Origin: Escherichia coli
GTDB taxonomy: Bacteria > Pseudomonadota > Gammaproteobacteria > Enterobacterales > Enterobacteriaceae
NCBI RefSeq assembly: GCF_024223415.1
Contig: NZ_CP100501.1
Direction: 5' to 3' (one strand)
DNA: 64,000 nucleotides
The notes below the pieces were generated by a model that was given only the letters and a program-made list of their open reading frames with translations, ran no database searches and was not told where the DNA came from. Both the position numbers and the translations under genes were made by a program. The number at the start of each line of letters is the position of its first letter. Within the stretch, counting starts at the first letter, position 1. This document shows positions 1 through 64,000 of this stretch, piece by piece.

Positions 1-2
1 CG

Positions 3-233
3 ACAAAAGCAAACTTCTTCGGACACCTGAAAAAGCCACAAATTATCGCAGCCCTGAATGAGGCCGGACTGTCCGGTGCCGCACGGGACGCGGAGAAGAT
101 GAAGAAAGGTGATGCGGCTGAACATGCAGAGCACCATATGAAAGACAACCGCTGGGTTCCAGGCTGGATGTGTGCACCACATCCACAGACAGATGCCACT
201 GAACGCACCGATAACCTGGCTGATGCCGCCTGA
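3..233 (+). CDS. 3' end of an upstream leading-region gene (5' part outside window); product not recognised
   Basis: Open frame runs from the window edge to TGA at 231-233 (about 76 codons, no stop), same strand as psiB; absent from ORF track because there is no in-window start. Confidence 0.3.
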   Translation, partial: TKANFFGHLKKPQIIAALNEAGLSGAARDAEKMKKGDAAEHAEHHMKDNRWVPGWMCAPHPQTDATERTDNLADAA

Positions 234-287
234 TGAACAACCACACCGCCCCGCCGGAGACGGGGCGGCAGCAAGGGAGATACCGTG

Positions 288-722
288 ATGAAAACTGAAC
301 TGACCCTGAATGCCCTGCAGTCCATGAACGCACAGGAATATGAAGATATCCGTGCTGCGGGAAGCGATATGCGCCGTAATCTCACTCACGAGGTGATGCG
401 TGAAGTGGACGCACCGGCTAACTGGATGATGAATGGCGAGTATGGCAGTGAGTTCGGGGGCTTTTTCCCCGTCCAGGTTCGTTTCACGCCAGCCCACGAA
501 CGTTTCCACCTGGCATTATGTTCGCCGGGAGACGTCTCTCAGCTCTGGATGCTGGTTCTGGTGAGTGGTGGTGGACAGCCTTTCGCCGTCGTTCAGGTGC
601 AACATATCTTCACGCCTGTCGCGATCAGTCACACGCTGGCGCTCGCCGCGACACTTGATGCGCAGGGATACAGTGTTAACGACATCATTCATATTTTGAT
701 GGCAGAAGGAGGTCAGGCATGA
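288..722 (+). CDS. psiB: PsiB, plasmid SOS-inhibition protein (RecA inhibitor)
   Basis: About 144 aa starting [25 protein letters not shown], which matches PsiB of F/IncI leading regions from memory; SD AAGGGAGA upstream; 4-bp overlap with the following psiA-like gene. Confidence 0.85.
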
Positions 723-1438
723 GCGCACGTTCACGGGCACTGATCCCCCTCAGCGCAGAACAACAGGCCGCTATGCAGGCTGTGGCTGTCACCGAACAAC
801 GTCGTCGTCAGGGACGCACACTTTCAGCATGGCCTTATGCCACCGCTTTCTTTCGCTGCCTGAATGGCAGTCGCCGGATTTCGCTGACCGATCTCCGCTT
901 TTTTGCCCCTGCGCTGACGAAGGAGGAATTTCATGGCAACCGTCTCCTGTGGCTGGCTGCAGTGGACAAACTGATTGAAAGTTTTGGTGAAGTCTGTGTT
1001 CTTCCCCTGCCATCCGATGCGGGGCATCGTTTGTTCCCGTCCGTTCCTTTTCGTGAAGGTGAGCGGCGTCGTCAGAAAACCACGCTGACAGAGCAGAAAT
1101 ACAGCCGCCAGCGGGAACGTGAGGCAGAACGACGGGAACGGGAATACCAGACATGTTTTGCTCAGGCGCAGATTGACCTTGCGTTTCATACTCCCGCCAC
1201 GGTCGGAAGCTGGTTGTCCCGCTGGTCTGGTGTTGTTGAGGAGCATGATCTGGAAACGATTTTCTGGGGGTGGTGCGGGCGTTTTCCATCACTGTCATCA
1301 TTTGACCGGTTTTTCTGGCAGGAGGAACCACTCTGGCGGTTGATTTTTGAAGCCGGTGAGGCCGGTCGTGGTGCACCGGTACAGGTACGTGCACTTGAGC
1401 AGTGGATGATCCCGAACAAGCTGGAGAACGTAATATGA
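719..1438 (+). CDS. psiA: PsiA, plasmid SOS-inhibition protein A
   Basis: 239 aa, the canonical PsiA length; N-terminus [18 protein letters not shown]; translationally coupled to psiB. Confidence 0.8.
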
Positions 1439-2031
1439 TGAAATCAGACGAAAAATACCAGGTTCCCGCGTGGATGCGACCTCTGTTGCCGTTGCTCTGC
1501 AACACCGGGGAGAACGATCCGGAAGAACTGCTGAATGATACAGAAACCACTGCCAGTGCGAATGTTGTCCGTTATGTGCTGATAGTTGCTGTGCGGTCGC
1601 AGGTTGATCTGCTGCAGCTTCTGTACAGGAAAGGGCTGTTGCGCACAGAGATACCAGGTGGCTTTTCACCGGAAGAAGCGCAGGAACTCCTGGATAATCT
1701 GGTGCGCAGCCATATCAGCAGGGCGCTGTCGGGTGAGCGAATGGCAGCCCGTGACAGGAATGCCGATCTGGCCTGGATTCGACAGCAACTGGTCGATGCC
1801 GCCTGGTTTGTCCGTGCCACACTGGAAGCGCATGGGATGAGCGTCGGAAATGAGAGTCCCCCTGCTCAGCCGGAGACAATGCCGGACATACAGACACGGG
1901 AACTGGTGATGTTGATCAAGCGACTGGCATCATCGCTGAAAGCGGTGAAACCGGACAGTTGTGTGGTGCGTGAAGCGCAGGACTGGCTGCGCGACAGAAA
2001 ACTTGTGAGCATCACGGATGTTCTTCGGTGA
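1435..2031 (+). CDS. hypothetical leading-region protein (198 aa)
   Basis: ATGATG overlap with psiA stop; same strand as leading-region operon; no recognisable domain. Confidence 0.5.
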   Translation: MMKSDEKYQVPAWMRPLLPLLCNTGENDPEELLNDTETTASANVVRYVLIVAVRSQVDLLQLLYRKGLLRTEIPGGFSPEEAQELLDNLVRSHISRALSGERMAARDRNADLAWIRQQLVDAAWFVRATLEAHGMSVGNESPPAQPETMPDIQTRELVMLIKRLASSLKAVKPDSCVVREAQDWLRDRKLVSITDVLR

Positions 2032-2495
2032 ACCAGTGGAGGTATGCTTGAGGAGCAGGGACATGCCGGTCATGATCGTTTCGTTCCAGGGGTGGTCTGG
2101 AGATCATGCGGCGTGTCCTCTGCACTCGCCGGAATAAGGACGTCGCCGCCGGCTCCGCTTTTACCCGGCCATGCGGGGCATGGCCTTGTGGGTTTTCAGC
2201 TCTGTGGCCTCAGCGTCGTGTGCGGGCTGTGCCGTGCCTCCATCGTAGCCGGGCTTCTGCGGGCGGGATGCAAGGTAAGATGAACCGCTGCGGTCACCCG
2301 GTCCCTCCTTCCCGTCTGCCGTGATTTTCCGGTCGTTCACCCGCTCAGATTTCGCGGTCTCACCCTCCAACTCCCGTCAGCCGTGCGCGTCGGGCTGCGG
2401 CTTTCCTTGCGCCCTTGCATCCCTGCAGGCCCGGCAAAGATGGAGGCACGGCACCGCCCGGTGTCGCAGAACATGTGACTATGGAGGATTCGGGA

Positions 2496-2996
2496 ATGTC
2501 TGTTGTTGCACCTGCTGTATACGTTGGAACCTGGCACAAATATAACTGCGGAAGCATCGCCGGCCGCTGGTTTGACCTGACCACGTTTGATGATGAACGC
2601 GATTTTTTCGCCGCCTGCCGTGCCCTTCACCAGGATGAAACCGATCCGGAACTGATGTTTCAGGATTATGAGGGTTTCCCGGGGAATATGGCCTCTGAAT
2701 GTCATATCAACTGGGCCTGGGTTGAAGGCTTCCGCCGGGCACGGGATGAAGGCTGCGAAGAGGCTTATCGTCTCTGGGTGGATGATACCGGTGAGACGGA
2801 TTTTGACAGCTTCCGCGATGCCTGGTGGGGCGAGGCTGACAGTGAGGAGGCTTTTGCGGTTGAGTTCGTCAGTGATACCGGCCTGCTGGCTGACGTGCCG
2901 GAGACGGTGGCGCTCTATTTTGACTATGAGGCGTATGCGCGGGATTTATTCCTGGACTCCTTCACCTTTATTGACGGTCATGTGTTCCGTCGGTGA
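2496..2996 (+). CDS. ardA: ArdA antirestriction protein (DNA mimic, anti type I R-M)
   Basis: 166 aa, MSVVAPAVYVGTWHKYNCGSIAGRWFDLTTFDDERDFFAACRALHQDE; acidic C-terminal half typical of ArdA; preceded by ~460 bp of GC-rich untranslated leader. Confidence 0.9.
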   Translation: MSVVAPAVYVGTWHKYNCGSIAGRWFDLTTFDDERDFFAACRALHQDETDPELMFQDYEGFPGNMASECHINWAWVEGFRRARDEGCEEAYRLWVDDTGETDFDSFRDAWWGEADSEEAFAVEFVSDTGLLADVPETVALYFDYEAYARDLFLDSFTFIDGHVFRR

Positions 2997-3348
2997 TTTA
3001 CTCCCCCGCTCCGGCGGGGGTATGGCCTGCCGGGCCGCCGGAAAACCCTGGCAGGCTTACGCCTGCCTGAAATACAGGAGGGCCGCGCCTGCGGCGCTGC
3101 CCTTCCTGCCCGTCATGGTGTGAGGCATTTTTCTGTTTTGTCGTTTCTGTTGTTCTGATGCCCGGAGGCGGGGACACCCTTCGGCTCCCGGCTGCCTGGC
3201 GGCATCCGGTCGTCGGCCCGACTCCGACAGGCAGCTGCTGGCGCACCCGCCAGTCTCCGCCGAACCCGCTGGCGCGGTTTCGGGCTGCCGCTACGGTCCG
3301 ATGTCTGAAAAACCAGGCCTGCAGCGACCGTTCCGGTCGCGCCGCCCC

Positions 3349-3675
3349 TGTCGCGCCGGAAACGGCGCTCCCTGCACACCTGACGGTGTGTAAGGCCACT
3401 GCGCCTGATGGCGCAGTCAACCCTTCCGCCGCCACCCCTGCGGCCTGTTTCCCGCTGTGGACTTTCCGGGGGCTGAAGCGGCCACAACACGGGGCAGCCG
3501 TCCAGGGGAGAGATGTACCAGCCACAAAACTTTTTGCCGCAGGCGTCAAAAACTTTTGCGTCTGCCCCCGGACAACTGCCCCGTGCCGTGGCAGTCGCTG
3601 CCCCATCGGAAAGGTCCACTGCGGGGAGAAACCCCGAAGAAGTGGACGGCAGAAGGGGCTTTCGCCCCTCCGGGG
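3349..3675 (+). promoter_or_regulatory. Frpo/ssi-like single-strand promoter repeat, copy A
   Basis: About 330 bp GC-rich non-coding segment, near-identical to 6214-6543 (more than 80 bp identical around ccaggggagagatgtaccagccacaaaactttttgccgcaggcgtcaaaaacttttgcgtctgcccccggacaactgccccgtg); ends about 50 bp before the start codon at 3725. Confidence 0.55.
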
Positions 3676-3724
3676 GAGCAACCGGTCGGCCCGGCGACCT
3701 GATTCAGCAGAAGGAGACGTTTTC

Positions 3725-4159
3725 ATGACAGTCAGCAGCACGATTTCCGTTTTTTGCCGAGACGGGGTGTTCCGTACCGTTTACTGCCACCTGCACGGTG
3801 AGCCGACCTGGAACGGTCGCATCCTGCATACCCACTATGCCACCGGTCAGCTGGCCGAAGCCCTGGTTGAACACGGAGATATCCGTTGCCTCGGTCCCCG
3901 TTGCGACAAACCCGCCGGGCATACGCTTCAGAACCCGGTGGACGGTGTGACGGCTTATTACGGACGTGACAGTGGTTTCCGGATGGACAGTGAGGCGCGT
4001 GAGTACCGTTCTTTCAGGGAGGCTATTGCCACTGAAAGCACTGAAGAGGTGCGCTTCCATTATGTGTTCATCGACGGCTACTGGAAGGTGATGTACCGCA
4101 CGCCGGAAGGCTGGAAGATGAAAGCGCTCGCGCTGGCACTGCGTCGCTGTCCGGAATGA
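3725..4159 (+). CDS. hypothetical protein (144 aa), first gene downstream of promoter repeat A
   Basis: ATG at 3725 with GGAGACG SD-like sequence; MTVSSTISVFCRDGVFRTVYCHLHGEPTWNG; no recognised domain. Confidence 0.6.
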   Translation: MTVSSTISVFCRDGVFRTVYCHLHGEPTWNGRILHTHYATGQLAEALVEHGDIRCLGPRCDKPAGHTLQNPVDGVTAYYGRDSGFRMDSEAREYRSFREAIATESTEEVRFHYVFIDGYWKVMYRTPEGWKMKALALALRRCPE

Positions 4160-4250
4160 AAAAAAGCAGGGCGATAAACCCTGCCTCTCTCCGCCGCTGC
4201 TTCCCGGCCAGGAAGAGCGGCAGTCATCAACAACATAAGGAGAAATATTT

Positions 4251-4517
4251 GTGAGACCATCAATTATCTTCGCAACCGCCGAGTATGTAAAGCGTCTGCG
4301 TGAAGAGTGCCTGCGGGAGAATAAACCCCTGCACCGCCATACCCGCTTCAGACGTCAGGAGCTGGCACAGGATGAGATTAACCCGGACGTCCTGGCGATG
4401 AGCGGTCATATCGCCAGACGCTGCAGTGAGCAGAAGCGGGTGCGTATCCCCGCCATGAAAGTCAGCGAATGGGGCCACCTGCTCCGCGCGCTTGAAATTG
4501 AACGGGTCTGTCACTGA
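4251..4517 (+). CDS. hypothetical protein (88 aa, GTG start)
   Basis: AAGGAG SD 8 nt before GTG; lies between the 144-aa gene and rpn. Confidence 0.45.
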   Translation: MRPSIIFATAEYVKRLREECLRENKPLHRHTRFRRQELAQDEINPDVLAMSGHIARRCSEQKRVRIPAMKVSEWGHLLRALEIERVCH

Positions 4518-4581
4518 TTAACCCTTGCCGTCTGCCTGTGCAGGCGGCAGGATACGTTCAGACATCTCACCAGGAGGAACC

Positions 4582-5460
4582 GTGAGTAAGAAGAAAAACA
4601 CCACAACGCCCACGCCGCATGATGCCGCGTTCCGGTCGTTCCTGGCGAATCCCGACGTTGCCAGGGATTTTCTGGAGTTGCATCTTCCTGCGGAGTACCG
4701 GCAGTTGTGCGACCTGTCCACCCTGAAGCTGGAACCCGCCACCTTTGTTGAGCCGGACCTGCATCAGTACGCCAGCGATATCCTCTGGAGTGTGAAAACC
4801 ACCGGGGGTGAAGACGGCTATGTTTATACGCTCATCGAGCACCAGAGCACCGAAAATCTGTACATGCCTTTTCGCATGTTACGTTACAGTGTGGCGGCGA
4901 TGCAGAGACATCTGGAGCAGCACAAAACGTTGCCACTGGTCATTCCGGTGCTGTTCTATCACGGTGAGCGCAGCCCGTACCCGTACAGCATGAACTGGCT
5001 GGACTGTTTTGAGAATCCGGCACTTGCGGCTAAAATATACACAAAGCCGTTTCCGCTGGTTGATATCACTGTCGTTGATGACAATGAAATCATGAACCAT
5101 CGCCGGATGGCCGCACTGACGCTGCTGATGAAGCATATCCGCCATCGTGACATGATGGAGCTGCTGGACAAACTCCCGCAGGTCATGGTGGAAATTTCAG
5201 ACGAGCAGGTGCGTGTTCTGATTCATTACATCGTTAACGCAGGGGACACTGTATCACCGGAATTTATGCGGGCGCTGGCCGAGCGCCTGCCGCAGCATGA
5301 GGATAAACTGATGACAATCGCAGAACGTCTTGAGCAGAAAGGTGCGCTTGAAAAAGCCCTGGCCATTGCGCGTCAGCTTCAGAAAATGGGGATGACACCT
5401 GAGCAGATTAAGCAGGCCACCGGACTTTCCGAAGCTGAACTGAAAAAAGTCATTCACTGA
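4582..5460 (+). CDS. rpn: Rpn family recombination-promoting nuclease (YhgA-like PD-(D/E)XK)
   Basis: AGGAGG SD then GTG; HDAAFRSFLANPDVARDFLELHLPAEYRQLCDLSTLKLE and FYHGERSPYPYS motifs as in E. coli RpnA-E; C-terminal tail MTIAERLEQKG...TGLSEAELKK. Confidence 0.8.
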   Translation: MSKKKNTTTPTPHDAAFRSFLANPDVARDFLELHLPAEYRQLCDLSTLKLEPATFVEPDLHQYASDILWSVKTTGGEDGYVYTLIEHQSTENLYMPFRMLRYSVAAMQRHLEQHKTLPLVIPVLFYHGERSPYPYSMNWLDCFENPALAAKIYTKPFPLVDITVVDDNEIMNHRRMAALTLLMKHIRHRDMMELLDKLPQVMVEISDEQVRVLIHYIVNAGDTVSPEFMRALAERLPQHEDKLMTIAERLEQKGALEKALAIARQLQKMGMTPEQIKQATGLSEAELKKVIH

Positions 5461-5474
5461 TGAGAGCATCACAG

Positions 5475-5498
5475 CCCGGCAAAATGCCGGGCTTTTTG
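5475..5498 (+). terminator. rho-independent terminator-like hairpin after rpn
   Basis: cccggcaaaatgccggg followed by cttttt. Confidence 0.45.
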
Positions 5499-5521
5499 CC
5501 AGCAGGAGCAGAGCAAACAGC

Positions 5522-5728
5522 ATGACGATTGCAGAACGTCTTATACAGAAAGGTTTCGACGAGGGTTTTAAAGAAGGTTTTAAAGAAGGTTTTAAACAAG
5601 GAGCTCTTGAAGTGGCGCGGGAAATAGCCTGCCGGCTTCGGGATATAGGCTGGTCGCCGGAACGGATTCAGGAGGTCACGGGACTTTCCGGTGAAGAACT
5701 GAAAAAGCTGTTTCCTGATGAGCAGTAG
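5522..5728 (+). CDS. stand-alone small protein resembling the Rpn C-terminal domain (RpnS-like), 68 aa
   Basis: MTIAERLIQKG...ALEVAREIACRL...TGLSGEELKK aligns with the last ~49 aa of the upstream Rpn protein; contains three 12-bp tandem repeats encoding EGFK (5561-5596). Confidence 0.55.
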   Translation: MTIAERLIQKGFDEGFKEGFKEGFKQGALEVAREIACRLRDIGWSPERIQEVTGLSGEELKKLFPDEQ

Positions 5729-5758
5729 CCTGGCATTCAGCCAGGCTGTGAATCACGC

Positions 5759-6010
5759 TCACACATCCTCTGCCGTTTCCCCCAGTTCATTTTCCAGTCG
5801 CCTGATGATATCTGCCTTACGCATCCCCTGCATGTGAGGCAGCAGGTCACGGACTGAAAGTGCCTGGGTGGTCCTCCAGACGGTGACGTCCACCTGTTCC
5901 GCATTTTCCCAGGCGTGCCATGTTCTCTGCGTCACGCCAAATTCTCTGGCCGCTTTTTCGCGTGACCAGAGCATGCTTTTTCGCCAGATTCGCAGTTCCC
6001 ATCCGGTCAT
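5759..6010 (-). CDS. small helix-turn-helix DNA-binding protein (83 aa)
   Basis: AREFGVTQRTWHAWE HTH-like motif; divergent from promoter repeat B; palindromic sites in its upstream region. Confidence 0.55.
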   Translation of the reverse strand: MTGWELRIWRKSMLWSREKAAREFGVTQRTWHAWENAEQVDVTVWRTTQALSVRDLLPHMQGMRKADIIRRLENELGETAEDV

Positions 6011-6025
6011 AAAACACCTTTGAAA

Positions 6026-6111
6026 AAGTGAAAAAACTTCACTTTATTTTATCATCACAATTGCCAAATCAGCGCGATAAATAAGTGTAAAAAAGTGAAG
6101 AAATTTCACTT
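6026..6111. promoter_or_regulatory. two palindromic operator-like sites, AAGTGAA-N5-TTCACTT
   Basis: aagtgaaaaaacttcactt at 6026-6044 and aagtgaagaaatttcactt at 6093-6111, in the intergenic region between the HTH gene and promoter repeat B. Confidence 0.4.
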
Positions 6112-6213
6112 TTTTTGGTTGTAAATGTCGTGCGGTTTTCTCTGTTTTCACCTGTGCGGGAGTGGTGTGCCAGTGACCACCACATGCCATTGTTGTGCCG
6201 TCGTTTTTCTTCA

Positions 6214-6543
6214 GTCGCGCCGGATGCGGCGCTCCCTGCACACCTTACGGTGTGTAAGGCCACTGCGCCTGATGGCGCAGCTGCCTCTGCCTGTCTGCCG
6301 CCGCACTGCGGCCTGTTCTCCGCAGACGGACTTTCCGGGGGTACATACACGACCACATCCCGTTTCAGTCGTCCAGGGGAGAGATGTACCAGCCACAAAA
6401 CTTTTTGCCGCAGGCGTCAAAAACTTTTGCGTCTGCCCCCGGACAACTGCCCCGTGACGTGGTGAGCGTCCCCCGTCGGAAAGGTCCACTGCGGGGAAAT
6501 CCCCGAAGACCCGGACGGCAGAAGGAGCTTCGCTCCTCCGGGA
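6214..6543 (+). promoter_or_regulatory. Frpo/ssi-like single-strand promoter repeat, copy B
   Basis: Near-identical to 3349-3675; ends about 45 bp before the start codon at 6587. Confidence 0.55.
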
Positions 6544-6586
6544 AATGACCTGGCTGACCCGGCAGTCGTGACGATGAGGAGACAAT

Positions 6587-7438
6587 GTGATGAATCAGAC
6601 TTTACCCACTGCTGACCTGAATACTGCCGGCACGACAGATGTTATTCCGTCTGTGGCTATCGACCGCATCATCGCGCAGCGTAACGAAGGTATTGCACTG
6701 TTCATGCAGGCGATGGAATGCCTGGCGACAGCGCGCAGGATTCTGCTCGATGCTTCCGGTGACATTTTTCTCTACGGGTTTGAAGACTGCGTGACTGACT
6801 CCGTTCGATGCATGGATAAACCGGAAGAAGCGAAAAGGAATATCACCCGTCTTGCCGACCGGAAAATCTGGGACCGCCTGATGACAGATACGGGCATGTA
6901 CACCTTCATGAGTTCATGCCAGCGTGATGAGTGGAACAGCCAGCTGATGAGCGACACCTGTCCTGAAATCACCCTGGACAATGTACTGGCAACATTCCGC
7001 CATCTTAATGCCAGCAAGATGCAGACATTTGAACAGGGACTGATTGATGTCTACCGGAAATTGTCATGGGATTACAGAACCAATAATCCCTGCCGTCTGG
7101 GCAAGAAAATCATTATTGAAAACCTGCTGTACCGCTGGAGTAACGGGCGTGTGACGCTGGACTGCAGCAGACGGGAGGCACTGGATGACCTGGTACGTCC
7201 GTTTTATCTGCTGGAGGGGCGCAACGTTCCTGACTTCAGGAACAGCATCGGGGCGCAGTATGGTGAATTTCTCAGGAACGGCGACAATGTCGGTAAGTTG
7301 TTAGAAGGGGAATATTTTACGGTGCGTGGCTACCAGAAAGGGACCGTACACATTGTCTTTAAGCGTTCTGACCTTGTTGAAAAACTGAATGATATTATTG
7401 CACGGCATTATCCTGGTGCATTGCCGCCACGAGTCTGA
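6587..7438 (+). CDS. hypothetical protein (283 aa), first gene downstream of promoter repeat B
   Basis: GGAGACA SD-like then ATGATG; no catalytic motif recognised; followed by a hairpin terminator. Confidence 0.6.
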   Translation: MMNQTLPTADLNTAGTTDVIPSVAIDRIIAQRNEGIALFMQAMECLATARRILLDASGDIFLYGFEDCVTDSVRCMDKPEEAKRNITRLADRKIWDRLMTDTGMYTFMSSCQRDEWNSQLMSDTCPEITLDNVLATFRHLNASKMQTFEQGLIDVYRKLSWDYRTNNPCRLGKKIIIENLLYRWSNGRVTLDCSRREALDDLVRPFYLLEGRNVPDFRNSIGAQYGEFLRNGDNVGKLLEGEYFTVRGYQKGTVHIVFKRSDLVEKLNDIIARHYPGALPPRV

Positions 7439-7448
7439 TTAAACAGAA

Positions 7449-7481
7449 AAGCCCTGGTATTTATGCCGGGGCTTTTTTTTC
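7449..7481. terminator. hairpin plus T-run, likely bidirectional terminator
   Basis: aagccc...gggctt stem followed by tttttttt between convergent genes. Confidence 0.5.
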
Positions 7482-7523
7482 TGTAATCATCATAATCTCA
7501 GAACACGATGTGACATTGTCACA

Positions 7524-7865
7524 TCAATTGTTGTTCATATCGATGCCATCTTTCCTGCCTGAATCTGTCTTTTTAGGTGCTGTTTTAGAGGAAGAACGGC
7601 GGGATGTTTTTTTCGATTCTGCTTCCCGAATAATGTCACGAAGTGCCTTCTCTCCTACTTCATACCCTGCATTTTTGAGCGTGTCACGAATATCTGCCAG
7701 TGTATAACCCTTTGTCCTTACCAGGACAATAATGTCATCACGAATGGCATCAAGAAAATCACGCAATGTTTTCCGTTGAGCGGTGAGATCTGGCAATTCC
7801 GATAAAGCAGCTTTTGCCAGCTGGATGTCATCATCTGAGTAAAATTTTTTAGAAGCCATTGGCAC
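7524..7865 (-). CDS. hypothetical oriT-proximal protein (about 111 aa) with basic C-terminus
   Basis: MASKKFYSDDDIQLAKAALSELPDL...; lysine/serine-rich C-terminal tail; transcribed away from oriT. Confidence 0.5.
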   Translation of the reverse strand: MPMASKKFYSDDDIQLAKAALSELPDLTAQRKTLRDFLDAIRDDIIVLVRTKGYTLADIRDTLKNAGYEVGEKALRDIIREAESKKTSRRSSSKTAPKKTDSGRKDGIDMNNN

Positions 7866-7989
7866 TTTCTCTCCGTTTAATCTTGAAGCCTGATTTTATC
7901 ATCAAAAACTGACTCCTGGCAGGGCTGCGCCCTGCCTCTGCCGTCTGCATAAGACTATGATGCACAAAAATAACAGGCTATAATGGCAT

Positions 7990-8090
7990 GAAAAACGGGA
8001 CAGGATGTGTAATCGTATAACCGCGCACGCACGGCTATACGATTACCACCTGGTCAGGGCTTAGCCCCGACACCCCGGTAAGGAGCAGAC
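7990..8090. other. origin of transfer (oriT) region
   Basis: Intergenic region immediately upstream of nikA with 11-bp inverted repeat gtaatcgtata (8009-8019) / tatacgattac (8036-8046); nick position not determinable by eye. Confidence 0.55.
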
Positions 8091-8091
8091 C

Positions 8092-8424
8092 ATGAGTGAG
8101 AAGAAAACCCGAAGTGGCAGTGAGAAACGGCAAAAGAATGTCCTCATTGCTGTTCGTTTTTCACCAGAAGAGGCTGAGATTGTTAAAGAAAAGGCAGAAA
8201 AAAACGGACTGACAGTTTCAACTCTGATAAGAAAAACTGTGCTGGGAAAACAGATAAATGCCCGCATTGATGAAGATTTTTTGAAAGAGCTGATGCGTCT
8301 TGGTCGCCTGCAGAAGCATCTGTTTGTGGAAGGAAAACGCACGGGAGATAAAGAGTATGCAGAGGTTCTCGTTGCTATTACAGAACTTGCTAATACTCTG
8401 CGAAGAGATTTAATGGGACGCTGA
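8092..8424 (+). CDS. nikA: NikA relaxosome accessory protein (ribbon-helix-helix)
   Basis: 110 aa; NGLTVSTLIRKTVLGKQIN...FLKELMRLGRLQKHLFVEGKRTGDKEYAEVLVAITE as in IncI1 NikA. Confidence 0.85.
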   Translation: MSEKKTRSGSEKRQKNVLIAVRFSPEEAEIVKEKAEKNGLTVSTLIRKTVLGKQINARIDEDFLKELMRLGRLQKHLFVEGKRTGDKEYAEVLVAITELANTLRRDLMGR

Positions 8425-8435
8425 GATAATCGCTG

Positions 8436-18962: not shown

Positions 18963-21236
18963 TTAATGTCCGGGCCACTCCTGTTGTTCAGTGACGTGAT
19001 GTGATATTTCTTCTTTAGCTGTAGCCTCATTCTGGAGGTTTGAAGTAAATATACGCTCCATTGTTTGTGCAACCGATGGTGGCATTTTTTCTTCCACACG
19101 TTCCTCTTCCGGACAACTCTGTGTGATATAGCATACGTGCCGTTCTTCCCGGGATGTGGTATTGATGATGTGAACTGCCTTGTTCCACAGGCTGTTTCCC
19201 CGGGCAGAGATATCTGTATCATATTGCGGAAGCAGATCCAGCGATGTTTGTGTTTCGTTAAGCTGCTTCTGGAAGGTATCGATGATACGGTAAGGCTCTG
19301 TACGGTTTTTACGACGTTTACGGGATGGTTTTGCTGTCAGTACACCAATAATGCTGCTGACATGCTCCGGTGTGGGAAAACGGCGCTGCACTGTCCTGGG
19401 GACGAGACGGCGGAGACGCTCCAGGCGGGGGGCTTCAACGGAAATATAGCGGTTGATGACCACCGGATCACTGTCGCAACTTTTCTCGCTGTCCGGAATA
19501 TACACAGAGGCTGACGGCACCACATCCCCCTGGAAAACGGTAAAGAACTCACCGGCATTCAGTCTGATCAAATCCTGCACGTCGATTTTGCTTTCCATCT
19601 GGATGGTGATCTGGTTACCGTCCACCCAGGACTCACCCATCACACCATCGTGGCGCTGCAGGCTGCCCATTCTGGCCCGAGCCTCTTCACCGGCGGCATT
19701 TTTCACCGTTCTTGCCGTTTTGTCGTCACTGACAATGCGTCCGGCGAATTTGGTGCCGGCGTTCTGCATCAGTGTGGCGGTGTTGGTGGCGGAGGTCTGC
19801 CCTTCAATTCGCTCCTGATCCTGCGCCATCATTATCAGGGAAAACTCCAGTGAACGTACCTGGGTGGCCTCCACAGCAATGCGGTCTGTGTAGTAGGCAC
19901 CGACTTCGTCAAGGATACAGATATAGGGGAAGCGGCCTTTGTATTTTTTTACTTCCAGGGTCTGTGCGTCTGTGCCTTCCAGGCGGTAGCCCAGGTCACG
20001 GGCGAGGATCATGCTCTGCTGGGTGATGAACATACGACCGAGTGCCGACGTGGTATGGGCTGATGTGTCCAGTGCGGGGATCATCACAATCAGAATTCGG
20101 TCGCTGTGGATACTGTCGCGAATATCGATGTCGCCGGCATCTGCCGCAAAGACGTCCCCGAAGGTTTCGGCAAAGGTTGTGAATGTTTCCGAGAACTGAC
20201 CGGAGAGATAAGCATGCTGTTTACGGGGCTCCTCAGTCCAGGCTGACGGCGTTCTCACCAGTGACATATCGAATCCCGGAACGTCCTGCAGGTAATTTCT
20301 CAGTGGTGCGATGGCTTCTTCCGGCCACTGGTCATCAAGCCCACGGCAATAGAGTTTTGCCATACCTTCCAGCGTCATATGCTCCCGTAACATCTGCAGG
20401 GACATGGTTTTTCTTTCCCGGACGCACCAGAATTTTGTGCCAAAGACCAGGGCTTTGTTCATGGCTATCGCCCGTGACTGCCATTCACCCCCCTGAACGT
20501 TCTGGGGAAGCATGGACTGCATGGTTTCGGCGGTGAAGGCTTCGGTGCTGAATGCGAACGGGTTCCAGGTGTTTGACTGTGGGCGGGATTTTTCGCCGCT
20601 CTGAATGATTTCACTGCGGGATTTTCCGCCGTTCATGAAGTTGATGACCTCGATATCATCCTCCCGGCCAAAACGTCGGGAGAGATACCAGATTGTCCTC
20701 GTGGTATCGTTCTGTGCCTTTCCGTCAACAAAGGTAAAGCCTCTTCCCCAGCAGAGAGGGTTGAGCAGCCAGGCAAAGGTGGTTTCTGTTTTACCGCCAC
20801 CGGTGGTGGAAAAAAATATGATATGCCGGGTGAGGTCATCCATGCTCAGCCAGAGCTCACGACCGATATCGTTGATACGGCGGTAACCGACATAAAAAAT
20901 CCCCCGTGCGGGGGATGTTTCATCTGCTTCATACTGAAACAGGGTGGGCCAGAAGCTGAAGAGGCTTCGCCTGACCTTTCTGTCCTGGGAGGGGTCATCA
21001 AGGCTGAGCGTCATGGGCATACGCAGGGGGCATCGCCAGCGTTGCAGCGTGAATATCACGGAGGTGACCAGGGTGAACAGCAGACAGACAGGAAGGGCCA
21101 GTGGCCATATCAGGGCCGTAATGATACTGCCGGCCAGACACAGACCAATGATGTTCAGGTTGTGCAGTGCATTCCACAGCGGGTTTCCCCAGGCCGTGCG
21201 GTGTATGAGGTCAGGATTAACGTGATGCTGGCTCAT
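18963..21236 (-). CDS. trbC: TrbC, type IV coupling protein (DotL/VirD4-like ATPase)
   Basis: 757 aa; N-terminal TM segments; Walker A STTGGGKTE; size and position as in R64 trbC. Confidence 0.85.
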   Translation of the reverse strand: MSQHHVNPDLIHRTAWGNPLWNALHNLNIIGLCLAGSIITALIWPLALPVCLLFTLVTSVIFTLQRWRCPLRMPMTLSLDDPSQDRKVRRSLFSFWPTLFQYEADETSPARGIFYVGYRRINDIGRELWLSMDDLTRHIIFFSTTGGGKTETTFAWLLNPLCWGRGFTFVDGKAQNDTTRTIWYLSRRFGREDDIEVINFMNGGKSRSEIIQSGEKSRPQSNTWNPFAFSTEAFTAETMQSMLPQNVQGGEWQSRAIAMNKALVFGTKFWCVRERKTMSLQMLREHMTLEGMAKLYCRGLDDQWPEEAIAPLRNYLQDVPGFDMSLVRTPSAWTEEPRKQHAYLSGQFSETFTTFAETFGDVFAADAGDIDIRDSIHSDRILIVMIPALDTSAHTTSALGRMFITQQSMILARDLGYRLEGTDAQTLEVKKYKGRFPYICILDEVGAYYTDRIAVEATQVRSLEFSLIMMAQDQERIEGQTSATNTATLMQNAGTKFAGRIVSDDKTARTVKNAAGEEARARMGSLQRHDGVMGESWVDGNQITIQMESKIDVQDLIRLNAGEFFTVFQGDVVPSASVYIPDSEKSCDSDPVVINRYISVEAPRLERLRRLVPRTVQRRFPTPEHVSSIIGVLTAKPSRKRRKNRTEPYRIIDTFQKQLNETQTSLDLLPQYDTDISARGNSLWNKAVHIINTTSREERHVCYITQSCPEEERVEEKMPPSVAQTMERIFTSNLQNEATAKEEISHHVTEQQEWPGH

Positions 21237-22335
21237 TGTGATTATCCTCGGTATCTGTGGCTTTCAGGAACAGGCTGACGGTAGTGGCGTCTTTCAGGAT
21301 GCCGGACGGCAGGTGCCAGCCGGTATCGGATAACACCCATGGGGTACCGCCAAAACCGAACTGGCGGAAAGCCTGGTTATTGACATCGATGGCAGCACGA
21401 GCAGCGGTCAGACACTTTTCATCCGGTGCAGCCGGTGCATCGCCGGTGGGTGCCATACCACCGTCTGCGGAATACAGCTGATGCCATCCGGTCGCCCGTT
21501 TTTGTGCGTCCGGTTCACACAGCAGTGGCGCAGTCCGGTTTGTGCTGGCCTCTCCGCCGATTACGGAGACCGGATAAATCACCACGCTGAATTCCCGGGC
21601 CAGTTGCTTAAGCGCGGGCTCCAGAAGACGGCAGTTGATGCATGCGGGGTCAAGGAAGGCGTAGAGTGTGCGTTCATGACCAGTGGAGAGATTAATGGTG
21701 AACATACCCCGGTCCGCGTTGCGTTTAAGTACAGTGGCCAGATTACGGCGGGCTTCAGCGACCAGAGTATTTTTGTCTGCTGTTATCGCCGGGGTAGCGG
21801 ATGTCTCCTGCATTTCCTGTGATGCCGGGTGAACGATTTCATTTTTCGTCTCTGACGGGGCTACTGACCGGACAATTTCCTTGTCGATGTGTAATGGTGC
21901 TGTTTCTGTTACGGATTCTGTGACAGGTACCCTGAGAGGGGAATCGCTGTCCGGTTTCAGTAAAATATATCCGGCTGTTACCGCTGTCAGAAGTGCCAGC
22001 ACTAATCCTGCACCGTATATCAGCCCTCTCATGAAGCTGGTTTTCCGGGCAGGAAGTTCTGCATATGCCGCGCTCAGACAGCTGTCAATCGCGGAGAGCA
22101 TTCTGCCGATGTGATGTCCGGGACGTTCAGTATCAACGGTATCAACAAGCAGTGTTTCGGTTATTTCACGAAAAGGGGTGCTGAAGGACAGGTGCATCAG
22201 CCTGTTATTACGGTTAATCAGTGCGCCCAGTTCTGTAACCGGCAGGATGGCAATAACCTCCTGACCACCGTCAGGGTACAGGGCGGTCAGGGACAGGTGT
22301 TTATTGTTCAGTGTTGCAGTGTAGCGGATGGTCAT
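21217..22335 (-). CDS. trbB: TrbB, thioredoxin-fold disulfide isomerase-like transfer protein
   Basis: 372 aa; CINC (CxxC) motif; TM segment; synteny. Confidence 0.75.
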   Translation of the reverse strand: MTIRYTATLNNKHLSLTALYPDGGQEVIAILPVTELGALINRNNRLMHLSFSTPFREITETLLVDTVDTERPGHHIGRMLSAIDSCLSAAYAELPARKTSFMRGLIYGAGLVLALLTAVTAGYILLKPDSDSPLRVPVTESVTETAPLHIDKEIVRSVAPSETKNEIVHPASQEMQETSATPAITADKNTLVAEARRNLATVLKRNADRGMFTINLSTGHERTLYAFLDPACINCRLLEPALKQLAREFSVVIYPVSVIGGEASTNRTAPLLCEPDAQKRATGWHQLYSADGGMAPTGDAPAAPDEKCLTAARAAIDVNNQAFRQFGFGGTPWVLSDTGWHLPSGILKDATTVSLFLKATDTEDNHNEPASR

Positions 22336-23666
22336 TGTGCTTTTTCCTTGTCGGCGGGATGCTGTTTTTCGGTGGTTTCGGTGGTTTCGGTGGTTTCGGT
22401 GGTTTCGGTGGTTTCGGTGGTTTCGGTGGTTTCGGTGGTTTCGGTGGTTTCACCAGTGTCAGTGTCTTCGTCGTTATCATGGCGGCGGGGTATCACGTCA
22501 TCCGTGAGTGACCAGCGGGTCCTGATCTGACGTTTACGATCGCGATCTGGCTGAGGTTCGTCCCATATCAGGCCCAGCCCCAGCATGTCCCGTCGAAGCC
22601 CTTCAATGGCCTCTTCCACACAGGGTTCCGGGCAGGGGAGGCCGAGACGGCTGGCTTCATTTTCTGCCCGGGCAACGGCCACCACGCCGGCCCCTTCGAT
22701 GAAGCCTTTTGTGGTGTTTGCCCGGTGAAGGGCATAGAAGAGCGTCCGGTCAACGCCCTTGAGCCACAGCCAGTTCGGAGGCGTCAGGCGCAAATCATGT
22801 GCGTAAAGCCAGACCAGACCGCTGCGAACGTAACGGTGCTGCCTGAGCCACTTTTGTGCGCCTTCTGTTTTGATGACCCGGATAAAGGCGTTTCTGGCCA
22901 GTGAATACACCGGCGTGCTGAAACGCCCCTGGTCCCGTTTACTTTTGAGCCTGCAGGAGAGATTGAGGTTGTTCATCAGGGCTACCGCTGCTTTCCGGTC
23001 ACCGAGGAAGAACTGCAGGCCAAAGATGGCAAAGAGCGCTTTTTCATGTGGGGCCATGTCTTTCCAGCTGGTCAGTGGTTGCCCCAGTTGCGCCATGAAG
23101 CACTGGCGTGTGGACGCAACATCGAGCTGCATGTTGCGGATAAGGTTGTTCTGCTCCACAAAGGCTTCGGGGGTTAGTGCGACACGGCGCTCGGGACGTT
23201 TTTGTCCGTGGAAGAGTCTGTTGTTGTCTCCGTCAGCCAGAACGGGGGCGATCGCCGGTGACAGAGCTGAAAAAATATGGGGCAGTGTGTGGATATTCAG
23301 TGGCCTGCGGGTAAAACGGGGCTGGGCCGGATGGTGAAACCACATCCACAGAAAGCCGAATGTCATGGGAAGCAGAATCAGCCAGAGGATCCCCACTGTC
23401 CGGGACATAACATCCAGCCACTGGCTGAAAGTGATGGTTGCCGCGTTGTTAGCAGTGATGGCCAGCAGGTTGTAACGGGGGACGGCAAAGTTGTGAAAGG
23501 GCCCCCAGTCAATCATGCCCCACAGTGTGTGCAGGATCAGGCAGGAGGCGAAGACGATTTCAGGTAAAAAGCGCCAGATGATAATCGCAAAGAGCAGGCA
23601 TATGGCACCGACGATATACCATATAGCCATTGGATCTTCGGCGGCAGACGTCTGTTGGTAAGACAC
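22332..23666 (-). CDS. trbA: TrbA (DotM-like inner-membrane transfer protein)
   Basis: 444 aa; N-terminal TM helices; synteny; C-terminal (ETT)9 repeat. Confidence 0.75.
   Translation of the reverse strand: MSYQQTSAAEDPMAIWYIVGAICLLFAIIIWRFLPEIVFASCLILHTLWGMIDWGPFHNFAVPRYNLLAITANNAATITFSQWLDVMSRTVGILWLILLPMTFGFLWMWFHHPAQPRFTRRPLNIHTLPHIFSALSPAIAPVLADGDNNRLFHGQKRPERRVALTPEAFVEQNNLIRNMQLDVASTRQCFMAQLGQPLTSWKDMAPHEKALFAIFGLQFFLGDRKAAVALMNNLNLSCRLKSKRDQGRFSTPVYSLARNAFIRVIKTEGAQKWLRQHRYVRSGLVWLYAHDLRLTPPNWLWLKGVDRTLFYALHRANTTKGFIEGAGVVAVARAENEASRLGLPCPEPCVEEAIEGLRRDMLGLGLIWDEPQPDRDRKRQIRTRWSLTDDVIPRRHDNDEDTDTGETTETTETTETTETTETTETTETTETTEKQHPADKEKAQ
22371..22451 (-). repeat. 9 x 9-bp perfect tandem repeat (ggtggtttc) inside trbA, encoding (ETT)9
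   Basis: Direct reading of sequence; in-frame in trbA C-terminus. Confidence 0.9.
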
Positions 23667-23976
23667 GGGGATTCCTCCATAGATGAATGGATAAATTTCG
23701 GGATTAAGTCGGGTGGCATGAATGCGAATCAGCGCCGGTAATAACCGGACAGGAATGAATTCAACAGGACATTTTTACAGAGAAGAGCGAACGGCAGAAG
23801 GTGGTGGGAGACAGGTACAAAAAAACCGACTGGTGAGGCCGGTTTTTTTGCGATTCCGGGGTGGAGTTGGTGGCTCTGACCGGAGGAAGTCTCTTTTCAG
23901 CTAACAATGAGAGAGCTGTTGTGACAGGCAATGTAAGAGTAAGCAGCAGTGATTTCCTCCATTGACGGAGAAACGG

Positions 23977-24060
23977 ATGATTAACCTGTTAATCATCGTT
24001 CTCAGGGCGGTTGTTGCTGTGGCTAACGCAGTGATAGCTCTCCGGGAACTGGTTGACTGA
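23977..24060 (+). CDS. possible 27-aa hydrophobic peptide (small membrane peptide or type I toxin-like)
   Basis: GGAG SD 7 nt upstream of ATG; MINLLIIVLRAVVAVANAVIALRELVD; below ORF-track size cutoff. Confidence 0.25.
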   Translation: MINLLIIVLRAVVAVANAVIALRELVD

Positions 24061-24122
24061 TAATCCCGGAAACGTACTTAAGGGCAGAGGGTCACCTCCT
24101 TCTGCCCTTTAACAAAATATGC

Positions 24123-24299
24123 TCAGGTTAAAAATCGAAAACCTTCCTGCACTTCCTGTGCCTGTTCCCGTGAGCCAAACATGAGCCGGCTTTTACCCGG
24201 AACTCCCCAGGAAATATATTCTACATCCACCCACCATTTTCCGTATTCTTCATACGGTCCGGATATCACTTTAGTGACAAATGCATCAATCAGGTTCAT
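24123..24299 (-). CDS. possible 58-aa protein
   Basis: AAAGGTG SD-like; MNLIDAFVTKVISGPYEEYGKWWVDVEYISWGVPGK...; below ORF-track cutoff. Confidence 0.3.
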   Translation of the reverse strand: MNLIDAFVTKVISGPYEEYGKWWVDVEYISWGVPGKSRLMFGSREQAQEVQEGFRFLT

Positions 24300-24448
24300 T
24301 TTTACACCTTTCTGTTATTCTGCTTATTACGACCAGCAGACAGCAAATATTAAAAATAACGCGGCGGTAAAAATGGCAATTTTTTTCATGCTGTATTTTT
24401 GCCATTTATTTTCTTTGAAATGGTTTTTTTCTTCATATCAGCAAATAA

Positions 24449-24916
24449 TTATTTCTTATTCTGTTTTCTCCAGGTCCATGGTGGTACCGGATTTTTATCT
24501 GCCCATAATCCCCGCTTCAGGGCGCGGGCATCACGCTGGAGCGGCGGGAGAGTATAGTCATTATTGTAGTCCGGGTACACCCAGGCAGCGCCGTTACGGA
24601 CCTGCCAGCGATTTGCTTCTGTGCCGTCAGCGGTATAGACCCGGCCGAGAATACGGCCATACCTGTCTGTCTGCGCGTATTGCACGGTTACGGGCTTTCC
24701 GGCCACCAGGTCCTTCAGCTGAGTGGCTGACCAGCGTCCAAAGGGCTGTTTCTTTTCCGGTGCATCAATATTAGCCAGACGGACCCTGACAGGCTTTTTG
24801 TCCTGTAATATTTCCAGCGTATCACCATCAAGAACGCGGATGACGTGCCCCTGAATCTGTGCGGCACAGAGAGAAGCGGAAAAAATAATGGTGAGTGAAA
24901 AGATATATTTTATCAT
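24449..24916 (-). CDS. nuc: secreted thermonuclease-family (SNase-like) nuclease
   Basis: 155 aa; signal peptide; GDTLEI...RVRLANIDAPE motif of staphylococcal nuclease homologues. Confidence 0.8.
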   Translation of the reverse strand: MIKYIFSLTIIFSASLCAAQIQGHVIRVLDGDTLEILQDKKPVRVRLANIDAPEKKQPFGRWSATQLKDLVAGKPVTVQYAQTDRYGRILGRVYTADGTEANRWQVRNGAAWVYPDYNNDYTLPPLQRDARALKRGLWADKNPVPPWTWRKQNKK

Positions 24917-25018
24917 TTCATCGTCTCCTTTTTATTTATGAAAACAGGTGCAATTAATATTGCGAAATAATAACGTTCAGGTGTGTTTTTTTTGGCAGTG
25001 TGATACTTCACGCAGGGC

Positions 25019-25699
25019 ATGAATTCCAGTACGCTGATATCCGTGATGATACGGCAACAGATATCCGGTGACGGTATGCAGGAACATATTGATTATCAGA
25101 TTGAGAAATATCAGTTCAGGGCCAGGAATGAGTCACCGCGACTGATGCGCCAGTGGGAAGATGTCATGCGTGAATGCCGTGATACCGGAGCAGGAGCCAG
25201 GGAGCGGCTGCGGATTGCCTTACTTAATGTTGATTATGTGACCAGTTTTGAACTGCCGTTTCGTCTGCTGTTAACCCGGACACCGCAGATGATTGACAGC
25301 GTGCGGCGGGAATGGCAGCTCAGCCAGAAAAAAGTCGTATTCAATGAGCGGCAGCGGGGATGTGTATACAGTCTGCAGAATGACTTATCCGGCGTGCCGG
25401 ATAGCTTCAGTTACAGTCTTGCGACGCGAATACGGCGGGTGGACAGCTATGGCATGACGACGCGTTGTTTCACTGATATAGCCGGGCAGGTTAAAGCCCC
25501 GACAGCACGGCTGAAACTGGCGCTGGAAAGCGGGTTAATTGTCACCGCGCTGGATGGTCTGTTCTGGCTTGGTATTCAGCGTATTGCCGCAGATGTGCAG
25601 CGGCTGCGTCAGTCCGGAATGACAATCATCACCCGGGATGTTGAGGTCTCAGACTCGCTGACCGGAACCACACGGGTTGTTTCCGGGTACAGACTTTGA
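25019..25699 (+). CDS. hypothetical protein (226 aa), possible DNA-binding regulator
   Basis: ORF divergent from nuc; no recognised catalytic motif. Confidence 0.45.
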   Translation: MNSSTLISVMIRQQISGDGMQEHIDYQIEKYQFRARNESPRLMRQWEDVMRECRDTGAGARERLRIALLNVDYVTSFELPFRLLLTRTPQMIDSVRREWQLSQKKVVFNERQRGCVYSLQNDLSGVPDSFSYSLATRIRRVDSYGMTTRCFTDIAGQVKAPTARLKLALESGLIVTALDGLFWLGIQRIAADVQRLRQSGMTIITRDVEVSDSLTGTTRVVSGYRL

Positions 25700-25900
25700 T
25701 TTATGCAACAAAGTATCGCAGCGTCGAATATGAGCTATGGCCAGATTTTTGTTAATCGTGGTTGTTGCAACATGTAAGGCGAATGACCACACTATTCTGG
25801 TACGCTCGTAATCACGCTGAAATTCTGCTTCCTGTCCTGCCGTGATGAGTTCCGACCAGGACATACGGCGAAGTGTATGTCTGTCAGTAATATCCGTCAT
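25649..25900 (-). CDS. hypothetical protein (83 aa)
   Basis: ATGA overlap with upstream gene; 3' end overlaps convergent 226-aa gene. Confidence 0.35.
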   Translation of the reverse strand: MTDITDRHTLRRMSWSELITAGQEAEFQRDYERTRIVWSFALHVATTTINKNLAIAHIRRCDTLLHKSKSVPGNNPCGSGQRV

Positions 25901-26112
25901 GAGCTCTCAGCCTCCTCCTTCGTATTTCCGTCAGAAACACAAACGCCCCGCAGAGAAAATTCGCCAACATTCTCCTTTTTAATGGCGCGCAATGCATCGC
26001 GGCAGGCCCGTTCGGTATGAAAGGCCTGGCTGTGCACCGCCAGTGTGGGCTGACGGGCATCACCGGAAGAGACATTAAAGGGCGATGAAAGCCAGAAAAT
26101 CAGTAGCCACAT
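25897..26112 (-). CDS. hypothetical small protein with N-terminal hydrophobic/signal-like segment (71 aa)
   Basis: MWLLIFWLSSPFNVSS...; part of cluster. Confidence 0.35.
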   Translation of the reverse strand: MWLLIFWLSSPFNVSSGDARQPTLAVHSQAFHTERACRDALRAIKKENVGEFSLRGVCVSDGNTKEEAESS

Positions 26113-26115
26113 GCG

Positions 26116-26499
26116 TCACACCTCGTCCTTTTTATGCGGGTATCTGGACAGAATATTGAGCGCCTGTAATGGCGCTTCATGCATTTCACGGATACAACGG
26201 GCATCGGTGATATTTTCCCGGTAATGTGTGGTTTCCAGCATCATATGATGCATATGGAGCATCCGGGCCAGGGCTGCGCGGAGTTCTTCAATATGTTGTT
26301 CATGGGAATGCTGGCGGGGCTGTATCCGGCAGAGAGGGATAACCTCCACATCATCCGGGTGCGCGCGAAGCCACGCGTCAGTGACTGCAATGTCGTCAGT
26401 GTAAAACCATGTGCCGGATGTCCCGTTGGCCAGAAAACGCATTTTCCAGGCTTCTGGGGTGGCGGTTGTGTTGTTATCTTTCATGGTGCCACCACTCAT
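26116..26499 (-). CDS. hypothetical protein (127 aa)
   Basis: Translationally coupled in cluster; His-rich segment MLHMHHMMLETTHY. Confidence 0.4.
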   Translation of the reverse strand: MSGGTMKDNNTTATPEAWKMRFLANGTSGTWFYTDDIAVTDAWLRAHPDDVEVIPLCRIQPRQHSHEQHIEELRAALARMLHMHHMMLETTHYRENITDARCIREMHEAPLQALNILSRYPHKKDEV

Positions 26500-26687
26500 T
26501 CAACAGGCTTAATGCTGTCCAGGCGCAGTCTGCTCAGACTGTCGTGGCTGCCACAGCGGCGTCCAGTGCTTTTGCTGTAGCACTCCTGCCCCCTGATACA
26601 CCATGCCGTTGGCGTTTCGTAGAGGCTGACACGTCGGGTTTTATCTTTAATGATGAGAAGCCCGGTGTGAGTTTTTGTCTTTTTCAT
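26496..26687 (-). CDS. hypothetical small basic protein (63 aa), first gene of a 4-gene overlapping cluster
   Basis: ATGA stop/start overlap with next gene. Confidence 0.35.
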   Translation of the reverse strand: MKKTKTHTGLLIIKDKTRRVSLYETPTAWCIRGQECYSKSTGRRCGSHDSLSRLRLDSIKPVE

Positions 26688-26941
26688 CGGTGGGGTACAA
26701 ACGCAGAAATTTTGTTGTCATTACATCATCAGTTTTAGCCTGCAGAGACGCTGAAAAATCAGCGTTTTCAGACCCTGTTCAGGTTAGTGAATATTCTTGC
26801 CTGGCCTTTCGGCAATATCAATCCCCTGATGTGTGCACACGTAGTCACTTTCCGGCTTTATTTCTGTCCCTGACACAAAATACGTGGTGGCATGAAAAGG
26901 ATTGTGGCGGACAGGAAAACGATTAGAATAGCGGCGGGCGC

Positions 26942-27235
26942 TTGAGGCTGTATGCCGAAAGCGTTTTGTGGACGGCATGTAGCAGAAAGCCCCAGGCGAT
27001 TTTTTTATCAATCAACCCAGGGCCCACTGTAATGCCTAGACAACATTATAGTAGCCCGATGACGGCCGAAAGGCAATGGAGGGGCTGCGATGCCACAACG
27101 AACGTTTTTAATGATGTTAATCGTCGTCTGTGTGACGATACTGTGTTTTGTCTGGATGGTGAGGGATTCGCTTTGCGGATTTCGTATCGAGCAGGGAAAT
27201 ACGGTGCTTGTGGCAACGTTAGCCTACGAAGTTAA
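26942..27235 (+). CDS. pndC: PndC-like overlapping reading frame (mok analogue) of the pnd locus
   Basis: ORF overlapping pndA in another frame, as in hok/mok architecture. Confidence 0.4.
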   Translation: MRLYAESVLWTACSRKPQAIFLSINPGPTVMPRQHYSSPMTAERQWRGCDATTNVFNDVNRRLCDDTVFCLDGEGFALRISYRAGKYGACGNVSLRS

Positions 27236-27242
27236 ACGTTAA
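27090..27242 (+). CDS. pndA: PndA, Hok/Gef-family type I toxin (50 aa)
   Basis: MPQRTFLMMLIVVCVTILCFVWMVRDSLCGFRIEQGNTVLVATLAYEVKR; hydrophobic TM plus conserved Hok-family C-terminus; below ORF-track cutoff. Confidence 0.8.
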   Translation: MPQRTFLMMLIVVCVTILCFVWMVRDSLCGFRIEQGNTVLVATLAYEVKR

Positions 27243-27868
27243 CGGGCAACACGGCGGTAGAGAATCTGCCGCCGGATTGTTGCGAAGGCTGACCTCAATG
27301 CGCCTTGTTTGTCTTTTTTACCGGACGACTGCTGGTTGCTGCTGTCCGGCAGCTATTATTTTTTCCGTCCTGTGCGTCATCAATTATGACAGTCGCTCTC
27401 ATTTAGTTGTCTCTGGTTAGATGTATTATTATATATTTTCGGGGTAATTCGATAAAAGTTATCCACTTCAGCACCAGACTGAATGATATATGCAATAAGA
27501 TCTAAACGATGAATCTCGTATCGTGTACGTAACTCCATTATTTCACGCCATGGAGTACCATGTCGTGCTGGAAAATTGCTGCGGGATTCAGACATGATTT
27601 TATCTTTATGTTTTCTAGGTACTGCCTTGAGTGTGTGGATATGATAATTATTTATAATGATATTGTTATCTTTTATAGATAACTGATATGCAGAATTGTA
27701 TTGATTTTGTCTACAGTGGGCAAGACAGTGCTAAGAATTTGTGGGGAAAACATAGAGACTCCATGCTGCGTCCTGAGATAGACGGCAGACAGGCATTCTG
27801 CCTGAAAAGAAAAAGCCGGTTCAGAGAAAACCGGCTGACGGATTATCGTCTAACAGTTGATAGCTACC

Positions 27869-28516
27869 TCAAAATACTTCTGCAACAGGAACACCGGCAA
27901 CTTTTTCCCACTCTTTAACCCGATACCGGATCATCTGTGGGAAACGTTCCTTGTACTCATATCCACGTGCAGCCATGGTGTGCATGGTGTTGGCCAGCGT
28001 CCTTGCTGAGATGCCGGAGATCTCAAGAGGAATCATCGGCAGACTCACATAGGTGGTGTGGATTTCCAGCTTGCCGTCCTCAGCAACCGTGCGGGTAAAG
28101 TTGTGAATATCCAGACCAATCACATCCATCACATTGTTTGGATAAATACGCACATACAGCATGGTGCCGTTTTTAATGTCGATCCCGAAATAACAACTCT
28201 TCGAGAATGACAGTTGCTCATAATCGCTGGTCGGCGCAAAGGGACTGCTTTCTTTTATCTGCTGAACAACCTGCTGGACTTTCTTTTTCTTCGCCCTGGT
28301 TCTTAGATATAGCCAGAGTAATGGGAGGATAATCAGCGTTGAACATCCATATGTTATCATATAGATATTAGGGGAGGAGTATCTGGCGTAGCTAATACTT
28401 AATGTACCTAATATTGCATATATTAATAGGAATGGTATTCCAATAATAAAATAAGCATTGCGGATCAGGTAATAATATGCCCACCAGGAAGGATATCTGT
28501 TTTTTGTTGTACTCAT
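27869..28516 (-). CDS. excA: ExcA-like entry-exclusion inner-membrane protein
   Basis: 215 aa AT-rich gene immediately downstream of traY; two N-terminal TM helices; position as in IncI1. Confidence 0.6.
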   Translation of the reverse strand: MSTTKNRYPSWWAYYYLIRNAYFIIGIPFLLIYAILGTLSISYARYSSPNIYMITYGCSTLIILPLLWLYLRTRAKKKKVQQVVQQIKESSPFAPTSDYEQLSFSKSCYFGIDIKNGTMLYVRIYPNNVMDVIGLDIHNFTRTVAEDGKLEIHTTYVSLPMIPLEISGISARTLANTMHTMAARGYEYKERFPQMIRYRVKEWEKVAGVPVAEVF

Positions 28517-28603
28517 AATAAACCTCCATATTCACCTGAATGTATTTTAATCTCTTCAGGTGAATATGGCAATGGTATTTTAGTGGTTTTTCGATATTTT
28601 CAT

Positions 28604-30763
28604 TTATTGTTTTATTCCGTCTTTATCATCTCTATTAATATTTTTCAGTTTTTCTTCACGAACGCCAGGTGTTCTGCGCATATTGGTATTACCTCCGGCA
28701 ATAATATCTTTGACGGATGAAACCATATTCCCCAGCATATTAACACCGTCACGTCCGCCCAGAAAATTAATCACATGGTCAGGCAGATAAGCCTGAAGCG
28801 CAAAAACGGCCGCAACCAGCGTGGTACAGACTCGGGCATAAATCAGCAAAAATCCTGCCATGCTGAATAGCCCCGTCAGGGAGTCTGTCTGTACATTGGC
28901 CAGTGCAGCTCCAAACAACGAATTTAGAATGGTTCCGGCAGCAATGATAGCGACTGACGCAAAGAAGAACCCGAATACCATCAGCAGCGGTCTGATCATG
29001 CTGTCTATCAGGTAGATGTAACCGTAAGCGGCCCGGCTTCCCCGGTCCTGGCTTGTTCCCAGGTGGGTGGCCGCCCAGAGGGGGCCAGCAGCACATCCAA
29101 TCAGCACGCTGACTATCCAGTTACCAATGCCGGTCATCCAGAAGATAAACGGAATAAACGGCAGGTAAATGGATAACGAAAAGCCGGCACAGAACAGCAA
29201 AAACAGCAGGAAGTAGAGCGGTGGAGCGGCTGCTTCCATAAAAGCCTTTGCAGCCTCAGGTAAGCCCGTAACGGTATTAACCAGCCGACCAAAAATGGAG
29301 TTGCTGCCGGCAGTCGAAAGCACCCTGACTGTGGTATAACCCGCCCAGATGCTTTCAGTAATGCCCATAGTGTAATCACCGATATTTTTCATTTTTATCA
29401 GTGGGTTTAGTTGGTCAGTGGTTGTGCCGGTTTTTGTAAAGATTGTTGCTACATTATTTGTAAGTTCTACTCCAGGAATTGAACTTAAAATAGCACTTTG
29501 CGGATCGTTACTGCCTGCGCTGTTATATTCATTTGCTGATTTTAATGTTCCCAGTGCAGGAGTATACGTTGAGTTCTGTAGCTGTGCCTGGTAAGCCCCC
29601 TTGACTTCCTTCAGGAACTCCGTATCCCCGGCTTCGCCCAGTGACGAGACGCCACTCACAGTAGGAGCGCGGTTGGCCAGGTCTTCCAGTCGCTGGTTGG
29701 CGGTGGCAAAGGTCTGGTACCAGGCGCCCAGGGCAACCCAGCCGTAGGTGGTCAGGTAGGATTTCAGCTGCTCCCTGCGCTCAGTTTCTGCGTTATCTGC
29801 CGGCAACGCCTTCTGCACCGTTTCTTCATACCGGTTGGCAGCCTTCTGAATACGGCTTTCAATATCCGGCAGGTTGCCGTTACCCGTGTCGCGTCGGGTC
29901 CGGTACGCTGACACAAATTCCTGCGCCGCGCTGTCCAGGTCACGGAGCATGGTATCCATGGCGGAGCGCTGTGCCGTCAGAACCCCCTGATATTCCGTTT
30001 CAATGAAGGGATTGAAAAAATGGGCCAGCGCGGACTGCTTGTTACTGCCGTTTCCTTTCACGGAGAGACTCACACTCCCGCAGGTGGCGCTGCCATTTGA
30101 GACGGTGACGGTATATCTGCCATTCTCTGTCCGTGAGGATTCGCTCATGGGCGGCGTTGATGAACGTGCGGTACGGTTAAAGTCATCGAGGCCCGTATTC
30201 ATGGCGTGTTTGCACAGTTCCATCTCCAGTATTCCCCGTGCTGCCGTGCGGGTGGAGACATGTACTGGCTGTACGGTCATTGAATAGCCTTCAGCGATGT
30301 TTTCTGCCGCTGTCTGAACCATGATATTGGCGGAACCGATGCCCATGATGGATGCGCCCCACAGCATGACCAGTTGTGCCAGACTCCAGCCGGAAGCGGT
30401 GGGCACAATCATCATAAAACCGCTCACAATACTGAGCATTCCGACGACGTCCCGTCCGTTGTTAAAGACATTGCCCTGGTGTCCCGTGCGGACAGCATGA
30501 CGGATACCAATAAACAGAAACCAGACTATCCCCATCGTGGCGATAATTGCGTTAAACACCATGAACAGGTTGCCAATGATGGTGTTGCTGCTGGCTGTCA
30601 GGGGATTTGTGACCACATCACCAAAAATGGTGACCAGTGCCTGGCGCGACAGGTCATCCGGATTGGTGGCGGCACTCACAATGTCCTGATAGGTGACGAA
30701 AGCCTGTGCAGGTACGGCAGCCAGCGCCAGACCTGCACTCAGTGCTCTGGGTATGATTTTCAC
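28604..30763 (-). CDS. traY: TraY (DotA-like polytopic membrane transfer protein)
   Basis: 719 aa, many TM helices; synteny and size. Confidence 0.8.
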   Translation of the reverse strand: MKIIPRALSAGLALAAVPAQAFVTYQDIVSAATNPDDLSRQALVTIFGDVVTNPLTASSNTIIGNLFMVFNAIIATMGIVWFLFIGIRHAVRTGHQGNVFNNGRDVVGMLSIVSGFMMIVPTASGWSLAQLVMLWGASIMGIGSANIMVQTAAENIAEGYSMTVQPVHVSTRTAARGILEMELCKHAMNTGLDDFNRTARSSTPPMSESSRTENGRYTVTVSNGSATCGSVSLSVKGNGSNKQSALAHFFNPFIETEYQGVLTAQRSAMDTMLRDLDSAAQEFVSAYRTRRDTGNGNLPDIESRIQKAANRYEETVQKALPADNAETERREQLKSYLTTYGWVALGAWYQTFATANQRLEDLANRAPTVSGVSSLGEAGDTEFLKEVKGAYQAQLQNSTYTPALGTLKSANEYNSAGSNDPQSAILSSIPGVELTNNVATIFTKTGTTTDQLNPLIKMKNIGDYTMGITESIWAGYTTVRVLSTAGSNSIFGRLVNTVTGLPEAAKAFMEAAAPPLYFLLFLLFCAGFSLSIYLPFIPFIFWMTGIGNWIVSVLIGCAAGPLWAATHLGTSQDRGSRAAYGYIYLIDSMIRPLLMVFGFFFASVAIIAAGTILNSLFGAALANVQTDSLTGLFSMAGFLLIYARVCTTLVAAVFALQAYLPDHVINFLGGRDGVNMLGNMVSSVKDIIAGGNTNMRRTPGVREEKLKNINRDDKDGIKQ

Positions 30764-30837
30764 GGTAACTCCGGAACCGAAGGGGATGCCCGGGCATCAG
30801 CCCCCGGAATGAGGAAAAGAAATTGCAGACCGGACGG

Positions 30838-31407
30838 TCAGTACTGCCGGTGGGTAATGGCCAGCCATGTGGCCTGTTTCCAGCCGTGCCGGGCCTGCAG
30901 GTAATCGGGGAAGGTGCCCTGTTCGTCCTCGCTGACCCGCCGTTCATTCAGCTGCCAGAGGCGGTATGACGCAATCAGGGCTTTTGAGGCACACAGTGCT
31001 GCAATGGTGCTCATCAGTAACAGGCAGACCAGGATACGTATCAGGGTGATGACCGGCAGTGCGGTGGCCGCAAGGGCCATACCACACAGCAGAAGTACCG
31101 GTATCATCATCAGCCAGAATCCTGTCCGCCAGAACATCCTGCGACGTCGCAGACGCCGGTCCAGTTCGTCGACCGTCAGTCCGCTGGCCCTGACCGCTTC
31201 CTCCCAGGTCATACAGACCGGACTCTCCGGTTGCCGGTCGGGCATGAGGCGCTTCAGGCGCGTTTTATGCTGGTCCAGCATATGGCGGCAGCTGCGCAGC
31301 ATCCAGCGGGTTTCTGCCAGTGGTGCGAACAGATTTATCCCTATATCACCGATGCGGCGGAGACGGGGGGCCGGTTTTTTTTCGTCGATGCTGTTGTCGT
31401 CTTTCAT
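30838..31407 (-). CDS. traX: TraX membrane transfer protein
   Basis: 189 aa; TM helices; synteny. Confidence 0.65.
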   Translation of the reverse strand: MKDDNSIDEKKPAPRLRRIGDIGINLFAPLAETRWMLRSCRHMLDQHKTRLKRLMPDRQPESPVCMTWEEAVRASGLTVDELDRRLRRRRMFWRTGFWLMMIPVLLLCGMALAATALPVITLIRILVCLLLMSTIAALCASKALIASYRLWQLNERRVSEDEQGTFPDYLQARHGWKQATWLAITHRQY

Positions 31408-32609
31408 CTTACGCTCCCCTGGCTCATGGCCTGTGACAGTTCGCCAAGGCGCTGTCCGTAATACTGCCGTGCGGCCAGCGCAAGTTGCTGCCCGGCGATA
31501 ACGTTACCCTGACGAATCTGCTCTTTCAGGTCGTTCATCTGCCAGTTCAGCAGGGCGGTGGTGCGCAGCAGTTCACGGAGAAGGTTATCGCCTTCCATGC
31601 CCTGCAGATCCTGCTGCCAGTCGGTGTTTGCATAGCGTCTGCCGGCTTCAAAGGCCTCAAACTCCCGCTGGCTCATGTGACCACGGGTGCGGGCCTCTGA
31701 TGATGCGGTCCGGTCAAAATATGCCGCAGCGGATGGTGACTGCAGGGCTTCAGTCAGCGCTCCACGGGTGGCCTCATTAGGGGTGCTGTCAGCTATCAGT
31801 GACAGTTGCGGATGAGAGGCGGCATCGATGATGCCGTTGTATTCATTCTGCAGGCCCACATACGTGCGCCCGGTCTGTGTTCCCACTTCACCTTTCCCCG
31901 GGGCACGACCCGCTGACGGTCTGGCGGTGTTTTTCATGTAAGCCGTGGCAGCATCAATCTGTTTCTGATCCCAGGTGAGGGCGGCAGGGGTATCTGCTGT
32001 GCCTGCACCCTGATAGAGCGATCGCACCTGGCTGTCTCCGCCCGGCAGCTCGCCCACGGCAGGGCAGACATCGGTTCCGCCAAAGCGGGCATATTCAGCT
32101 TCCGTGCAGTAACCGGCATGAATGCCTGCACTGTCATATGCCTCGCGGGTTGGTGAGTCTGCTGCCCGGGAGAGACGTTCACGGATGAGTTTACTGCTGA
32201 CGCCTCCTCCCTGACTCAGACGTGCAGCCGCAGACGCTGCTGCACGGCGACTTTCAGCTGCAACTCCGGAGGCGGATTCACTGCAGATGGAGTCCGGCAC
32301 GCTGAAGCTCTTCCGGGCTTCCTCAAGCCGGCGGGTTTCATTACTGAATATCATCTGCTGACGGGTGGCCTGCCCATCCTGTGCGATGACAGAGGCCAGC
32401 TTCTCTGAACTCTGGTTGATGGCTGTGCCGGTGGCTGTCTGCATACGGACCATCTCTGCCATCACGCCCTGAATGGCGGCCAGCTCCGGCATGATTTGTG
32501 TGGTGACAGGCTGGCTGGCCACTACGGTCACAGAATAGGCGTGGGTGGACGGGATAACCGCACAGCCTACCAGGAGTGCAAGCAGTGTGGTTGCTGGTTG
32601 TCTTTGCAT
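31404..32609 (-). CDS. traW: TraW lipoprotein
   Basis: Start at MQRQPATTLLALLVGCAV (lipobox LVGC); synteny. Confidence 0.7.
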   Translation of the reverse strand: MQRQPATTLLALLVGCAVIPSTHAYSVTVVASQPVTTQIMPELAAIQGVMAEMVRMQTATGTAINQSSEKLASVIAQDGQATRQQMIFSNETRRLEEARKSFSVPDSICSESASGVAAESRRAAASAAARLSQGGGVSSKLIRERLSRAADSPTREAYDSAGIHAGYCTEAEYARFGGTDVCPAVGELPGGDSQVRSLYQGAGTADTPAALTWDQKQIDAATAYMKNTARPSAGRAPGKGEVGTQTGRTYVGLQNEYNGIIDAASHPQLSLIADSTPNEATRGALTEALQSPSAAAYFDRTASSEARTRGHMSQREFEAFEAGRRYANTDWQQDLQGMEGDNLLRELLRTTALLNWQMNDLKEQIRQGNVIAGQQLALAARQYYGQRLGELSQAMSQGSVR

Positions 32610-33187
32610 TCTTTTTTCTCCGTTTTCAGGGGATACAGGATGTCTGGTACGCGGTGACTGTGTGATTCCGGCAGCGGAGCCAGCGGGAAACACTGGAAGC
32701 GGCGCGTGATCCATCCCTGACGGTTACGGTTATCGATGAGCGTGAAGGTACGACGCTTCACGCGTTTCAGTGTCGGGGTGTCGCTTTCCATGACCGGCCA
32801 GTCTCCGGCTGTGAGTGCCGGTGTGCCGGGGACATCCGGCCACAGCCAGGTGTTGTCAGACATCAGCGCCGTGAGAGGCGAGGGCAGAAGCCAGTGAATG
32901 ACATGCTGTATATCAAAAGGCGGTCGCTCCGGCACGTTAACCTGCCAGGTGGCCGTTGTTATCAGCGTGCCTGTCTCTCCGGGCAGGGCCAGGCGAATAC
33001 CACTCATCTCCCCGTCAGCCCGTCTGTCACTGGCAAAAATGACCCGGGGATTGGGGGACGGTCGCAGTGTGAAGCAGGCGGACGGCAGGGTGAAGCTGAA
33101 ACTGTCACCGTCCACGCGCAGCGTTTTCAGGAAGACCTGTCCCCGTGCAGGACGCCGGCAGCGGGGAGTGATGTGTATGCTGTACAT
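32567..33187 (-). CDS. traV: TraV
   Basis: 206 aa; start overlaps traU stop; synteny. Confidence 0.55.
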   Translation of the reverse strand: MYSIHITPRCRRPARGQVFLKTLRVDGDSFSFTLPSACFTLRPSPNPRVIFASDRRADGEMSGIRLALPGETGTLITTATWQVNVPERPPFDIQHVIHWLLPSPLTALMSDNTWLWPDVPGTPALTAGDWPVMESDTPTLKRVKRRTFTLIDNRNRQGWITRRFQCFPLAPLPESHSHRVPDILYPLKTEKKECKDNQQPHCLHSW

Positions 33188-36100
33188 CAGAGGTGATATC
33201 CCTGCTTACGGATGAGTTCCGCAGCCAGATCATGGATGACGTTTTCACTGTCATGTGTACGGGCGCGGTGTTCTATCAGTGAGGTGGCTGAACCACGGGG
33301 AAAGTTTTCTGCCAGGATCTGGCGTGCCCGCAGTGACCCGAGCTCCTGCGTCAGCGCACGTCTCAGGGCGCTGTCTTTGGGTGAGGAATTCAGAGCCCAC
33401 AGCTCCAGTGGACCGAGAGTGAATTTCAGGATCCGGGCCAGCGTACCGTTTTTTACACGGAACACAGCCAGTACCGGGACACCGCTGCCATCCGGTGCAG
33501 CCCCTTCCGGCATTTTCAGAAAGCGCCGCAGGGTGACTTCAGGGACACCAAAATTATCCCGCAGAAACGGAATTTCGTCAGGGCGGTAACGCAGCAACCA
33601 GAGGGTGTTGGCGGATTTGAGAACTGCCGGTGGATAGTCCTGCAGTAGCTGGGTGCTCAGCACTGTGCGTATCCCGAACTTACGCTGCTCCAGCTCCTGG
33701 GTGTCCAGGGCTTCCCAGATGAAGTTGATCCCTTTTGCATTGTGCAGTTCGTCATAGACTTTGGTCTTGACCTCCTGATCAAGCTGTTCAATGCGGCGGA
33801 AAATCACCTCATGGTAGCGTGGGTCGAGATTTTTCCGTATTTCCTCCTGATACTGCGGCAGGACAAAATCCCCGCCGGCGATTTGTCCTGCCAGCAGGTA
33901 CATGATGCCGGTGCGCAGACGCCCGGCAGGTGTCTTGTCACCGGCCACATTGTTCAGATCAACGGCCACAACGCGGGTGTCGGGGCTGAGCATAAACCGG
34001 GTACAGCCGGACATCATCGGGTAGTCACTGTGTCCCTGATCGAGGGCACGGCGGATGTAGTCCAGTAACAATTCTGCTGAGTTATCGCGCTGAACTGTGC
34101 CGAACACATCCCGGATGGATGGCTGTCCCAGCAGGGCGGACATTTCAGCCAGCAGGGGCATGGCCTGGTAGTGTGCCCGCTGGGCTGCGGGGATATTGCC
34201 AGCCATATGCAGCATGTCCCTGATTTCAAACCAGGTGGCAGCATTCCACCATCCAGAGTCATGTTGTTCTGCGATGCCACTCTCTTCCAGGGCGAGATCC
34301 ACAAGGGGCTCTGTTCCTGCACGGTACAGTCTGGGGTTGTTTTCGCCATACTCCCTGAAGGCCAGATCCACCAGGTTGCTTATGATTTGCCGGGTGTCAC
34401 CGGGATTACAGGGCTGACCGGTGCCGGTATCCACGCACAGTGCGCAGAGTACAGATACCATGAAGTTCTTTTCCGGGGTGGCGGGTTTTTTAGCACCGTA
34501 CATCACATCAAACAGGTTACGGGTGTGTTCCGGATCATTGCTCAGAATGATCCCCACGGCTTCGTCCTTTCTCTGCTCCGGCAGGCTGTCACGGATAAGC
34601 TGTACCAGTCCCTGTGCACTGAATCCCTTGTCGATATAGGCAATGAAAGGCAGGTTCTTCTGGGCTGAGGCTATCTGGATCTCCGACAGTGCGTTGATGA
34701 GTACCGATTTGCCCAGACCGGGTGCGCCGGGCGTCAGTTCCGTGTGCTTGTTCTGTTGTGACGATGCCAGTGCGACCTCCCATGCAGAGCCGTCCTCGGT
34801 GTGCATCATCAGATTTCCCTGTCCCCGCCAGACAGAGCCTGCCCTGTTCAGGGGAAACAGGGAAAGGGCGTGTGAAAGGGGCGGGTAAAGGGGGATCGGG
34901 CCGGAGCTGTGGGAGGCTGCCAGAACCGTGTTCACCCAGGCACGTCTCGGATCACCGAAGGTGGTGGTGGTGCCGCATACCCCCCAGCCTTCCAGCGCAG
35001 ATTTCAGGAGAGCCTGGTTACGGGTACAGACTTCCCGGCTGTTTCCCCATGTGGTGGCAACAATGGTCATGATACAGACCGGATCATGTTTGTTGATGTC
35101 ATTCAGCATCATCACCGAGTCATACATGGGCCGGAGAGGGGAAATAAAGCTGCTGTAGGTTAGCAGGGTTTTCTTGACCCCAAGCGCCTTCATGCCGCCG
35201 GGTATCAGATCCATCCGGATACGCCAGGGGATTGCGCGGGGCACATCCCTGACCAGCTGGTTGAATGTCCGCAGATTCTGGGGTGGCAGGGTAATGGCGA
35301 CCATACCGTGCCAGAGGTCACCGGCCTTTATCAGGCTGCCGTGTGTTTCAGGCTGTGTGGTGAATAACTGCAGATTCAGCGACGGTGCGTGGAATACAGA
35401 GGTATCCTCGCCCTGTCGCCAGCCGGCAGGACGGGCATCTTCAGGCAGATGAGGCTGCCATACTGCAGGTGTGCTGTTGCGCTCCAGTTGACGGCGGATT
35501 TCCCGTCCCACTTCATGAATATCCATCAGGCGAACCAGCAGACCATCAGAATCATGTGTCAGGGCCTGCTCCAGCGTGTCCAGAAAGGCGTCATGCCGTA
35601 TTTTGAGTGCGGAAAGTGTCCAGCGCCATGGATCCTGCGCAAATCGGGCTGGCGGAGCGTGTTCAGCGAGTTTCCTGATACGGGTCTGGTGGTCCTTGCG
35701 ATCGGTCCGGCTCAGCAGTTCTTCAGAGCTCCAGACGGTCAGCCAGCAGCGTTCCCGGACAAGCCAGGGGGTGAGCGTGGTGACTTTTTCATCCAGAACG
35801 TCCTGAAGCAGGATCCCCGTACGTGCGATGGATTTTCGCTGGGGTAAGAGCATGGCTTCGATTTCATCCCTTCCACGCTCCGGATCGCGTTCGAAAACAA
35901 AACTGATTTTGTGACCGGTGTTTTTATAGGCAGTGTTCATTCGCTCTGCCAGCGCTGTAATCAGTGATTCCAGTGTGCCGGGGGCTGTCAGGTCCGGGTT
36001 TTCATCCATTTCTTTCAGGGCACCGCTGATTTCAAAGACGGAAAGGTAATACCCCTGTTTTGTGGTGGCAATGTAGGGGGCTTTCAGCCAGGGGCGGCGT

Positions 36101-36243
36101 TCGCGGTCCTGTTGGTCCAGACCGATGACGGTGTGCAGATCACAGTAATCGGGGAAGAATGCGGAAACGGAATACCGTGACAGGGTACTGATACAGTCTT
36201 CAATGGCAAAAATAATGCGGTTGATATTCATGGCATGGAGCAC
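33187..36243 (-). CDS. traU: TraU (DotO/IcmB-like, VirB4-type ATPase)
   Basis: 1018 aa; Walker A GAPGLGKS; synteny. Confidence 0.85.
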   Translation of the reverse strand: MLHAMNINRIIFAIEDCISTLSRYSVSAFFPDYCDLHTVIGLDQQDRERRPWLKAPYIATTKQGYYLSVFEISGALKEMDENPDLTAPGTLESLITALAERMNTAYKNTGHKISFVFERDPERGRDEIEAMLLPQRKSIARTGILLQDVLDEKVTTLTPWLVRERCWLTVWSSEELLSRTDRKDHQTRIRKLAEHAPPARFAQDPWRWTLSALKIRHDAFLDTLEQALTHDSDGLLVRLMDIHEVGREIRRQLERNSTPAVWQPHLPEDARPAGWRQGEDTSVFHAPSLNLQLFTTQPETHGSLIKAGDLWHGMVAITLPPQNLRTFNQLVRDVPRAIPWRIRMDLIPGGMKALGVKKTLLTYSSFISPLRPMYDSVMMLNDINKHDPVCIMTIVATTWGNSREVCTRNQALLKSALEGWGVCGTTTTFGDPRRAWVNTVLAASHSSGPIPLYPPLSHALSLFPLNRAGSVWRGQGNLMMHTEDGSAWEVALASSQQNKHTELTPGAPGLGKSVLINALSEIQIASAQKNLPFIAYIDKGFSAQGLVQLIRDSLPEQRKDEAVGIILSNDPEHTRNLFDVMYGAKKPATPEKNFMVSVLCALCVDTGTGQPCNPGDTRQIISNLVDLAFREYGENNPRLYRAGTEPLVDLALEESGIAEQHDSGWWNAATWFEIRDMLHMAGNIPAAQRAHYQAMPLLAEMSALLGQPSIRDVFGTVQRDNSAELLLDYIRRALDQGHSDYPMMSGCTRFMLSPDTRVVAVDLNNVAGDKTPAGRLRTGIMYLLAGQIAGGDFVLPQYQEEIRKNLDPRYHEVIFRRIEQLDQEVKTKVYDELHNAKGINFIWEALDTQELEQRKFGIRTVLSTQLLQDYPPAVLKSANTLWLLRYRPDEIPFLRDNFGVPEVTLRRFLKMPEGAAPDGSGVPVLAVFRVKNGTLARILKFTLGPLELWALNSSPKDSALRRALTQELGSLRARQILAENFPRGSATSLIEHRARTHDSENVIHDLAAELIRKQGYHL

Positions 36244-36534
36244 TCCGGTAAGGATGAATCATCACTGTCTGATATTTTTTGATGCCACAGCAGGGGATGT
36301 GGCATGAAAAAACAGCAGAGGAAATAAATAATCTGTTGAGGGACAGGTGCGTATTTCTGTGTGATTACAGTAAATAATAAAAATGTAATAAGGTGGAAAC
36401 ACGCTGTCAGCTTAGTGAATTTACAGGCGGATAAGTGATTTTATTAATATGTACAACAATAGATTTTCTTCTTTTATTTTGTATAAATACCGGTGGGACA
36501 TAAAAGAAACGGAGACTGCAGAGACAGAGATGAA

Positions 36535-36566
36535 GGGGTTCTACGCCGGAACCGCCGAAATTTCCG
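36535..36566 (+). repeat. Tn3-family terminal inverted repeat (tnpA-proximal)
   Basis: See transposon feature. Confidence 0.75.
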
Positions 36567-38940
<2,374 letters not shown>

Positions 38941-39088
38941 CTTGCCCCCCGAAATTAATGTCCGTAAGAGGATCGTTAAGCGGACAGTAATAACCACTTT
39001 TATAATCCGCCTATTTATTAGGCTGACGTTGTCTCATATAACTGGTACGATATCAATCTCTTTTATCCCCCCTTAAACGTACATTAAT
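38941..39088. promoter_or_regulatory. res site region between divergent tnpA and tnpR
   Basis: AT-rich; TGTCCGTAAGAGGATCGTTAAGCGGACA inverted repeat typical of a resolvase subsite. Confidence 0.5.
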
Positions 39089-39664
39089 ATGACTGGAATC
39101 AAGATTGGCTATGCTCGTTGCTCCACAGACCAACAAGACCTAACTGCCCAGATAGATGCGCTGATAAATCTAGGCATTTCCACTGACAGGATCTATACAG
39201 ACAAAGGACTGACTGGTTCAAACCGACAGAGGCCGGGCCTAGAACAGGCGCTTGCAGCGGTTCGAGAGGGAGATACGCTAGTTGTTCCAAAACTAGATCG
39301 TTTAGCCCGTTCAGTACCTGATGCAAGAGGTATTGCTGATATCCTACAAGCTCGAGGAGCGAAACTCGCTCTAGGGGACAGTATCTATGATCCAACAGAC
39401 CCGATGGGGAAAATGTTCTTCAATATTCTTGCTACTTTTGCAGAGTTTGAAGGAGACCTTATTCGACTACGAACTAAAGAGGGGATGGCTGTTGCCCGTT
39501 CAAAGGGAAAATTGAAAGGAAAACAGCCTAAATTATCTGAAAAACAACAAAAAGAACTATGCCGTATGCGTGATACTGGCCAGTACTCTATCAGCGATCT
39601 AGCGGAACTATTTACCGTCTCGCGTGCAACGGTTTATCGAACACTTTCACGAGGACAAAAATGA
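39089..39664 (+). CDS. tnpR: TnpR serine resolvase
   Basis: IGYARCSTDQQDL catalytic serine motif; C-terminal HTH. Confidence 0.85.
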   Translation: MTGIKIGYARCSTDQQDLTAQIDALINLGISTDRIYTDKGLTGSNRQRPGLEQALAAVREGDTLVVPKLDRLARSVPDARGIADILQARGAKLALGDSIYDPTDPMGKMFFNILATFAEFEGDLIRLRTKEGMAVARSKGKLKGKQPKLSEKQQKELCRMRDTGQYSISDLAELFTVSRATVYRTLSRGQK

Positions 39665-39875
39665 CCGATTTAACTACACAGCAACATCTAGTAAAAATTG
39701 TCCATGATTATGCCTGCCCTCAAAAGGGTCATGGACAGTCCATCAAAGGTTCAAATGGATTACATCTGCATTCAATACCCAGATTACTTCCGCTTTGCTA
39801 AATGGATAGAACGGTTGGCGTAGGGTATTGTTGATGGTGTAATTAAAGTTCCTAAAGATCATTAAAATATCAGAT

Positions 39876-39914
39876 CGGAAATTTAGGCGGTTCCGGCGTA
39901 GAACCCAGAACCCC
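39876..39914 (-). repeat. internal third copy of the Tn3-family IR (1 mismatch, short duplication at tip)
   Basis: cggaaatttaggcggttccggcgtagaaccc agaacccc, same orientation as the IR at 41963-41994. Confidence 0.65.
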
Positions 39915-39923
39915 TTATCCGAA

Positions 39924-40787
39924 TTATTGTTCAGTTAACTTCATTTCGACAAGTAAAGGTAAATGATCTGAGACAGATGCATATGGCTTACTTTCAGGGG
40001 TCGCTCTATCTGACGGTTTAGGAATATATACATCTTTAATGTCCCATTTTTGAGCATTTGATGTAAGTATATAATCAATTTTCCTGTCTGGATTCCATGA
40101 TGGTGCCGTGTACTTCAATTCCTTATCAGTGTCATTGAACCATGCTGTTAAATCCAAGTACTCTGTTGATTGAGGTGGTAAATTAAGATCACCCACTATA
40201 ATTGGAAGTGCATTTTTAAACTGCCAAGAAGAGAATTTTGTTTGAAGAGTTCTTACTTGCTCTGCTCGTAATGGCTGCGTAGTGAAGTCCAAATGAGTAG
40301 TTACTAACATAACAGGCGCAGGATAATTAGGGACATCAACTTCTACAGCACAGGCCGCTCTTTGCTCCGCACCTTTGATGTTAGGTAGTTCCATCCTTTT
40401 ACTCAATTTCAAATCATACTTAGACAGTACTGCTGTACCATATTCCCCACCATCATGATCTATAGCCTTGCAGAAGTAATAATTCATTCCCAACTTATTA
40501 GCTATATACTCTGCTTGATTGACTGGGTTAGAACCCTCTTTACTAAAGTTCTTACCAGAACGCCTAGTCATGTTATCAACTTCTTGCAGTCCAATAATAT
40601 CAACATTCATTTTACGAATTGCTTCTACAATGGCATCAGTACTCCCCATTCTAGAGGCCATTATGTTATATGACCCAACACGAATACTATCGGTATCTGC
40701 TGGACCATCCATGAGGCGATCAGAAGCTAAAGTTGAAGAGGAAAGAACTATAAACCCTATAACCGCAGCAATGCTTGTTAATTTCAT
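39924..40787 (-). CDS. secreted endonuclease/exonuclease/phosphatase (EEP, DNase I-like fold) family protein
   Basis: 287 aa; signal peptide MKLTSIAAVIGFIVLSSSTLA; SYNIM...DIIGLQEV and SDHLP motifs of the EEP fold; AT-rich relative to surroundings. Confidence 0.7.
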   Translation of the reverse strand: MKLTSIAAVIGFIVLSSSTLASDRLMDGPADTDSIRVGSYNIMASRMGSTDAIVEAIRKMNVDIIGLQEVDNMTRRSGKNFSKEGSNPVNQAEYIANKLGMNYYFCKAIDHDGGEYGTAVLSKYDLKLSKRMELPNIKGAEQRAACAVEVDVPNYPAPVMLVTTHLDFTTQPLRAEQVRTLQTKFSSWQFKNALPIIVGDLNLPPQSTEYLDLTAWFNDTDKELKYTAPSWNPDRKIDYILTSNAQKWDIKDVYIPKPSDRATPESKPYASVSDHLPLLVEMKLTEQ

Positions 40788-40799
40788 TTGGATTTGCCC

Positions 40800-41414
40800 C
40801 TATATTTCCAGATACCTGTTATCACTTAACCCATTACTGGCTTGCTGCCGTAGATATTCCCGTGGCGAGCGATAACCCAGTGCACTATGCGGATGCCATT
40901 CGTTATAATGCTCGAACGCCTCTGCAAGGTTCTTTGCTGCCGTTAACCCGTCTGGTTTGGGCATGACACTGATGTAGTCACGCTTTATCGTTTTCACGAA
41001 GCTCTCTGCTATGCCGTTACTCTCCGGACTCCGCACCGCCGTGCTCTTCGGTTCAAGCCCCAACATCCGGGCAAACTGCCGTGTTTCATTAGCCCGGTAG
41101 CATGAACCATTATCCGTCATCCATATCACCACGTCAAAGGGTGACAGCAGGCTCATAAGACGCCCCAGCGTCGCCATAGTGCGTTCACCGAATACGTGCG
41201 CAACAACCGTCTTCCGGAGCCTGTCATACGCGTAAAACAGCCAGCGCTGGCGCGATTTAGCCCCGACATAGCCCCACTGTTCGTCCATTTCCGCGCAGAC
41301 GATGACGTCACTGCCCGGCTGTATGCGCGAGGTTACCGACTGCGGCCTGAGTTTTTTAAGTGACGTAAAATCGTGTTGAGGCCAACGCCCATAATGCGGG
41401 CTGTTGCCCGGCAT
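40800..41414 (-). pseudogene. chimeric in-frame ORF: IS1 InsB N-terminal about 100 aa fused to IS2 InsD C-terminal about 100 aa
   Basis: [16 protein letters not shown]...DVVIWMTD | [19 protein letters not shown]... Confidence 0.7.
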
Positions 41415-41608
41415 CCAACGCCATTCATGGCCATATCAATGATTTTCTGGTGCGTACCGGGTTGAGAAGCGGTGTAAGTGAACTGCAGTTGCCATGTTTT
41501 ACGGCAGTGAGAGCAGAGATAGCGCTGATGTCCGGCGGTGCTTTTGCCGTTACGCACCACCCCGTCAGTAGCTGAACAGGAGGGACAGCTGATAGAAACA
41601 GAAGCCAC
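41333..41608 (-). CDS. insA: IS1 InsA
   Basis: [43 protein letters not shown] (GTG start). Confidence 0.8.
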
Positions 41609-41955
41609 TGGAGCACCTCAAAAACACCATCATACACTAAATCAGTAAGTTGGCAGCATCACCCGCGAATTATTAAATAAATACCATGGGCTCTCTCGTA
41701 TTAGCCAAAAATTAAGGCAAAAAGGCTCGAGACCTTAGTAATAGAACAAGAGCTTGAAGATACCGATGTCAATTGGTTTGAGACGTGCCTTAAAGCAAAA
41801 GAAAAAAAGTTTGGCAGCAGCTTCCCCCAAAATCAGAGTTAGAAAACAAAGATGATTCGTGACCTTCTATATTAAGGTCACTCGTTATCAATGATATTAG
41901 AGTGCATAAGCAAATAGAAAGAACATACCAGTCAATTACTTATACTTTCTTTGAC

Positions 41956-42405
41956 TCAATGTCGGAAATTTCGGCGGTTCCGGCGTAGAACCCCATGAAG
42001 TTGTTTTCTCCGTTTCCTTAATGAAAATTCAGCCAGAGGCGCAGCAGGATGATTATGTAGTGCACTTAATGCCCTGTTGAACTGAAGTATTCCGGCAATA
42101 TCCATCCATGAGAGATATTTATCGACGCTCACTGTGACGGTGATGCAGTCATGGGTACGGGATTTTTCATGAATTTCTGCAGCCAGAAAGAGCAGCCAGC
42201 CGCCGTTAAATGCCGGGTGGCGGAGAATGAACCGGGCAATCTCTTTTTCAACTCCATCAGGCGGAATATCGTCCGTCAGTGTCCGGATAATAAAGTGCCG
42301 GAATGCATCAGCGGTGAACTGATATGCGGCAGAGAGGGTATCCATTTTTGTTCCTCTGTAAGTTGAGAGGGCCGGCAGAACGTCACCGGCACCGGTGTGT
42401 GTCAC
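41956..42405 (-). CDS. tra-operon protein whose last 12 codons and stop are supplied by the transposon IR (C-terminus altered by insertion)
   Basis: ATGA coupling with upstream gene; reading frame crosses the insertion junction at 41994/41995; in the reconstructed empty site the frame would continue about 37 codons. Confidence 0.5.
   Translation of the reverse strand: MTHTGAGDVLPALSTYRGTKMDTLSAAYQFTADAFRHFIIRTLTDDIPPDGVEKEIARFILRHPAFNGGWLLFLAAEIHEKSRTHDCITVTVSVDKYLSWMDIAGILQFNRALSALHNHPAAPLAEFSLRKRRKQLHGVLRRNRRNFRH
41963..41994 (-). repeat. Tn3-family terminal inverted repeat (distal)
   Basis: Exact reverse complement of 36535-36566. Confidence 0.75.
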
Positions 42406-43220
42406 ATGACGTACTTTTTGTCAGGAAACGAATCCGGCAGCAGGATAAGCGCCACACCGTCCATTTTCTCCCGCAACATTTGACGCTGTGCCGGCGGCCA
42501 GCGGCGCAGTGCATCAGCAAAATCCGCCGGACGCCAGGTGCGAAATTTCTCCTCAACGGCCAGGCGGTTCTGTACCAGGGCATTCAGTACGGCCCGTCCC
42601 TGTCTGACTCGCTTACGCTCATCGCTGAAAATTTCCTTCAGTGCCCGTGCATTGAGAGCAACTACCGAGGCCGGATGCAAATCAGGGAGCCAGACCATCA
42701 CCCCCTGTGCGGCAGCGTAGCCGTTCAGGCAGTGCCAGGCGTGGCAGAAGGCACAGAGATGAAAGGGCGGGCCTTCCGGCTGCAGCAGTTCACTTTCATT
42801 TTCGCTGAGTGCATCTGTTGTGACGATTTGTGACTTTTCCACATGACGCAGGGCCAGTCGCCTGGCCGACAGGCGGGCCTGTGCCAGGGACCGCTCCGCA
42901 TCCTGCAGGGTTCGGGTGTGTTTCTTTTTTTCGTCAGCGTTTTCCGGTACCGGATGTTTTTTCAGGCGCATCACCCGGGTGAGGTTTTTTTCCAGCAGGA
43001 CGACCGTATCCCGGCAGGTGTCAGCCATCTGCTGTAATGGCCATGAATCCTCCAGAATGAAGCGGTGAGTGACGGTCCTGCGACAGCAGGGACAGCGTCC
43101 GGGTGTTGAGAGCACGGGTGGTGGCAGCAGGGATTCACCGCTGAATACCGTGTCCGGTTGCGGGAGCGGGAAAAGCCAGCGTTCCCGGGCCGGGGCGATG
43201 AGTGGCGGTGTTTTGTTCAT
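42402..43220 (-). CDS. traT: TraT-like transfer protein (assignment by position and size)
   Basis: 272-aa ORF; synteny only; true start uncertain (overlaps a 94-aa ORF at 43135-43419 that may be traS). Confidence 0.45.
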   Translation of the reverse strand: MNKTPPLIAPARERWLFPLPQPDTVFSGESLLPPPVLSTPGRCPCCRRTVTHRFILEDSWPLQQMADTCRDTVVLLEKNLTRVMRLKKHPVPENADEKKKHTRTLQDAERSLAQARLSARRLALRHVEKSQIVTTDALSENESELLQPEGPPFHLCAFCHAWHCLNGYAAAQGVMVWLPDLHPASVVALNARALKEIFSDERKRVRQGRAVLNALVQNRLAVEEKFRTWRPADFADALRRWPPAQRQMLREKMDGVALILLPDSFPDKKYVM

Positions 43221-43442
43221 ACGTTTTTCTCTCTGTATACAGGGTGACGGCAGCCAGAATCAGTGCTGCGATGGCGGTGGAATAACACTCTGCAAACACA
43301 AACTCCTGATTATCCCGGTTGTCGCGGGCAATCACGTTGCCGTGCTCTGTTCTGAGCAGGGTGAAAGGGGGCAGCTCACAGGACATGGTCTGGTCCTCTT
43401 CATTGTGTGAAGACGGCACCGGGAAACCGGTGCCGTTGTGGA

Positions 43443-43841
43443 TTAACTGATGGAGACCGGAGAAAGACCGAGCGTTTTCTGTCCGCTGCTCATCATTTCC
43501 GGTACGACGGCAAGACAGGCACCGACCACAATGGACAGTATGCAGGCCAGCCCTGCTCCGGGTTTTTTACCGATTTGTTTGAGGCCAAGCAGGCCGGCAA
43601 TAAAGAGCACCAGGCCAATAACCTGAGCGATGGTCACAAATGAACTGCTGGAGCCTTTTGCACCATCGCCAACGGTTTTGATCATATCGAATAGGGTGTT
43701 TGCCATCGCTGTGTGGGGCAGCAGTATCACGGGAAGCAGAAGTAACAGGCGTATCAGCCGGTCACGGCAGGCCACCAGGCATAACTGAACATAAATAAAT
43801 GCAGCGCACAGACGCGCCGCCATGGCACGGAATCGTGACAT
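43443..43841 (-). CDS. traR: TraR-like small membrane protein
   Basis: Hydrophobic; synteny; start uncertain. Confidence 0.45.
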   Translation of the reverse strand: MSRFRAMAARLCAAFIYVQLCLVACRDRLIRLLLLLPVILLPHTAMANTLFDMIKTVGDGAKGSSSSFVTIAQVIGLVLFIAGLLGLKQIGKKPGAGLACILSIVVGACLAVVPEMMSSGQKTLGLSPVSIS

Positions 43842-43887
43842 ATAGTCTCCTTAACTAACAGACTGAATTACTGAAAATGAATGTGGA

Positions 43888-44418
43888 TCAGAAGGCGAGA
43901 CCAAGACTCGCCAGAGAGGCATCGATGACGCGATCGATAAAAACCAGCAGAACGCCGGCAACAAACTTGACGTTTCCTTTGCTGATGGACTCACTGCTGC
44001 TCAGGGCGGTATGCCCGTCCAGCAGGGATTTACGCCAGATGGAAATGCCGTTCATGGCAAATCCCACTCCGGCCAGTTTTACCAGTGAGAGCATGGCATT
44101 GGCGGCACCGGCAGCGGCACCAAAGGTGGTTGGTTGTACATAAGCGATAGGGCCGAAGGAATCTGCCCTGAATCCCATCTGGGTACCCCCGGCATTGATG
44201 AAGGATGGCAGGGCGACCAGCATGCCGCAGATGACGATACCGGCGATAAATTTTCCCGGTCCCATACTGTGACGCCCTTCTGCCCGGGCGCGCATCAGAT
44301 GACCAATCAGGCCGATAATCCCCAGCAGCTCTCCCCAGGTGAAGAGAAACTCCATGCCTGCACTGAATATACCGCTGGCAAAGTTCTCTATGGCTGTCAG
44401 GGCATCAATGCTCATCAT
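43888..44418 (-). CDS. traQ: TraQ-like membrane protein
   Basis: 176 aa, multiple TM; synteny. Confidence 0.55.
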   Translation of the reverse strand: MMSIDALTAIENFASGIFSAGMEFLFTWGELLGIIGLIGHLMRARAEGRHSMGPGKFIAGIVICGMLVALPSFINAGGTQMGFRADSFGPIAYVQPTTFGAAAGAANAMLSLVKLAGVGFAMNGISIWRKSLLDGHTALSSSESISKGNVKFVAGVLLVFIDRVIDASLASLGLAF

Positions 44419-45128
44419 CGTAATGTACCGGCAGAGGTGATGACTGAGCGGCTGGACGGTTCAATCCGGGTGATGGTGATATTCCCCAGCCTGTCACCTT
44501 CCCGTACTGCCCAGGCGCTACCCTGCCAGCGGATCCAGGCCATTCCTTTTTCCACCGACATGATTTGCATGCCCTGCAGGCGGGAAGGCGGGGTTTTCGT
44601 TGACTGGCCGTTATTCCCGGTCGGGATTTGCAGTGGTCCCTGCATCTGCAGGGCATGCACCTGCTTACGGGTTTCATCAAGCAACTGACGGGTTTCCTGT
44701 GCCCAGGCCTCATCTTTCCGTATGGTGTCGCCAAGGGTTGTGATGCTCTCTTTCAGCATGGTCAGGGTACGTCGGATTTCCTCATCCCGCCTGTCCAGCT
44801 CTGCTTTCAGGTCACGGGCAAGCTGCTGCATGTCTGCCTGTGGGGTGACAGGAGGCGCGGACATGGTGTTTCCGCTCCCGGTCTCCGTTATGGGCATGGG
44901 CTCTGCCCAGCTTTCGGCTGCGGGCGGTGTGACAGCGAAGCCTGCATCTGCAGGGGGCTCTGAGGGTGTCCGCAGAAACTTGTACCAGACTGCGGCCAGG
45001 ATGATGAGGACACAGCCGGCCCAGACTGGCAGGCTGTATCCCATATACTGGCGTTTCAGGAAGGATTTGCCGGATGCCGGTGTCGTTGTTTCGCCAAAAC
45101 TGCCGGGATCTTCATGTTCGTTTTTCAT
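44415..45128 (-). CDS. traP: TraP-like protein (DotF/IcmG-like, single TM, coiled coil)
   Basis: 237 aa; synteny. Confidence 0.55.
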   Translation of the reverse strand: MKNEHEDPGSFGETTTPASGKSFLKRQYMGYSLPVWAGCVLIILAAVWYKFLRTPSEPPADAGFAVTPPAAESWAEPMPITETGSGNTMSAPPVTPQADMQQLARDLKAELDRRDEEIRRTLTMLKESITTLGDTIRKDEAWAQETRQLLDETRKQVHALQMQGPLQIPTGNNGQSTKTPPSRLQGMQIMSVEKGMAWIRWQGSAWAVREGDRLGNITITRIEPSSRSVITSAGTLR

Positions 45129-46456
45129 GGATGACTTTCCTGTTGTATTCCGTAACGTTGCCGCATTTCGTTCTGTTTACGCATGACAGCTGCCTGGATC
45201 CTGTCAGACGCCTGACGCTCTGCTTCTTCCTGGGTGAGCGGGCGTCCGGAGGGCGGTGGCACAGAAGGGGCAGTGCCGGAGGAGGGGGGACTGATATCGT
45301 TGCTCATGACCGGCTCAACAAACAGAATGGAGACAACCTCTCCGCGTGACACTGTCACCTGCCGGTAAGGTTCGCTCTCCGCCTGGCGGGTCAGCAACTG
45401 ACTGCCCCGTTCGGCCATGCCGCCTGCAATGACGCCAGCCAGCGCCTCGCCATCAGGCATTCCCACCCTGCCAGTAATGCTGCCGTAGTTTCCCTGAATG
45501 ACCTGTGTGTTGGCGTCTTTGTAAAGACTTCCGACACTGCCCACCCCACCGAGCACAGACGGCAGAACGATATGCTTAAACCAGCGGTGGTTCACGTCGC
45601 TGGCCACGGATGACATGCCGGTATGTTCATTCAGGGCATATGCATTGACTTTCAGAAACATGCCCCGCCACATCATCCGGTCAAAGTGGATATCCATTCC
45701 CTTGCCGGCGAGTCTGGCGTCCTGGCTGTAGAGGACGGCCCCGGCCCATGGGCCGGCAGGTACGGAGGCCACCACGCGGGAGACAGCATTGTCAGAGTCC
45801 ACTTCCGTATCAATGAAGGCAGGTACGCGGGTCAGTGCCGGTATCAGCTGTATCCCTGTACGAGCTGCCGGGGTTGCCAGACTGGCCTCCTGCAGACGTG
45901 GTTGTGGTGATGTGCCGGTACCGGGTGGTGAGGCGTGTGAGCTTATCCCGGGAGCACCAGTGGCACCCCACATTGCAGCCGCCACTACCGGGGGGCGGGC
46001 GTCAGGATGCTGTGTGTTGATGCGGGCAAGCAGTTTTTGTAACGCTTCCCGCTGTTTTTCCCGGGCTGTTTGATCTGCCTGAGGGGGCGTTGATGGTTGA
46101 CCAGAACCCTCGGCCTGGTCAGCAGGCTGAGTATCCCTACTTTGATTCTTTCCGTGATCAGTATCCAGTCCCCTGGGCAGACTGGCGATGAACGTCTGGT
46201 TATTACGTAATGCTTCTGCGGCCCCGCGCTCATTGTCAGCACGCAGTAAATCCCGGTAGTGCTGTGACTCCACCACGGTCCGCCCGCTGCCTGTTGTCGT
46301 GCTGTTGATATTGACTGACGAGAGCGATGCGCTGTTTTCGGGGGAAAGCCAGGTGAGCAGCAGGTATCCGCCCCCGATGATAATCACGCTCCCGAGAACC
46401 AGCAGGGCTGACAGTTTTTTGCCGGACTTTACGGCTGTGTCCTGTTCTGCGCTCAT
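45125..46456 (-). CDS. traO: TraO (DotG/VirB10-like)
   Basis: 443 aa; N-terminal TM, Pro/Gln-rich linker, C-terminal beta domain; synteny. Confidence 0.7.
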   Translation of the reverse strand: MSAEQDTAVKSGKKLSALLVLGSVIIIGGGYLLLTWLSPENSASLSSVNINSTTTGSGRTVVESQHYRDLLRADNERGAAEALRNNQTFIASLPRGLDTDHGKNQSRDTQPADQAEGSGQPSTPPQADQTAREKQREALQKLLARINTQHPDARPPVVAAAMWGATGAPGISSHASPPGTGTSPQPRLQEASLATPAARTGIQLIPALTRVPAFIDTEVDSDNAVSRVVASVPAGPWAGAVLYSQDARLAGKGMDIHFDRMMWRGMFLKVNAYALNEHTGMSSVASDVNHRWFKHIVLPSVLGGVGSVGSLYKDANTQVIQGNYGSITGRVGMPDGEALAGVIAGGMAERGSQLLTRQAESEPYRQVTVSRGEVVSILFVEPVMSNDISPPSSGTAPSVPPPSGRPLTQEEAERQASDRIQAAVMRKQNEMRQRYGIQQESHP

Positions 46457-46459
46457 GAT

Positions 46460-47434
46460 TTACTCCAGTTCAGGGGTGACGTGAATGGACTGACCATTCA
46501 CGGAGAAGGTGAGTAAGGGAGTCACCGGCAGTTTCCACAGACGCGTACCGTCAGCAGATGCCAGCGTCTGTTCAAATTCATCCCGCAGCATGGCCCGCGA
46601 TCGCACGAGCAGATCATCGCCGTGCTGCCAGATGGTGGTGCCCGGAACATTTCCGGAGAATTTCAGCCGACGCACGGTGGGATCATCGGGAGGAACACCG
46701 TCCAGAAAGGCCTGCAGGGTGGCATCATGCAGGGCAATCTTCTCTGATGGTACGGCTACCACAGGACTGGCAGGTCCCTGACGGGGAATGCGCAGATCCA
46801 GACGGCTGTCGATCTCCTGACTCAGGGTATTGGTGTCGGTTTCACCACTGGTGATATTCAGAATGACCGGTACAGACAGTCCTTTGAGGTAGACCGTTAC
46901 ATTCCCTGCAGCCCAGGCGCGCAGGGGGGTGACGGAGACCATATTGCCGTTGAACTGCACATCAAAGTGACCGGGTGCCGCGTTATAAGGCGGATCCGAC
47001 TGAGGCCACGGGGAGCCGTTGATGTCCGTGAACGTTACCACGCTGACGTTATGCAGTGCGGTTCGGACAAGCGGCAGACTGGCCCCGGGTGACAGATTTA
47101 CCGTGAGGGAGCTGATACGGGGCACCACACTGGTGACAGGTGCGCTGATGGCCCGTTCGTTATCGGCCATTCGTCCCCGCAGTTCCCGAATTTCACCTGC
47201 ATTCAGGGGGGAATCCAGTGATGCGGCTTCCTGAACAAGAGGAGAGGCAGGTGGCGGCAGGGGGCCTGTGAGTTGTGTGGCTGGCGGGGGGCCGCCTGCG
47301 GGGGCGCTCCCGGGAGCCTGTCCTGTCTTTCCGCCAGCCTGTGGGGTTCGTGCGTTCTGCCAGCCCGGGTTATCTGCAGCCGTGACAGTGCCGCACACAA
47401 TAAGCAGTGCGCCAAGAAGATGATGTATTTGCAT
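46460..47434 (-). CDS. traN: TraN (DotH/IcmK-like outer-membrane protein)
   Basis: Signal peptide MQIHHLLGALLIVCGTVTA; synteny. Confidence 0.65.
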   Translation of the reverse strand: MQIHHLLGALLIVCGTVTAADNPGWQNARTPQAGGKTGQAPGSAPAGGPPPATQLTGPLPPPASPLVQEAASLDSPLNAGEIRELRGRMADNERAISAPVTSVVPRISSLTVNLSPGASLPLVRTALHNVSVVTFTDINGSPWPQSDPPYNAAPGHFDVQFNGNMVSVTPLRAWAAGNVTVYLKGLSVPVILNITSGETDTNTLSQEIDSRLDLRIPRQGPASPVVAVPSEKIALHDATLQAFLDGVPPDDPTVRRLKFSGNVPGTTIWQHGDDLLVRSRAMLRDEFEQTLASADGTRLWKLPVTPLLTFSVNGQSIHVTPELE

Positions 47435-47444
47435 GATATGAGTC

Positions 47445-48140
47445 TCAGGTTCCTGATGCGGCGTTACGGGAAACCATCTGGCTGATTTCCATGCCGCCGG
47501 GTTTGATTCGTGGGTCAACGCGCCGGACAGTGATTTCAAAGGTGAAGGCCTGCTCGGGGCGGGTGCTGGTCTGACCGACCAGACGCATCCTGACCGGATA
47601 CTGGAATTTCCAGAACCAGATGCCGTTTTCCATCTGGCCCTGATTCACCAGCGTGCCGGCCCCGATGGTGGCTGTGAGGTTAAATTTCTCCTTTTTAATG
47701 GTGTCCAGAATGTTGGAGGCCTGAAGAGCATTCACATAGCCGGCAAAACCGGCTTCGGAAAAGCGTGGAGCCAGTGTCGTGATTTGTTTCCTGTAGTGGA
47801 CAAAATCCAGATTAAAAGCTTCGCTCAGCGTCATGCTGCCAAACGTCATGACGTCGCTCTGACTCCAGGCTGGCTGACTGGTGGGGGCCAGGCGGACCAG
47901 CCGGCCATTGTCGGTGGCAAAGTATTCGCGCGTCACGTCGGTGGCATGCCAGTACTGTATGATATTGCCGGTCAGACTGATGACGAGAGCTGCGCTGCTA
48001 CACAGCAAGGCCCTGACCAGTCCGGGAACCAGTGCGGCCCGTTGTTCTGACTGTGCGATGGTTCTGAGCACGGGGTTATAAATATCTCCGCTGTTATCCG
48101 CTTCCGGTGAGACAGGGGAGGTGGGTTGTGCTTCGCTCAT
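47445..48140 (-). CDS. traM: TraM (DotI/IcmL-like)
   Basis: 231 aa; synteny. Confidence 0.65.
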   Translation of the reverse strand: MSEAQPTSPVSPEADNSGDIYNPVLRTIAQSEQRAALVPGLVRALLCSSAALVISLTGNIIQYWHATDVTREYFATDNGRLVRLAPTSQPAWSQSDVMTFGSMTLSEAFNLDFVHYRKQITTLAPRFSEAGFAGYVNALQASNILDTIKKEKFNLTATIGAGTLVNQGQMENGIWFWKFQYPVRMRLVGQTSTRPEQAFTFEITVRRVDPRIKPGGMEISQMVSRNAASGT

Positions 48141-48151
48141 GGTGCTCCTGT

Positions 48152-48502
48152 TCAGAGGTTATAGTCTTTCCAGGGGTCGATATTCCCCGGCAGATGTTCA
48201 TTCACCCGATCCACGACGGCATCACAGACCTGGTTTTCCAGGTCGCGGAGGAGTTTGTCCAGGCTGGGGAACTGCGGAAGAGTGATGCTGACGTCCTTGA
48301 TGCGGGACAGGCAGGACTGCAGGGAAGAGGCGACGTCATTCTCCCGCTGTGACCATGCCTGGCTGGCTGTGCGCGCCCGCTCCCAGGCGGCTCTGCTGCC
48401 GGCTTCGGCAGCGGCCCCCGCCCGGCAGGTGGCGGCACCTGCCACCGGTGATGCCAGGGTGATGCCGGTCAGTATGACCAGCAGCGTTTTTTTCATGTTC
48501 AT
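48152..48502 (-). CDS. traL: TraL small secreted protein
   Basis: Start MNMKKTLLVILTGITLASPVAGA signal peptide; synteny. Confidence 0.5.
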   Translation of the reverse strand: MNMKKTLLVILTGITLASPVAGAATCRAGAAAEAGSRAAWERARTASQAWSQRENDVASSLQSCLSRIKDVSITLPQFPSLDKLLRDLENQVCDAVVDRVNEHLPGNIDPWKDYNL

Positions 48503-48518
48503 GGTCGTCCTTACCGGC

Positions 48519-51500
48519 TCATCGGCCGGGGCTGTGAGATTGTGCCTGTTGCAGAGTTTTTTCCTGCCTGTCCTCCGCCTTTTGGCTGTCAGACCACTCT
48601 TTCCAGGTCTGCTCAAAACCCAGAGAGCGGAAAAGCTTGTCCGGCTGCTCTTCCGGTTTGTGGATGGCGGCAAACAACGGGGAGTCCTGTTGCTTCAGGT
48701 GAAACTGCATCAACTGTGGGGCAGGACGCTTAGGGCCGTCCGCATCCCGGTTGATGGCCTCACCGTAACCGGAAAACTGAAGGCCCCTGTCGGTCATGGC
48801 GTTGATGACCAGCTGACGGCTGTCCGCTGTCGGGGTGGCCAGTGCCGGGTAAAGGGTGCCGTTCAGGCGGACCACGCCCTGCATGTATTCGTCGGCGCTT
48901 TGTAACAGCAGCAGATCCAGACGCTGGCTTTGTTTGTCGACGGAGAAGATGAGCGGCGTCAGTGTGGCGGGCGGTGTTCCGTTAAGTGGAACCCGCAGTG
49001 CCGGGTCTCGCGGTGCAGCGGCTGGCTGGCGGTCCTCCCCCAGATACAGGGTGTCGGGTACTTTGTCGGGGAGACGTACATCCTGCATGAGCTGTGGCCA
49101 TCCCTGCTGTAACAGGGTCATCATCTGGCGGAATGTGGCCGCCGGATATTCCCGGATGTACTGGCCTTCATGCGGGTTATCATGCGATACGCTGATCCCG
49201 TTACAGACCGGTTTCATGGTCCAGATATTTCGCACCCATTCCGGTTTGCCCTGTGATGAAGGTGATCTCTCCCGGGCCTGCAATGTCAGCGTGACGGGGT
49301 CGCCTTTCTGGTGGTTTTTGACCAGTTCTTCCAGGCCTTTTCCCCAGTATTCCCGTTTGCCACTGCGGTTGGTGAGCTCCACAAAAAAGCAGCGCCCTTT
49401 TCCGGGCGCATACTCTTTTTCTCCGTAGTTTGTCAGGACGGCAGTCACACTTTCACCGGGTCTGAGTTTGCCGGGGGGCTCTTCCTCCGGTGTGTCGGGT
49501 TGCTGTGGCTGTGCACTGACAGCGACGTTTCCTGCTGACGATGACGGGGCGGCTGGTTGTTCCGGTGTGTCGGCCCGGGGGGCTTCAGCTTTTGCCGTGA
49601 CCGGCGCTTCCGGATGCGGTGTTTCAGCCGTACTGCCTGCAGTTTGCTCTGTTTCTGCTTTCGGTGACACAGGGGGGGCCGGTTGTGCCATTGTTGTCTC
49701 TTCCGGTGACAGGCGGTTGAGTTCCGGCGTGGGTCTGTGGGTGACGATGGCATCATGCGCCATCCCTTTCTCCTGGCGGAGTTTTTCCAGCGCAGCCCTC
49801 TGGGTCGGGAGTTTCATGCGAACCTTGATGTCGTATTCGACAATCAGTTGCATGGCTTTTTGTTTAAAGGCATCACTGCCGGTCAGCTCGATAACGCCGC
49901 CATAGAAATTGGTGGCCACAGCAAGGGCAGCCAGAACCTTTTTGTCATCCGCGCTGGCGCCATCCACCATTTCCAGACGGTTGAGTTTATCCAGGAATGC
50001 CGGTTCGCCGTCGACGCGGTAGAGCGCAGTATTGTCGGGTAACTCTTCGTGCTCAAGATTTTTAATAATCTCGTCCAGGTTGTGCCGCTGCGGACTGTCG
50101 GGACGGCGGGGCGCAAAGATAATCGTGTCCGGTTCCGTTGACGATGTGTCTTCCGGGCTGTTTTCCGGTGGTGATGGTGGTGCGACCTCCTCTGTTGCTG
50201 TTTCAGCCTCCGTGGGCTTTTTCTCCTGAATAACGGAAGGTTCTGAGGTGCGTGATTTCCCACCGGTCAGAAAACGGCGCAGACGGCTGAAAAGCGATGG
50301 CGTTTCAGGGTGGGCTGCTTCATTCGCTGTGCTGGTCTCAGTGGCAGACACAGGACGCTCTTCCTGCAGTTTATCTTCAGCCGTCGGTTCAGCGGTGGCC
50401 TGCCGGACTGGCTGAGTTTCTGCAGGTTCAGAAGGTGAGGCTGTTTCTGCTGTGCCGGTGTTGTGAACAGTGGCAGCAACCGTGGCATCGGCATTGAGCT
50501 CCTCAGGCGGTGCGTCACGGTTGTTATCGGGGACGGCAGAGGCACTCTTTTCACTGGTATCCGTTGCAGACAGAACATCCTCTTCCTGCGGTTTATTTTC
50601 TGCCGTTGCTTCAGGGGTTGCCTGCTGAACAGGCTGAGTCCCGGCAGGTTCAGAAGGTGAGGCTGTTTCTGTTGTATCGGTGTGGTGAGCCGTGGTCATC
50701 ACAGTGGCATCAGCGTTGAGGTCTTCCGCAAATGCGCTCCAGTCGTCAGCGCTGGCCATGGAGACCTGCAGTTGTTCTTCAGTCTGCGTTGTGGTGGTGT
50801 GCTGTGTCCCGGTCGCGTCGGAGACGGAGGTTTCCGGTGTGTCGTCACCTGGGGAGAGCTCTTCTGCCTGTACGCTCTGGTTGTCAGCGGTGGTGGCAGA
50901 GGCATTTTTTTCACCGGTATCAGCGGCAGGTATAACGCTCTCCTGAGGTTTGTCTTCTGCTGTTGGTTCAGGGGAGGACTTCTGAACAGGCTGAATCTCT
51001 GCAGGTTCAGGAAGCGTTCCTGTTTCTGCTGTGTTGGTGTTGTGAGCGGTGTCTGTACCTGTGGCGTCTGTATTGAGGTCTTCCTGGTCGCCAGCGGTAG
51101 CCGCAGAGGTATTCTCTGTGCCGGTATCAGCGGCAGACGCAATATTCTCCAGTGGTTTATCCGGGGATAACGTCTCCGTAGTTACTGACTGCAGGGATGC
51201 ATAGGCGGCATAGTCATCTTCATATGCCTGGTTTTCTGTCTCTTCAGTGTGGATGTCATAAGGCGTATCCGGTGTCGCCAGCACCGTTTCCGGGGCTGTG
51301 CTCTGTTTGTTTTCAGGGGACATTTGTGGCTTCTCATCTTTTACCGGTGTGAATATCAGGTTGCCGATCACGACAGCTTCACGGTGGTCGGCAGTGTCAC
51401 TGTTGGGTGTGGGGATACCGATATGTTTTAACTGTGCGTTCATGACATGCTGAAAGTCGTCCCGTCCCCGGCTGGCGTCCAGGTCATTGAAATCGGTCAG

Positions 51501-52550
51501 TCCCTGTGCTTTTTCCTCCTCCGTAAAGGCCGGAATAATGACTTCGCCATTCGTGACTTCTGCGGCTTTTGTTGCACTAAAAACCCCCTTGTTAATTTCC
51601 CGTTGATGATCGTTGTCGGCACAGAAGACAAAGGGGCTGTCAGTCCAGATTTGGCGGGCATTTTCTGCCACGGCAATCATATTGCCGGCATCAACTGTCA
51701 TCAGAACCGGAAGGCCGGTGGCTTCGTGCAGGGAGGCGGCAGTAGCGTAACCTTCCGCAAATAACAGGGGACGGCCATTTTCCGGGGTTCCGAAGGTGAA
51801 CCAGTTGCCGGTTTTCTCGGAGTCTTTCAGAATGCGGGCATCCTTCCCGCCGGTGACCGGAATACGCTGGTACGAACGTATTTCCCCCCGGCCGTTGCTG
51901 AAGGGAATAACCAGCTCATTTTTATTGTTCAGCCGCACGCCAGGCGCGGCCCGGATGCCCTTGCGCGTCAGGTATTCATGTGCTGTTGCCTGTGGCAACC
52001 CGTTAATATAGGAGCGGGCATACCGGGCCTGTTTGTTGTACTGTTGCTGCAGTTTACGTGCGTTATCATCGCGCTGTTGCTGAGCGAATGCCCGCAGATG
52101 CAGTCTGGCCAGAGGATCGTGTTGTTCTCCGCCGGAAAATACCCAGTTTGTGGGACTGTCATCGGCGCTCCGGTAGTCGCGGTACCAGCCAGCGGGGCGC
52201 CCATCAAGATAGGCTTTGTATGCGCCACTTTTGGCCCCTTTTTTGTCATCCCGGGTGGCGACTCTGTGTATGGCGCCATCCATCTGTGGCAATCCCTGAA
52301 TAACCAGCCCGGCGTTTTCCAGGACCTGAGCAAATTCGGTGACCGGATCGCCGGCATCCATCGACAGTTCCTGCGGCCGGGGTAACCAGCGCTCCAGCAG
52401 AGAAAGTTCGGTACCTGCCCGGGCATACCAGAGTTTTTTTTCTGGATCCCATGCGACAGCTTTGCGGCCATTTAACGGGGGTACTGCATTTTTTACGGCT
52501 TCTGTCTCCTCAGGCGGGACAGCAAGCCAGGTACGATATCTGGACTTCAT
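48519..52550 (-). CDS. sog: Sog DNA primase (TOPRIM primase N-terminal domain, repeat-rich linker, C-terminal domain)
   Basis: 1343 aa; LLFAEGYATAASL TOPRIM-type motif; position between traL and traK as in IncI1. Confidence 0.85.
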   Translation of the reverse strand: MKSRYRTWLAVPPEETEAVKNAVPPLNGRKAVAWDPEKKLWYARAGTELSLLERWLPRPQELSMDAGDPVTEFAQVLENAGLVIQGLPQMDGAIHRVATRDDKKGAKSGAYKAYLDGRPAGWYRDYRSADDSPTNWVFSGGEQHDPLARLHLRAFAQQQRDDNARKLQQQYNKQARYARSYINGLPQATAHEYLTRKGIRAAPGVRLNNKNELVIPFSNGRGEIRSYQRIPVTGGKDARILKDSEKTGNWFTFGTPENGRPLLFAEGYATAASLHEATGLPVLMTVDAGNMIAVAENARQIWTDSPFVFCADNDHQREINKGVFSATKAAEVTNGEVIIPAFTEEEKAQGLTDFNDLDASRGRDDFQHVMNAQLKHIGIPTPNSDTADHREAVVIGNLIFTPVKDEKPQMSPENKQSTAPETVLATPDTPYDIHTEETENQAYEDDYAAYASLQSVTTETLSPDKPLENIASAADTGTENTSAATAGDQEDLNTDATGTDTAHNTNTAETGTLPEPAEIQPVQKSSPEPTAEDKPQESVIPAADTGEKNASATTADNQSVQAEELSPGDDTPETSVSDATGTQHTTTTQTEEQLQVSMASADDWSAFAEDLNADATVMTTAHHTDTTETASPSEPAGTQPVQQATPEATAENKPQEEDVLSATDTSEKSASAVPDNNRDAPPEELNADATVAATVHNTGTAETASPSEPAETQPVRQATAEPTAEDKLQEERPVSATETSTANEAAHPETPSLFSRLRRFLTGGKSRTSEPSVIQEKKPTEAETATEEVAPPSPPENSPEDTSSTEPDTIIFAPRRPDSPQRHNLDEIIKNLEHEELPDNTALYRVDGEPAFLDKLNRLEMVDGASADDKKVLAALAVATNFYGGVIELTGSDAFKQKAMQLIVEYDIKVRMKLPTQRAALEKLRQEKGMAHDAIVTHRPTPELNRLSPEETTMAQPAPPVSPKAETEQTAGSTAETPHPEAPVTAKAEAPRADTPEQPAAPSSSAGNVAVSAQPQQPDTPEEEPPGKLRPGESVTAVLTNYGEKEYAPGKGRCFFVELTNRSGKREYWGKGLEELVKNHQKGDPVTLTLQARERSPSSQGKPEWVRNIWTMKPVCNGISVSHDNPHEGQYIREYPAATFRQMMTLLQQGWPQLMQDVRLPDKVPDTLYLGEDRQPAAAPRDPALRVPLNGTPPATLTPLIFSVDKQSQRLDLLLLQSADEYMQGVVRLNGTLYPALATPTADSRQLVINAMTDRGLQFSGYGEAINRDADGPKRPAPQLMQFHLKQQDSPLFAAIHKPEEQPDKLFRSLGFEQTWKEWSDSQKAEDRQEKTLQQAQSHSPGR

Positions 52551-52613
52551 GTCGTTCTCCGGGGATTAAAGATGAGGGCGTTGTGATACGCCGGGATGAT
52601 GGACAAAAGAGGG

Positions 52614-52904
52614 CTATTCTGGTCCGTGCCATTCACGGGGTAATTCTGTGCGGTGTCGGTACCACCAGGGACGTCCTGATGCCTGCTTACCCTGAAGCAG
52701 GCTGTACAGACGTATACAGAGGGTGCGGACTGTCCAGCCGGAATATCCCAGGAGCATAAAAAACAGCAGAATGCCGCTGCACACCCAGAATGTCGTTTTT
52801 GACGGATACGGAAACAACAGCAGGTAAATCATGGTAAACGGCAGGGGGACACCATAAATGTTGAGCGGTGGAGTTACATCCCGCCAGAAGCCTTCGCGTT
52901 TCAT
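52614..52904 (-). CDS. traK: TraK (IcmT-like small membrane protein)
   Basis: 96 aa, hydrophobic; synteny. Confidence 0.5.
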   Translation of the reverse strand: MKREGFWRDVTPPLNIYGVPLPFTMIYLLLFPYPSKTTFWVCSGILLFFMLLGYSGWTVRTLCIRLYSLLQGKQASGRPWWYRHRTELPREWHGPE

Positions 52905-54049
52905 CGGGGGAACTCTCCGGCCGGGATGAAGAGCGCTGCTTCTGATTTCTCAATGCGGTCGTTCTGATACATGGTCAGAACCTGATCCCTTATCCGCCGT
53001 TTTTCCTGACGAATGATTTCGTCAATGTAATGTCCCCATGTTGCATGGGATTGTCCGGAGAGCGTATTGCGCAGTTCGTCAGTCATGACGATGTATTCCC
53101 GGACAGCCTGCCTGCCGCCGTCATTTGTTCTGACCAGTACCTGCACCAGAATGAACTGTACGAGGGAAAGCGTGGCTGCAGCCATCGAATCCCTGATTTC
53201 AGGAGGAAACAATCCCAGCAGGCGGGCAAAGGTTTCTCCGGGTGATTTTGTGTGCATGGTGCCGATACAAAAGTGTCCGGTATTACCCGCCTGGACTGCG
53301 GCATCTGCTGTTTCATAATCCCTGATTTCACCGATACCAATGATGTCCGGATTACGGCGAACGGCAGAGCGAAGTCCTGCAGCAAAACTTTCCACATCGC
53401 GCCCGATTTCGGCCTGATGGGGAGGCAGAAGGTCATTCTCTCCGCCCAGAATGTATTCCACCGGATCTTCATAGGTCACTATTTTGCGATCGGGGAAATT
53501 TTTCAGAATGTGGCGATACAGTGCCGCCGCCAGTGTGGATTTCCCGGAGCCGGTTTCTCCGCAGATGAAGCCCAGGCCGGTTTTTCTGAGCATGGCATCC
53601 AGCAGATCCGGTTCAATATTCATAGTGAGGATGTCCGGAATATCTGACGGGATCACCCGCATGGTGACGGAAATGGCTTTTTCTTCTGTTGCCGATGTTC
53701 CCTGTATCAGGTGGCAGCGCAGGCGAACACGCTGACCTCGTTGCAGGCCATAGCGACCGGAGGCATCTCCGCTGACCTGAATGGTACGATCCACGGGATG
53801 ACCTGACAGAACCCGGGGAAGAACCTCCCGCCCAAACAGCTCATCACTCAGTGCCATCATGATGGAGGACGGAAGGGGATTTACGGATGAGCGAACCCGC
53901 CGTCCAAAGCGACTGACGGATACCGGTGAACCGCCGGTCAGATCAATATCACTGACGCGGTGGCGGGCACACCAGGCAAAAAAATGGCGAAACTCTTCTG
54001 CCGTAAAACGGGAGAAGGGGAAGGTACCGAAGTCATCTGGTGATATCAT
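52901..54049 (-). CDS. traJ: TraJ (DotB/VirB11-like secretion ATPase)
   Basis: Walker A CGETGSGKST; synteny. Confidence 0.8.
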   Translation of the reverse strand: MISPDDFGTFPFSRFTAEEFRHFFAWCARHRVSDIDLTGGSPVSVSRFGRRVRSSVNPLPSSIMMALSDELFGREVLPRVLSGHPVDRTIQVSGDASGRYGLQRGQRVRLRCHLIQGTSATEEKAISVTMRVIPSDIPDILTMNIEPDLLDAMLRKTGLGFICGETGSGKSTLAAALYRHILKNFPDRKIVTYEDPVEYILGGENDLLPPHQAEIGRDVESFAAGLRSAVRRNPDIIGIGEIRDYETADAAVQAGNTGHFCIGTMHTKSPGETFARLLGLFPPEIRDSMAAATLSLVQFILVQVLVRTNDGGRQAVREYIVMTDELRNTLSGQSHATWGHYIDEIIRQEKRRIRDQVLTMYQNDRIEKSEAALFIPAGEFPR

Positions 54050-54869
54050 TTTTCTCTCCTTCGGTGCTGACAAGAGGGCGCCAGCGCGATTTCTGCAGCG
54101 TAAATTCAGCATGTGTTTTCAGGCGGCGGACGCGATCGCCAGTGATGAGTTTTTGCCCGTTGCCGGTAACCGTCTGCATCTGCTCTGTGACATCTGGACG
54201 TGTGATCATGCCCTGACGCCACAGAAGGGCGTAAAGCATCATGCCCCGGTAATCACGGGTCAGGCGCTTCTGATTAGCTTCCAGTGTGAGATCTGCGTTG
54301 AGGCGCCCTTCCTGCCATCCCTGACGTAAGGCGTTTTCCCATAGTCTGCGTTGTGCCCGGTCTTCCGGCACAACCCGGCCTTCAGTGCCTGGTGTGGCGG
54401 TGGTTGAGAGTCCTTTCAGCAGCCAGTCACGCCATCCAGGAGGATTACTGACAAAGCGTTCCGGGCGGAGGATAGTCCAGACACGGGAGGCTGTTCTTAT
54501 CTGGTCCGGTCTGATGTGTGCAACATCCTGCGCTTCATCGATAACAGGAGGCAGCCAGCCTTCCTTGCTGATGAGAGGCCGGAAATCATACAGGGCATTC
54601 AGGGTACTTTCCCGGGCATTCAGTGCCTGAATCAGTTCCCATGAGCGCTGTGCTTTTCCACCACGGAATCCCAGCGTTCTGCCGGCATCCGTGAGCATCT
54701 GACGACGGGTATCTGAAATACCATCATCCTGGTTGCCGGAGGGCGTCAGCCATGCACGGATATCCGGGGGCGGTGCGTTTTCTGTCATGACGGCAGAAGA
54801 ACGGTGATGCTGTCCGGCACAGCCTGTAAGCAGGAGAGCAGACAGCAGGAGACACAGGTGTGTTTTCAT
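54033..54869 (-). CDS. traI: TraI (DotC-like lipoprotein)
   Basis: Signal peptide with lipobox LLTGC; synteny. Confidence 0.7.
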   Translation of the reverse strand: MKTHLCLLLSALLLTGCAGQHHRSSAVMTENAPPPDIRAWLTPSGNQDDGISDTRRQMLTDAGRTLGFRGGKAQRSWELIQALNARESTLNALYDFRPLISKEGWLPPVIDEAQDVAHIRPDQIRTASRVWTILRPERFVSNPPGWRDWLLKGLSTTATPGTEGRVVPEDRAQRRLWENALRQGWQEGRLNADLTLEANQKRLTRDYRGMMLYALLWRQGMITRPDVTEQMQTVTGNGQKLITGDRVRRLKTHAEFTLQKSRWRPLVSTEGEKNDITR

Positions 54870-55318
54870 TTTTTCTCCGGCGTCATAAAAGACAGATGTA
54901 AACGCCCGGCTGACTGCGAGAGTGTTGCCCGCCAGGCAGTCTGGGCTTCAGTGAGACGAAGGACATCAGCAAAGGTCATGTCGCGGACGTGCAGTGAGAC
55001 GGGTAAGGGGAGACGGACGCCGCTGTAGCTGAACTGCTGGCCGCGCAGACGGGCCAGTTCGTTGAGCAATTCCAGGGCATCGCCTTCCCAGTCAAAGGAA
55101 ACACGGTCGCTGTGAGCCTTCAGACTGCCGCCGGACTGACGCTCCGGAAGGGCTGCAGAGTAAATTCCCTGCCCCCATAGCTGATACTGCGCATGCCGGG
55201 CGACGGCGACATCAGAGGCAGCACCATACTTTCTGGTCGGAGCTGTATTATCCGGGGGGAGATGGCAGCCGTTCAGGCAGAGTACGGCGAGACATCCCGC
55301 AGGTATCATACGGTTCAT
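54866..55318 (-). CDS. traH: TraH (DotD-like lipoprotein)
   Basis: Lipobox LNGC; 150 aa; synteny. Confidence 0.7.
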   Translation of the reverse strand: MNRMIPAGCLAVLCLNGCHLPPDNTAPTRKYGAASDVAVARHAQYQLWGQGIYSAALPERQSGGSLKAHSDRVSFDWEGDALELLNELARLRGQQFSYSGVRLPLPVSLHVRDMTFADVLRLTEAQTAWRATLSQSAGRLHLSFMTPEKK

Positions 55319-55676
55319 GGTGTATTTTTCCTGAGCAGTGAAAGAAGAAAGCGTTGTGGGGAGGATTTACTGGTTCGTGTTTTTGCTGAATGGCTGGAAC
55401 ACCTCAGAGGGTGACAGTGCTACCCGGATACAAATATCGTTTGCTATCACGATATTACATTCGTTAGCTGTCGGATCCCGGAACGGTTCCACCATAAAGG
55501 CTTTGTTTTCGATATGCGTTTTATTTTTGTTAAACATGCATTTCCTCATGCGAAAATGATATGTCAGATAACAGCCAGATCAGAGGCAGCACTACAGGTC
55601 TGGCTGTGTCGTTTGATGGTCGGAAAACGCGAGGATGCAGGTCTGGATACCCCGGTCAGTACCGGGGCAGAGATGA

Positions 55677-56879
55677 TCAGAATGTGAACTGCAGTTGTGC
55701 AACGGCACCGTAGTTGTTGTCTGTGCCTGCTATACCCGCCACATCAATATGGACGACATCAAATGGTGAGATACCCAGCCCGGCGGTGAACGCACTGCCA
55801 TCATTGCTGGCCAGATTCTGGCGGTAGCCTGCACGTAACTGTGCCCATTTCCAGGCATTAAATTCAGCACCAATGGCAGCAAACTGACGTTTACTGTCTG
55901 ATGTGAAGCCACTGGCCGGGGTCAGGTCAACATCCAGTGCTGTAGTGAACATGTCGTTGTGCCAGGAGACACCGGCAGTCACCTGCGGGCGGATCCTGAA
56001 AGTTTCAGTGACACCGTTCACTTCTTTTGTCTCAATACTGCGGGGGAGCAGGTTCTGTGCGACCAGACCCAGTGTCCAGTTGTCATCCAGGTCCATGCTG
56101 GCCCCGATATCAGCGTTAATGCCGTTTCTGGTGTTGTGGTAACGGTCGCCTTTGAAAGCGCTGCTGTCGTAATTTTTAACCAGCACGTTGTAGCTAAACA
56201 GGTCAACACGCTGGAATTTTGGTGTGAAGCCCAGAGACCACTTTTGTCCGGCCGTTTCCAGTTCAGTAGCCAGAGCAATACCCACATCGGTGACCAGTGC
56301 GGCACGGGCAAAAGCCTGAGAGGTCAGTCTGTCTTTATCCACATCCTGACCGTTACTGTTTGCAATGCTTTCCAGATAGTTCAGGTCGGCATCACTGACT
56401 TTACCGTCGACACTGACCGTACCGTAGCTTTTCAGCATCAGAGCGGCAGCGAGGGTGTCACCGGGAAGAGTCGCCACAGCAGATGTTCCCACCTGTGCGT
56501 CAGCATGCGTGTGACGGAAGTCCTGAAGTCGCGTCTTCAGACGTGCAGCAGTCTGCGACACGTTGCTCTGACTGTCGATGGCACGATCAAAGGCTTTCCA
56601 GTCATCACTGATTTTGTCTGCGTTGTCACTGATATTACCCGGATCGGACAATTGCCCACCAACGGACGGAATCAGAAGACTGAAGTCATCTTCCGGACCG
56701 GCTTTTGTCAGCAGGGCCGGGTTTGCCAGAGGTGCCACACCGTAGTGAGAGGAGGCTACCCCGGTTCCCCCCATTGCATCATTGCGGGCTTCAAAATATG
56801 AAGTTGCGGCTGTTGAATTAAAGGAAAATAAAACAGCAGATGCGATGAGAGTTCGGGTAATGTGCATATTCATCATCAT
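55677..56879 (-). CDS. traF: TraF-like outer-membrane beta-barrel protein
   Basis: Signal peptide; C-terminal ...QLQFTF (aromatic terminal residue typical of OMPs); synteny. Confidence 0.6.
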   Translation of the reverse strand: MMMNMHITRTLIASAVLFSFNSTAATSYFEARNDAMGGTGVASSHYGVAPLANPALLTKAGPEDDFSLLIPSVGGQLSDPGNISDNADKISDDWKAFDRAIDSQSNVSQTAARLKTRLQDFRHTHADAQVGTSAVATLPGDTLAAALMLKSYGTVSVDGKVSDADLNYLESIANSNGQDVDKDRLTSQAFARAALVTDVGIALATELETAGQKWSLGFTPKFQRVDLFSYNVLVKNYDSSAFKGDRYHNTRNGINADIGASMDLDDNWTLGLVAQNLLPRSIETKEVNGVTETFRIRPQVTAGVSWHNDMFTTALDVDLTPASGFTSDSKRQFAAIGAEFNAWKWAQLRAGYRQNLASNDGSAFTAGLGISPFDVVHIDVAGIAGTDNNYGAVAQLQFTF

Positions 56880-56968
56880 TTCAGTTTCCTGGTTTGAGGT
56901 GTTTTGGGTACAGCAACGGTATGACACGACTGTGCCATTAAAAATTTACTGGTTTTTTCTCTGCGTTA

Positions 56969-57790
56969 TTACCAGGGTAATAACGGTATACTGAATAACT
57001 CAGCAGGTAATATTTTTCCTGTCATCAGATATTCTGCCTGTGCCGGACGAAGCGTTACGGTCCGGACGGATGTCTTTGCATATAAATTGCGGGCAGTGTG
57101 AAACCAGTTTTCTTTTTCCTTATTCATTCTTACAGGTGATAAAGAAAGTACAGGATAAATGATGGCTTTATTAATTTCTTTTTTCTTGCGGAACAGTACA
57201 CCGCAATATTCCTGTGAATGAACACCGGCAAAAGGAAAACTGTGCCAGATAATAATATCCACATTATCGCTGGCTGAAATAAGCTGGCAGAACGCATCCT
57301 GTGTTGCTGGCCACTCACCGGCACGGCTTAAAGGATAACGTACCCTGCCGTTCAGCCATTCCGGGTTGAGATAAAACCAGTCAGCCAGAGCAGTCAGAAT
57401 CTCTCCTGTCAGATAATCTGCGAGTTTGTCCGGGTCACGGAAAACGGCAGGACGGATATTCCAGGGAGCCAGTAACGTTGTCATCGTTGTTACGCAGACA
57501 TCATGTGCCTGCATGATGTGTTCTGTCCGGCAGATAAGACGGTGAACGATGTTTTCAGCCGGGAGAAACATTTCAGTTAATGCATCTTCGACCAGGATAC
57601 GCGTCAGGTCGGATACAGAAAGGGAGAGTTGCTCGCTCATTATTCCGAGTGCTTCTCTGACGCCCTGCGGATAACGGATCTGCAGGGGAGTGGACTGCAA
57701 CTGGCGGTTATTGAGCAGAGCTTCACTAATCCGGGCCCTGTCAATGGAGAGCATCATGCGGGCAGCAATGCCTGTGCTGTTGGGTTTCAT
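56969..57790 (-). CDS. traE: TraE-like protein
   Basis: 273 aa; synteny only. Confidence 0.5.
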   Translation of the reverse strand: MKPNSTGIAARMMLSIDRARISEALLNNRQLQSTPLQIRYPQGVREALGIMSEQLSLSVSDLTRILVEDALTEMFLPAENIVHRLICRTEHIMQAHDVCVTTMTTLLAPWNIRPAVFRDPDKLADYLTGEILTALADWFYLNPEWLNGRVRYPLSRAGEWPATQDAFCQLISASDNVDIIIWHSFPFAGVHSQEYCGVLFRKKKEINKAIIYPVLSLSPVRMNKEKENWFHTARNLYAKTSVRTVTLRPAQAEYLMTGKILPAELFSIPLLPW

Positions 57791-58049
57791 TTCACCTCCG
57801 TGCGGTTCATATGTTAAGTCTAAAGAGCGTGTTTACTGAACGGAAACGAGTTATTTCGATCGTTATGATCGAGTGTGTTTCAAGAGTGCTTTTAACTCTG
57901 TTTTAAGCGTGAATGAAAAGGATTCGGACAGGACGTGATTTAGTATGCCGCTGGTCTGGCATTATGCTGCAGAGCAGACGGAGTCAGGAGATTGAAAGTA
58001 TTTCGTTATATAATCTTTTCCTTTTCGGGATGAAATCAACGAGGTTCGT

Positions 58050-58370
58050 ATGAAAATTAAACAGCATAAAGAAAAACTGGAGATTATAAGGGATATTATT
58101 CGAGAGACGCTGTTGGGTAATGCTGCTCTTATTGTTCTGGCAGCCATGGTTCCGGTTGTACTGGTGAAACCATGGGATTCGATGACATTTATTTTTATGG
58201 GGGCCGTGTGTGTTTCTTTTGCAGTCATTCTGTTTTGGCTGGTTTATATAGTTTGTTTGTATATAGGAACGCTTGTAAAGAATATTTTTATAAGGATTTT
58301 TGCTTTTTCTATTTGGGCCCTTTCTGCTGAGGGGGCAATTATTTATAACATGATAAAGATATTATCATAG
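58050..58370 (+). CDS. hypothetical AT-rich small membrane protein (106 aa)
   Basis: ORF with 2 predicted TM helices; no RBS check possible. Confidence 0.3.
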   Translation: MKIKQHKEKLEIIRDIIRETLLGNAALIVLAAMVPVVLVKPWDSMTFIFMGAVCVSFAVILFWLVYIVCLYIGTLVKNIFIRIFAFSIWALSAEGAIIYNMIKILS

Positions 58371-58461
58371 AAAAGTTGTTTATATATTGGCTCTATGTAA
58401 AAAGAATGGTACCTCTGCCAGAGTTCCCGGCGTTATTTTTATGTGTTGGGGCCATGAATGT

Positions 58462-58782
58462 TTATTTGGCATCCCTTATCTCGCCCATTAGCAGGCGGAT
58501 ACGCAGCCAGGTGTCATGATCCAGAACAGGTGATGGTGTTACCATGCAAGCACAGTGCCCGATGGCGAGCGTATCAAGGAAGCGTTTTGCATCGCTGGCA
58601 CTTTCATATTCACCAGTATGGATCAACATCCACCTTTGCCCCAACGCTGATTCGGTGTGAATTGGTTGCGAGAATGCGATTGTGTAAACGTCTTCAATTG
58701 TAACGATACGATTATTATCCGCAGTGGCTGCACGGGAGGATAAGTGTTTCATAAAGGGTCTCATAGCGTTAATTTTGAACAA
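58462..58782 (-). CDS. hypothetical protein (106 aa)
   Basis: ORF directly downstream of rci. Confidence 0.35.
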   Translation of the reverse strand: MFKINAMRPFMKHLSSRAATADNNRIVTIEDVYTIAFSQPIHTESALGQRWMLIHTGEYESASDAKRFLDTLAIGHCACMVTPSPVLDHDTWLRIRLLMGEIRDAK

Positions 58783-58793
58783 AAATTATTTGT

Positions 58794-59963
58794 TCAGGAG
58801 GAGGATATGAAAATACTGTTCGCTTTTGTCATGAACTGGCTGTTTGTTAACGGACAAATCATGACCCGTTCATCAATGTTTGCGGGTAGCTCGCCTGGTG
58901 TGGGGACGCGTTCACCCCGCTGAGCAGCCTGGGCCAGTGCGCGCAGCAACAATACGCTGGCGTGAGATATTGCCAGTTCCCGGGTTTCAGCACGGCTTTC
59001 AAGGTCGAAATCGTGCAGTGTCACAATGAACACTCCGTTTCTGTTTCTGACAGTTGCAGGGTAGGGAACAAAATAAGGGGAAATTTTGCTGGTCTGTTTA
59101 CGCCTTGCATCGAGTTTACTGACCAGGTGATATGCCCGGAGATGTGTGTACCGTTTCAACATGTTCAGGGAGCGGTGACCGGAAATGGCTGCAATCTCCA
59201 TAACGTTCAGTGTGCCGAGCTCGAACAGACGGCTGATGGCCTCATGGCGGAGATCGTGAAAATGCAGATTTTCTATTTTCAGATCCAGAAGAGCGGTACG
59301 CCAGGCGCTTTTGAAACCGGACGAGGTGTAATTGAACACATTGCCGTTTATCTGTTGTGGCAGAATTTGCAGGTAGTTACGTGCTTTCCGGGAGAGTGGT
59401 ACGTCGCGTGGTGAGCCATTTTTCGTTTCAGGAAGATGCGCCACGCCGTGCTGCAAATCGAGGTGTTCCCAGCGTAATGAGAGAATTTCTCCCTGGCGCA
59501 TTGCTGTTTCCAGAGCCAGATGGAAGATAACGTAGAGCTGCGGATTTTTGTCCCTGAAATAGCGGGAAAGGCGGCGTTCTTCACCAGAAGTCAGTCGGCG
59601 GTCGCGGCCATTACTGATTTTCGGTTTTCGGACCAGTTCAACAGGATTCATACGGCATGTTCCCCATTCCACACGGGCGATATTGAATAATGATGATAAA
59701 AGGGCAAGTTCAAGACGGACGGTATTTCCGGTGATTTGACGCCCTGTTCGTGGGTTAATTTGAGCTAAACGCTGATCCCGGTAACCGGCGATATCAATGG
59801 TAGTGATTTCATCCATATAGCGCTCGGCCATAGGGTGACGTTTAATCACATTGACGCGATAAAACTCCTGCAGATGACCTTTTTTATGGACGGAAACGGT
59901 TTTCAGGTATTTGTCCAGCGCCCGGTTGAGAGTCATTTTGCGAATTTTGATTTTTCGAAACAT
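58794..59963 (-). CDS. rci: Rci shufflon-specific tyrosine recombinase
   Basis: [30 protein letters not shown]...; tyrosine recombinase motifs (HDLRH, ...Y); adjacent to shufflon. Confidence 0.85.
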
Positions 59964-60025
59964 ATCTGCCTTCCACGATAAAAACGGGGAAGGTAGGAAT
60001 AGTGAAACGGAAATGCAATATCGCC

Positions 60026-60512
60026 GTGCCAATCCGGTTTGTGGCTTGGAGGCAATAAAGTGAACTATTCTGCCTGTAAATGGTATGAAGCGACCTCCGC
60101 ACATTTTATCGGTGGCAGAAGTGGAGGTTCTATTTATTACAAGCCGATTCAGTGCCCTGCCGGGTACGTCATGACAGGTACAAGAATGTACGGCATCGGA
60201 GATGGTGTTGATGAAGAGCACGTCGATGCTTACTGTTGCCCTTTTGGTTAGATTCCGGCACCAGGAAGGTTGAGGCATGTGACTGATATGGTCCCACCAG
60301 ACTCATAATTTCCCCAAGCATAATTACTCACATACCAAACGTTGTTTTGGTCGGAATATACCTGTTGAAAACCACCAAAGGGTGAGCCATTCAGGTAAGT
60401 CCATGAGCAATATGCATGGACCCCGAGCCTTAAATTACGAGTGTTTTTAGCTATGTTGTAGGTCTGCGTTGTGAATTGAATTTTAGGAGCGCCCCAGGTA
60501 CCGGATTGGCAC
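60026..60512. other. shufflon: invertible segment bounded by inverted 19-bp sfx repeats
   Basis: gtgccaatccggtttgtgg at 60026-60044 and its inverted copy gtgccaatccggtacctgg (revcomp) at 60494-60512; both placed in-frame at the CQSG codons of pilV. Confidence 0.7.
60027..60251 (+). CDS. alternative PilV C-terminal segment (silent orientation)
   Basis: Frame through repeat reads [19 protein letters not shown]...CCPFG; would fuse to pilV after inversion. Confidence 0.55.
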
Positions 60513-61495
60513 GAAAGTATTGCCCCTTTACTGTCGCGGCCTACAAGTCCGTCCGGTGAGCAGGAAGTACCTGCGGTGGCTGTTTTTTCCAGCTGTAAAT
60601 ACTCACCTGTGGAAAGACGACCGTCAGACCGGATCGTTCCACCGCTGACTTTGCCCCCTTTGATTTCACCACCGGTGGTGATCCCTTTGTTATTGACGGC
60701 GCGTATCCACTGGCTGTCCGTCATGGTGAAACCGCCTCCGTGCGTCGTGTTCATCCACCCCTTGTTGTTTCTGGTGATAAGCCAGCCGTCTTCGCTGGTT
60801 ATATAGCCTTTCACCGTGGCTTTCTGACCATTGAGGTTACCGGCGTTATTGATGTCATTTCCGCCCATGTTGATAGCTGTGTGCATCTGGTTCAGCTCTG
60901 ATCTCCCCGGGACCTGGAAACGATACAACCTGTCGCTTTCCTGCAGATCATCACCCGTCATGACGACGGCAATGTGACCTGCCGAACAGGTGAGTCCGTA
61001 ATCCCCCGGTTTGTCTGTCCAGGCGCCGAATGCGCCGGTTGCTGTTCCGTTTTTACCAATATAACCACCCAGCCCGGGAAGCAGTCCTGCCACACTGCGC
61101 AGACCATCTTCTTTGATATTCTGCCCCCCTGTTGAGCAGGTCAGGGCTTCAAGACGTCCTGTAGTCTGGTTACGGCGGATACCCGTGATATAACTCTGCC
61201 CAAACGGAGAATGATTAAATCCCTGTTTCAGGTATCCCTTGCGAATCAAATCATCGGCTGTAAAGTTTGCCGGAAGGCTGCCGTTGTGCAGAGTGGCATT
61301 GTTATCGGCAATGTAATTTCTGGCTGCGGTATTGTAGGCATCTGCATGAGAAGCAGCACTCTGGTAAAGCTGTTCATTCAGCCAGTTTTCTATTTCGGAA
61401 TAAATCAGCGGCGTGGCGATACCAATCACTATCAGTCCCGCCAGTATTTCAAGCAGAATAAAACCTTTGTCGTCATCGTGTCTGAACTTTTTCAC
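60248..61495 (-). CDS. pilV: PilV, type IV pilus minor pilin/adhesin with shufflon-encoded C-terminus
   Basis: Type IV pilin N-terminus [18 protein letters not shown]; C-terminal 80 aa lie inside the invertible segment. Confidence 0.85.

Positions 61496-64000: not shown

What the first reader, a model, noticed from the sequence alone, without database searches (positions are those of the whole stretch)
40789..41663. IS2::IS1 hybrid joined at an 8-bp microhomology, creating an in-frame chimeric ORF
IS1 insB and IS2 insD both contain tgacggat; the join occurs exactly there (…DVVIWMTD | NGSCYRANE…), fusing about 100 aa of InsB to about 100 aa of InsD. This points to microhomology-mediated deletion between adjacent IS1 and IS2 copies. 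The IS2 part differs from the intact IS2 at 14264-15594 by a few substitutions.
Basis: seen in the sequence. Interest (0 to 1): 0.5.

Follow-up and report, generated by a model that had tools for sequence, protein, structure and literature searches.

The report
Truncated IS2–IS1 fusion remnant
Two neighbouring insertion sequences on an E. coli conjugative plasmid were fused into one dead 875-bp remnant by a deletion of about 1.4 kb at an 8-base shared sequence; this is an ordinary kind of event, although the joint happens to form a strong-looking promoter aimed at the next gene.

Summary
Window 40789-41119 is the right end of IS2. Window 41112-41663 is the left 552 bp of IS1. The two overlap in one shared octamer, ATCCGTCA (41112-41119), which occurs once in each element.

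The flanks show a local deletion. Relatives carry an empty site (Vibrio tapetis plasmid) and an intact IS1 with both 9-bp target duplications, 167 bp upstream of the same EEP-family gene (Providencia plasmid). The window keeps IS1's left end and one duplication copy. IS2's intact right end sits 1 nt from the EEP gene's start codon.

The same joint is present in at least five other assemblies, always in the same plasmid context. So it is real, arose once and was inherited. No intermediate with an intact IS2 was found.

The fused ORF is in frame because the octamer encodes (M/L)-T-D, the second catalytic Asp, in both transposases. Nothing indicates that the fusion protein is active.

The joint creates TTGACG-17 nt-GATAAT, the lambda PR architecture. 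It faces the EEP gene, which lost its own upstream region. This is unlikely by chance (about 5 in 10,000 random joints) but is untested.

Verdict: an ordinary insertion-sequence remnant made by short-homology deletion, with a possibly adaptive promoter by-product.

The parts
40789..41119 (-). IS2 right-end fragment: the complete right terminal inverted repeat (from 40789, TGGATTTGCCCC...) plus the last 103 codons of insD (orfB). It is 331 of about 1331 bp.
   Evidence: collinear with positions 1-331 of the intact IS2 at 14264-15594, 97% identity.
41112..41119 (.). Shared octamer ATCCGTCA (TGACGGAT on the gene strand), which is the crossover interval. It encodes (M/L)-T-D in both transposase genes, in the same codon phase.
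41112..41663 (-). IS1 left part (positions 217-768 as read on the plus strand): left inverted repeat (41641-41663), intact insA, the frameshift site and the first 101 codons of insB. The right-hand 216 bp, including the right inverted repeat, are missing.
   Evidence: 1 mismatch in 552 nt against the IS1A copy in pGF4-A.
41333..41608 (-). Intact insA (91 aa; zinc ribbon plus helix-turn-helix).
   Evidence: PF03811, PF12759.
41351..41357 (-). IS1 A6C programmed -1 frameshift motif (AAAAAAC on the gene strand), retained. An InsA-InsB'-InsD' fusion of 269 aa is therefore conceivable.
   Evidence: Read from the sequence; the frame relation of the ORFs is.
40800..41414 (-). In-frame chimeric ORF of 204 aa, made of the InsB N-terminal part and the InsD C-terminal part. 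PGAP annotates the same stretch in pGF60-A as two pseudogenes.
41109..41137 (-). Sigma-70-type promoter-like site created by the joint. The -35 TTGACG (41137-41132) comes from IS1, the spacer is 17 nt, and the -10 GATAAT (41114-41109) is made of GAT from the octamer and AAT from IS2. It points towards the EEP gene.
   Evidence: The hexamer architecture matches lambda PR. Activity was not tested.
41664..41672 (.). Surviving copy of the 9-bp IS1 target-site duplication, CGCGAATTA.
39924..40787 (-). Gene for a secreted endonuclease/exonuclease/phosphatase (EEP) family protein (287 aa), the passenger gene of a Tn3-family transposon. Its ATG lies 1 nt from the IS2 end. Its native Shine-Dalgarno sequence (AAGGTG) and 167-bp upstream spacer are absent here.

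Best explanation
The 875-bp segment is a non-mobile remnant of two insertion sequences that once lay side by side upstream of the EEP gene of a Tn3-family transposon on an IncI-type conjugative plasmid.

1. Shown by relatives: IS1 inserted 167 bp upstream of the EEP start codon and duplicated CGCGAATTA.
2. Inferred from the intact IS2 end: a complete IS2 inserted between IS1 and the gene, 1 nt from the ATG, in the same orientation as IS1.
3. Inferred from the joint: an illegitimate, transposase-independent deletion of about 1.4 kb occurred between the two copies of TGACGGAT, by replication slippage or microhomology-mediated end joining. It removed about 1000 bp of IS2, the roughly 170-bp spacer with the native EEP promoter region, and 216 bp of IS1.

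The event happened once, and the descendants of that plasmid inherited it.

Two by-products follow from where the octamer lies:
- It is the codon block W-(M/L)-T-D around the second catalytic Asp in both DDE transposases. The fusion is therefore in frame and on paper keeps a D-D-E triad. The product is most likely inert, and the element has only one end of each parent.
- The joint places an IS1 TTGACG 17 nt upstream of GATAAT. This forms a lambda-PR-like promoter that reads through the IS2 stub into the EEP gene, which probably now provides some or most of that gene's transcription. This last point is inference only.
For: Joint anatomy:
- Both parental identities are collinear up to an 8-bp overlap, and there is no inverted repeat at the joint.
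- The joint lies on one of only 13 direct matches of 8 bp or more, P about 1e-4.

Ancestral states:
- Empty site with a single CGCGAATTA in a Vibrio tapetis plasmid.
- Intact 768-bp IS1 flanked by CGCGAATTA on both sides in Providencia rettgeri p12100-PER.
- EEP gene, spacer and intact IS1 in pPSS-08-2_2 and pGF4-A.
- The window keeps the left-end copy of the duplication.

Reality and single origin:
- The same joint is in complete plasmid pGF60-A and in draft contigs of GCA_958431365.1, GCA_025261605.1, GCA_900482235.1 and GCA_027921485.1.
- In the contigs that extend past the IS1 end it always lies between the tra genes and the EEP gene; the GCA_027921485.1 contig ends inside the remnant and shows only the EEP side.
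- It is absent from 5,425 other complete E. coli genomes, PLSDB, JGI metagenome contigs and GTDB species representatives.

Promoter:
- It matches 10 of 12 consensus positions with a 17-nt spacer. It is absent from either parent.
- 0.045% of random IS1/IS2 joints create such a site.
- It is the only one of 276 candidate microhomology joints that does so.
- It is one of only 6 such sites in 128 kb of window strands.
- The hexamers and spacing match lambda PR.

Catalytic Asp:
- The IS1 family shows a D-56-D-24-E conservation pattern.
- IS2 has WLTDNG...IAESF.
- The chimera aligns without gaps across the joint with retroviral integrase cores. Its TDNG falls on HTDNG and its AES on VES.
Against: - No intermediate with an intact IS2 at this site was found in any collection. 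Step 2 therefore rests on the intact IS2 terminus alone.
- The IS2 stub is 3% diverged from the plasmid's resident IS2, so the donor copy is unknown.
- Slippage, end joining after a break, and an IEE-type polymerase cannot be told apart from sequence.
- The promoter is only a consensus match, and one carrier (GCA_027921485.1) has GATGAT in the -10.
- The integrase alignment is marginal (E about 1e-3) and is carried mostly by the IS2 half. Native IS1 alone finds no integrase and no rve domain.
- The AlphaFold2 model of the chimera is poor (pLDDT 53.6).
Confidence: 0.85

Rival explanations
1. Assembly chimera: the assembler joined reads from separate IS1 and IS2 copies.
For: IS1 and IS2 are multi-copy repeats that often break or confuse assemblies. 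Some other IS1::IS2 fusion ORFs in Shigella sonnei drafts look suspicious, with duplicated IS1 segments.
Against: An 8-bp overlap is far below any assembler's overlap length. The identical joint and flanks occur in a complete plasmid and four independent drafts besides the window. The carriers differ from one another by SNPs and by insertion-sequence content.
Confidence: 0.02
2. A transposase-made structure: one element inserted into the other (nesting), or an insertion-sequence-mediated adjacent deletion.
For: IS1 and IS2 do insert into each other and do cause adjacent deletions. Many plasmids have IS1 and IS2 side by side.
Against: Transposase joints lie at element termini. Here the joint is 331 bp inside IS2 and 216 bp inside IS1, with no inverted repeat and no target duplication. 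IS2's true terminus is joined to the EEP gene, not to IS1.
Confidence: 0.02
3. Same deletion, but fixed by selection: it was retained because the joint promoter restored expression of the EEP gene after IS2 had cut the gene off from its ribosome-binding site and promoter.
For: The joint is the only one of 276 candidate microhomology joints that gives a site matching 10 of 12 or better towards the gene. The random-joint rate is 4.5e-4. The architecture is lambda-PR-like. The native upstream region is gone. The insD stop codon lies 12 nt before the EEP ATG, which allows coupled translation, and the IS2 tip offers AGGGG 9 nt upstream of the ATG.
Against: The function and selective value of the EEP protein are unknown. 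One carrier has a weakened -10. The lineage is rare, so hitch-hiking or drift would suffice to explain it.
Confidence: 0.3
4. The chimeric ORF encodes a functional hybrid DDE enzyme: N-terminal DNA binding and the first half of the RNase H fold from IS1, the second half from IS2.
For: D, D and E are all present, and the splice is at the equivalent Asp. The insA gene and the frameshift site are intact. The Pfam rve model aligns across the joint.
Against: The two halves come from families with no detectable sequence similarity. The AlphaFold2 model has low confidence. The element has one IS1 end and one IS2 end, so there is no pair of cognate ends to act on. Carriers already differ by substitutions next to the Asp (N to D in P0002). 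PGAP calls the two parts pseudogenes.
Confidence: 0.02

Closest known systems
RecA-independent deletions between short direct repeats in E. coli (slipped misalignment or short-homology illegitimate recombination; Albertini et al. 1982 Cell 29:319, cited from memory), and microhomology end joining, including the IEE PrimPol system (bioRxiv 10.1101/2023.06.07.543989, read).
   Same: The endpoints lie in a 5-9 bp direct repeat roughly 1 kb apart, one repeat copy is retained, and no site-specific enzyme signature is present.
   Different: Here both repeats lie inside two different insertion sequences. IEE-type events are described as excisions starting at element ends, which is not the case here. 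Which pathway acted cannot be read from the sequence.
Truncated or nested insertion-sequence remnants on enterobacterial plasmids, routinely annotated as partial transposase pseudogenes.
   Same: Loss of one end of each element, no mobility, and annotation as two pseudogenes in pGF60-A.
   Different: Most such remnants are cut by another element's insertion or by homologous recombination between copies. This one is an internal-to-internal, in-frame fusion.
Promoters created by insertion sequences, such as the hybrid promoters formed by the outward -35 of IS2 or IS1 with a resident -10 (Jaurin & Normark 1983; Prentki et al. 1986, cited from memory; general statement in PMC7986276, listed but not read).
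   Same: A new sigma-70 promoter is assembled from element-derived and other sequence and faces a neighbouring gene.
   Different: Both hexamers lie inside transposase coding sequence and were brought together by a deletion, not by an insertion. The site is about 320 nt from the gene and its activity is untested.
Lambda PR promoter.
   Same: TTGACT-17 nt-GATAAT-GGTT in lambda against TTGACG-17 nt-GATAAT-GGTT here.
   Different: There is no relationship by descent, the spacer differs, and there are no operator sites.
DD(35)E integrase/transposase catalytic core (IS3 family, retroviral integrases) and the IS1 D-D-E core (Ohta et al. 2002 J Bacteriol 184:6146, cited from memory; that paper was not held).
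   Same: The chimera carries Asp (IS1), Asp (joint) and Glu (IS2) with IS3-type D-35-E spacing.
   Different: It is a splice of two families. Folding and activity are unsupported.

Membership tests
Intact IS1 element | Two terminal inverted repeats of about 23 bp | tested here: not met
   Only the left repeat is present, at 41641-41663. The right-hand 216 bp are deleted.
Intact IS1 element | Complete InsAB' transposase with all of D, D and E | tested here: not met
   insB stops being IS1 at the second Asp. The IS1 Glu (IERHN) is missing. Pfam DDE_Tnp_IS1 covers model positions 1-73 of 131 only.
Intact IS1 element | 9-bp target-site duplication on both sides | tested here: not met
   One copy remains (41664-41672). 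Both copies are present in the Providencia relative.
Intact IS2 (IS3 family) element | Both inverted repeats, orfA, and orfB with a frameshift | tested here: not met
   Only the right repeat and the last 103 codons of orfB remain, 331 of 1331 bp.
Short-homology (microhomology) deletion product | Each side is collinear with its parent up to a short shared identity, and one copy of that identity is retained | tested here: met
   8-bp overlap at 41112-41119. The probability of a joint lying on a match of 8 bp or more is about 1e-4.
Short-homology (microhomology) deletion product | The two parents lay on the same molecule in direct orientation | tested here: met
   The flanks on both sides belong to one locus in relatives, namely the EEP gene, the spacer and the IS1 target duplication. 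Orientation follows from the product.
Short-homology (microhomology) deletion product | Existence of the undeleted precursor | tested here: not met
   No record has an intact IS2 at the EEP start codon. Absence from databases does not exclude the precursor.
Sigma-70 promoter | -35 and -10 hexamers close to consensus with a 16-18 nt spacer | tested here: met
   TTGACG-17-GATAAT, 10 of 12 positions.
Sigma-70 promoter | Transcription initiation in vivo | not testable with these tools
   No transcript data are available.
Functional DDE transposase | D, D and E present in one polypeptide | tested here: met
   D109, D166 and E202 of the conceptual 269-aa InsA-B'-D' fusion.
Functional DDE transposase | A coherent RNase H-like fold | tested here: inconclusive
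   AlphaFold2 gives mean pLDDT 53.6. The IS1 half scores 62-80 with a strand-strand-strand-helix-strand order, and the IS2 half scores below 50.
Functional DDE transposase | A pair of cognate ends to act on | tested here: not met
   The remnant has one IS1 end and one IS2 end.

The most novel reading that the evidence does not exclude
The deletion was not neutral. Of the hundreds of short homologies available, the one that became fixed welds an IS1 -35 to an IS2 -10 into a lambda-PR-like promoter. That promoter now drives the transposon's secreted EEP-family passenger gene, which IS2 had cut off from its own signals. This would be a promoter built from two transposase coding sequences by a deletion.

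A far less likely add-on is that the in-frame fusion, spliced at the shared catalytic Asp, folds into a working hybrid DDE core.
Probability: 0.25. Interest if true: 0.45.

Novelty: new member of a known kind. Interest (0 to 1): 0.25.

Why it matters
In itself it matters little. It is one more decayed insertion-sequence pair, and annotation pipelines already treat it as two pseudogenes.

It has three modest uses:
- The joint is a unique, easily typed marker of one lineage of IncI-type poultry and human E. coli plasmids. It occurs in one of 5,426 complete genomes and in a few drafts.
- It is a clean natural example, with the empty and IS1-occupied ancestral states in hand, of short-homology deletion between two different elements.
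- If the joint promoter is active, it shows how element decay can rewire expression of a neighbouring passenger gene. It would also be a reminder that conserved catalytic motifs (W-x-T-D) can serve as recombination microhomologies between unrelated transposase genes, which gives in-frame domain swaps.

Tried and rejected
- **Search for the precursor.** I looked for an intact IS2 at the EEP start codon in complete E. coli genomes, PLSDB, JGI metagenome contigs and GTDB representatives. Nothing was found.
- **Exact joint 27-mer.** Searched in metagenome and genome collections. Nothing was found.
- **Sequence proof that IS1 Asp80 equals the IS3-family second Asp.** hhalign of an IS1-family profile against InsD found nothing (probability 0.1%). 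The IS1 profile against PDB found no integrase. Native InsB against Pfam gave no rve hit. The equivalence therefore rests on the conservation pattern, the gap-free chimera-integrase alignment, the secondary-structure order in a mediocre model and remembered literature. The key IS1 paper, PMC151954, is not held.
- **AlphaFold2 of the chimera.** The alignment was hand-made from two halves, and the model was too poor (pLDDT 53.6) to justify a fold search.
- **Recombination hot spot at the octamer.** Rejected. Other public IS1::IS2 fusion ORFs use other joints (AKSRQ|FARML, YESR|QFARML, NLNLR|HDLPSS). All ORFs with this joint share one genomic context.
- **The shared octamer as significant in itself.** Rejected. 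The number of shared 8-mers is at chance level.
- **Literature search for the GF60 plasmids.** Nothing was found.

Full report
**What is there**

Reading the region and aligning it to the intact IS2 of the same window (14264-15594) and to IS1 copies from related plasmids gives an exact anatomy.
- Window 40789-41119 is the right end of IS2. It comprises the terminal repeat TGGATTTGCCCC... and the last 103 codons of insD. Identity to the resident IS2 is 97.0% (10 mismatches in 335 nt).
- Window 41112-41663 is IS1 from an internal point to its left terminal repeat, with 1 mismatch in 552 nt against an IS1A copy.
- The two identities overlap in ATCCGTCA (41112-41119). Including the next four bases, the parents agree at 11 of 12 positions. 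The mismatched base (41120) is of the IS1 type, so the crossover lies within the octamer.
- The octamer occurs once in each element.
- The minus-strand ORF 40800-41414 (204 aa) reads through the joint in frame as ...DVVIWMTD|NGSCYRANE....
- insA (41333-41608) and the A6C frameshift motif (41351-41357) are intact.

**Is it more than chance?**

That IS1 and IS2 share an octamer is not notable. In this relative orientation they share 15 eight-mers, against 16 +/- 5 in shuffles, and they have 13 maximal direct matches of 8-9 bp. What is notable is that the joint lies on one of these matches. Only about 121 of roughly a million possible endpoint pairs would do so (about 1e-4, derived). The joint was therefore guided by homology.

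**How it arose**

The flanks settle the history.
- In several E. coli plasmids (pPSS-08-2_2, pGF4-A and others) the same Tn3-family module (tnpA, tnpR, EEP-family gene) is followed by a 167-bp AT-rich spacer and an intact IS1 in the same orientation.
- In pGF4-A the sequence CGCGAATTA sits beside the right end of IS1. In the window the same nonamer sits beside the surviving left end at 41664-41672.
- In Providencia rettgeri p12100-PER a 768-bp IS1 is flanked by CGCGAATTA on both sides. The right flank then continues exactly as in the window, up to the transposon's terminal repeat at about 41995.
- A Vibrio tapetis plasmid has the unoccupied site with a single CGCGAATTA.

So IS1 inserted once, 167 bp upstream of the EEP gene's ATG, and the window retains the original left junction of that insertion.

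On the other side, the complete IS2 terminus abuts the EEP gene 1 nt from its start codon. Only a transposition of IS2 can create such a joint. The simplest precursor is therefore EEP, then an intact IS2, then about 170 bp of spacer, then IS1. The remnant results from a deletion of about 1.4 kb between the two TGACGGAT copies: 1008 nt of IS2 from the octamer onward, about 171 nt of spacer, and 216 nt of IS1.

Both endpoints are internal to their elements, with no inverted repeat and no target duplication. This excludes a transposase-made joint. The pathway cannot be inferred from the sequence. It could be replication slippage, end joining at microhomology, or an IEE-type PrimPol as reviewed in bioRxiv 10.1101/2023.06.07.543989.

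**Is it real, and how common is it?**

- The same joint with the same flanks is present in the complete plasmid pGF60-A (chicken meat, Switzerland). That record is 99.9% identical to the window over 38000-44000. It differs from the window elsewhere in insertion-sequence content, so it is a separate record.
- A look-up of the fusion ORF in about 15 billion proteins found it on draft contigs of four more NCBI assemblies (GCA_958431365.1, GCA_025261605.1, GCA_900482235.1, GCA_027921485.1). Wherever the contig extends that far, the context is tra genes, TraT, a hypothetical gene, insA, the fusion ORF, EEP and tnpR; the GCA_027921485.1 contig ends inside the remnant and shows only the fusion ORF, EEP and tnpR.
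- The joint is absent from the other 5,425 complete E. coli genomes, from PLSDB, and as an exact 27-mer from JGI metagenome contigs and GTDB representatives.
- No record with an intact IS2 at this site was found.

The remnant is thus a real product of a single event, carried by a small plasmid lineage.

Among six carriers, all seven SNPs in 39901-42000 fall inside the remnant, and none falls in the EEP gene. This points to gene conversion by other IS1 and IS2 copies in the hosts, or to polishing cross-talk in the assemblies.

**Why the fusion is in frame**

In IS1 the octamer lies in TGG ATG ACG GAT (W-M-T-D). In IS2 it lies in TGG CTG ACG GAT (W-L-T-D). The codon phase is the same in both genes, so the fusion is necessarily in frame.

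The Asp appears to be the second catalytic residue in both enzymes.
- In IS2 it is the TDNG motif, followed 35 residues later by the Glu of IAESF, with Lys at +7. This is the IS3-family and retroviral DD(35)E signature (established knowledge; Pfam rve and rve_3 hits).
- In fifteen diverse IS1-family representatives the conserved acidic residues are D23, D80 (14 of 16 rows, counting the query) and E105 of the catalytic segment, that is D-56-D-24-E. This agrees with my recollection of Ohta et al. 2002, a paper I could not read.
- phmmer of the chimera against PDB sequences aligns it without gaps across the joint to lentiviral integrase cores. [21 protein letters not shown]|NGSCY falls on [26 protein letters not shown], and IAES on VVES (E about 1e-3).
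- The Pfam rve model likewise spans residues 114-195 of the conceptual fusion.

These matches are weak and are carried mainly by the IS2 half. Native InsB gives no rve hit, the IS1 profile finds no integrase, and hhalign finds nothing. An AlphaFold2 model of the chimera has mean pLDDT 53.6. The IS1 half shows the expected strand-strand-strand-helix-strand order, with Asp80 just after the fourth strand, and the IS2 half is unresolved.

I conclude that the microhomology is a shared catalytic-motif codon block. That is a neat explanation for the frame, but it is no evidence for an active protein. The remnant also has one IS1 end and one IS2 end, so it cannot move as a unit.

The promoter scan finds, on the minus strand, TTGACG (41137-41132), 17 nt of spacer, then GATAAT (41114-41109). 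The -35 is IS1 sequence. The -10 is GAT from the octamer plus AAT, the IS2 Asn codon.
- Native IS1 has GATGGC at the -10 position, and native IS2 has CGTCTC at the -35 position, so neither parent has the site.
- It matches 10 of 12 consensus positions. That is better than IS1's own promoter-like site in the left repeat (9 of 12).
- It is one of only six such sites on both strands of the whole 64-kb window.
- Of 200,000 random IS1/IS2 joints, 0.045% create a straddling site of this quality in this direction.
- Of the 276 microhomology joints of 6 bp or more available in the reconstructed precursor, only the observed one does.
- Lambda PR is TTGACT-17-GATAAT-GGTT, and the joint site is TTGACG-17-GATAAT-GGTT.

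The site faces the EEP gene about 320 nt downstream. That gene has lost its native Shine-Dalgarno sequence (AAGGTG) and its 167-bp upstream region, which holds a 9-of-12 promoter-like site. The insD stop codon lies 12 nt before the EEP ATG, and the IS2 tip offers AGGGG 9 nt upstream of the ATG.

It is therefore plausible that the joint promoter now transcribes the EEP gene, and possible that this is why this particular deletion survived. This is inference from consensus matches noticed after the fact. One carrier has GATGAT in the -10, and the EEP protein's role is unknown; it has only weak similarity to exonuclease III and extracellular nucleases.

**Comparison with what is known**

Short-homology deletions, decayed insertion sequences and promoters created by insertion sequences are all textbook phenomena, and PGAP already annotates this stretch as two pseudogenes. 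The remnant fails every membership test for an intact IS1 or IS2. It meets the tests for a microhomology deletion product, except that the precursor has not been observed.

Other in-frame IS1::IS2 fusion ORFs with different joints exist in public assemblies. Some of them look like misassemblies. There is therefore no hot spot at this octamer.

**Verdict**

This is an ordinary insertion-sequence remnant and a new instance of a known kind, so interest is low. The only open point worth an experiment is whether the joint promoter is active.

Noticed in passing
window 37130-41995 (right terminal repeat GGGGTTCTACGCCGGAACC... ending near 41995): The remnant lies inside a Tn3-family transposon (tnpA truncated by an IS3-family element near 37130, tnpR at 39089-39664, secreted EEP-family passenger gene). 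The transposon sits in the tra region of an IncI-type plasmid. The same module occurs in Providencia, Proteus, Vibrio tapetis and E. coli plasmids.
   Followed up: partly
window 41044-41537, compared with L001, L007, L008, L009 and L010: Among six carriers, all seven SNPs in 39901-42000 lie inside the IS-derived 875 bp. None lies in the EEP gene or the flanks. This suggests gene conversion from other IS1 or IS2 copies in the hosts, or polishing cross-talk between repeat copies.
   Followed up: partly
L005 4300-5067 (Providencia rettgeri p12100-PER): The IS1 copy at the ancestral site has both outermost bases changed (TGTAATGA... at one end...CATCACT at the other) while the 9-bp duplication is intact. 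The cause is unknown.
   Followed up: no
L006 about 4300-4380 (Vibrio tapetis plasmid, empty site): Immediately next to the unoccupied IS1 target there is a 76-bp extra segment containing GGGGTTCTGCGCCGGAAC. This resembles the transposon's terminal repeat and may be a solo repeat or a miniature element.
   Followed up: no
L011, L012, L013; proteins P0005, P0007, P0010, P0011, P0018: Other in-frame IS1::IS2 fusion ORFs with different joints exist; P0011 stands for 196 member sequences. Two Shigella sonnei drafts show the same locus with IS1 1-577 or 1-650, then IS2 1031-1331 or 971-1331, then IS1 508-768. The duplicated IS1 segment looks like a misassembly of an IS2 inserted in IS1.
   Followed up: partly
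window 11802-18708: Long inverted repeats (arms of 217, 418 and 882 nt, 93-100% complementary) flank the intact IS2 at 14264-15594. They correspond to IS3-family copies in opposite orientation. pGF60-A differs from the window here by extra ISCro1 and IS21 insertions.
   Followed up: no
window 50305-51083: Diverged direct repeats with a 222-bp period (73-80% identity) fall inside the gene that pGF60-A annotates as a 1343-aa LPD7 domain-containing protein in the tra region.
   Followed up: no
window 40788-40802: IS2 inserted 1 nt from the EEP start codon and replaced the native AAGGTG ribosome-binding site. The insD stop codon (TAG, 40800-40802) now lies 12 nt upstream of the EEP ATG, which could couple their translation.
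   Followed up: no

Follow-up and report, generated by a model that had tools for sequence, protein, structure and literature searches.

The pilV-rci locus and its gene context

The window, that is, the whole 64-kb stretch of Escherichia coli DNA that was analysed, carries a pilV gene, coding for the tip adhesin of a thin pilus, and the rci gene, separated by a single segment that is bounded by two inverted 19-bp sfx repeats (Table 1). Rci is a tyrosine recombinase of the shufflon-specific type (Pfam Phage_integrase, E 1.4e-24) that is 75% identical to R64 Rci over 373 aa (residues 6-372 aligned) and conserves the motifs AMRQGE, HDLRHE and RYTH, which hold the catalytic arginine, the His-x-x-Arg pair and the tyrosine, as well as the C-terminal extension. 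In PilV, the Pfam domain Shufflon_N spans residues 37-332 (E 2.5e-60 and 1.3e-47) and stops exactly at the CQSG motif (residues 329-332), so that an sfx site lies in frame at the end of the constant region. The leader and the mature start FILLE read as those of a type IVb prepilin. NCBI has the exact protein under WP_254539434.1, encoded by an E. coli plasmid contig of 139,970 bp and annotated as a shufflon-system PilV.

The genes pilU, pilT, pilS and pilR lie upstream of pilV and, together with traE/traF-like and other tra and trb genes, are collinear with those of R64 and pCh101, which places the locus in a type IVb thin-pilus and I-type transfer context. A promoter and terminator scan of 59800-60700 gave nothing above chance, and neither a promoter-like nor a minus-strand terminator-like site was found in the interval from pilV to rci; this is weak evidence, compatible with expression of rci by read-through. 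Elsewhere in the window, Rfam matches correspond to a sok antitoxin RNA of the hok/sok type (26936-27092), two ALIL pseudoknots, which are frameshift elements of the IS3 family (12391-12477 and 18042-18158), and an AgrB-like antisense RNA (23817-23904) near a dinQ-like toxin region.

Table 1. Features of the pilV-rci region, with positions in the window
Feature	Position	Strand	Description
rci, shufflon-specific tyrosine recombinase	58794-59963	-	389 aa; downstream of pilV, on the same strand; intact
Spacer upstream of the rci start codon (59961-59963)	59964-60025		62 bp; identical in pCh101
Single invertible segment	60026-60512		487 bp with both repeats counted; homologous to segment C of R64
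rci-proximal sfx	60026-60044	+	GTGCCAATCCGGTTTGTGG; 7-bp core 60026-60032, 12-bp right arm 60033-60044; perfect match
Silent PilVC' end	60027-60251	+	CQSG 60027-60038, then 70 aa ending in CCPFG, and stop; from translation
Expressed PilVC end	60248-60511	-	CQSG 60500-60511 (TGC-CAA-TCC-GGT), then 83 aa TWGAPKIQ...LNLPGAGI; stop 60248-60250
pilV-proximal sfx	60494-60512	-	GTGCCAATCCGGTACCTGG; core 60506-60512, right arm 60494-60505; perfect match
pilV, thin-pilus tip adhesin	60248-61495	-	415 aa; constant region to residue 332
pilU, prepilin peptidase	61492-62199	-	ORF collinear with annotated pCh101 and R64 genes
pilT	62159-62635	-	ORF collinear with pCh101 and R64
pilS, major pilin	62694-63230	-	ORF collinear with pCh101 and R64
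pilR homologue, type II secretion F-family	63280 to at least 63996	-	ORF collinear with pCh101 and R64

The sfx recombination sites

The pattern GTGCCAATCCGGTNNNTGG was searched across the whole window with up to three mismatches allowed, and exactly two matches were obtained, both perfect and inverted with respect to each other, about 450 nt apart between rci and pilV. This agrees with the original prediction, which had recognised only two inverted 19-bp repeats. Each site consists of the 7-bp core GTGCCAA and the 12-bp right arm TCCGGTNNNTGG, the anatomy described for sfx sequences in PMC11852207. At each site the right arm is within the segment and the left arm outside it, the two left arms being different: that of the rci-proximal site (60014-60025) is non-conserved and falls within the rci spacer, and that of the pilV-proximal site (60513-60524) falls inside the pilV constant region. 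In the nomenclature of IncK2 plasmids the rci-proximal site is repeat-h (PMC5350095), and the pilV-proximal site, an ACC variant, is an R64-type repeat. The two left arms share GCAATA at an equal distance from the core, forming an inverted repeat of 24 nt with 83% complementarity; this motif is missing from the rci-side arm of R64.

Two perfect matches at the 16 specified bases would be expected by chance in 64 kb at a frequency of about 3e-5 (our own arithmetic); given these statistics and the genomic context, a chance inverted repeat was rejected. Additional degenerate repeats hidden within the segment, the finding proposed at the outset as contrary to a minimal shufflon, were sought with a looser scan of 59964-60600 (up to six mismatches at the 16 specified positions). 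This added only 60384-60402, with five mismatches, two of them in the crossover core, and 60247-60265, with six mismatches, four of them in the core. Shuffled sequence yields 0.29 sites with five or fewer mismatches, and hidden repeats within the segment were also rejected. The match at 60384 falls in the R64-identical half of the segment; R64 segment C has it too, outside the seven 19-bp repeats of that plasmid.

The invertible segment and its two alternative tails

The segment carries two convergent partial ORFs homologous to PilV C-termini of R64 and of IncK2/Z plasmids, which overlap by 3 nt (60248-60250) within their stop codons (60248-60251). Translation of both strands places both repeats in frame at the CQSG codons, as had been proposed. 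The two tails indeed end in LNLPGAGI and CCPFG, and their lengths after CQSG are 83 and 70 aa rather than the 80 and 66 aa first given; likewise, of the interval 59964-60512 initially taken as the shufflon, only 60026-60512 is invertible DNA, and 59964-60025 is the spacer upstream of rci. The expressed end matches R64 PilVC at 86 of 87 residues. The silent PilVC' ORF has neither a start codon of its own nor a constant region, and the C' end of IncK2/Z plasmids (L005-L007) has exactly its amino-acid sequence. When crossover within the 7-bp cores is simulated, the pilV constant region is joined to TCCGGTTTGTGG at the predicted C' junction, which gives an in-frame PilVC' of 402 aa with the 70-aa tail. 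The proposal of one invertible segment with two alternative PilV C-termini is therefore upheld by the similarity of Rci to that of R64, by the end of Shufflon_N at CQSG and by the in-frame simulated inversion. Predicted PilVC' with this constant region had no match in a collection of about 15 billion proteins, and the second orientation was not seen: the sole other copy of the segment, in pCh101, is oriented identically relative to rci.

Neither C-terminal tail was assigned to a family by NCBIfam, and PilV had only a weak pseudopilin match; for this reason segments were named from the annotations of relatives and from alignment to R64. The name C derives from 'shufflon protein C' annotations and from the tail sequences. 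The proposed comparison with the R64 pilV segments identified the retained segment as the homologue of R64 segment C (R64 record L003, 33741-34233), to which it is 87% identical, the identity to segment C of IncK2/Z plasmids being 90%.

The segment is a chimera. Over its C' half (60026 to about 60267) the sequence agrees fully (100%) with IncK2/Z plasmids, its DNA identity to R64 being about 75% there; over its C half (about 60278 to 60512) it agrees fully (100%) with the IncI1 plasmid R64. The switch point falls within a shared 11-bp stretch, TTGAGGCATGT, near the stop codons on which the two ORFs converge. A search of 72,556 plasmids and 5,426 E. coli genomes found this chimera, apart from the window, in pCh101 alone. 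It points to an exchange of adhesin cassettes between lineages of the I-complex, and is a modest but real curiosity.

Plasmid lineage and the closest relative

An R64-type rci flank and pilV constant region, as found in IncI1 plasmids, are not present in the window: the PilV constant region is 42% identical to that of R64, and the flanks, the length of rci (1170 bp) and the backbone match plasmids typed as IncK2/Z. By these sequence matches, the backbone is IncK2/Z-like and not IncI1. In full IncK2/Z shufflons (L005-L007) there are eight sfx sites and four segments, the order of which varies among near-identical plasmids, and the IncK2/Z-like relatives of the window have from 4 to 8 sites. These shufflons pair the A end with a 129-aa tail (VWVGFESYPVGSPIPW...), in place of the R64 A' tail; it is annotated as a phage tail or tail-fibre protein (L006, 4384-5130, with equivalents in L002, L005, L007 and L009).

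The closest relative is pCh101 (NZ_CP127318.1; IncK2/Z, MOBP, MPF_I), which is 98-99% identical to the window over the 25 kb and the 2.9 kb tested, and shares with it 100% DNA identity in rci, the spacer and the chimeric segment C. It differs in having four sfx sites and two segments (C then A), and in a different sequence at a patch of pilV (60593-60712). This patch of about 120 bp also differs from all aligned K2/Z relatives (75-92% identity per 40-nt bin) and is not R64-like; it looks like a tract of local recombination. Taking 582 bp (3314-3895) out of pCh101 leaves a sequence that matches that of the window without a single mismatch in 1,779 bp, counted from the end of rci as far as 60 bp into pilV. 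The 582-bp difference comprises one sfx, an 8-bp linker and segment A, and lies between two direct sfx sites. Segment A of pCh101 (A/A'; L001, 3322-3895) is 99.8% identical to segment A of R64 and stands on a PilV constant region of the K2/Z type, which suggests, on sequence grounds, that cassettes were exchanged between the IncI1 and IncK2/Z lineages. In pCh101, IS2 adjoins rci, and the window has no IS2 there. Between 62000 and 111000 of that plasmid many genes are flagged as frameshifted (homologues of pilQ and pilR, traO, a traU-like gene and traY), and its assembly may contain indel errors.

Single-segment shufflons among related plasmids

Multiple contiguous invertible segments, the arrangement of R64, are not found in the window, where one segment and two sites are present; the lone segment places it in a reduced single-segment subclass that is already described. 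R64 shares with the window the sfx core and right arm, the order and strand of pilV, shufflon and rci, and the CQSG junction, but has four segments (A-D) and seven sfx sites; these figures had been given in the original prediction, and all seven sites were found in the R64 record. The frequency of the reduced form was surveyed in PLSDB by joining 300 bp of the rci side and 300 bp of the pilV constant flank in one query and counting records in which both flanks were no more than 800 bp apart, a distance that leaves room for one segment only. With the flanks of the window (K2/Z type), 23 of 428 records were single-segment (spans of 1127-1348 bp), and with those of R64 (IncI1 type) the count was 61/1361 (1068-1178 bp), so that single-segment shufflons amount to about 5% of the related deposited plasmid records. 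Exactly two sfx sites were confirmed in pLS45-2 and in pECOED of E. coli ED1a (both IncK2/Z), and in pACN001-F.

A one-segment shufflon is thus an ordinary, already described kind. IncK2 shufflons with two to eight recombination sites have been reported, three of the plasmids having two repeats (Seiffert et al. 2017, PMC5350095). These three (pTMSA970, pTMSA992 and p5312.29) resemble the window in plasmid complex, rci type, single segment and number of sfx sites, but contain two repeat-e sites and another segment of about 554 bp (span 1154 bp), whereas the window has repeat-h, the R64-type ACC repeat and segment C. The plasmid pACN001-F (NC_023326.1) is likewise C-only: it has two sfx sites and no more, and its segment is oriented for expression of PilVC. 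It differs in its IncI1-type rci, pilV and backbone, and in its segment C of 493 bp, which is purely of the R64 type. In an IncI2 plasmid, one segment was found in two structures at near-equal abundance (Sekizuka et al. 2017, PMC5430464), and the pil operon of Salmonella Typhi is reported to have two 19-bp inverted repeats on which Rci acts (Tam 2004). By description, the SPI-7 pil shufflon of S. Typhi and that of the IncI2 plasmid pMRY15-131_2 are alike to the window in having one segment, two 19-bp inverted repeats, Rci and two forms of PilV; they differ from it in that the former lies on a chromosomal island and the latter belongs to the IncI2 lineage.

Among the IncK2/Z plasmids, pLS45-2 (NZ_CP095450.1; L004, 1826-2352) has a single 527-bp segment that combines the C' end with a different tail (VWQNSDKKERFTV...), which in full K2/Z shufflons sits in another segment; judged from its sequence, it is a second chimeric or deleted form. 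E. coli chromosomes, too, carry loci with rci, shufflon and pilV (a 1.1-kb query matched 116 chromosomal places, for example NZ_CP182371.1, 1643471-1645772), and presumably these are integrated I-complex elements.

Origin of the one-segment state

The stretch 59700-60800 of the window has no single contiguous match among plasmid or complete E. coli records, and the exact C-only arrangement was not found in the plasmids, E. coli genomes, species-representative genomes and metagenome contigs that were searched. This result, together with the way in which the window differs from pCh101, makes an assembly artefact the serious alternative to a true one-segment shufflon: the real plasmid could have more segments (for example C and A), and in a mixed population the assembler could have jumped between repeated sfx copies and collapsed them. 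A repeat-mediated jump of this kind would yield exactly the difference seen, one sfx-to-sfx unit with 0 mismatches in the surrounding 1,779 bp, although this match cannot discriminate between collapse and deletion, because a biological deletion would give an identical sequence. There are precedents, since TP114 was first deposited in GenBank with one segment missing and possibly mis-assembled database shufflons have been noted (PMC5430464). On the other hand, two-repeat shufflons are found in the same plasmid family in a study whose shufflons were verified by PCR and Sanger sequencing (PMC5350095), and the approximately 5% of single-segment records come from many laboratories and platforms, pECOED being one of them. 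A collapse is considered unlikely here.

A shufflon that has become locked, with repeats and rci present but a segment that no longer inverts, would make PilVC alone, as in Salmonella Paratyphi C, for which an inactive version of a natural shufflon is reported (Tam 2004). The single orientation seen in the window and in pCh101 and the missing PilVC' in the protein collection are in line with this. However, Rci is full length with its catalytic motifs conserved, the silent C' ORF is unbroken and does not differ from its counterparts in active-looking relatives, and records with identical rci-proximal 300 bp carry segment C elsewhere and in the other orientation (CP070395.1). Given the perfect sites and the intact Rci, a locked relic is the less likely reading, and is regarded as very improbable.

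On the favoured reading, the one-segment state would derive from a C+A shufflon like that of pCh101 that lost exactly the 582 bp between two direct sfx sites. This deletion route is unexplained, because recombination of direct sfx sites is reportedly not carried out by wild-type R64 Rci (Gyohda 2006), its inversion-only activity being ascribed to the asymmetry of sfx. The difference would therefore reflect a rare excision, a deletion between other short repeats, the gain of segment A in pCh101 or an assembly collapse. That the one-segment state combines the movement of cassettes between lineages with excision in vivo between direct sfx sites, neither of which is textbook shufflon behaviour, is a tentative proposal, more doubtful than not.

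Proposed mechanism and consequences

The locus is probably an Rci/sfx inversion switch of the type IVb thin conjugative pilus in an IncK2/Z-like I-complex plasmid of E. coli, reduced to one segment. Everything that Rci-mediated inversion requires of the sequence is there and intact. Crossover within the GTGCCAA cores would flip about 473 bp and, in frame after CQSG, would swap the 83-aa PilVC tail for the 70-aa PilVC' tail, so that a population would be expected to toggle between two adhesins, compared with seven in R64 or eight in full IncK2/Z shufflons.

The tails of PilV select recipients in liquid mating by binding to the LPS core (PMC5430464). For R64, the ligand reported for PilVC is GlcNAc(beta1-7)Hep, and those for PilVC' are Glc(alpha1-2)Glc or Glc(alpha1-2)Gal (both as cited in PMC5430464). 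Homology suggests that, in liquid mating, PilVC and PilVC' of the window would each bind a different LPS-core structure of the recipient. By analogy with work on R64, pCT and TP114 (PMC5430464, PMC5350095, PMC9045228), it is a reasonable inference that fewer tails would narrow the range of recipients, as the original prediction had anticipated.

The relevance of these observations is small outside plasmid epidemiology, and the case is a reminder that the length of shufflons in deposited assemblies needs checking against reads. Within that field, the recipients that an I-complex resistance plasmid reaches, be it in the gut or in liquid, may depend on how many PilV tails it has and of which kind, and a plasmid with only C and C' is predicted to have a narrower host reach than its eight-tail relatives.
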